Origin: Chara braunii
Taxonomy: Eukaryota > Plantae > Charophyceae
Length of the DNA stretch: 64,000 nucleotides
NCBI GenBank assembly: GCA_003427395.1
Contig: BFEA01000023.1
Span: forward strand, 135,882 to 199,881
Reading direction: 5' to 3'
Shown here: positions 1 to 64,000 of the stretch, one piece after another
Numbering within the stretch: position 1 is the first letter of the stretch
Layout: the number at the start of each line of letters is the position of its first letter
Program-made: the position numbers and the translations under genes
Notes under the pieces: model-generated
What the model was told of the DNA's origin: nothing
Database searches by the model: none
Seen by the model: only the letters and a program-made list of their open reading frames with translations

Positions 1-1
1 G

Positions 2-1595
2 GCGACGGGAAAGGCCGACTGATTGGATCGACATATCTCTTCAGATCCCTGGACGACCGCAATCTCCATCCCACACCACGTCCCCACCAAACTCCAAAAG
101 TCGCTAATTAATGTTCTGAATGGCTACGTGGAAGTATTGAGTGTGCGCGATGATGATATCGGCCTAACTAACATGATTGAACATGCCATTCTCACAGGGG
201 ATCATCCACCCATTAGCTATGTTCCTTATAGGTACTCACCAGCTCAAAGAGCGGCCGCTTTTTAGCGGATCAAAGAATTTGAAGCTAATGGATGGATCGA
301 ACCCGCTATAGGACCATGGTCTTTTCCCATTGTGATTGTGCCTAAAAAGGCCGGAGGAATTCGCATTTGCATCGATTATCGAAAGTTGAATGATATCACG
401 ATCAAGGATGTGTACCCTCTCCCCCTTATTGCCAAGTTATTGGATGCGATTGGGAGTGCTCAATTTTTCAGCAAGTTTGATGTTCGCCATGGGTTCCATC
501 ATCTTTTTGTTCGAGAAGAAGATCGCCCGAAGACTGCGTTCGTACTCTTCGAAGGTACGTGGCAATGGATTCGATGTCCGATGGGCATCTGCAATGCTCC
601 CGCAACGTTACAGCGAGCCATGAACATGGTCTTTCAGAACTTTGTGCGGAAGACTCGTCTGGCGCAGAGTATCATTAACTACTGCGTGATTGTGTACATG
701 GATGACATTTTGGTGTATTCAAGTTCCTACGAAGGGCACGTGCAACACATCGAATGGGCGTTGCATACGTTACTAGATGCCGGTTTCAAGGTAGCGTTCG
801 AGAAGTGCCAGTTTTTCCTTACCACCATTTCCTTCCTTGGACACGTGGTGACAGACCAAGGACTCAGGCCAGAGCCGCAAAAGGTGGCAGCTGTGAGAGA
901 TGTTTCAGTGCCTACGACTATCACGCAAGTTCGCGCCTTTTTGGGCCTGGCCTCGTATTACCGAAGGTTCATCAAGGACTTCGCGGCGATTGCGGGACCC
1001 CTCACGAATCTGCTGCGAAAGGATCAACCGTTGATCTGGACGCCGGAGTGTGATCAAGCGTTCTCGAAACTCAAGGCCGCCCTCATTTCGGCCCCGGTCC
1101 TTATAAGGCCAGATCCCGAAAAGCCTTTTGTCCTCATTACTGACTGGCAGCCAGAGGCAATTTCGGCGATTCTGGCCCAGGTGGGACCAAACGGACTCGA
1201 GTGCGTAGTGGAGTATGCGTCCAAATCGGTGCCTACCTGCAAGCGTAACTACGCCGCTCCAATAGGAGAATGCTACGCGACTCTGTGGGGAATCAGTCAC
1301 TTCCGAGCGTACTTGTACGGGCGGAAGTTCATATTGGTAACTTCATGAGCCTCTGCTAGCCCTGAAGAAATCTAAGGATTGCTCGGGCATGATCGGGCGA
1401 TGGGCAACGGTGCTGCAGAGCATGGACTTCGAAATTCGTCACCGGAAACACGAAAGGCACGGGAACGCGGACGGATTGACACGACTGCACCGACCTGAGA
1501 AGGTTTTGAAGAGAGAGGAGGTGATTCCGTGGAACGAACCGAAGGAGGAGAACAAACCTCGGTACGGCCAAGTGGAGATCCTGTCAAAGGAGTAA
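2..1595 (+). pseudogene. pol: reverse transcriptase + RNase H (disrupted)
   Basis: RT motifs IRICIDYRKLN, FSKFDVRHGFH, MPMG-like CPMGICNAPA, YMDD, FLGH, FLGLASYYRRFI; RNaseH LITDWQPEAISAIL...NADGLTR. In-frame TAG at 263-265 and a frameshift near 1343; ends TAA 1593-1595. Confidence 0.95.
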
Positions 1596-1671
1596 GTGAC
1601 ACGGGGTCTAATTTTTTTTTGTTGTTTTCTGCCCCTCTGCAATTCAATCCCATCTCTCCCTCTCTGCCATC

Positions 1672-3403
1672 ATGACTACCCCACCCGTCTCTGCGACCCC
1701 CTCTTCTCCTACTAATTCTGCCCCCCTCACCTCCTCTGATTTCTTTGCCACCCTCCCCGATAAATTCTGCTATTTTTGCACATGTATTGCACGGGTTTAT
1801 GGGGTTGACTGTCATCCTTTCGAAACCGGGTTTGTCGATTGGGTAGAATGTGCCACGTGTGTCAATCGAGGGCACGGGGCCTGTGTTCAATATCGGACGA
1901 GCAGCAAGGAATGGAGGTGTCCTCTGTGTAGAACGGCCAAACTCCCCACAGAGGTTCGATTCGAGGCCGCCCGAACGGACGGACCTGAATATGACGAGAA
2001 ATACCGACGAGCGGAGGTTTGGACGGATAAAATTTTATCAGCTAAATTAGCGGGATTATCATTGGGTCACCTCACCAAACACGACAGACGTAGGGCTACC
2101 GAGAGATCTCGGGACTATCGATGGATCAACGATCATTTAGAGAAGCGTAAAACTGACGGATCTGGTTCGTGGCTGACAGTCCCTCATCCATTTCAGAGAC
2201 ATGATTGGACCCGATCTGCTCACGAAGAGCAGACCACTCATTTCGCGATACGTGTCACGGAGGCAACTATAGACCAGAACCGATGGTTATGGTCCAATAT
2301 ACGAGATGATGTCAAATACGTTGTCGCCAACTGTCTGGTCTATGCCGCGGATCGCGCCCCAATACGAGGACCGAACACGATAGTACCTACGGAAGTTGAA
2401 CGCCCCTTCCAGCGAGTCAGTATGGACACAACAGATATTGATGTGCCACCTGGCTCAAACCGCTGTGAATATTTTATCCTTTTAGTATTAATAGATAATT
2501 TTTTCCAAATACATCGAAGTCTACCCCTGCAAGACCCGCAAGGCCGCAGAAATAGCCACGTACATCGATTGGTTCCTCTATACCCATCTAGATACGGAAG
2601 AAATTCTGACCGACGATGGGTCTGAATTTAAAGGCGAAGTAGAGGAATTGTTCGCACGGAGGGGCATCACGCTCCGACATACGGCACCCCATGTGTCTCA
2701 GTCGAACGGATGGGCCGAAAATCCCAACCATATGATTAAAACAGCCCTTCGCAGGAATTTAGCGGCCCATGACACGCGTCCATGGCCTGAGATGGTGTAT
2801 CAGATCGTCGGAATTCACCGGGCCATCCCTCATGAGTCCACGGGGTTCACCCCCTTTCAGCTTCGCACTAATAGCCTCCCCTGTGTCGACTACCGGGGTA
2901 ACTCGAAAATTGCCGAAGCAGGGGGCAGAGACAAGCGTGCCTCCCTCAAGGCCAAGGCCAAAAGGTATACCGAATTAATGGAACAGGCTGTCCTGAAGCT
3001 AGCCCGAAAAAGACAGAGGATGACCAATCTGGCCCACGGTAGGCAGGTCCGTAGCTCGGAGGCTCGAAATGGAAATGCTGGGCCCCAGCATCAATATAAA
3101 TTAGGGGACCTAGTGCAGGTACGTAAATGTGCAAGCGACCGGAAATTCGCTCCCAAGTTTTCTGACTGTTTTCACGTTGTCGAGCTCGGACCCAACGGCG
3201 CCAACACGGTGCGCATCGCGCCCGAGGCTAGTGCCAGCCATAGCTTTGTCCCCATCGTCCGACATACCTCCTACCTCCAACCTCTCCCTCCCTCTGATCT
3301 CCCCCTTTCTTCCTCCTTCGAAGGCGAGGAGAACGACGACGATCTAACTCTCTCTCCGCTCTCTCCCTCCTGTCCCTCGTCTTCCTCTCCGTCCTCGCCA
3401 TGA
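1672..3403 (+). pseudogene. PHD finger-integrase ORF (PHD, HHCC zinc-binding, DDE core, SH3-like C-terminus); one frameshift near 2500
   Basis: CYFCTC..WVECATC..H.AC..WRCPLC fits the C4HC3 pattern. AHEE..THF..NCLV is the zinc-binding region. Core PFQRVSMD, ILTDDGSEF, SNGWAEN; C-terminal YKLGDLVQVR..KFAPKF. ORFs 1672-2625 and 2648-3403 join if one T is removed from the T-run near 2500. Confidence 0.9.
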
Positions 3404-3878
3404 GCTTCATCACGGAGCGGGCTCTCGATGATCAACTGTTGCAGCCACACGGCCACATCTCGGAAATTCGGCAAGTTCGTCATCCATGGCTTAATACGGA
3501 TCTTCGGCGCCTGGCGCAGTTCTTTTGCGATGTGGGTGTGTGTGCAGCCGCCGTCGATTCCAAGGGAGTCGGAAGGCAGTAGTATTGGCAGAGGTGGTAG
3601 CGGTTCATCGGCGAGCGGCTCCCGGAACGAGCCACGTCACCACGGTCGCGGCTTTCAGCGGCGACATCAGTACGATCAATCCACTGTGGCATACCGTGAT
3701 CTTGACCTCGCTGCGAGAGTGGACGGAGCAGGTGTCCGACGTGTGGCAGCACGGTCTTGCCCGACCAGGGCACAATCTCATCCCGACCTTTGCACCTTAT
3801 CTTGACGGGGTCCGCCTCTCTCCGCGCGATCCAGCAGTTGCGATCCCCACCCTCGTTGCTTTCCCATGCCCCCAATGA
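3400..3878 (+). pseudogene. Retroelement accessory ORF A (~160 aa, one frameshift), unknown function
   Basis: ATG overlaps the integrase stop (ATGA). Homologous to element 2 ORF starting 18516(-): MSFITERA..RQVRHPWLNTDLRRLA vs MGFALESA..RQVVHLRLNPDLLRFA; VTTVAAFSGD vs VTVIVVFSGD. Confidence 0.7.
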
Positions 3879-4996
3879 ACCGCGCCACCCCCCTCGCTCC
3901 TCTCTCCATCTTCGGTCTCCCCTCTCTTTTCCCTACCTTCTGGCAGTCCGATCTTCATCCTCATCTTTCCCTCTTGATCGAACCCCTTTCCGTCCCGCTT
4001 CTTAATCCCGGGCATTGGCGACTTTGGCGCGAGACCTTTGTCGAACTGTCCATGTGTTTGGCTCGAGTGCGGGTGACGTGGACGCGGACCAGCGAGCGTC
4101 CCACGCAGCTCAAAAATCTGGAATTACTGATCATACAAGCTTGGAGGACTAACGTGGAGGGTGATCTCCTCGGTTTTCTCTTCGGATCGGTGCGGCCGGG
4201 ACATCGCCAACTAATCGCTCAAGAACTCATCGCGCCGATCGCGCAACTGGCGGACGATCTCTCTCTTGACATCGTTTCACAAAGCGACGACAGCCCCGCT
4301 CCGCACGTACTCACGCGAACGTTGGATCCGTATCTTCAGTGGAGTGCATGCTTGGAAGAGCCTGGGGACGAAGGCTCTCTGCCGTCGCGGCAGGAGTATC
4401 TGAAGCCATACGGCATCATCAATCACGCTTTCTATCCGAAGGCGGAGGAGGTGGTGATAGAAGGAGAGGAAAGTGACGACGGCGAGGAAACATCGGAAGA
4501 AGGAAGCTATAGCGAGTATAGCGAGGGCGAGCAGAGCGAAGAAGAAGAAAAAGAAGAGGAAGAAGAAACCGGGTCTGAGTGGGAAGCCTTGCCGGAGGAA
4601 GCGACGCGTACTGGCACGGAGGCAAAAGATCCTGAGGCAGCGCGCAAGCGGGAAGAAGTTGTCACCGGGAAACATCAACTGGAGCTCGCCACCGGAGCTA
4701 GCTTGTGCATCGGTGACGATCCGACCAGGGATCCAGAGCCGCCGAAGCCCGAAGATGGCGACCCAGCAACCGCCACCTCCAGCACCTCACAGCCGAGACG
4801 GAGCCGATCCACCTCCCCCTCCAGCCCTCCCCGTCCCCCAGTTCGTCCACGTATCGATGGGGGGGATAGCATCCCCGGACCTTATCCCGCCGTCCCCTTG
4901 ATTACCTCACCCTCGAGCAGATCTACACCCCCGTCACCTTCCCCCGCCACTTGTTCCATCCCCATCTCTTCCGTGATTTCTACTCTACGCGCCTAA
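3875..4996 (+). CDS. Retroelement accessory ORF B (373 aa; globular N-half, acidic tract, R/S/P-rich tail), unknown function
   Basis: Open frame whose ATG overlaps the ORF A stop (ATGA). Homolog in element 2: LLGFLFGSVRPGHRQLIAQELIAPIAQLADDLSLDIVS vs LFVRLLFDEVAPRGRATVANEILVFLAQIVDDVPLSIIS; acidic tract and RRSRS also shared. Confidence 0.75.
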   Translation: MNRATPLAPLSIFGLPSLFPTFWQSDLHPHLSLLIEPLSVPLLNPGHWRLWRETFVELSMCLARVRVTWTRTSERPTQLKNLELLIIQAWRTNVEGDLLGFLFGSVRPGHRQLIAQELIAPIAQLADDLSLDIVSQSDDSPAPHVLTRTLDPYLQWSACLEEPGDEGSLPSRQEYLKPYGIINHAFYPKAEEVVIEGEESDDGEETSEEGSYSEYSEGEQSEEEEKEEEEETGSEWEALPEEATRTGTEAKDPEAARKREEVVTGKHQLELATGASLCIGDDPTRDPEPPKPEDGDPATATSSTSQPRRSRSTSPSSPPRPPVRPRIDGGDSIPGPYPAVPLITSPSSRSTPPSPSPATCSIPISSVISTLRA

Positions 4997-5379
4997 TCGC
5001 TACCGTTTACCCCCACCGCTCCCTTCAGCTCGCTGCCCCCACGTTCTGTCTGCATATCCTGTTGTTCAGCGCTGCGTGGGAGCAGTGCAACGTAGTCAAC
5101 GTCTACTGCGTATTCACGGGGACGATCCCCGCCTGTCGCCACTACGATTTCTTTCGCGCAGCGCTCTTCCGCACCCTCTCCTCCCTCTACCATGACTATC
5201 TCGTCTCTCTCCCTCATAGCGGCGATCGCTTCCCTCGTTTTCATCGGATCATTCGCTATGAGGAACTTCTGGTGACAATAGAAGGATGGAATCGCTACCT
5301 ACCCCCACTCCCTCCCCATCGTCCCTACAGACTTCCCTCCATGTACCGCCGCTACTGGCCCATTCCAACAAGGCGGTAA
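4870..5379 (+). CDS. Retroelement accessory ORF C (no in-frame ATG near its 5' end; overlaps end of ORF B), unknown function
   Basis: Homolog at ~16650-17070(-): AAPTFCLHILLFSAAW..YCVFTGTIP..LYHDYLVSLP vs AAPSFPFNILIFIVAW..YCIIFGTFP..LYAEYLASLP. Confidence 0.65.
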   Translation, partial: HPRTLSRRPLDYLTLEQIYTPVTFPRHLFHPHLFRDFYSTRLIATVYPHRSLQLAAPTFCLHILLFSAAWEQCNVVNVYCVFTGTIPACRHYDFFRAALFRTLSSLYHDYLVSLPHSGDRFPRFHRIIRYEELLVTIEGWNRYLPPLPPHRPYRLPSMYRRYWPIPTRR

Positions 5380-7256
5380 AACCCAATCGCCCGACTATCC
5401 CCCCCCTTCACCCAATCGACAAGAGGAGAACGGCACGAATCAGTAAGCTTCGCGAAGATCATGCCATCGACGATAACGTCAACCTACGCTCTGATTCAAC
5501 GGGCCGTGATGAGCCAGGATGCAGAGTACACGGAGAACCAGCGGACGATGATGGTGTCACCTGGACGACCTCCGACGATTCCAGCAGCACAAGCCAATGG
5601 ACTCGCGAAGAGATGGCAATTGAAGTTGGCACCAACATGAACTCTGGCGCGATTATCTGCTTGGTTCCTCATGCATCACTCTTTCCCCTCCTTCCTTCTC
5701 CGTCGTGACATGCAATCAGGAGATCGCATAATTTTGGAACCCCCTGCGCGTCACATATGTGACGAACTACTTCCCGAACCCGTGCTATCTTTCGTACCCC
5801 TTTGGTTTGAATTTTTCTTGTATCATACCGACCCCGTTTGATTTCTTGATTTCGGGCGCCGCGTTTTGGGCCCCTATCTTCCGGAAGCTTTTGTGATTCT
5901 TCGGTTCTGCTTTTTCTTTTGCAAGTCGGGAAATGCATAGGAATTTACGCGCGCCTTAGCGAGCGCCCTGGGAATTGGGCACGACAGTTGGGAATTCCGG
6001 GATAAGCGGAACCTCGACGTGTCCTTTTTGTGTGTGAATGTTCTTGGTCGCGTTGGGGAAAACTCTCGGAATTTTGCGAGGACACGAATAGGCGTAGGAC
6101 TTTCTTTTCCCGCGTCAACCCTTTTGCGCGCGGATATGGTGATTTCAATTTTGAATTGGTTTAGGACATAGGCAACCTGTAACTGTTTCGATGCCTTTTT
6201 CTTTTTCTTTTTGTTGACAGCGCCATGCATACGAAGCTTTCTTCTCTTACCCCCCCCCCCGCTCCGTTTCCCGCATCGTTCTCTCCCACGCTCTTTTCTC
6301 CTTCCCCCCTCCCTTCTCGCAACTGTTTTCCCTCTCCCTCTCCCGCTCTGATCAATTGCGCGCCCATTTCCCTTTCTTGATCATCTCAATCTTGGACCCG
6401 TCTCACGCTGCTTTTCGCGCCTCGTCTCTTCCCGCTCATCGACATTGGCTCACGAAGCCCGGCTAATCCTCTGATCACCCCGACTCACCAATCAGACGCG
6501 TTGAGTAGGAGGAACTTCCTGCTACGCGACGAATCTAATTGGTCGACCATTGGGCTCGGAAGGATCAACATGGCTTCCGTAGCGCGCTCCTCGCCAAGTC
6601 TTCTCCTCTTGGTTCTTTTCTTACACCTCGATTTTCTCCTTGCCTTCTCTCTCCCTCGCCCCCCTTCTCGCCACTATAAATTCCACAAACGCGCCCGCAA
6701 ATCTCTCTTACGTTCTCGACTCCCAAGCCAGCTTCCGGGAAGCAGTGGCTAGGTAGAGTGTTTGTGCGAGTCGAAAAGTCCTGACGGGCTGACGATAGGC
6801 TGGCCGGTTGTGCGCTTGGTCACCACGACGGACTGTGGGATCCAAACGAACCGCGTCAAGTTTACGTCGGCGGGGTGACGATCGCAGTGGTGGGAGTTAG
6901 CACTCGACGGCAGGGATCGTCGGTGCGGGTATGAGGATTAATGATTGGAGTTGAGTGGGTGATTGGCCCGAGGCCATATTGGAATTCACTGCGAATGCGC
7001 CTTTATTGGTTGCGGATCTTTATCTCTGGCGTGAGTGTACGGCGGCAACGCCGAACTTCCTCTTTTCGGATCTTGTCATCTCCTATCTCGACATTCCTCC
7101 CTCGNNNNNNNNNNNNNNNNNNNNNNNNNNNNNNNNNNNNNNNNNNNNNNNNNNNNNNNNNNNNNNNNNNNNNNNNNNNNNNNNNNNNNNNNNNNNNNNN
7201 NNNNNNNNNNNNNNNNNNNNNNNNNNNNNNNNNNNNNNNNNNNNNNNNNNNNNNNN

Positions 7257-7294
<38 letters not shown>

Positions 7295-7880
7295 CTATCT
7301 TTGAATGACGATGTGTCTTGATGCTTGTCCCTCTCAGGAATGGGAATGAATTTGTATGCTCTCTCGTGTGAAGGAACTTCTTCCGGAACTCTTCTATTAG
7401 TTTCCTGGGTAATCCCCAGATATCGAGGAATTGATCATCTTGTCTTGTGAACAGTGGATGTGTGTGTACAATTCCCTTGGTTGATTTCCGACATGTGTAT
7501 CTCTGTCATTTTCGTACCTTCCACAGTGAATGTATGTATGGAGATGCTTGTCTTTTCATGTTGATTAGACGCAGCACTCGGCAGGATTTTGTCCGAGAAT
7601 GCAAGAGTGTTTAGATCTGTAGTTCTAAATGCACTGCGTATGCCATCTGCCTTATGTTGCACGACATCTACAATCGATCTTTAGGGCGACCTCGAGAAAC
7701 AGGGCGCCTGGGATCAACGCCGCGGTGACTTACTAAACCTGAGTCGTGGGTCGGTCCCTCAGTTACATGCATGATCAGCTGATGAGTGTTTTGCCTCTCT
7801 CTCGTGTCGGAAAGAATTGATTGGTGGTTGTGCGAGTATTTTTCCTTGATGACGTCTCGGGATCTTCGCAATTGATTGAC

Positions 7881-8420
7881 ATGTGGACTGACCAACGCCC
7901 TTCGATCGGGCGTCAGCCTCCCGTATCTCCCGCGTCAATGCGACCTTTTCCTTACAACGAGGAAAGGACACGTGTATGCGAGTGGGACGTACGAGAAGTT
8001 GTCGCACGGATCGGCGGACGTTATTACTTCCCTTCGGAAAATCGTTATTCAGGGTTCGTAGAGGCTGGGTTTGTCATTACCGATACACACTTTCCACCTT
8101 ACTCAATACTGTTGCCATTTAACGAGTTGATCGTCATCCCGTGGACGACAGTAGAACCCCACTGGCCTCGCACTCTATGCACCGAGTGCCAGCGCTTTGA
8201 GCGCTACGAATCCAAGGGTTTCCGCTACTGTGTACGGAGTGAAGACGAACACAGAGAAAGAGCCACGCGACTAAGGCCCTCCACGTCGGACTCAGATTTA
8301 ACTGTTGAACGACGTCGGGACTTAATACGAAGACGAGACACGCGAAGCATGCCGAAGCCGTTTTGCTCTAAACGAAGGGTCGTAGCATGGTGGGAAGTCC
8401 GACAATACTTTTTGGATTGA
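7881..8420 (+). CDS. Retroelement accessory ORF E (179 aa, CxxC-containing), unknown function
   Basis: Start (MWTD / M*TD) and stop (YFLD*) are conserved with the element 2 copy at 14464-13931(-); shared FPYNEE.TRVCE and GFVI.DTHF.PYS.LLPF.ELIVI.W. Confidence 0.75.
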   Translation: MWTDQRPSIGRQPPVSPASMRPFPYNEERTRVCEWDVREVVARIGGRYYFPSENRYSGFVEAGFVITDTHFPPYSILLPFNELIVIPWTTVEPHWPRTLCTECQRFERYESKGFRYCVRSEDEHRERATRLRPSTSDSDLTVERRRDLIRRRDTRSMPKPFCSKRRVVAWWEVRQYFLD

Positions 8421-8965
8421 ATTTGTATTTCTCTCCCCTTTCACGCCAAGTCCCCGCGCGCATTTTGCGACGTGCGAAAAACGATCTACTTACTTCATCG
8501 GACCAATACAGGGGGATTTTAGTTTCGTTTGTGTCCCCACACTCAATTTCCAAAAATCCTTGGCACACCCCATCTTGCTGTTTTTTTGGGCCCCTTTTCC
8601 GCACTTCTAGCACTCCGAATGGAAGACAGCACAGGGCGTGAGGTTGCGCGTCACAGGGATGTGGGCCTGGAAGTGCGATAAGGGGTGTGCCAAGGATTTT
8701 TAGGAAAGTGGGATTGGAGTCCCGGGTCGGAATTGAGATCTCCTGTGGCAAAGTTTCAGGGGCATAGATGTAATAGAGCTAAGGGGACGAGTTACTTACG
8801 GTCTGATGGAGGTCGAGGTCGTGCAGCATAAGGCAGATGGCATGCGTGGTGCATTTAAGGCGGTCCAATCCGTTTGTTTTGGTGGCGGCGGTTCGGGGAA
8901 AGGCCCGCCCGGGATGGTTGTGATTCCGATGAGTCGGACCTTCGGGTGCAGACACGTGGCGTCTG

Positions 8966-9487
8966 TCATCGCGCGTTCTGGTTAGGCCCCGTAGTTTCAG
9001 AGGCTCGTCGGTTGCTGCGTCGCCGACAATTTCCGCAAGGCGTGCGGGGCCAATACGGGGCGATGGAATTCCATGGAACCACTGTGAGTTGGTGATATGG
9101 GAGGAGGAGACAGAAGGGAGGGAAATTGGTAGTGATAACAACGAAGCCGGGGGATATGAAGTATTGCGTGTTATCCGTAGTTGGGTAATCGGGGCACCTT
9201 GGATCGCTGGTTACGGCACAGTGAAACTCCTTGGGGCACAATCGATTCTCGGTTAGGCAGGGGAATTATGGGTATCTTTGCCTAATACATTCTCTCATCC
9301 AAGGGTCGAAGTACTCCGAGTCCCAAGAGCTCGGCATCTTATCATTGCGGCGTAATGGAAGCCTTCCGCACGCGTCCAACCGGCAAGGGGATTTTTTCGA
9401 TGTGATATCGAAAATTCCGATCCGTTTAGGTGCGTGGGGAAAGGAAAACTCTCGCCTACCCCATACCGGAGATGTCAAGCTCGTCAA
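8966..9487 (-). pseudogene. ORF E paralog (E') in convergent orientation, internal stop
   Basis: GFVVITTNFPPFCLLLPYHQLTVVPWNSIAPYWPRTPCGNCRR aligns without major gaps to ORF E GFVITDTHFPPYSILLPFNELIVIPWTTVEPHWPRTLCTECQR. ORFs 9266-9487 and 8966-9241 share a frame. Confidence 0.7.
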
Positions 9488-9959
9488 TGGTCGCGAATCG
9501 GCGCGCGTGGATACGTGTAGGCTTCGCAGATCGAATCGCGCTTACACGTATCACCGTGAGGCATTCGCCTGTTGCAAAATCGCCATGCGCTGTAAACAAT
9601 TACCCAATCGTCTAATCACTCTGTGATCTCGCAAGCAATCATTCCCAAGCATGCAAGGTGTTATCACACATCAGACGTCAGCATTTCTACTATGCCTTAA
9701 TGGCGTATCAAAATGGCAAGCAAAAACGATGACCAGTCAGGAAGAACAACAACTATATCATTCATTCATCCATTCATTTGACAAAACGCACAATAAACGA
9801 GATCAAGATCAATCGCAAAACAATGGGGGATGAAGCCAAACCAAGATTCCGAAAACAAAAGAAAAGGGCGAGTCGCCCGGAGCCGAGATCAAAATTTATA
9901 TACAAAAGTAAGGAGGGCGATAAGACAAAGAAAATTGCAAATCCACGTCCATCAACCTC

Positions 9960-10016
<57 letters not shown>

Positions 10017-10061
10017 NNNNNNNNNNNNNNNNNNNNNNNNNNNNNNNNNNNNNNNNNNNNN

Positions 10062-10130
<69 letters not shown>

Positions 10131-12134
10131 GTGGACAGTCCGTCATCACGCATCAACCCACGAAGTCGTCACCCCGCTTAGTCCTCCTGCACCCGTCAGG
10201 TTCGCCCGCGCGCTACAGTCCGTCGTAACCCCATGCGTCAACCCCACGCATTCGGCACCAGCTCACCGGGTCGCCCGACTCCCACTTCAACTCACCTCTT
10301 ACTTCGCTCATGAGCCGACCCTCACTGATCGCGCTACCCCGAGCTTCCAACAGCTGGTTAAGAGAGCTATCTAATCGCACATCCGAATTTATAGCGTGTA
10401 TGCATGCGAGAAGAACACGAAATTGCAAGGACTTAGAAAGGAGATTAGGAGAGGGAGCGCCTACATTCTGCATGCCCAGACTGCGGCGTGGGGGACGTAG
10501 CCACTCTCCACGCGTCGATCCGAGCATGCAGGCCGCGGGGCTAAGGCACCGCAAAAGGGAAAGAGAGAGCGGAAAAGACGAAGCTCAAGAAGAAAGATAC
10601 AGTTACAATTGCGTCCGCCCAAAAATTATAATTACGTGCAAGATTAAGGGCGCCGACTAATCAGAGCTTCGTTGCAACTGCGAAAAGAAGCGCGCGAGAA
10701 AGATAACGCGCGACAAAAGAAATCCCGAATTCCTAAATTCCTAAATTCCTAGCTAATGCAAAAAGATGCACAAATTCTGAAAAGAAAATCCGAAGTTTCG
10801 AGAGTCATCAAAGCTTGACAAGATTCGAAAAAGAAATTCAAAAGGAACGAAGCAAAAATCCCGCGCGACCTCCGCGCCTAAGACCCGACAACAGAACAAG
10901 AAAGAAGCAACGTCAAGCATTATTATTCGCGCCTTTGTCGGCGCGATAGCCACTCAATCGGCCATCTCGGGACTTGCCCGGCCCTGAACCCAACCATCCG
11001 AAAAAAAGCAAAGAAAAGACAAAGAAGCAAGGACACTGATGCAATTTTCCTTCGATCCCGATCTCCCGTAATTGGCCCAACCTTCCCATCTTAGGACCCC
11101 TTGTTGTCATCGCGCAGAAAATCGCGCGGAGCAGAAGTTGGTTCGTCACATGCTGCTCCACGTGTGCGTCGTTGTGCGGGGTCCTGACAGCCGACGGAAA
11201 TGACGAACTGTGAGGAAGACGACGATGGACAGGCGGGAAACCTCCAGTACACAGTCGGCGCTCGCCATTGACTACTCCACTCCGCAGCTCCTCCTTGTAG
11301 TAGCCCTCCACCGCGTCGTCCACCTGCCAGAGATCCTCCCATGTCCCTCCCTTCCTTTTCCTCATCCACCATCTCGGTGTCACCCGTGGGATCACTCTCG
11401 ATGCCATGGCGCAACAGAATTGCACAATGGATTCTGATAATGACACACAATCGGGTGAATCCATCACTTGTTGCATCATTTGTCTCTGCCTGCGAACAGA
11501 TAATCTTCAGGCGAGTTGTCGTTCTCTCGATGCGATAACTCATGGCGACGACTGACACAATTACGACCACTGTGTTTCTCTCCAATGTTGTTAATGCCTT
11601 CGCACCACCTGGGAGCTCTCCCTCGATCGTCAGAACTTGCAATGTGCAAGCGCCCACCACTCGTTCGCCCGTTGGCGCCCTCGCTGCAACTTCTGCACTT
11701 CGAGGGGAACCGCGCTCACGCTCTCCATGTTTCATGAAAGTGTTATGTTCGCGCTCAGTTATGATGGTCCAAAGAGCATGTGGAACACGAAGGTGATGTC
11801 GCAGTAGAGAACCGTTACGCATACACGCTGTGTCGCCCAATGTTCCAATGCCCGCCTTTTTAGCCATGACCGCCATCACTCCTTCGCACAGACGTTTCGC
11901 CCCAGTCTCCAATCCAGCCACCAGGATGCCTCAAACGCGGATGCATCACAACGGAGGGTTTGAGATCCGAAATTTGAACCGGGATGTTAGCGCTTTTTTT
12001 TTTCCCTTCAGCTCGGTAGGCCTCCCTGTCGCCGTCACTGGACCACGACCAAGGACGCACGGACATCCCAACACGATGACGGACATCCACCCCTGCGGCC
12101 ACGTGCATTCGAGACTCATCGAATTAGGACGCGG

Positions 12135-13723
12135 TGTAACGACAACGCCGAAAATCGAAAAGTTTTTCAAGGACTTCATCCTAATTCATGACCGTTTTCC
12201 GAGGGTCTAATGAGGCCCTATCTCATCCTTTCTCTACTCTATGTATAGTACAGGGTAGGTTGGCACCAGAGCAGTGGTGCGAGAGCAAGGCTTGTATCAG
12301 CCCCTCATCACGATGATGCGGGGTGATCAGGCATTGCCAACGGGGGAAATCGAAGATGCTAGTGTCGAGCATCTTTGGTCAGTCACTCGCACATCCCCCT
12401 ACCCCCCTCCGACCCTACATTTTTCAAACGCTCAATTTATTATAAAACCAGACGAGGTCGGGGACCTCACAATTCAACCCAGGGTACTAACAGCATCAGC
12501 CAACTTAGCTTACAGACTCTTGCCTGTGGGACTCATGTCTATCGAGTTCCCAGTTCCTAAAGACCATCCTTATCTCAGTTGAAGTTAAATCGGACTTTGA
12601 AGAAGTTTTGAATGTTCACATGAAGAAGTGTCAAGATATTACCTTCCCAATTATCGGCTACGTTACGCTAGGCTAAACTAAACTAAACTAAATCTATTAC
12701 GGCCCAGAGCAACAAGTCCGAGTCCTACAGACACTCCACTACTGGCCCATTGCGGCCCTACAGAACTGAGCGCCCTGGTTCATAGAGTGGCACTCATCCT
12801 AACTATGCAAGGTCATAGGACCCAGTGTCATGGTCCCTAACCAGAAGCTCTGCTCCCTCTGAAACAAAACTACTAGTTATTTTCCTTCTTTTCTGCCTAA
12901 GTCCAGGATCCATTTTTAAATTACCAGTCCACGGCTCGAGTGTACTGCAGCCAGTCTCTTCCCTCAGGCCCATGTTCAAAGGAACCAATTCATTTGTTTT
13001 TTACTTTCCTTACCTGACCTCGTATTCCACCTCCAATATACTTCGATTGCGTGTTTTGAAGCACTTATGACGTTCAACCTCACGCCCTGTGTTGTCTTCC
13101 GATCGGAGTGATAAAATGTGAGGAGCAGACCCTGGAAAAACAACAAATTACTATGTGCCAAGGATTTCTGGAAAATTTCAGTGTGGTAGTGGGGACACAG
13201 ACAGAACTGAAATCCCCCATGTGGCTCCAGTCTTAGTGAGAAGGGACCATAGCCGCGTAAAAGAATTGGCGGGCTCTGCTTTCGAACTTTCGTTTAATCC
13301 AAAAAGTATCTATGAACTTTAATGTGGGCTACTCGTCGTCGTTTCGAACAGAAAGGCAGGTGCAGCGGGCCTCTATCTGCCCTGGCCTGCAGCCAGGGCC
13401 TATCAGGCCATTTTGCTTGTTTGGCCCGTGGGACCAGGTCGTAGCCTGACCCCACAAGCCGTGCGCTCACTTAGTCCAATCCAGTCCTGCCCGGTACAAC
13501 TGCCGGTACCAGGCCAATGCAATTCAGTCAATCAGTTGGGGGTATACCCCAACTGCAGTCTGTTTTCAACTCATTCTTCAAGTTCATTTTGCACACTTTG
13601 GAATATGTGCGTGTTGAGTATGTGTTGGAGTTGCGCTGTCCCTTTCAACTCAATCTCCATCTCCTTTATCCTCATCCTTTCGTCTTGATCCTGACGGACC
13701 GCCATCCCGGCGGGTCCGTCACA
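12135..13723 (+). repeat. Candidate 3' LTR of element 1
   Basis: Starts TGTAACG and ends CGTCACA (TG..CA with a short inverted repeat). No partner LTR in the window and only a weak purine tract upstream. Confidence 0.4.
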
Positions 13724-13734
13724 CACTGAAATCC

Positions 13735-16700
13735 CCCGTCAGGTATCGGAGTGATATAATGTGCGAACCAGGCCTTGGAAAAACAACAAATTGAGGAGTG
13801 CCAAGGATTTTTGGGAAAATTCAATGTGGGGACACAAACAAAACTGAAATCCCCCGCGTGGTTCCAGTTTTAGTGACAAGGGACCATAGCCGCGCAAACG
13901 AATTGGCGGACTCTACTTTCGAATTTTCGTTTAATCCAAAAAGTATCTCTAAACTTTCACGCGGGCTACTCGTCATCTTTTCGAACGGAAAGGTGGAGTA
14001 CGTACGTGGGATCTCGTTTTCAAATTAAATTCCGGCGGTGCTCGTTACAGAGTTCGGAATCTGACATAGATGGTATCGGTCGGGTCTCTTTTTCCTTGTA
14101 TTTGTCCTCGCCATATGTTCGGTAGTGGGACCCATTTTCCTGATAACGCTTGGTGTAGTGACAATTGCTACACAGAGTGTTGGGCCAAATGAGACGCCAC
14201 TGTCGCCCACGAGATGACAATGAGTTCGCTAAAAGGTAATAATAAAGAGTACGGGGAAAAGTGGGTATCGATAATAACAAAACCAACGCCTACGAATCCC
14301 GAGCACTTTGTTTCGGGAGGAAAGTAATAGCATTCGTCGATCTTGGCGACGACTTCTTCTACGTTTCACTCACATACACGTGTTTTTTCCTCATTATACG
14401 GGAACGAACGTAATGGGGGTACATGAAATCGAAACCCTGTCGGATTCGGACAATCAGTCTACATGGCATAAGCAAACTGACCACATAAATCCACTCAAAC
14501 CGTTATCTCATCAAAGAAGTAAACAAGCACAACACTACGCGCCCATCACCTTTCATTAATCATGCAAATCAATCTAAAAATGTGAGTTTATTCCAAGCAG
14601 GGAGACAATCATCATTTATAGAGTGAGTCAAGAGCATCCATCAACATAATTTTAGCTTAGTCTAATTACCTTGACGTTAGTTCAATCGATGCATATATGT
14701 AACAAATCTCGCATATACGAATCCTTCACTATCAAGAGACACACACAAAAAAAATGGTAAGATCACTCGGGGCTACAAGTCCCTTAAATTCAACAATAAT
14801 CAGTCATGGAAGATCAGATTAATTCAATAAGGATGAGAAAGACTGGGGGATCATCAGATCATTCTGGCATCCATGAGGTGAATAGATGCAAAGGAATGAT
14901 AAAGAGGGAGAGAGAGAGAGATGAGGACGGAATTGTAGCTTGACCGAAGAAGGAGACTGAGAAAAGACAGGGAACTTTGGTCACACAAACAAGCTTGAGG
15001 GGAAACAATTGGCGATCCGCCGTGGACTTAGCTTCCAAGGAAAGGAAAAGGAAAAGAAAATCAAGGCATGCCGACTTTCTACTTTTTGATTATGGCCCAT
15101 GGCCATGCAACCACTCGTATACACACACCCTTCTTACTCAGGTATTGACGATCCCATCCACCACGTACCAACCTCCATAACACAACGATCTTCACCCCGC
15201 CAACTGAGCTTTGCACCATCCGGCCCAGATCCCGCAGTTTGTCGCGGTCACCCGAAGCATAACCTTGCATACACTGTAGTCAGCTCGTCAGGACTTTCCA
15301 ACCCGCTGTCATACACATCACCTAGCCACGACTTCCCGGAAGATGGCAAATGGGTTGAGAGAGCTTTTCAGACGCGCTTGCAAGTCTTATAGTTGCGAGG
15401 TGGGAAACATAAGATATGGAAGAGGGGTGGAGATAGAAAGGGGCGAAGAGGGAGTACAAATTAGTTGTCCGTAGAAAGTCATATCGATCCTCACAAGTTC
15501 CTTCGCAACCAATCAGATCACGGTGTGCGAGGAATATCCTCCTTACACGCTGCCGTCTGGGGCGTTGAAACACTCTGAGGAAGGAAACCGGTACAGAGTT
15601 CTTGAACGGGGATGAAGGTGGGAAGAAGAAGAGCGTGGTGAGTAGTGTAACGCGGGACCAAGATCGTATGAGAGGGGGGGGGGGGGCATAAGGAGAAGTG
15701 TGAAGCGGGAAAGGGGATGGAAAGCAGTTATGGGTGAAGGAGAGAAGGCTCGAAGAGGAAAAGGGTGAAGATGGCATATGTCATAGCGGGAAGTGAGGGA
15801 AGCTTGCATGCATGGCGCCGACGCAGAAAAGAAAAAGGCATTGAAATAGTTAAGTTCTACCTATCCAAAAGCATATCGACGCGTAGAATCGAGCGCACGA
15901 AAATCCTACTTTCCTATTGAAAATTCACAGAGTTTTCAAAGGAAAATGTTGAAACATCCACTTGCAAGAAAGGACACGTCAGCGGGAAGTGTGCCCGTAA
16001 TTTACGGAGTTCCCAACTACCGAACAAAATTTATAGCGTGCTCGCTAAGACGCACGTAATTCCTACTACATAGATGCATGGATTGCCAAAGACGCCCGAA
16101 AGAAAAGAAAAACAACATCTTAACCATGAGAAGGCCTTGCCGGCCTTTGATCCTTGTATCAAGGTGATAGCAAAAAAAAAAGGGCTACCCCCAAAAGCTA
16201 AAAAAAAACTAAGTGAGAACTCAAGGCTTCAAAAGGTCGTGCAAATACAAAAGTTGGTATGCCACATATGTGACGTTCAGGGGGTTCCAAAATTATGATA
16301 TTTCTTGATTGCAAGAGTGAAACACAAAAAGGATTAGAGTTCATAATTTCAAGAGAGGATGAGGAACCTAGCGTAGCAACTAGCAGAGAAAAAACACATC
16401 TCATCATAGCGGCATTGCTCATAAGAGAAAAGCTCATGGCGACGTGGACTTCAATTGTCATATTCTCGCGAGGCTTTGATGGTCACGTCTCGTCAATAAT
16501 CTTTCACCCTCACTAAGAAGATTCGGACCTTGAATGCTTGGTTATCTTCCGAGTGGCATCATTAAGATCTGAATCAACCTCACGTGCTAACACTGGCTCA
16601 CTGGTGTTCTGCTCGATCTTATGCAACTCGGAGTGGGGAGAGAGGGTGTTGAGGCCATTGCCATAGTAGTGGGGGGAAATAATCAGAGGCTTCGTTACCG

Positions 16701-19700
16701 AGATCGACAAAATGGATAATTCAGTGAACGAGGGGGAATCGATGATTGGTTCAGGGAAGAGAAGCGAGGTATTCAGCATAGAGGGTGGGGATCGTGTGCA
16801 GGGTATTATTGCGTAGGGGCTCGTAATCTTCCACAACGGGAAAGGTCCCGAAAATAATGCAATACAACTCCATATGGGTGTACTGCCTCCATGCAACAAT
16901 GAAAATAAGAATATTGAAAGGAAAGGAGGGAGCGGCATAGGGGTGGACTTCACAGTGTAAGCGGACAACACAATAGCGATAGAAGAGCTGGCGATAGTCG
17001 TGGGGGAATTTCACGTGGGGGAAGAGAGAAGGAAAGGTAATGAAGAGGGCGGAGGAAGATGGGACGTGGCACGGTACGGAGCGCCCGGGCGGGAAGAAGG
17101 ACGGGGACGAAACGCCGAGGGGGTGAAAAAAGAGAGAGATGGTGAGCGAGACCGGCGGCGGTGGCGGGAGGATTCCGCACCATCGTGGCGACTAACCTCT
17201 TCTTCAGGTAATTCCAGATTCCGCATGGAATCCGCTGGTACGGTTAGTCGCGAGCTTGTTCACAACACTACTTCGTGTTCTTCTGATGATGGATGACTCT
17301 CCTCGTCCTCACTTCCTTCGTTTTCCGCTTCTTCTTCTTCGTTGTCTTCTTCAGTCATCAACTCGACTTCAACTTCCTCCTCTTCTTCCTCTGCTTGCTG
17401 GTCGGGGAGAGCTATCGACTTGGGATCGTCGTCGGATGGCACTTCCCCATTGTCTTTGTTAGCTGCCCAAAAATCTCCCAGATCAAAGTTGTCAAGGGAG
17501 ATTTCGTCCAGGTCGAGATAATTTCACTCGGCTGGGTCATGTTGAACCTGGAAGTGTCCGACGTCCTCCGTGCAACTAGTCTAGATGATCGTCGGTGTTA
17601 GTGTCCGCTCCAAGGTTGCTGGTCCATCTGGTTTGGATCACTAGGATTGAAGGAGATGATGCTTAGAGGCACGTCGTCGACGATCTGTGCCAAGAAGACC
17701 AAGATTTCGTTGGCCACGGTCGCTCTTCCTCGTGGTGCCACCTCATCAAAAAGGAGTCTCACAAAAAGTCCACTTGTATGTGATGGGCCAAAAGCAGAGT
17801 AATTCCGTCCGCGAAGACTACTTTCCGATTTTCGTAATAACGCGCCCAATGCGCCTTCACTGAGAGCAGACAGAAGCTTGTGGCTACAAATCCTATCCAA
17901 TCGAGAATATACTCAGGACGAAAAAGGGGGATTGATGTGCGATGGATTTCAAAAGAGAGTAGAGGATCGGCCCGAGATGGCCAGAGAGTTGAAGGATTAA
18001 AAGGGAGAGAGAAAGTAGAGAAGTAATTCATCCGTGAGGAGGGTGGAAGGGACGAAGAGCAAGAAGCAGTGGGGCCGTAAAATCCGATGTACTGAATCAC
18101 AGCAAAAATGTGTCGATACACTTTGTGCCCACCACCTGCTCGCCTGGTCTGGCCAGATGCGGCCGCCAATCCGCCACGGGTTCACACCCCCACCCGTACA
18201 GTCTCTCCACTGTTTCACTCCGCCGAGCGATGTCGATACCGCAATAATCGCCACTGAATACGACTATCACGGTTACGTCACTTCACCCTGACTGAGAGTA
18301 ATGTAAAAATGTTGATGCCTCCACCAAGATCACCGCAGAACCATGATCCGTCGAGATCGTCCCCTCCGCCGCTGAGTACCTAGCTTGTCGGTTGAATAAC
18401 TATGCGAATCGCAGTAGATCGGGGTTGAGCCGCAGATGAACTACTTGGCGAAACTGCAGGGACGCTCGAGATATAAGAAGTCGAGTAGAGATGGCCGACT
18501 CAAGTGCAAAACCCATGGCGATGCCTAGGAGCAAGGGTATCAGAAGAGGAAGAGGAAGGAAGAGAAAAATCTTTGTCTCTACTAGAGAGAGAGGAGGAAG
18601 AAGGAGCGAGAGGATCAGGGGAAGAAAGGGGACGAAGGTAAGAGATATGATGGACGGAAGAGAGTTATGACTTGCACCGTTTCCAAGTCATGCACATCGT
18701 ATCAACCCCATCGGGACCAAGTTCCACTACGCAAAAACAACCAGAAAACTTGGGAGCGAGTTTCCAGTTGCGTGCACATTTATGGGTTTTTTTTTTTTTT
18801 TTTTTTTTTTTTTTGACAATGCTTCAATTTATTCGTGGGGAGCCACACGTGCTGGGAACCGAGCCCAACATCCCATATGAAACATGAAACATAATTGAAA
18901 ACATATACAGAAAAACGAGACTTTTATCCGTTTTTGCCTAAGAATAGGATCATGAGCAATTACTAGCCTATTGGATGAAGAACCCCACGAAATAGGCTAA
19001 AATTCAGAGAAAGTATGAAAAAATATGAAAAAATATGAGAAGTTTTTTTCTAAATTGCAAGAAAGGACTATAAAAACCTCTTTTTTTTTAAGATACCGGG
19101 GTCATTACCCGACTTTGGCTAAGAACATTATGAACTATTTAGAAAATTACTACGACAATCTTCAGAGAAAAAAACTGACATTTCGTTAAAACTAACATTT
19201 TTTTCTAAATTCACGAAATTGAGCGTACAAAAAAACAACATTTTTTTTGGTTTTTTTTGTCCCCATGATGTCGGATGATCAGATCATTGGATGTCGTGGC
19301 GACTCCCAGTGATCTGACCATTGGATGTATGTTAACGGTACTTTATGTTGAGGTACATCAGATGGACAAAGTGAGATAACCACTTTCTCACCCAACGAGC
19401 AATGAAATTTTGACGAAGTCCATTTTCGTAAATTTAGAAAAAAAAATGTCAGTTTTGACGAAATGGCAGTTAAAAAGGGGCTACTAACAACAAAAATTGC
19501 TACCACAAAGGTCCTACAAATGTTCAAAACCCTCGGAATCCCTTCTAAGAATCTCCAACATTGTCTTACTCCCTGCCGAGCTCTTCCAGGCGTCACACCC
19601 CCACCTTGTTGGGTTACAGGGCAACACAACTCGCCCTAGGTCGTAGTTGCACGAGGTCCCCTAATTTATATCGAATTTGAGGGTCCGCATTCTCATTATG

Positions 19701-21530
19701 GGCCTCATAACTGCAGACCTGTCTACCGTAGGCCAACTCGATCATCCTTGTTTTTTTATGGGTCAATCTAGGGACTGTCTTTTCCATTAATTTAGCGTAC
19801 CTTTTGGCCTTGGCCTTAAGGGACGTCCGTGTGTCCTTTCCCCATGGCTCGACATTTTCCGAGACATCCTGGTTGATGACATAGGGAATACTATTGGTCC
19901 GTAGTTGGAAGGGGGTGAATCCTGTCGATTCATGAGGGGTGGCGGGATGAATTCCAATGATCTGGTACACAATCTTGGGCTAGGGTCGTGTGTCATTAGC
20001 CGCTAGATTCTGTCGTAGGGCGTTTTTTATCATGCGATTTGCATTTTTCACAAGTCCATTGGACTGGGAGACATGCGGGGCAGTATGTCGGAGGGTGACG
20101 CCTCTACGTGTCAACAGTTCCTCTACTTCAACCTTAAACTCAGACCCATTATCGGTTAAAATCTCTTTTGTATCTAGATGGATGTTGAGGAATCGGTCGA
20201 TGTAGGTAGCTATTCCTGAGGCCTTGTGCCTCTTGCACGAATAAATTTCTATTATTGATACCCTACATTATGATATATATATCATATATCATACATTGTT
20301 GTATTTTGAAAAACGATCATTTAAAACCAGTAAAATCGAATATTCGGAACGGTTAGGGTCAGGTGGCACGTCAATAACTGTAGTATCTATGTTGGCACGC
20401 TGAAAAAGACACTCTACCTCTGTCGGAACTATTGTGTTTGAACCACGATTCGGTGCCTGATCGACGACACAGACTAGACAATTATCGACCACGTGCCTAA
20501 CTCCTCGCAAATATTTGAGCAGAATCATTCGATTGATAGCTCCTTCCGTAACACGTATCACAAAGTGAGCAGCCTGTTCCTTGTGAGCGAATCGGGTCCA
20601 ATCGTACTCTTGGAACGGGTGTGGAACCGTCAACCATAATTCTGGTCCGTCTATTTTACGCTTTTCTAGATGACAGTTGATCCATCGATAGTCCCGAGAT
20701 CTCTCGGTTGCCCGTCAACCATAATTATGATCCGTCTGTTTTACGCTTCTCTAGATGACAGTTGATCCATCGGTAGTCCCGAGATCTCTCGGTTGCCCGA
20801 CGTCTATGATGCTTTGTATCGCCCTCTAGTGACTTATCAACTAACTTTGTCAGTAGGATTTTATCCGTCCAGACTTCCGCTCGTCGGAACTTCTTATCGT
20901 ATTCAAGTCCGTCAGCCCTGACGGCTTTAAATAGAGCTTACGTAAGAAGCTTATCTGTACGACACAGAGGACACTTCCAAACCTTGCTAACCGTTCGATA
21001 TCGAACGGATGCGCCATGCTCGCGATTGACACACTTGGCACAATCTACCCAATTAATAAATCCCGGGTCATGTGGGTAAAAATCCACTATGTAGACTCGT
21101 GAAATGCATGTGGAAAAATAACAGAACTTATCTGGAAGATCTGAGAAGAATGAAGGATCAACGAGCTGAGTAGGAGTAGAAAGATTGGGGAGAGAGGGGA
21201 GAGCATCCACCGTGTTTGAGTGAAGATTCAAACCTTCTGGAGGATTTCCACTTCTTCGTACTTGTGCTCGCTCTTTGATTTTGGATCGTTCCACGGGGTC
21301 ACTCTTCACTTGTAGGGACTCCGTCGGGCCGATGCATACGTGTCAGCCCGTCAGCGTTTCCGTGTCGTTCGTGCTTCATGTGGCGAATGGCAAATTTCAT
21401 GCTCTGCAACATGGTAGCCCATGGTTCCATCATACCCGAGTAATCCTTCAACTTCTTCGATTTATTTTTTTTACGAGAAGGTGATGGAAGCCATGACGGA
21501 CATCAAACTTGCTGAAAAAGCACTCACATC
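13735..21530 (-). mobile_element. Ty3/gypsy-type element 2, older diverged relative of element 1, internally deleted
   Basis: Colinear homologs on -: RT scrap FFSKFDVRHGFHH (~21460-21530), RNaseH end, PHD, integrase, ORFs A/B/C (18516-~16650), ORF E. An AT-rich unrelated insert lies at ~18790-19620. Confidence 0.85.
19640..21130 (-). pseudogene. PHD-integrase of element 2 (multiple disablements)
   Basis: KFCYFSTC..WVDCAKCVNREH..WKCPLC; TVPHPFQ..AHKEQAAHF..NCLVC; HPATPHESTGFTPFQL; YKLGDLVQLR. Confidence 0.9.
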
Positions 21531-21536
21531 CAATTT

Positions 21537-21853
21537 CTTTAGAAAAATGCCCCTGAAAGATGTGGGTAGAGCGAAATGCCTTTTTGGGCCGAAATGTTTG
21601 TGTTGTGCCCCTGTCAGGTGGGTGTGTAATTTTGCAATCTGGACCTTCCGGTTTGGGCCCTGGCCTTTCGCAGTAGCACCTAGGAGAAGCTGGCAAGTAC
21701 TGGGCCATTTTGCAAAGTTGGACGGTACCCAGTAAGGGTATATTGCAAAGAGGGGGCTCCAACTGACCGCAGGGGTATTTCACAATTTATTTTTTTGTCA
21801 GAGGGGCATTCCGCTCTACCCACATCTTTTAGGGGCATTTTGGCGTATATCTC
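21537..21853. mobile_element. Fold-back MITE with long imperfect TIRs (Mutator-like)
   Basis: AAAATGCCCCTGAAAGATGTGGGTAGAGCG at the left is the near reverse complement of CGCTCTACCCACATCTTTTAGGGGCATTTT at the right; arms extend ~100 bp. It truncates the element 2 RT. Confidence 0.6.
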
Positions 21854-22974
21854 AAGTTCTGGGGGTATTTTGCAAATGTTTCCTAAAATAAAATTCCCAA
21901 AGAAATAAAAGAAGTGATAAATCAATAATGACGTAATAAATACCTTGTCATAACACAATTACCGGGCAAGGTGTGAATAACGGCAGCAGCAGAAAAGGAA
22001 AGCGGGCTGACCGGAGGCGGGGGGAAGCGATTGCTTCGTTCCTTTTCGAGGTTGCTCATTCACTCGTAGGACAGCAATGATAGGAGAGCATAGTTACTGT
22101 GAACAACAACAACAACAACAACAATAGTATACCCACACTGCTACTACCGTAGTAGTAGTAGTAGGACTCTCGTAAATGTAACTGACTGCCATTACGGCCC
22201 GAGGTGGATGAATATGACGGCAATGATGTCCAGACCTTAGGAGAAAAAGTAGTCCTAAGAAAAAAAAAAAAAAAAAGAGTTAGTCCTAGGTAATGCGACC
22301 TCGCGGTATTACGACAGGTCACGGCGGGCGTCGGCGCCACGCCAAGGCCAAGTAAGGCCCTCGTGGCACTACTCGCCATTCTCCAACATTTTGATTGCAT
22401 GTAGACATCATTTTGGGCCAGATGCCCTTCGAAATCTTGGCGGATGGCGAGTAGAACAACGCGGGAAAATGTTTCGCGAAGGACAAAAGGACAGCTGAGC
22501 GCCAAGAAGAATTCACCCTTCGGCGGGCGCCAAGGAGAAAAGAATTCACCCTGCGGCGGGAAGTTACGTGTTTTTCGTTTCCTCGACATTTTGCGAGTCG
22601 TCCTTGAATGCGAAGAGCCGGCGTGAAGTTACAAGCGGCCTCACAGCGACCGAAAATTTGGGCGCCATAATTGTGGCACAACAAGTAGTATACATATATA
22701 TATCATTTGTAGAATTAGTACCTGTAGTCCAGCACAGAATCAGATTTTGCGATTCCACGGTATGTAGTAGGGTAGTAGAAGAGCAGCGGAGCGATGTGGA
22801 GCTGTAACCTTTGCTTGTGGTTTTGAACTTTGAACCCCAGCAGCAGTGTCATTCAGTTCATCAGTGTGAAGGCGAGTGTGTGGAAAGGTAAGATCGATCG
22901 GTCGCTCGCTTGCTACCGGTAGCTAGCCTGCTTGCTTGCTCGCTCGCATGCAATATTTGAAGGCCGCCGCGAAG

Positions 22975-23163
22975 ATGAAAGGCGTGCCATCGATATGGCA
23001 GCAAGTGGGAGTCGTGGCGACTTTCTCAGCTTTGACTTTCTGGTATGGATTTATGACAGGCAAGGAAGTAGCTAGGAGGGAATTAGACGTGCACGTAAAT
23101 CAGCTCAAAGATGCAGTTCTAGAGCTGCAGCAGAAAGTGAAGAGTGCTCAGAATGAGACGTAG
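22975..23163 (+). CDS. Small single-pass membrane protein with C-terminal coiled coil (62 aa)
   Basis: MKGVPSIWQQVGVVATFSALTFWYGFMTGKEVARRELDVHVNQLKDAVLELQQKVK has a hydrophobic helix then a heptad pattern. Two plausible GT-AG 5'UTR introns (~22760-22840, ~22888-22962). Alternative ATG at 22948. Confidence 0.7.
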   Translation: MKGVPSIWQQVGVVATFSALTFWYGFMTGKEVARRELDVHVNQLKDAVLELQQKVKSAQNET

Positions 23164-23573
23164 CTAGCTGGTTGTCTTTCTACCCCTTGATGTTCAAAAT
23201 TTGTCGAGTTTTTTATACTATCGTCTTTGAAATTTGTCGAATTTGTTACGTATATGTATATATATATCGTTTATATATAGTTATATAGCCTCCTGATGTT
23301 TGTCGGAGTTCGGTGAAACTCCGACAAAACAGTTTGCCACACAGCCCCTCGTTTGTTGTCCTCTCCTCCCTCCCTCTCTGCCTCTACGGCTTACCGGGCA
23401 GTTCTGTATACTCGTTTTGTAATTGCAAGGTGTTGATGTGGCTCCTTCTGGGGGCAGCAGGCTTCCTAGCTGCTCCTCCGTTGTAAGTGCATGGAGTTGT
23501 GGAATTCTTTGAATCAATAGCACGAAGTGATTGGCCTGTCTTACACGCTGCTGGGAGAGTCAGATGAGAGTTT

Positions 23574-23607
<34 letters not shown>

Positions 23608-24345
23608 AAAGAGAGAATTCTAGTGAGTGGGGGAAAAAGAGTAAGGGTTTTATTGTTTGATGACTAGAGGAGGTGATGGTTGTTCGTGTTCTTCTTGTTT
23701 TCGTGTGTTTATGTATTAGGGCAGAGGATTGAAATATCATTTGCCTGAATGTATGTGATCCATTGAATTACCATTTTCCTGGATGTATATGATACAGAAA
23801 CATGGCCAGATTAGATTCGAAAAGGCCCGAGTGTCGAGTATGCCTTCAGTTCTTTCGGATCAGTGGAACAAGTGGGAAAGTGGTAATGATCTTGTTGATA
23901 TGATGATTGAGGCGGAGGCGGAGCGCTGAAGAATGTGGGAGCGGGATCTGTATTCTTCTTTAGGGGGGCACCCACAACACTAGGATCTTCCTGGATGAAT
24001 GTGACATGTGACCCCAATGACAGCGAGACCTGAATGTATGTGACCGCAATTACGTCCGGAGTGCAGTCGAAAAAGTCCTGGTGCTGAAGAGGATGAGAGT
24101 GGGATGCGTATATGCTTATTTAGGGCTTACTCACAACACTAGGATCTTCCTGGATGAATGTCACCGCAATGACAGCCAGACCTGAATGTAAAAAACGTGG
24201 TGCGAGTATTCTCCTTAGTGCGAAAGGAAGGAAGAGGAAGGGATGAAAAAGGTCTCCGCCAGTAAAAACAAGGAGTGTTAGAGAGCTGGCGCGAAGGCAA
24301 ACATACTTAGGAGGGCATAGACACGCTGGGCGCTTTCGCCGACGT

Positions 24346-24988
24346 ATCTCTCCATGATCACCGCCAGATTCAGTCGGGAAAAGGCGGCGGCCTTGGGATT
24401 TATCAACTGGCGACCAGCCTCAGAAACGAGGTCCCACTAAGAAATATATGATTGGATCAAGCGCCTGAATCTGGGTGTTGCTTTATGCACAGATGCAGCG
24501 ATGCATCTCTCCATGATCACCGCCAGATTCAGCCGACAAAAAGGCGGCGGCCTTGAGATTTATCAACTGGCGACCAGCCTCACTAGCAAATAGGATTGGA
24601 TTAAGCGTCTAAATCTGGGTGTTGCTTTATGNCAGAGATGCAGCGATGCATCTCTCCATGATCACCGCCAGATTCAGCCGGCAAAAAGGCGGCGGCCTTG
24701 AGATTTATCAACTGGCGACCAGCCTCATCACTAGCAAATAGGATTGGATCAAGCGCCTGAATCTGGGTGGTTGCTCTACGCAGAGGTGCAGCGATGCAGA
24801 AAAGCACAGATCAATCGCGATAGCGTGCACCTTTCTACAAACATGTCCAGATAAAGATAGTACATTTAATTGGAAGTTCAAATTAAGCCGTTAAATCCAA
24901 AGCAGATCAATCGCGATAGCGTGAACCTTTCTACAAACACGTCCAGATACATTTAATTGGAAGTTCAAATTAAGCCGTTAAATCCAAT
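24346..24988. repeat. Local tandem duplications (3 x ~145-160 bp, then 2 x ~85-95 bp)
   Basis: ATCTCTCCATGATCACCGCCAGATTCAG occurs three times; AGATCAATCGCGATAGCGTG..TAAGCCGTTAAATCCAA twice. Confidence 0.9.
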
Positions 24989-25354
24989 CCGCTTTGCTAA
25001 TGGGACCTCGCGCCAGGTATAATTTGTTACGATCCCTGCACCCTTTTTTTCCCTCCATCATTGATATGATAGTTTGACTATCCTTAATTGCTACATAATT
25101 GTGGTTGGGATTAATCATCGTTCCCAACCGGCCTTGTGTGCCCCAGAGACATCAGTCCCATCTAATCGAGAGATGTCATGCATCGTGTGACCTGTTGAGC
25201 TCTGCCTTGAACCCAGAAACTCTCTGGTGGAATCCAGGCGTGCAACAACTCGGGGGTTACTCAACGGGACGAGATTGGCCACATAAGCAAGTAATTTTCT
25301 TCCTTTATTCGCTTTTTGAATACAGTTTGGTAACCAGGTCTAGGAGTTCGATTA

Positions 25355-25550
25355 ATGATTGATTAATTGGTTGGTTGATTGATTGATTAATTGGTTAATT
25401 GATTGATTGATTGATTACTTGGTTGACTGATTGAGTGATTGATTGATTGGTTGGTTAATTGTTTGATTGATTGATTGAATTGTTCACTTTTTCCATAGGG
25501 ATTGACTGATTGGTTTACTCCATGATTGATTGATTGATTGATTGATTTGG
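25355..25550. repeat. Degenerate (GATT)n microsatellite
   Basis: Direct observation; a similar tract lies at ~41620-41710. Confidence 0.9.
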
Positions 25551-25994
25551 TCAATTAGTACAATTACTCGATTCCGGTCGCGCGTTTGATTTGTTTTCAT
25601 TTGTTAGATTGATTCATAGGGTGATCTAACGATTAACTGATTTATTGATGCATTGGTTGCTTTTTACCAGTACTGATTGACGACTCGATTGGTTTGTGTG
25701 TTCCTTCACTCCCCCCTTCCCCCCCCCTCCCCTCCCCCTCTTTTTTTTTCTATCATACTTCGAGTGCTTGATTTTCAATCAGTGGATAGATGTGGTGTGA
25801 CCGGTCGATGGTGAAGTCGCTGTCTCTCGTGNNNNNNNNNNNNNNNCCCAACCCGTCCTCCTGAATCCAGAAACCAGTATTCGAGGGTCGTTCTGGCTTT
25901 AAGTACTCCCCCCCCCCGCCTATATCGCCCGCACGTACTTCCGCGTCTGTACACTCCGCCCGCCCTCCCCCGCTGAAACTCAAGCGGCTGTGCT

Positions 25995-26106
25995 CTACCG
26001 TCTTCACCCGAATAGAACGCCCGGTCATTATCGCTGTATCTAGACTGAAAGTTGCCCCATATACAGCTATAATGACCGGGTGTTCTATTCGGGTGAAAGG
26101 CGGTGG
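25995..26106. mobile_element. MITE family 1 copy (~111 bp hairpin, Stowaway/mariner-like)
   Basis: CTACCGTCTTCACCCGAATAGAACGCCCGGTCATTAT...ATAATGACCGGGTGTTCTATTCGGGTGAA; followed by TA. Confidence 0.8.
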
Positions 26107-26596
26107 TACCATGCGACACTGACTTCCGACGACCGGCGGCTATCGTTCGCGCGGCAGCCTGAAAAACTCAGTAGAGCTGGACTCGACCCATGTGGACGAA
26201 TGGTACACATGTGAATGTTGATACAGTAAACAGATTGTGAGTTCGAGTCGTACAATACGGTTAGAGAAGGGGTTAAAAAAAAAAAAAAAAAAAAAAGTTT
26301 GGAGCGAAACCGTTACCAAGTATTACTTGTATTATCGCCGCGTTCGCGTAACATCCTCGAAAAGGTTTTCAGAGCCTTCTTTTTTTTTTCTTCTTTTTTT
26401 TTCCTCTTTTTTTAGAGCCTTCTTTTTTGGATTCGTCCCTCGTCGTCATCGATCACTCGAAAAGCTCACAAAGAGCTGGGGGGGGTAAAAAAAAAGGAAA
26501 GAGAAGAGAGGCTTTCCTCAGTCATCGCTGCGCTATGTTTCATAAACATCTGCGACGGGTCTCCCGCCAGTTACTCAGACGTGACGCTTTTGTCGC

Positions 26597-26875
26597 TACT
26601 GCCACGTGTCATTTTTTGCCGTCACTGCCACGTGTCACTTTTTATCGTTACTGCCACGTGTCTTTCTTTTAGTGACTGCCACGTGTCTTTCTTTTAATGA
26701 CTGCCACGTGTCTATTTTTATTGACTGCCACGTGTCATTTTTTAAATGACTGCCTGCCACGTGCCATTTTTCTAGTGACTGCCACGTGACATTTTTTAAA
26801 CGACTGCCACGTGACATTTTTTAAACGACTGCCACGTGTCTGTTTTCTGGTTCCTAATGCCACGTGTCATTTTTT
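26597..26875 (+). repeat. Tandem array of 11 G-box/ABRE-containing units (~25 bp period)
   Basis: GCCACGTG at 26601, 26627, 26653, 26678, 26703, 26727, 26756, 26781, 26806, 26831 and 26859, each followed by a T-rich tract. Confidence 0.9.
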
Positions 26876-27463
26876 CGTAGCTACTGCCGTGTATCGTTTT
26901 ATTTTTTGTTGGCGCAACTGTTACGTAACGTAGAAACCACCTGCTGCCCTGCTCTCTCTGCAACCGTTTTCAGCTCGGCTGATGTGGGGTGAATCTTCAA
27001 AGCACTGAAAGGCGCGTATCATACCCATAATGCTGTCTAAATTCAGAAAACTGCCGAAGCTGCACCTAGACTGTATCCTGAGTCCGGAAAACTCTTTTGA
27101 TCTACTATTGCTCTTGATCACGCATTCACAGATCGAGATGATAACTCATCAGCACGCTGAAGAAGAAGAACAGTGCCAAGCATTGGCCAAAACTGCAGAC
27201 ATGTACACGCTCTTCGTGTTAGTTTTTAGCTATGAACTCCGCATGCATAAACAAGTTTCTCTCAGAAAAACACACCCGCTCCCTCTCTGTTCCTCGTCAG
27301 GGGGGAAACCATCCCCGTGCCCCGTGGCATTTCCAACCCTCCCATGCACTGCCGACGAGGAAGAAAAAGGAGGATGCTGAAGAAGCAGAGGGAAGAAGAA
27401 GAGGGTAGAAGAAGAAGAATGCTGAAGAAGAAGCAGAGGGAAGAAGCTGAAGCAGAAGCAGAA

Positions 27464-27580
27464 GTCCTTCGGGACATCCGTTAAAATTGGAATGATACAG
27501 AGATGACTAGCATGGCCCCTGCGCACTCAAGGATGACACGCATAAATCGAAAAGTATGTCCCAGTAAAAAAACAAAAAAA
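27464..27580 (+). pseudogene. U6: Processed U6 snRNA retrocopy with A-tail and target-site duplication
   Basis: GTCCTTCGGGACATCCGTTAAAATTGGAATGATACAGAGA..TAGCATGGCCCCTGCGCA..AGGATGACACGCATAAATCGA matches plant U6. An A-rich tail follows, and GAAGCAGAA flanks both sides (27455-27463, 27581-27589). Confidence 0.9.
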
Positions 27581-27839
27581 GAAGCAGAATAATAGAATAG
27601 ACTATAGCGAAGAGGCTACGAGTCTGCGCTTCCGTTGAAAATCTTCACAGCACCTGCTCAGACAAACTCCATAGATCGCTCACATACGCACGTCGACGAC
27701 GAAGAAGATGAGGATGAAAAGCAGAAGAAGCGGAAGAGTAGTAAAATTATATAAGCAGAAAGGAGAGGAAGAAGAAAAGATGAAAAGCAGAATAATAGCG
27801 AGAACAGGGGGGCCAACTGCCTTTCGTACACCTTTCATA

Positions 27840-27950
27840 CTACCGTCTTCACCCGAATAGAACGCCCGGTCGTCATAGCTGTATTTGGTGCAACTTTCAG
27901 TCTAGATACAGTGATAATGACCGGGCGTTCTATTCGGGTGAAGACGGTAG
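27840..27950. mobile_element. MITE family 1 copy (inverted relative to the 25995 copy)
   Basis: TA|CTACCGTCTTCACCCGAATAGAACGCCCGGTC...GACCGGGCGTTCTATTCGGGTGAAGACGGTAG, a perfect 32-bp TIR. Confidence 0.85.
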
Positions 27951-29058
27951 TGTCAGCTTACCCGTACGTTCCCCGACGCGCGTTGCGATCGGCTGCGCTC
28001 CGATCATCCTCAGGGGGTTCCCAGAACAGGGGCCAACTGCCCGCGTTTCGAAGACGGTGGAGGGCAGGAGAGAAATGTGACCTCCTCCCAACTAGAGAGG
28101 CAGAGGAAGATGGAAAAAGCAGACGAAGAGAAGCAGAAGCAGAGGAAGTTGAACGTGGGCACGGGAGGGCGGCGGGCGGGGGCAAGGACGGGTGAAGACG
28201 GTGGAGGGGAGGAGAGAAGTGTGAACTCGAGGAAAATAAATAGTAGAACTGGGCAGGGAAAAGAGAAAAGCATCCCACAAAAAAAAAAACAAAAAAAAAA
28301 ACAAAAAAAACGAGAAGGTGTAAGCGGAAACACCAAAAAGACGAGGGATTCCCAGAAAAAAAAGAAAAAAAAGACGAGGGAGAGCAAAACCCGGGGAGAA
28401 AACACGAAGAAGAAAAAGAAGGAGAAGAAATAATAAACAAAACAACAGTGGCAGAAGGCAAGAAAGATGGGGGCAAGGACGGAATTACTTACAAAGAGGA
28501 GAGAACAGACAAGGGGTTGAAGAAAAGAAGGAGAAGAAATAATAAACAAAACAAACAGTGGGAGAAGGCAAGAAAGATGGGGGCAAGGACGGAATTACTT
28601 GCGAAGAGGAGAGAACAAACAAGGGGTTGTTGAAGGGGGAAAAGGAAAAGGAAATGAAAAGGAGAAGTGAAAATGGACAAAACGAAGAAGAAAAAAGAAG
28701 CCATGAGGAGGGGAGGGTTGACGGGGGAGGAGGGGATGTGTGGTGCCACTCTGAACTCGGAGTGGAAACGATGGTGAGGGAGGTACACTCAGGAACACAG
28801 TCCTCATCCATTAATTATCGTTCCCAACCGGCCTTGTGTGCCCCAGCTAAAGCCAAAGACATGCATGATGTGATCAGGGTTTAGGGGAGGGCAGGGTGGA
28901 CGAGGGAGGCGCACTCGGGAACACAGTCCTCATCCATCAATCAAGTGGATCCTGGGCAGACTGTCCTCAGCCTCCGGATGAGTCCGGTGACAGTCCAACG
29001 AAACAGTCTGGCACAGTCGTGCTCTTTTTGTCGGGTTGTGTATAGCGAACATGATAAT

Positions 29059-29178
29059 GGCCTCGCTGCACTACTCTCGAAATGTGCAAAACGAGAGTGA
29101 ATCTTCCGGTAGAATATGGAAAGATACACCGCCATGATTTTTGTCTGTTGTGCATATCGAGAGTAGTGCAGCGAGGCC
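29059..29178. mobile_element. MITE family 2 copy (Tourist/PIF-like)
   Basis: Perfect 22-bp TIR GGCCTCGCTGCACTACTCTCGA; a related inverted copy lies at 48539-48658. Confidence 0.7.
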
Positions 29179-29252
29179 CAATACGCACCACGGCTGTGCA
29201 AAGCTCTGCATGTACTTGTAGGAGGATCAGTGCGGCGAGGGTCGAGACCGTA

Positions 29253-29363
29253 CTACCTTGTTCCCCCGAAGACAACGCACCCTCGTTTTGGCTGCACCTG
29301 ACCGGAAACACACCTTGTATACGTTCGTTATCAAGGTGCGCTGTGTTCGGGGGAAGACGGTAG
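29253..29363. mobile_element. MITE family 1, diverged subfamily
   Basis: TA|CTACCTTGTTCCCCCGAA...TTCGGGGGAAGACGGTAG, 111 bp; partial relative at ~30593-30684. Confidence 0.65.
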
Positions 29364-29503
29364 TTGCGGCCATGCCAAAGATGTCCCTGGCTGAGTGGGT
29401 TTCATGGCTGTGACAGACTAGTTTCTCAGACTTGCTGACATTCTTGTCTGGGGCTGGGGTTTGGACCAACAACAGTCTGCTAGCATAATAAAACACTTAC
29501 TCG

Positions 29504-29549
<46 letters not shown>

Positions 29550-30107
29550 AGTCTGCTAGCATTGCAGGGTTGGTGTGAGTGAAGGCGACCACCTCTCTCT
29601 CAGGGATGGGTATTGCTAACTCTGGGCGACGTGATGAGTCCTTATCCATCCGTCAATTGCATCCTGGTCAGGCAGTTGGGCCTCATCCGCCTGATGAATC
29701 CGTGAAAGTGCGACGAAACAGTCTGGTACAATCGTCCTTTTTTGTGCAGTTGTGTGTGTATAGCCAACATGTTAACACTCGAACTCACACACAATACACA
29801 TTCAAGCATTCAAGCTCCTGATGAGTTGGTGAACACTGAACACGCACATACTGTATAACCTCGTGATGAGTTGGTGAACTCGCACACACATTCAACCTCC
29901 AACCTGCTGACGAGTCGGGTGGACAGTCTATTCACAGTCAGCACGCATTTTGTGCCGAGGGTTGTAAATAAATGCCGAAGACACTGTTCAATCGGTAAGG
30001 AGGGCCTTTCTTGATAAGGGGCGGTAGCGGTGGTGAGGCTCTCTGTGCCTTCCGTTGTTGTCGTTGTTGTTGTTGTTGTTTCTTCTTTTTCTTTCTTTTT
30101 TTTTTGG

Positions 30108-30169
<62 letters not shown>

Positions 30170-30954
30170 NNNNNNNNNNNNNNNNNNNNNNNNNNNNNNN
30201 NNNNNNNNNNNNNNNNNNNNNNNNNNNNNNNNNNNNNNNNNNNNNNNNNNNNNNNNNNNNNNNNNNNNNNNNNNNNNNNNNNNNNNNNNNNNNNNNNNNN
30301 NNNNNNNNNNNNNNNNNNNNNNNNNNNNNNNNNNNNNNNNNNNNNNNNNNNNNNNNNNNNNNNNNNNNNNNNNNNNNNNNNNNNNNNNNNNNNNNNNNNN
30401 NNNNNNNNNNNNNNNNNNNNNNNNNNNNNNNNNNNNNNNNNNNNNNNNNNNNNNNNNNNNNNNNTTTGGAAGTTGGATCTGATTGCGTTGACTGGAACGG
30501 CAAACGAAGTGCCTTTGAAATAACCCGCACGCTACCAATGATCTACTACCCCTTGGTCACCTCAGGAGTCGTCAAGCCACAATTGCTGCGGCCACAACGC
30601 ACCCTCATTATGACTGTATCGAACCTTAAAGACAGCTTGTATACATTCATAATGAGGGTGCGTTATGTTCAGGGGAAGACAGTGGGCCCTCTATGCCGGT
30701 AGGCTCTCCGTGGGGGCGTTTGTCCGCTGAGGACCTATCGGCCCTCCTGAAGTTTTTGGTGCAGGGTTCGAAAAGAGAATCTTCGGAGGGTTCTGCACTC
30801 TGTAGAGGCAGCCCAGCTACTCTGTAGAGGCAGCCCTGCTAAAGCCAAAGACATGCACGATGTGCTCAGGGTTTAGGTGCAAAACCTTTCAGCTCACACT
30901 GGTCCAGGACGTGAGCAGTGTTTCAAAACTCGAGCGTTTTTGGTCAGGTATGGA

Positions 30955-31000
<46 letters not shown>

Positions 31001-31440
31001 GTTTTCGCTGCTCACGAGTGCACTGGAGTGCGTGCTGTGGTCACAAGATATGCGTGCAGTTTCATGCCGGCCCAGCGGACTTCTCTGCTGTAACTATGAG
31101 GGGCTGTAGTGTAATTCTCACCTGATAGAAGGGCAAAAAGAAAAGGCATATGCAGTTTTGGTATAGAGCGAAGGGCTGGATCATTCAACATTGGCCACAA
31201 GCGTCCTAGCAGAAATGACAAAGACGGAATGAAGATATTGACTTTGGCAGGTTCTAGATACTGAACAACATCAATTCCGGATATCCGATTGGTTGTAAGT
31301 TGGGAACCCTAGGAGAAGTGGTGCAGTATTTCCTTGTACAGGAGACATGGACGGACAGATGCCGAGTATTTGTGGCCACTCATGGTCAATCTGCTGACGT
31401 CACATTGGTGGGAACCCTACCCTTCTCACCCGTGTTATTT

Positions 31441-31533
31441 GGGTCAACTTTTCAGGCTTAGGTTTGCATGTGGGTCAACTTTTCAGGCTTAGGTTTGCAT
31501 GTCGGTCAACTTTTCAGGCTTAGGTTTGCATGT
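31441..31533. repeat. 30-bp tandem repeat x3
   Basis: GGTCAACTTTTCAGGCTTAGGTTTGCATGT repeated. Confidence 0.9.
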
Positions 31534-34145
31534 CTGTGGACGGTAGGAGAAGGGTTTTGCATGTCTGTGGGCAGGAGGAGGCTTGGATGGAAAGTTGCCG
31601 AATGTTTGCGAGTGAGTTTTGTATTTTAGTGGGCGCGCCGCATGTATTTGGGGCAACTGTTCAGTCTATGTGTTTGCATGTCTGTGGACCACAGGAGAAG
31701 GGTTTTGCATGTGTGTGGACAGGAGGAGGCTTGGATGGACAGTTGCCGAATGTTTGTGGGGTCAGTGAGTTTTGTGTTTTAGTGGGCTCTTTTAGAGCTG
31801 CACCCCACACGTGGTCAATCTGTGGAGACTGGTGTGCTTGCCGTGAGATGAGAGGTGGAAGGACAATCAAATAAAAGAAAAGAAAACACTCTTGCGAGTG
31901 CGGTGAGCGTGGCTCGCCAGCAGAGCAGAGTGGGCCTAAGTAGATTTGAACTACAGACTTTATGCTTGTCACATCAAATGGGTGGAACCTGAGGAGAAGG
32001 CTGGCAGCCTAACTGTGCATAGGTTTGTCGAGGGCTGTGGAGAAGCTCAGGTGAACCCTTGCCTTCTTCACCAGCGGGAAGAAAATACAGAACTGAGTTT
32101 TCAGGGGGAAGAAAATACAGAACTGAGTTTTCAGGAAGCTCGGGCAAAGGTCCCACTTTTGGGGGAGTGAGATATCGCCCGTGGTTTCTGAAAGTTATTC
32201 CCACCAGTACACCTGGGCCTGGAGACGCTCCCCTGCACGCCAAGCTTTGCCGAACTGCCAGCGGTGCACTCCTTTTCGTTTTTGGCTGGCGCCACCAGCC
32301 ATTGTGACCCAGTAGGCCTGAGGCGTGGAATTTGGAATTTTGGAGTGGGTGGCGAAACATTTTCAGCAAGGCTGGGGCCGTGTACTACGTAGCGGTTTAA
32401 CCCTCCTCCTGACACTAGAAGATAGGAAAACAAAGAGCTTGATACTATAAGCTATCATCAGCTGGTCTCCCTCTTGCGAGATTTTTCTGAGTGTAAATTC
32501 GGCAAGTGCGCCAAGGTTCTAAATACAGTAGTTCCCATATCTATGACTGTGGGAAGGTTATGGAATGCGTGTTGTTTTCTTTTGTTGGTGGGGAGGCAGG
32601 GGTTGGGCTCTCCAGGAAATATGTGTTTCAGGTATGAACAGAGAGAGAAGGAGCCCGGTCATTATAGACTGCGTTTACAGTATTTACGGCCATGGGAAGG
32701 TTCTGAATGCATTTTGTGGGGGGGGGGGGGGGGGCTGGGGGGTTGGGCGGCATAGGAACGGCTCTACAGGAAACATGTGCTTTGCTTGGGGACAGAGAGA
32801 GAGCCTGGTCATTATTATATAGTATATATGTACCTTCTGTAGTGTTCAGGAGGGGAGGATGTGTGCCTGCTCCTCTGCAGCACTGGCATACTTTGTGATC
32901 GGGCGATCTTTTCTCTCTTGCCAACCTGGTTGGGTGAACATGTGGCTGCGCAGAAAAGTACTTCCATGGGTGTGGTTCAGCCTATATGGCAGCGGGCTGT
33001 GCTACCGGCGGTGTGTTTGTGCCCATTAGGAACCCCATGGCCACACAATAGCAAATTCAAAGATAAGGCCAGATCGGCACATCTCGGTGGGGGCAGAAAT
33101 GCCCGACCATGAGTTTTTTTCCTCTTTTTTTTTACCGCAAAACAAACGTTCATGGTGCTCATTTTGAAAACTTTTTGGCGCTGCCAGGCAAAGGTGTTCA
33201 GGAGGTCGAGGCCCCAAAGATGCGGGTGTGAACAAGTTGTTGGCCTCCGTTGCCTGAGAAAGGTAGTGGTGGTTTACCATAATTTTTGGCTTGCCGGATG
33301 CCCAAGGAAGGTGGATGCTTGTGCAAAGTGTCCTGGCCGGGCAAGTGGTAGTGTGCTACTTTGGGAGGGTGGAATTTTATGTTCCTGTGCTGGGCCACGA
33401 TGTGCTTGCTCCTCTGTATCGCACCACAAATGGCCAGTGGTAGTTAAGGGTTCTGCGGCTTCTGCCATTGAATCCTGATGTGCCTTGTCTTGTCCTGGTG
33501 CACGGTCCCACTTGCCCAGCTTCTTCATTCCAGGTCACTAATCTCTGTGATCCGCGGACAGAAACGAAGTTTGTAAGTGGAACCTCACCGTGAAAGCCTA
33601 CATCTCGACTGCGTGATTTGGGCCTTCAGCCTGCAGAACTTTGCAAGCTGCACAAAAAGTCTAATCTCAGCAGCAAAGCTCCTCTTCATTTTTTTTGTCT
33701 AAAGAAAGGGCAACGGCCTCGAGGTATCATCGTTGGACTGAACGGCCTCAAGTAATTCAGAGTTGATTTTTCATTCGACTGATTCCATCAAGATTCGAAC
33801 TCAGGTGTGGTTGTCAACAGTTCGTGTGGGGGGGGGGGGGNGATTCCAACACATGGGCTTGGTTTGGCAAGCCCCCCGCCTGACCGGCTTAGGGGTCATG
33901 GGATGATGATTTGGACCACCGTGTGTCTTCAATCTGCAGGTGCACGAGGGGGGTCTGTCTGCTTGGTTAATTGACGTAGGCATCATACGTAAAAAGAATT
34001 TGGGGGATCGAATTGCTGACGCGTGTCTGTGGTTTGTGTCTTTGCACAGTGAACACACGTCACATCTGTGGCTTTGCTTGTTTGCAAAAGGACATCAAGG
34101 ATCTTGAGTGTCCGTTCGCAACTCAACAACGGAGGCTCAGGGGAG

Positions 34146-34292
34146 ATGGAGACAGGGAGCCCGAAGGATTATCTGAGCTTTCTTCCAGAACCGATTTTGC
34201 GGTATATCTTGGAGATAGCGAGCAATGGCCGTACAAAACGTCTCCTTCACTACGCCTCAGTTTGTACCCGGTTTCTACAGGCTGTATACAGG
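34146..34292 (+). CDS. F-box/LRR protein, coding exon 1 (F-box domain)
   Basis: METGSPKDYLSFLPEPILRYILE..LLHYASVCTRFLQAVYR is an F-box motif; phase-0 donor GTATGC at 34293. Confidence 0.85.
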
Positions 34293-34496
34293 GTATGCCT
34301 TGTGGATCACTTACCTCTGTTGTACCTATCTTTTTAGCTTGTCCTGCCCAGTGCTACGCGACCTACTTCCTCCTCCCTTCCATCATCCTAACACCTCCAC
34401 CTTTCCCCCCAATAAACTCTTCTCCCCTTGCCCTACTCCTTTCTTGCAACAACCAAGTGTCAAATGAAGCAGGGTCCGTATATACAAAAGGAGGAA

Positions 34497-34610
34497 GTAC
34501 CTTCTTCCCCCGAATACAACGTCCGGTCATTATAGCTGTATCTAGAGTGAAAGATGCCTCAAATAAAACAGCTATAATTACCACACGTTGTATTCGGGGG
34601 AAGAAGGTAG
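34497..34610. mobile_element. MITE family 1 copy in the F-box intron
   Basis: TACCTTCTTCCCCCGAATACAACG...CGTTGTATTCGGGGGAAGAAGGTAG|TA. Confidence 0.8.
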
Positions 34611-36326
34611 TAGCACAACCACTATCTGCAGGCATCGGAATTTCAAGTAGTAGCCCACTACCTGAAGTGTCAGGAGGCTGGGCCCGCCGTCGATAAAATG
34701 CATTGGAGGCGTTGGTGCGTTGCAGGCCTCCAGACTTCGTGGAGCCTTTTCGGTGACAGTCGTGCTGCAGGCTGTGGTGGTTTAAACCACCAGTACCCCA
34801 TGGGGTGTTAGGCCGCCTCTGGGGAGGCTCCGAGGCAAATGCATATGGACCTGCGCGGCGCACGGATTCGGCCACCGCGTTAATGTCCTAAAAACCTGGA
34901 AGTACTTGTGGTTTAACCTCTCTTCTCAGGTAGTCCTTTCCATTATACCAAAGAGTTGTCAAGAAACCTTAGCTCTTTTGTGTGTACTGCTGAAGATGTA
35001 TTATGGGGATGACGATTGTCGGAAAAAAAAAAGAAGAAAAAAATAGGATCAGGCTGCTTTGAAAAAGCAAGGATTTGCCAGAAAAGAAAGGAGACGATGT
35101 CAGACAGTTATTGCTCGAGGATTAATTGTCTTGCCACTGACAAAGAAATACCTCTCGATGGTTATAGATAGCACCTGTTTGGTGAAGAATGTTTGGAAAA
35201 TTTTGGTCTAGTCTGTGAACGGCAAGTGTTAAAGAAGTACCTCTCCACGGTTATCTTGCTCAGTTAAATGTGCGTCCAATATTCCAAAAGTTGCAGCACC
35301 TGTTTGAGATGAAATCTCTAGAAAATTTTGTCAAGTTTTTGAGTGATATAGGCAGGCAGGTGATGGTCAACCCTTTCCAATCGTCACACAATGAAGATCC
35401 CAAAGTAAGTGGAAAATCACAAGACGGTGATTGACGTCGGATGAATCTAACAACAGTAGCAGCTTATCTGTGAAAATGACCCTGCGTCCCTTTTTGGTAA
35501 TGACTCTCTTCCCTGACACCTCAAACAAGAGACATGGAAAGAGAGAGAGGAAAGTGCTCAAGGGAGGTGGAACAATGAGTGGAGATGGCGAAGAGGGCGA
35601 TCAACCACGGCACAGCACGTACGTGCCACCGAACATGGCACGTCTTGGCTACGACTTGCAACTTGAACGTCAAGCGCGTGGCAGGAAAGGGAGTGGGTGG
35701 GGACCACGAAGAGAATTCGGCATTGCATTCAAGATCGGTGGACTATGTTGTATGCTCAAAAACAGAGCGGCTGGCTGTCTGTAAGCGTCTCACAACAGGC
35801 AGCACAATGTTGAGCCTTAGTCTTATGAACTCTGGGAATAGAGGAGGAAGTAGGGACTGACAAGCAACGTGAGAAAGAAAAAAAATCCCTCTTTCCCTCG
35901 TCCCTCCGTCCCTCTTTCCCTTTCTCCTTCCCTCCCTCTTTCCGTCCCTACCTACTTTCCTCCCTCCCCCCCCCCTTCCCTCGTCAACAAACGACTACTA
36001 ATACTTGCTTCCGTCATTGTTGATATGCATGTTATTAATGCCCACGTGCTGACTGCGCAGTGGTGCAAGGAAGCCGATCACTGTGACACAAATGACTACG
36101 AAGGGCTGGCTGCTGTCATCTTGTCTGTAGGTTCCTAGATTTTTTATTTTTTGTTTTGGGAAGAAAACATTTATTACGGTTCGTAGATTGAAGACTAAAA
36201 AAACAAAACAAAAAAAGAAAGAAAGAAAGAAAGGAAACAAACAAAAAAGAAAAGCTGAAACGATGAGAAGCAAAGATTTGTGGCCGTCTCTTCTAAGCCA
36301 GTGTTGGCTTGCCATCCTGCATGCAG

Positions 36327-49875: not shown

Positions 49876-50586
49876 GTTGGGGACAGTTCGGGGCGGTTAG
49901 CAGCGGTTGGGGACAGTTAGGGGTGGTTAGGGCAGGGTGGGTCACAAATGTGGATGGGGGGACAGTTAGGGGTGGTTAGGGCAGGGTGGGTCACAAATGT
50001 GGATGGTTAAGGGCGGTTAGAGGTGGCGGTTAGGGGCAGTTGGGAACATTTAGGGGCAGTTAGGGTCGGTTGGGGACAGTGAGGTGTGGTTCGGGGAGGG
50101 TGGATCACAAGTGTGGATGGTTGTGGGTGGGTGCATAAAATTGTAGGTGGGTACGAGTGGGTAGGGGTGAAGAAGGCTGTTGGTGAAAACAGCTGGAGAT
50201 ATCAGAAGTGAGAATGCTGACATGAGTAACAAAAAATCAGGTGAAAAACATGATCGTCGAAAGTTCAAGGGTTTCTGCATTCAGTCAATCTACGCAGAGT
50301 GAAAAAGAAACGGGTTGGGTACGGTACAGGTGGTTAACAACAGGTTTGGGTGTAAGTCGCCATGCATAGTTTTGAAACAGAAAGTCCATGGGCAGTTATG
50401 GGCAGTACTGTCTAAAGGGGTTCAGGTAGGGCAGGTACGGGTACACTTTTTTTTTCTTGAGCAGGTAAGGATGGGTACAGCTCCGTTAGGCCATCTATAC
50501 AGTGATTATGGGTGGTTAGTAGTTTTCAAAGAGGCTGTGGGTAGGTAAGGTACAGGTATACCCAAAAATCTCAGTTGCCACCACCG
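48867..50586. mobile_element. Non-autonomous hAT-type DNA transposon (1.72 kb)
   Basis: TIRs CAGAGGTGGCAACTG / CAGTTGCCACCACCG; 8-bp TSD CGGTAGCT / CGGTTGCT; many subterminal GGTAC motifs; no transposase. Confidence 0.8.
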
Positions 50587-50661
50587 CGGTTGCTCTAGGC
50601 TCGGTAAGGCTCGGCTTACCAGTAGCCGGAGGCTCGGACTTCATAGCTGAGCAACCTACTG

Positions 50662-50812
50662 GTGGTTTAAAACTCTATAACAAAGTGGTTTAAAACTCTA
50701 TAACAAAATGGTTTAAAACTCTATAACAAAGTGGTTTAAAACTCCCAACTCTATAACAAAGTATAAAACTCTCACCTCTATAACAAAGTATAAAACTCCC
50801 AACTCTATAACA
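50662..50812. repeat. ~23-30 bp tandem repeat (CTCTATAACA core)
   Basis: About six units seen. Confidence 0.85.
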
Positions 50813-51649
50813 GACTATAGACACCAGCTCTACGCGCTGGCTTGGAGGACTTCCTCGGCAAACATCAAAGATCTTGTAACCAACCACAACATGATAATGA
50901 CGGTCCATTGCCCTCGTTGCCGATCTGCCACGCACAAAGCATGCCAATTACAAATGACACCATGCCCCACTATCCCAGGAAGCGAATAGTTACTTTGCAC
51001 GACAACGAGGACAAAGCCATCTTCCCTGACTTTGACATCATCGATGCACATCTCTTGACGTAAGTTTTCATGAAAAAATTCCTCCCTTCTTATTCCACTC
51101 CTTTCCACTGAAGAGGTTAGAAACGTTGGACTGTTTTTAATCACGTGTTTGTGATCTTATATGAAGTCGTATCATGATTTCCCATTATGTCCACCCCCTT
51201 TCCCTCCTCCCCAACAGTGTAGTTATTTCACTGAATTGCCAAGATAGGCCGGGTGTCGCTGCCCTCCTTGGATGGTTCCAGAGCAAATGTTCGTTTGGTT
51301 GCATCCGCTGCCATCTTTACTCGCTTCTGAAGAATCAAGTGTGACCTTCCCTTTCGGTAGGAGGTCAATCCCCCGCTCTTGCCGAGATAGTGTCACAGTC
51401 CACACAGCAAGTCAGCATCAGAGCACGGCAAACACTCAATGACCTGCACCACTCTGCCTTCATCAGAAAAGACAAAGCTCATGGAACAGGTAGAGTGCAC
51501 TTGAATAATGCCAGCCACAACAGGATGGCACTCGTGAAAGAGAAGCCAGGCAAGGAAGATACTTTCCTCACTCGATGACCTGTTGCAGGTTCGCTCGCAA
51601 AAACAAATGTGACAGCTGATTCAGAAGATGGTGGTGGCAACTGATCGAT

Positions 51650-51723
<74 letters not shown>

Positions 51724-51747
51724 NNNNNNNNNNNNNNNNNNNNNNNN

Positions 51748-51785
<38 letters not shown>

Positions 51786-51911
51786 ACAAATACACACAAA
51801 AAACAATCCCCTCAGTATATTCTTGTCCTCATCCTGGTCTCCATATTCTAGTCAACATCAGTATGATCTTGCCTTGTCCTCGTAGGTCATCTTCATCTTC
51901 ACTCCGCATGG

Positions 51912-51984
<73 letters not shown>

Positions 51985-54900
51985 CCACAGACAGATGCCT
52001 GCCCACTCCGCGTTTGTGCACGCATGTATGTGTACTTGTGCATGTTCATGCATGCATGGGTGGTTGTGTTCGCTATGCATAACTCGACAAAAAGAGCACG
52101 AGTGAGCCAGACTGTTTCGTCGGACTAACTTGTCAAGAGGTTGAACCCCAAAGGTCTCCCCTCGATGCACTTCCACACTTGCATGCGCTTGTGTGCCCAT
52201 GCAATGTCATGGTGGCTATACACACCTCCACCAAAGAAGGCAGTGCGGGCAAGCCCTCAAACCAACAGGCCTTTGTACTCCACTACAGCGGGGGCGCCTC
52301 CCTGCAACGGCCCAATGCCTGCCAGGTACAGACATTTCTTTCCCTACGGGCCCGTACAGGCCGTCTTCTCAACGGGCACGGCGATCCAGACCATCCGCAG
52401 TCCTACCAGCCTGACAGTTCAGATCGTCGCGCAATCTTGAAGTCTCAAGATTGCACAATGATCTGAACCGTCAAGTCCGTAGGACCGCGGACGGTCTGGA
52501 TCATCCCACGATCTTAAAGACCTAAGATTGCACGACGCACGGCGATCCAAACCATCGGCCCGATAGGACAGCAGACGGATTGCCCAATTCTCACATTAGG
52601 GATTTCTACAAGTGCAGGGACAAGGACTACTTGCCACATCAAACCAATGTTGGCTGGGGCAAGTTTCACCGCATCAGCTGTACATGCAGGCTGCCTCTTG
52701 CATTGGATGTCGTTCCAAGCAACAAGCACCACCGAAAGGCATAAGGAACTACAAACTCCCTTCACACCCCTTTGCACCTGATGAAGCGAGGGCAGGACGA
52801 CAGCTGTCTGAGCAACGAGGCAAGACAGGACGGCAGAGAAGTCCCTGCCTCAAAAGAGGTTGCCTACAAATGGATGATGCATCGACTACCNTACTCCTCT
52901 ACATATATAGAATACAGTCATTATATGAAGTAATATAACCCTCTTGGTTCTGGCTCCTGCCATTCTGGGGAGCAACAGTCCGGTTCCTGCCTCAAAAGAG
53001 GTTGCCTACAAATGGATGATGCATCGACTACCATACTCCTCTACATATATAGAATACAGTCATTATATGAAGTAATATAAACCTTCTGCCTTCATCAAAA
53101 AAGACAAAGCTCATGGAACAGGTAGAATTTTTTTTTGTGTTCGACAGACAAATTTGCTTCCATGAGCTGTGTTATTATCTCCTCTTCCCTTCTGACAGGT
53201 ATCTCTCATTCTCCGTAAGAAAAATGGTGTCAGAAAGTTTTTTTTTTTTTTTTTAAAGTAAATCAGAACCTCTTGGTTCTGGCTCCTGCCATTCTGGAAA
53301 GCAACAGTCCGGTTCCTACTAAAGCTACCAACCAGATAAGACTTCTTATGTTGGCAGACCTTCACTCTTTGTTTTTCTTTGTCTAGCAGACCTTCCAACA
53401 GACACGTTCGATCTGTACAGGTAATACAAAGCACAGCAGACTTCAATCAGTGCAGCAATGTTCAATAACTACGCGCACACAAATTTGTGAGTCGACACAT
53501 CGAGTCAACTGCTTGCACACAAATTTGCAAGTCAGCACGTTGCCATCAACGGCATCAAGAGAGCATCCTGCAGACTTCTATCAGTAGTGTAAGCAGGCAC
53601 ACACAAATATGCCGCCATGCAACCCATCATCTCAACTGCGTGCAAACAAATTTGCACATCAGCATACAACAGCGCTGTCCTTCTTCCGACTTCGATCAAC
53701 ACAGAAGATTCTCATTCGCCCATATTCACGGCAGTTACACAGCACAAGTTTCATCTCCCCATGCCCCCAGATTTTACCTCTTTCTCCTTAAAAGGCAGAC
53801 AGCACTTGTGACACTCAAACCTTCATGGAGTTCTTTCTCACTTCAACGTGTTTGCTGTTCGACAACACTCAAGTCCACACCGTATTTCTTACAGAGAATG
53901 AGAGATACCTGTCAGAAGGGAAGAGGAGATAATAACACAACCACAATCTAGAACCACTGAGAACAAGTTGCCTTTCAAAAGTGGCACACTCCATGTTGGC
54001 TTTAAACACAATCAAAACGCAAACAAGTTACCCAACTCGTCACAGAAACGCTGAACGTGATTGCAGGCACCCAAAGCTGACCACTCTCCACAAAGGCTGC
54101 TCCACACACTCTCATTTCCACTACCCCACACCCACTGGACTCCGCACACAATGGCAATAGCTCTGTTGCTCCCAGAAAACTGCCACGACGCCTCCAACAA
54201 GATACATTAGCTGAGATAAACTAGTGTACTTAGCTGAGACAAACACGTCCATCTGTGGGTAATCTCTTTTCGATTATAGACAAAAGAGCACGGGGAGAAG
54301 ACGAGAGGGGAACCCTCTATGGGAATTCTATTTCCAATTGCAAGCTAGAGAGCATGGGAAAAACAAGAGGAGAAGAAAACAGGACACAAGCAGAAAAAAG
54401 ACTGAAAACAGAAACAGGACATGAAAGTAAAAAAAAAAAAAAAGAAACAGGACAGGAAAAGACTGAAAACAGCAACAGTCGACTCCGTTCGAGATACGAG
54501 AAGAAAAAACGAGGCGGAACAAAAAGAGATGCACTCGCTTTTCGCTGGCAAAGGGAATCTTTTTTCCAATACAGGCACGAGAGCAGGGGCAAAAGAGGAG
54601 AGGAAAACTTAAAAAAAAAAGAACCATAAAAATAAAGAGATAACAGAAAACAATTAACTCAGCCTGAGATGCAAAGAAGAAAGGGTGGAGGAAAGCCAAA
54701 GGACACATCGCAAAGCTTGGGTTGGTTCAAACCACGATCAAACTCTTTCTCTACGGTAAACAAACAACACGCGCGTGAATGAACACACCATTTGAATGCA
54801 CACATTCCAGTGTGCTTTTCCCCTGGAGAGCTCATACACGAAAAATTGAAGTCCCGTTTCCGTCGACGGACCCACTCTGCTACCTCAACATACCCTCGTC

Positions 54901-55062
54901 AGAGAGACAATATCATCGATTTTCGGTTTACACGAACAGAAAAAAAAAACAAAAAAAAAAACGACAGAAGCGCTTAAAACCCCGCGGCACACTTTCATCT
55001 TCCTCCTGCCATTGGCGATCGATCAACCACTACCGCTCCTTTCTTCCTTTCTCTCTTATCTC

Positions 55063-55162
55063 TTATCTCTTATCCTCACGCGGCGTGGCCCACTCAACCT
55101 TCAAGATGAGATTGTCATAACCGTAACCATTGATCTTCGAGATCGCACGGATAGCATCGTCC
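55063..55162 (-). CDS. EIF3G: eIF3 subunit G, last coding exon (RRM C-terminus)
   Basis: After acceptor TTGCAG (55163) it reads (R)DDAIRAISKINGYGYDNLILKVEWATPREDKR*; the phase matches exon 1. Confidence 0.95.
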
Positions 55163-56422
55163 CTGCAACACGTCACAAGCACACAACCGTTCCTTGCTGA
55201 GAAGCCGTATTTTTAATAACATCTTTATTATCTTTATAACATAATAATTAGCAAACAGGGCAGTGAAAACACATCGGAGCAAGAATCAAAAGCTCACACT
55301 GCAATAAAATAAGCCAAAACGAAACGTGCACTCCACAAATCCGGTCACCCAAACATAAATACTGGAAGTCAGTGACGTCCGCTATAGTATAAGCCAATAA
55401 GCGAAAACGACAAGTGCAATCCGTGATAGAATTAAGCCAAAAAAAAAATAGAGAAATGCGCTACGTCAATCCCTTCATCTACACATAAAATAAGACAGTG
55501 ACACCACAATGCCTCCTACGATATCGCGGGCTCACAGTTCATGTGGCTGAATTGTATACAAGATATTAAATTACTAGTTATTCCTTAAAAAAACTAAACA
55601 TCATTTCTGCAACAAACCCACCCATAGGTGGGAGAGCTAAAGAAGAAACTAATGAAAATCCTGTAAGCATAGGAAACATTTTTGGCTTTATCAATGCAAT
55701 ATATACCACCCAGCTCACTTAAACAAATAAAAAAAACATAATTTCTGCAACAAACCCACTCATAGTTGGGAGTGGCTAAAGAAGCTAATGAAAATCCTGT
55801 AAACATAAGAGACATTTTTGGCGTTTTCAATGCAATATACCACCCACCCAGTTCACTTCAACTAATCTTCAACTGTTACTCCTTTTGGGGATTTAACTTT
55901 GCCGTTCCTTTCTTTTCCTTGTCGCAATTTCGGCGTTTTGTGGAACCGAAATCGCCACCGCTTCCCGCCAGAGGGATGAGATGATTTCGGTTCAGAAAGC
56001 GCTGAAAAGAATTGCGGCGAGGAACGTCAAAAGAAGTTCAATGATCAAAAAAGAGGTAATAAACAGCCTACAGGTTGAGAGTCTTGAGACCTGAAGGAAT
56101 CAAATTGATAGAACAACGTAACGAGATTCTTTTGACGTTCCTCGCCGCAATTCTTTTGGTCTATCAATTTGATGTATCCTTTCGCAAAACAAAATCGGAC
56201 GAATTAAAAATCGTTTCTCAGAACGCAACCTTTGCATCGAAACGATATTCAAGGAATATATGACTTCAATTTTCAGGCTAAGGGGAAAGTCAATGAAACT
56301 TTCCTGCATGAATCTGACCACAAATGCGCGTACATTCGGTCGACAAAATGAGAGTGTGCCAAAGCCGCTGCACTATCGATTACTAGACGTCACCTTTGAG
56401 ACAGACAGACAGCTCAGAATCC

Positions 56423-56495
<73 letters not shown>

Positions 56496-57949
56496 CATCG
56501 ATTAGCCCTATCAGTCTCTCTCTCTCTCTCTCTAGCTCGCTCGCTCCTTTTCCTTACCGCGTACGGCTTCCGTGACGATCACGTGTCTGCTGTGCTTGTG
56601 TGCATCGAGCGGGTTCACTTGTCTTCACCGACTGATTTCTTCCTACGTAGTCTTCCATTTACTCTATCGTCACCTAACTGTCGAATCCCTAATCAACTGC
56701 TTCATTTACAGTTTGTGCATACCGTTATCTGGGCTGCCCTAAACTATAGCCACGTTCACACACTTGAAAAATTCAACAGCGAGTATGCCCTAACCTTCGC
56801 AGGGCACCCAACCCGTAGCCGCATCTATCACCATCGTGCAATCTCCTGCCTAACGGCCGTGCAACGTTTCCCCGTCAGGTGACGCTGCAATCCCGACTGC
56901 AATGAAAAGAGAGATGGCCTCCACTCGAAAAATGCAACCCAAACAAAAAAAAACTCCCAGAAGAAAAGCATGCGCGTACTTCATAATAAGCTGAATGGAT
57001 ACAATCAACTCAAGATTAGCCTTTGTCGACGCCATGCACTCAAAAGGCACCCAATAGCGTGAATTGCCGGCGAAAATTGAAGCCCCACGATAATCGCCCC
57101 CCCCCCTACTCCTAGGCAGTTAAATTAGGGGTCTGAACAAATCGATCTGACATACGATTTGCAGGTATGTAATTGACAGGATATCCAACTACGTTTGGTG
57201 CATGAAAAATAAAACTTTGACAAGAATATTGCAAACGCTGCCCAACCTACTAAATCTTCCGAGTGAAATAACATAAACTGACGCCTTCATATACATAGAT
57301 AGGCATCAGAGAGCCCATCCCGGACCCTCCTATGTGCAAACTCCCTCCCTCGCATACAGCTCTCACGTAGGTCCTTAGTTAGCGGCTGTAAGTAAGACGT
57401 AAGCCGGCAGAGGCTTGGCAACCGCGACCTGGATGGACGCTGTGTGAATGATCAATCAATCAAATCTGTCTTCTCCATAGGACCCTTTGTGCGATGATTA
57501 CCCACTTCGCCCGAATAGAACGCCCGGTCATTGTAGAAGCTGTAATTAGCGCAATTTTCATTTTAGTTGTAATCGGGGAAGGACAGCAGGAGGCAGCTGA
57601 CCAAGCGCGAACGAAAACAAACGCGACGTGAAAAACGAATTTCTTATTCGTTTCTTAATGAACTACATTTCAAAACAGTTGCCCATACTTTTGAGGGTGG
57701 CAAGAAGAAGACAGTGCACAACATATTCCCCAATTCTTGTCCTTTCATTAAGGGACTCTGAAACGACTCCGCAAATGAAAAATAGCTCATCAACCAACGA
57801 GCCTAGCTCAGTTGGTACAACCAGGAACCATTCAAATACAGCCCTGCGTTGAAACGCTGCTGCAAACTTGGTCAATGGAAGGGAAACAAAAAAACGAAGC
57901 TCATCATCACACATATACCTCGGGTAAACTTCCACAACGGACATCTAGT

Positions 57950-58550
57950 GCGGAAGACAAAGGGGAAGCCGAGAGGACAACCGACCACACCGGAGGAGCA
58001 ACAGCAGCGCTAAAGCGGGGAACACAAGTGCCACTGCATGGAAGATACTATAAGATAGAGAACGTCTGCTGCAACCCTAGGTCAGCAGAGATGAGGGGAA
58101 GCCGAGAGGAGAACCGACAACACTGAGCAACAGCAGCGCTAAAGCGGAGAACACAAGTGCCACTGAATGGAAGATAATATAAGATAGAGAACGCCTGCTG
58201 CAACCCTGGGAGAGCAGAGATGGAGAGAGAAACAACGCTCATGCGATACCCCAAGTTGAAAAGAAGCCGAGAGGAGAACCAACAGGGGAGGAATGACTAC
58301 GGCGGCAAGCGGAGATAAGAGACAGAACGTCCGCTAGGGCAGCAGAGATGGAGAGAGGAACGACGCACAAAGTGATACCCCAAGTTGAAGAAAAGCCGAG
58401 AGGAGAACCAACAGGGGAGGGGGAATTGACTATGGCGGCCAAGCAGAGAACAAGACAAGCGCCTTGGAATGGGAGATAAAGAGATGGAACGCCCACTAGG
58501 GCAGCAGAGAGGGAGAGAGAGGGACCACATATAACACAAGTGATACCCCA
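57950..58550. repeat. Nested diverged local duplications (~120-130 bp units) in the eIF3g intron
   Basis: GAGCAACAGCAGCGCTAAAGCGG..ACAAGTGCCACTG twice; AAGCCGAGAGGAGAACC three times. Confidence 0.75.
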
Positions 58551-58768
58551 AATGCGTACGTCTACATGACCCTAGGAGGACGAGTACTGACGAGAGAATC
58601 TACGTATTTGGCCTTATCGGTAGGAATAGGAATACTGAAGAGAGAAAGCGAGTTCTGAGAAGTAGCAAAGACTGGATTAGACAGACCGGAGGAAAAGGCG
58701 AGCGCTCCATAAGGAGGCAACAATCGCATACGAAAGTTGGCATTACGACATAGTAATACACCTCGAAG

Positions 58769-58842
58769 AGTGGGGATTCAGGGACAGTGGCGATTCAGGG
58801 ACAGTGGGGATTCAGGGACAGTGGGGATTCAGGGACAGTGGG
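58769..58842. repeat. 17-bp tandem repeat x4
   Basis: AGTGGGGATTCAGGGAC repeated. Confidence 0.9.
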
Positions 58843-58907
58843 GCCCAAGCGAAGGAGAGAAACGGTAGAAGCTCCGTTCGAGTGCCGAGAGAAGGCCATC
58901 AATGGTG

Positions 58908-59038
58908 GTTCCTTCCCGAGGGACCCACCATCGAAACTGAAACGACACAGAGGAGAGATTCGCATGGATCCTGCGCCGGGATGATACGCATAAATCGAGA
59001 ATAGGTCCAAATTCAAAAAGAAAAAGAAAAAAAAGAAA
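58908..59038 (+). pseudogene. U6: Second, more diverged U6 snRNA retrocopy with A-rich tail
   Basis: AACGACACAGAG..AGATTCGCATGG.TCCTGCGC..GGATGATACGCATAAATCGAGAATAGGTCCAAATT followed by AAAAAGAAAAAGAAAAAAAAG. Confidence 0.8.
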
Positions 59039-59840
59039 GTACAGAGGACGTAAACCATGTGAAGAAAAAGGAGAAAGAGCTGATGAACACGATGTAGTAA
59101 ATGGGAGCTGCAAACTGCACCGAAAGGCAGGGGACGTAACCCATGCGAATAGGAAGGAGAACGACCTGATGAAAAGAACCAAGGAGCAGAGGCGATGGGA
59201 AATGGAGAGAGCAACCCAGATGAAGACAGCAACCCAGATGAAGACAGCCAGCACCGACTCGCCACAAATTTCTCAACTTGAACAAGGAGAGAGTGTGATG
59301 ATGAACCAAAAACAACAACAAAAAAAATGATAATGAAAAGTTACAGATGCAGAGAGACGCAGAGAGGCGGGCAAGCGAAGAAGGATCGACAAACGGAACC
59401 CCAAACTTCACAAGCGGAGAGAAGAAGATACAGTACCGTTAGAATAGCAGCGAGGCACGAGAAAAAAGGGGGCGGACGAGGAAGCGGAAGCGAGGAGAAC
59501 ACGCATGTCGGGCTACGTAACGAAACCGTGGGAACCACAGAGAAAGGACAGGAGAAGAAAGGACAGGGAGAGAAAGGAGAGAGGAACTTTTCTTGGTTGT
59601 CGTCAATATCGTCGTTTGTTCATTGGCCAATCTCCGCCTGTAAACTTCGGTTCAGCGTATTCCTTCACGTACTCCTTGCGGGTGCAAAAATTGAGTACCT
59701 TGGCGGCGGAAGAGAACTGCCTGGCAAGTAGAGTACCCATAATTTCGAATAGAAGCGCCCTATTAATTGCCTCCCGAAGTGGGACAAGTACTCCATCTAC
59801 CTCCTTATTGGGGGACGAACTGGGGGAGAAGTGTCCAACA

Positions 59841-59980
59841 TAAGAAGCAAAGGTTAATAATAAACGTCTAACGTTATAAGAAGCAAAGGTTAATAATAAA
59901 CGTTTAACGTTGTAAGCAGCAAAGGTTAATAAACGTCTGACGTTGTAAGAAGCAAAGGTTAATAATAAACGTTTAACGTT
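59841..59980. repeat. ~35-bp tandem repeat x4
   Basis: TAAGAAGCAAAGGTTAATAATAAACGTYTAACGTT repeated. Confidence 0.9.
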
Positions 59981-61131
59981 CCGCGGCAGAGATTCGAGGC
60001 AGAAACAAGCGTCATACTATCCGATCAAGGCATTCTAACACAGACCAGGGCACACAATCCACATAACATCAAGGCACTATAAGAGAAGAAATGACAGCAT
60101 CATCCATATGACTTGCCACTGATCACTGANTCAAGGCACTATAAGAGAAGAAATGACAGCATCATCCATATGACTTGCCACTGATCACTGACATCCCGCC
60201 CGAAGAAGGCTCTACGTAAATAAAATATACCAGTAATTTAATATACTAGTACTTCAATGAGTAAGATGGCACAGTACACGCACACCCACGGCGTCATGTG
60301 CGCGACTGTGGCAAGCGAAAGACCGGAGTACGGGGACACTTCCGCCGCCTTGCGCACAGCTGTCGCCGGCTTGCACACCAATTCCGCCGCCTTGTGTCAC
60401 CACTTGCGCGCCGCCTTGTTCACAACTTGCTTGCCCCGCCGCGCTCTTGAGTGAGACAAGTGCAAGATACTAAAGGCGGCGTGTAAAAACAGGAGAGAGA
60501 AAAGGCTACGCAATAAGGTAATTATACGCAGCAAAGGGCGTGGTTACGAGAGTAGAGGGGGAGAGGGATGTAGAGAGGGCGTGAGGAGAGGTGGTTAGTC
60601 GGAAAGGAGTTCGATAGAAGACCTCGACAGACGTAATTAGAGACTAGAAACAGTGTAACAAGAAACGGGAGGAGAGACTGGCAACAACACAGGAGAAGAG
60701 ATCAACAGACGAATGAATAGGAAGGACAGAAAGGAAGCCAGTAGCCCAAAATCGATTGACGAATGAAACGCAGAGAAGAGAACGGCGAAAACACGGACAG
60801 ATAGAAAGAAGAGGGGAGGAGAGGTGAAGAGGAGAGGAGTCGGGCAGAAAAGGAGGTGCAAGGACAAGAAGAAATACCTTGAGATTCCCTTCGTCGTAAG
60901 AAAAGGTGTGCACGAACGGGAAGAGGCCTCGAAAGCAAGAGACGGAAAGGACATGACGCTCACAAGTCGGCAGAGGGAAGAAAACAGGCAGAGTAGAGGA
61001 CACGACGGGACTTGGAAAACACGGCGCGGAGGAGACAGACAGGGGATGGGGGAGAATTAAAAAATAAAAAAAAAAACAGAAGGATTTGAACCAGCTGAAG
61101 GAGGACAAGCCAAGGAAAGTCTAAGTCTAAC

Positions 61132-61913
61132 CTGTTGACGAAGTTGATGAAGGCAAACCCTCTGCTCAAGCCAGTTTCTCTATCGAACGCCACATAGATA
61201 CGAGAGATGGGTCCAAAAGGTCTGAACAACTCCATGAGGTCCGCCTCCCTCGTATCTTCAGAAAGATTTGTGACACGAATGGAGTTATCATCTCTTCCTC
61301 GTTGCCGCATTCCCTCTCCCTCCTTGTTCGCCCCTGCTCTCATGCTAGGCGGCACGTACGCTCCTCTTCCGGGCGCTGCCCCTGCAGAAGCCGCACCTGG
61401 AGCACCGTCTTCCGTTGGCGCCTTGTCCTGGAACATACCATCCTTCGCCAGATCCTTGTACGGACACTTTGACGTCCAGTGATCACCCTTCTTACCGCAG
61501 ATACGGCACACGATGAGAGACGTATTCCCGCTGGCCACCAGTCCTGCCAACTCGTTCTTCTCCGCCTCCTTCCCTCCGCTAGGGCCTTTCACTCTTTCCA
61601 AGAAGATCTCTTCCGTCGATACGATCGTAACGTTCTGATTGCCCGACACGAGGGCTGCGTCGCCAAACTTACGCCATTGCCGCCGCTTAATTACATTCTT
61701 GTTCATTTTCTTCACCTGCTTCTTGACTCTGCTCTTCGTGGTAACCTTGACCTTCTCGTCGCGTTCATTGTACCTGTACTCGATTACGATCTTGTAACCA
61801 TTCTCATCAGGACCCAGGACCTGGATGGGCGGCAGAACTCCCTCTAATCCATCATCGCCGTCGTCATCCAAGTCGTCTCCCCACCGCACTCTGCCATCGA
61901 TTGGAGGCGCCAT
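61132..61913 (-). CDS. EIF3G: eIF3 subunit G, first coding exon; spliced product 293 aa
   Basis: MAPPIDGRVRWGD, zinc knuckle CRICGKKGDHWTSKCPYK, YVPPSMR, RRM SIRVTNLSEDTRE..SRGFAFINF. Donor AG|GTTAG at 61131; exons total 882 nt. Confidence 0.97.
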
Positions 61914-63688
61914 CTTCGCGCGCGCAACCCTAGAATCCCACACACAGAAAGACTGACAGGGACGATTTCACAAGCTGTAAACGATAGGAACGGTCTAGGT
62001 ATAGGCTGTCTTCTATCTCGTTGCGCTCCGATGACTATCTCAAGAGGGTCAGGATGCTCGGAAACCAGACCGGACAGGAAAGCCGGTGCAAGTACACGAT
62101 ACCCGTGGCGTCGCTGCCAGACGGACAGAGTACTTCAACTCCTGCTCCTGTCCGCTCACTGAAGCGACGGCGGGAAAATGCGTTCCTGTATGTGGTTCGA
62201 ACGACGGATATGGCGACAGGACTTGCGTCCGCAGCGCAGAGTGAGGGCGGAGTTGGGTTGAGTTGGGTTGACCTCCGCCGCGCCAGATAGAAAGAATATC
62301 GGAACCTGGACCGTGTTCGTTTCGGCGCACGGGGCTTGGCGTGCGCGGGGCTTGGCGTGCCAGGCCGTGCCCACGGCCAAATGGAGACCAAAGAGCGCTC
62401 CAGGTTTTGCGTGCGTTCCCAGGCCTTTCTCACCTCTTTGGACCAGCTGCTAACTGTGACATTTGCTGGTGGCACCTTGAAACCATTACAGCGGCAAGCG
62501 CCACGATTGTGGAACCAGGACTGCGTTGGAGGGTGTGGAATTTCATAACCCGTAAGGCTCCAACGCTTTCACAAGGTTTTGCACGCCCTGATGGAACCGG
62601 AACTGCATTGGAGACAGGCCCACGAGGCTCCAACGCTTTCACACGGTTTTGCACTACGGGGTGGTCAGGATGTTGTGGGAGGCTCTAAGGTGCTGGGAAT
62701 GTTGGGAATATAATTCTGGTATAACTGGACGCCACTACAATGAGGGCGGGACACCGCTAGAATGTGCCCTCGAGTTCGTTAGGTTGAAGTTAGATTCTAG
62801 TGGCGTGGAGTGAAACAGCCACCACTCCCCCCGACAGCCGAAAACCCATGGCCCTGTGAGTTAGGGTCAGATTCGCAGCGGCGGGTCCAATCCCATCATT
62901 TGAAAGCCGCAACTTCGGCAATTTTTCGTGCTCAGAGTAATTCTTTAAAATTTTTTAAAGCTTGAGGGTCCGTAGATTAGGTCGTGATCTTTCAAGAAAA
63001 AAATATCAGAAAAAAATAAATAAAATTATTTTGATTGTGAAATACTCATCGCGTCGATTCGACACATTTTTAATTTTTTTTGCAAATTTTATTTTTGTCA
63101 TTCATCCGGTTTTTCACTCTATGTTATCGGTACCCCTCGTGAAACGGCACTACTAATAGAAGGAGTTTCTTTGCATCGGGAGAAGTGGCGGTTTAATGGA
63201 TGTCAGTCCTTTCTAAAGTTGTAGACGGAGGAGGGCAAGTCCGGTTGTAGCACAGTGGCATGGAATAACGCCCCTTCTAAAGTTGTAGACGGAGGAGGGC
63301 AAACCCAGTTGTAACACAGTCCCAGTGGCAGCATAGTGCCGTATGTTTTTCAGTGGTTGAGATAGCTTATGACCAATGTCTAACCGCAGGGACGCGAGGA
63401 ACATATACCTAAAATAAATTGCGATATCACTAATAAATTATGTTTTAAAAATAATAGTAAAAATAATGTTTCGCAAAACAACACTTACACTTGTATCTTA
63501 TCATGAATAATATATTTTTTATGTTCATGATTGTTTTTTTAATTTACTAAGAGCATCCTTGTTGTAAGGAATGAATAATTTTATGGGTTAATATTTTTTG
63601 GGGATTTCAATATGACCGCTAACATGAAAAATCAAAAAAGGAATAAGAACAAATTGAAAGTTTGTAGGTTTGTGATATTGTTGTGTCC

Positions 63689-63790
63689 TGGGTTGCCGGC
63701 GTTCGGGACGGGCCGAACGCCCGAACCCGAACGCCCGAGCGTACGGGACCCCTTCGGAAGGTGTTCGGTAATTTGGGCCGAACACGAAAA
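63689..63790. mobile_element. Possible DNA-transposon end with CCGAAC subterminal repeats
   Basis: CTGGGTTGCC followed by clustered CCGAAC/GTTCGG motifs and then AT-rich sequence; the other end is not seen. Confidence 0.3.
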
Positions 63791-64000
63791 AAATATATAT
63801 ATATATACATGGACTACCAGGGTCATTTTGAATTTAAATCAAAAATGGACTATATCATTCTCTGAGTTTTTGTTTTGATTGCAATATCAAGTCAATATGT
63901 TCCGAAAATTTAGGATTCAATAATTTCATCTCAGAGATCCAGCGTTGTTGAAATTTAGCATCTTTGTAAAGCAACATCGTTTTTCTTAGCATACTTTGAA

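Follow-up and report, generated by a model that had tools for sequence, protein, structure and literature searches.

The first 3,403 positions of the window, by which we refer to the whole stretch of 64,000 nucleotides of Chara braunii DNA analysed in this study, contain the degraded 3' half of the pol region of a dead Ty3/gypsy LTR retrotransposon, here termed element 1. Its affiliation with this group is reflected in an HHCC zinc-binding domain and a DD35E catalytic core in this order, with RVT_1 and RNase H located upstream, as found in the window and in its relatives. The features of element 1 are as follows:

332..1348, forward strand: reverse transcriptase (RT) and RNase H, degraded, in frame 2 and closed by a stop (Pfam RVT_1 1e-31, RT_RNaseH_2 3e-27)
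about 1380..1593, forward strand: C-terminal tail of the RT-RNase H ORF with the motif NADGLTRL, in frame 3 with a stop at its end (three-frame translations)
1672..2500, forward strand: first part of the finger-integrase ORF, in frame 1, encoding a Ser/Pro-rich N-terminus, a C4HC3 finger, a linker, the HHCC domain and the first catalytic Asp (translation)
1768..1929, forward strand: C4HC3 zinc finger, read as cross-brace and PHD-like (ligand coordinates, alignments, Pfam PHD match below cut-off, PHF7 match, hhalign)
1930..2220, forward strand: conserved linker of about 97 residues between finger and HHCC domain, kept in all subfamilies
2221..2343, forward strand: HHCC zinc-binding domain of the integrase with H184, H190, C221 and, at the fourth position, Tyr224 (Pfam Integrase_H2C2, E=2.4e-4)
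2425..2719, forward strand: DD35E catalytic core with the residues D252 (2425), D (2612) and E (2717), the frame shifting near 2500 (translations; Pfam rve in the relatives P0003, P0005 and P0017)
2501..3403, forward strand: remainder of the core together with the C-terminal domain of the integrase, in frame 2, ending in a stop at 3401-3403 and lacking a chromodomain

The order of domains in element 1 thus comprises RT-RNase H, the C4HC3 finger, the linker, the HHCC domain, the DD35E core and a C-terminal domain. As proposed in an earlier note on this DNA, the C4HC3 module resides in the same frame as the HHCC domain and the first catalytic aspartate, with the ligands C33 to C86, the HHCC motif and D252 all encoded in frame 1. 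Its placement directly upstream of the integrase requires qualification, since the finger is indeed located upstream but is separated from the HHCC domain by the linker that follows C86. The description of the region 1672-3403 as one frame was not sustained, as the integrase moves from frame 1 to frame 2 near nucleotide 2500, with the second Asp and the Glu, which are spaced by 35 residues, both found in frame 2 of the window translation. It is this change of frame that identifies element 1 as dead. In addition, the fourth ligand of its HHCC motif is replaced by a Tyr, whereas element 2, a diverged copy in the same window, and other relatives retain both members of the CxxC pair. The noted absence of a chromodomain was borne out, with no Pfam match up to E=1 in positions 2648-3403 of the window or in the full C-termini of the more complete relatives P0005 and P0017, and the Chara lineage consequently lacks the feature at the C-terminus of the integrase that defines chromoviruses.

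The finger has a size of about 55 residues. In the translation of 1672-2625, its ligands are C33 (nucleotide 1768), C36, C60, C63, H68, C71, C83 and C86 (nucleotides 1927-1929), which are spaced as C-x2-C-x23-C-x2-C-x4-H-x2-C-x11-C-x2-C. In other subfamilies, five residues (x5) precede the His and the first loop contains either 10 residues, as in metagenomic sequences, or 23, as in the group of the Chara locus L004. Both the C4HC3 order and the spacing match the rule for PHD fingers (C-x2-C ... C-x2-C-x4/5-H-x2-C ... C-x2-C), and we read the module as a zinc finger with the cross-brace superfold shared by PHDs and RINGs. A Trp ahead of the seventh ligand, Cys7, is a hallmark of classical PHD fingers. 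In the finger of element 1, this position is occupied by W81, two residues ahead of C83, and the Trp before Cys7 is invariant in 11/11 aligned sequences. The earlier remark that the window copies lack the Trp two residues before the His holds for the entire lineage and for any aromatic residue, none of the copies having one between Cys4 and His5 (VNRG, VNRE, IARA, TVKS, AVKS, RILV, KIVV). The aromatic cage of H3K4me3 readers is absent throughout the lineage, so that H3K4me3 would not be the mark that is recognised, if the finger reads histone H3.

Recurrence and selection of the finger

The second copy in the window is encoded on the reverse strand and shows the following features:

about 21519-16263, reverse strand: element 2, a diverged copy with about 70-73% DNA identity to element 1 (DNA comparison)
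20941..21150, reverse strand: the same finger, with ligands 2 and 6 changed to Ser (tblastn, alignment)
19614..20940, reverse strand: linker, HHCC motif and integrase remains, interrupted by stops and frameshifts (translation and tblastn)

Module and linker of element 2 share 67% amino-acid identity with those of element 1 (tblastn with query residues 6-169). Both window copies are broken and dead, element 1 owing to its frameshift and the replacement of the HHCC Cys by Tyr, and element 2 showing the described losses of ligands.

The proteins closest to the finger-integrase in databases are hypothetical proteins of Chara braunii. An exhaustive HMMER search among 1.8 billion representatives has recovered only 31 relatives, most of which are fragmentary Chara gene models, and we have translated the Chara loci L002-L006 (assembly GCA_003427395.1) upstream of these models. 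A word-based homologue search with the 317-residue ORF retrieved only two Chara fragments, both without the finger, and the same kind of search limited to the finger region of P0017 retrieved three metagenomic proteins. The metagenomic group including P0017 and P0031 is only 32% identical, yet it contains finger, linker, HHCC domain and core in a single ORF. Our set of fingers consists of element 1, element 2, L002-L006, P0017, P0031, P0033, P0035, P0036 and P0039, from which alignments of 9 to 11 sequences were assembled. In these alignments, each ligand column contains mostly Cys or His. All eight ligands are intact in element 1, L004, P0017, P0031 and P0033, and single losses are confined to plainly decayed copies. 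The linker is likewise conserved across all subfamilies. The finger was found in two further gypsy subfamilies of Chara braunii and is hence present in at least three subfamilies of this organism and in a distant metagenomic lineage. Its recurrence at 20941-21150 on the reverse strand, from which it had initially been regarded as a lineage trait, is thus part of a broader distribution, and the finger, which forms an in-frame fusion with the integrase, is a trait of the lineage.

The earlier note had called for a test of purifying selection acting on the ligands, for which we have compared natural copies in pairs in place of a family consensus. Between five metagenomic loci, the finger shows a pN of 0.139 and a pS of 0.667, equivalent to a dN/dS of about 0.09, and the eight ligands are kept in apparently intact copies. 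In the same five loci, the corresponding ratio is 0.045 in the integrase core, 0.03 and thus lowest in the linker, and 0.30 in the acidic N-terminus. The comparison of the fingers of elements 1 and 2 has yielded a pN of 0.17 and a pS of 0.74, and in the finger comparisons synonymous sites are close to saturation. The finger is under purifying selection, as is the remainder of the integrase, and the low pN relative to pS implies that it was maintained by selection while the lineages were active.

Reading frame, copy number and expression

A second feature of the lineage concerns the way in which its integrase is encoded. With respect to RT-RNase H, the finger-integrase ORF occupies the +1 frame not only in the window but also in three Chara loci and in each of the metagenomic contigs that contain the upstream ORF (4/4). 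The +1 offset was recorded in L001, L003, L004, L006, L007, L008 and L010, with L002, which contains clear indels, being an exception with an offset of -1. In the metagenomic lineage, the ORFs of RT-RNase H and integrase overlap by 188-407 nucleotides, and the overlapping region includes a nearly invariant block of nucleotides as well as an in-frame Met that is conserved and precedes Cys1 by about 65 codons. This Met is immediately followed by the motif ISLPS, which is recognisable also in the Chara L004 group. The separate +1 frame therefore defines the finger as a true N-terminal domain of the integrase ORF rather than as an insert in a continuous pol.

Genomic and RNA reads were mapped at 90% likeness to positions 1-5800. 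Thousands of related contig pieces are present in the genomic run, from which we conclude that the family of element 1 is present in very high copy number. Of three poly(A) RNA runs, one covers the whole of 1-5800 including the finger, although at low depth. Since these reads are mostly 90-95% alike, they originate from other copies, and the family of element 1 is weakly transcribed. At the low depth of these RNA reads, no spliced transcript joining the RT-RNase H and integrase ORFs was observed.

Assignment of the finger to the PHD or RING class

In light of its sequence, the finger is probably a divergent member of the PHD type. Besides spacing and the conserved Trp, this assignment draws on comparisons of profiles. 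PHD (PF00628) is the sole named reader family matched in Pfam, and this match is weak, with a best score of 16.5 bits (E=0.009) obtained for the ORF of element 1, which does not reach the gathering cut-off of 24 bits. The score is below the cut-off in every copy, with any match being found in only two of nine members and none in the intact P0017. A search of all PDB sequences with the profiles A1 and A6 has identified the PHD of PHF7 (E=0.003) followed by those of ING1L, ING2, YNG2, ZMYND11 and PHF13, and the cross-brace fingers found in these searches were exclusively PHDs, with no RING among them. The best of these matches, the C-terminal PHD of PHF7 (PDB 1weq, 8jwj), is aligned from Cys1 to Cys8 and shares with the Chara finger the long first loop and the terminal W-x-C-x2-C pattern. 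Unlike the Chara finger, it is part of a host chromatin protein, and the score of the match is marginal. With hhalign, canonical PHDs from related gypsy integrases were aligned to the finger with a probability of 63-68% and with the ligands in register, compared to 3.9% for the HHCC domain and at most 1.6% for 20 column shuffles. As the comparators consisted of canonical PHDs, the HHCC domain and shuffles, with no RING profile among them, this result is asymmetric with respect to the distinction between PHD and RING. A profile built from metagenomic sequences only has reached 36.5% against the canonical PHDs in hhalign, and its search of the PDB matched no PHD.

The main alternative classifies the finger as a RING-like C4HC3 variant of the Nse1 or RING-CH type, which, instead of reading histones, would act as E3 ligase or as protein adaptor, for instance by recruiting or modifying a host factor. 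We consider this somewhat unlikely, though it is the most serious contender, and it derives its strength from predicted structures. RINGs head the structure searches for both of our AlphaFold models, which are of modest confidence, with a pLDDT of 57.6 for the element 1 copy and of 70.7 for P0033, a relative with a short loop that was folded because of the poor quality of the former. The closest structural neighbours of these modest models are mostly RINGs, including Nse1, RING1B, MUL1, the RING of PHF7 and KSHV K3, with the PHDs of MLL3, BAZ2B, ARID5 and MOZ ranking below them, all at scores that are not significant for a domain of about 60 residues (Foldseek E >=0.03, Z <=4.3, TM about 0.5 in PDB and ESM Atlas). 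The neighbours in the ESM Atlas belong to zf-RING_2 and RINGv clusters at a similarly non-significant TM of 0.5-0.55, and a search of the Atlas based on a protein language model gave no usable match. The best structural match is the RING-like domain of Nse1 (PDB 7dg2, 2ct0), a small cross-brace finger and itself of the C4HC3 type, with 56 residues aligned at a Z of 4.0-4.3. Nse1 belongs to the RING-like class and is a member of the Smc5/6 complex, and this Z is too low to indicate kinship with the Chara finger. A RING, that of MSL2, was also found with the metagenome-only profile, at E=0.44.

The sequence comparisons point in the opposite direction. The PDB searches with A1 and A6 have matched seven PHD proteins and not a single RING, and the alignment to canonical PHDs in hhalign is well above its controls, which as stated do not include a RING profile. 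Moreover, the fourth ligand is a Cys and the fifth a His in all copies, separated by four to five residues, which does not correspond to the C3HC4 or C3H2C3 order of RINGs, a test that would leave room for C4HC3 variants such as those of Nse1 and RING-CH. The PHD identity assumed from the letters of the sequence is thus supported in part, with spacing, the conserved Trp and the comparison of profiles speaking for it, and the Pfam scores below the cut-off and the insignificant structural neighbours, mostly RINGs, speaking against it.

Putative role in integration and relation to known elements

The explanation that best accounts for the whole of these data is a PHD-like finger that heads the integrase and plausibly acts as an insertion-site tether, for which we regard the chances of being correct as evenly balanced. 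In such a mechanism, the finger would provide the integrase with an accessory tether and, by attaching to a chromatin protein or to a histone tail, would bias the sites at which new copies are inserted. It would thereby stand in for the C-terminal chromodomain of chromoviruses, which is missing from the Chara lineage. That the finger works as an accessory tether that biases integration is a proposal that we make tentatively, and it is from precedent only that we infer a capacity for chromatin reading and directed integration. A more far-reaching version, in which the finger would be a true reader of unusual specificity, recognising a histone tail that is either unmodified or marked in another way, or a different chromatin protein, steering the integration of high-copy gypsy elements in Chara via a separate +1-frame integrase and representing an N-terminal equivalent of the chromodomain that evolved independently in streptophytes, appears quite unlikely.

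The precedents are manifold. The chromodomain of gypsy integrases directs integration (Gao et al. 2008, as cited in PMC6673714), and chromoviruses such as MAGGY and Tf1 resemble the Chara lineage in the fusion of an accessory module of chromatin type to a gypsy integrase. They differ in its nature and location, the chromodomain being C-terminal whereas the Chara elements contain an N-terminal zinc finger and no chromodomain. PHD fingers are a common accessory domain of transposons in Chlamydomonas and of retrotransposons in general; many retrotransposons encode a PHD, and both Chromo and PHD domains widely co-occur with reverse transcriptase and integrase domains (PMC8557442, PMC6673714, bioRxiv 10.1101/2021.11.30.470311). 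As cited in PMC8557442 and PMC6673714, PHDs have also been described in ORF1 of CR1-type LINEs (Kapitonov and Jurka 2003) and in REM1 (Perez-Alegre et al. 2005), where they similarly constitute a recurrent accessory of retroelements with a proposed role at chromatin, although in other classes of elements and at other positions of the protein. Among gypsy elements, the nearest relatives outside Chara, as defined by similarity of linker and HHCC domain, are elements in which RNase H and integrase flank a DNA methyltransferase (P0020, P0024, P0026, P0027, P0053) and whose integrase contains a PHD as well, to which the Chara finger was aligned in hhalign as described above. In contrast to the Chara finger, this PHD follows the integrase core and is canonical, with Pfam matches of 1e-9 to 1e-11 and an aromatic side chain at position -2 relative to the His.

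The closest precedent is Gypsy-7a_cRei, an active element of Chlamydomonas reinhardtii whose domains are given as GAG, PROT, RT, RH, PHD and INT in the legend of Fig. 6A of PMC9940879. Like the elements described here, it is a green-algal Ty3/gypsy retrotransposon and, judged by the domain order in this legend, its finger resides between RNase H and the zinc-binding domain of the integrase, as it does in the window and in L001-L010. In the same paper, a possible role of the PHD in guiding insertion or in avoiding harmful insertions has already been put forward. Gypsy-7a_cRei originates from a chlorophyte and its finger is named a PHD outright, whereas Chara is a charophyte whose finger scores below the Pfam cut-off, and a separate +1-frame integrase ORF is not part of the description of the Chlamydomonas element. 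With the RH-PHD-INT order published and targeting suggested for this element, the claim of a new chromatin-targeting design made in the earlier note does not hold. The note had tied its novelty to the architecture not being a described feature of a clade, which for green-algal gypsy elements it is in substance.

A different view regards finger and linker as a structural N-terminal extension of the integrase, which would serve in the assembly of the intasome or in binding of its own cDNA without a role in the choice of target. The position of the finger N-terminal to the HHCC domain, comparable to that of the extension domains found at the N-terminus of some retroviral integrases, would fit this role, as would the absence of the aromatic cage, the conservation of finger and linker as one block that is continuous with the HHCC domain and the fact that dN/dS is lowest in the linker. 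We nevertheless consider it improbable, since most gypsy integrases function without such a finger and the signature is of the PHD/RING type, a class that usually binds proteins. A kinship with the 4CXXC zinc finger of CDCA7/R1, which would imply binding of DNA, for example in methylated form, is highly improbable: the underlying Pfam match to zf-4CXXC_R1 (E=0.0018, 18.8 bits), found in three of nine members, all of the Chara group, remains below the cut-off of 22.7 and is partial, covering model positions 7-64 of 99, there is no match in the metagenomic lineage, and one of the four ligand pairs is HxxC instead of CxxC, and we have thus set this family aside. Finally, the view of the Cys/His pattern as functionless chance feature of decayed sequence, to which the death of both window copies and the two ligands missing in element 2 might be taken to point, has practically no likelihood and is refuted by the retention of eight ligands across lineages that are 32% identical and by the dN/dS of about 0.09.

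Collectively, both the order of domains and the idea of targeting by a PHD-like finger that heads the integrase have precedents. New are its occurrence in a streptophyte alga, the divergent form of a finger with a long loop and without cage, the demonstration of purifying selection acting on it and its location at the start of an integrase ORF that has a frame of its own. Since the domain order was already published for Chlamydomonas, the value of our findings lies in the extension to streptophytes, in the evidence for selection and in the cage-less finger. Reader modules fused to integrases provide the clearest known route by which LTR retrotransposons reach safe landing sites, and the genome of Chara braunii is very large and rich in gypsy elements. 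With the family of element 1 being among the high-copy repeats of this genome, a conserved finger that is maintained by selection offers a handle on how such elements may spread without killing their host, and its divergent form without aromatic cage makes it a candidate whose ligand can be tested.

Arrangement of the RT-RNase H and finger-integrase ORFs

The ORF encoding the zinc finger and integrase is offset by +1 relative to the upstream RT-RNase H ORF of the same gypsy element, a relationship that is found in the window, in three Chara braunii loci (L003, L004, L006) and in the contigs of the related metagenomic lineage, in which both ORFs have 188-407 nt in common. This shared stretch contains a nearly invariant pyrimidine-rich nucleotide block and a conserved in-frame Met, and it also harbors the stop of RT-RNase H.

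Positions of this region in the window and in the contigs
window, 1380-1700
metagenomic contig L001, 2180-2620
metagenomic contig L007, 1478-1933
metagenomic contig L008, 861-1160
metagenomic contig L009, 29-391
metagenomic contig L010, 663-1178

Together, the +1 offset and an overlap holding the invariant block, the Met and the RT-RNase H stop suggest that the integrase may be expressed either via a frameshift site or from its own separate start in this region.

A further ORF lies just 3' of the integrase:

window 3866-4996, + strand, Glu-rich ORF

Since its conserved N-terminal block 'ELLIIQA..T..GDLLGF' is shared with the C-terminal parts of the Chara gene models P0001, P0002, P0003 and P0014, this ORF is an additional, conserved ORF of the family.

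Abundance, transcripts and gene models

The copy number of the family is extremely high: in the genomic run X1, over 14,000 contig pieces match window positions 1-5800 at a likeness of at least 90%. At many sites in this region, the window copy differs from all other copies in X1, mostly by transitions. Of the three poly(A) runs, a single one gave RNA coverage of the same region at 90% likeness, and this coverage is low and mainly one-stranded.

Many of the matched Chara gene models P0003-P0014 are element fragments or fusions. Among them, P0009 (1843 aa) contains the RT, RNase H and integrase of the family and is a chimera, in which these gypsy domains interrupt a host-like protein. The window contains 535 N in total, with runs at 7100-7260 and ~25850-25870 marking assembly gaps near repeats.

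Related polyproteins with a DNA methyltransferase

In five metagenomic gypsy polyproteins related to the window family (P0020, P0024, P0026, P0027 and P0053), the domains run from RT through RNase H, a C-5 DNA methyltransferase, HHCC and the integrase core to a canonical C-terminal PHD finger (Pfam 1e-9 to 1e-11). This architecture resembles that of published DNMT-bearing charophyte retrotransposons. The PHD is unmentioned in the paper describing those retrotransposons.
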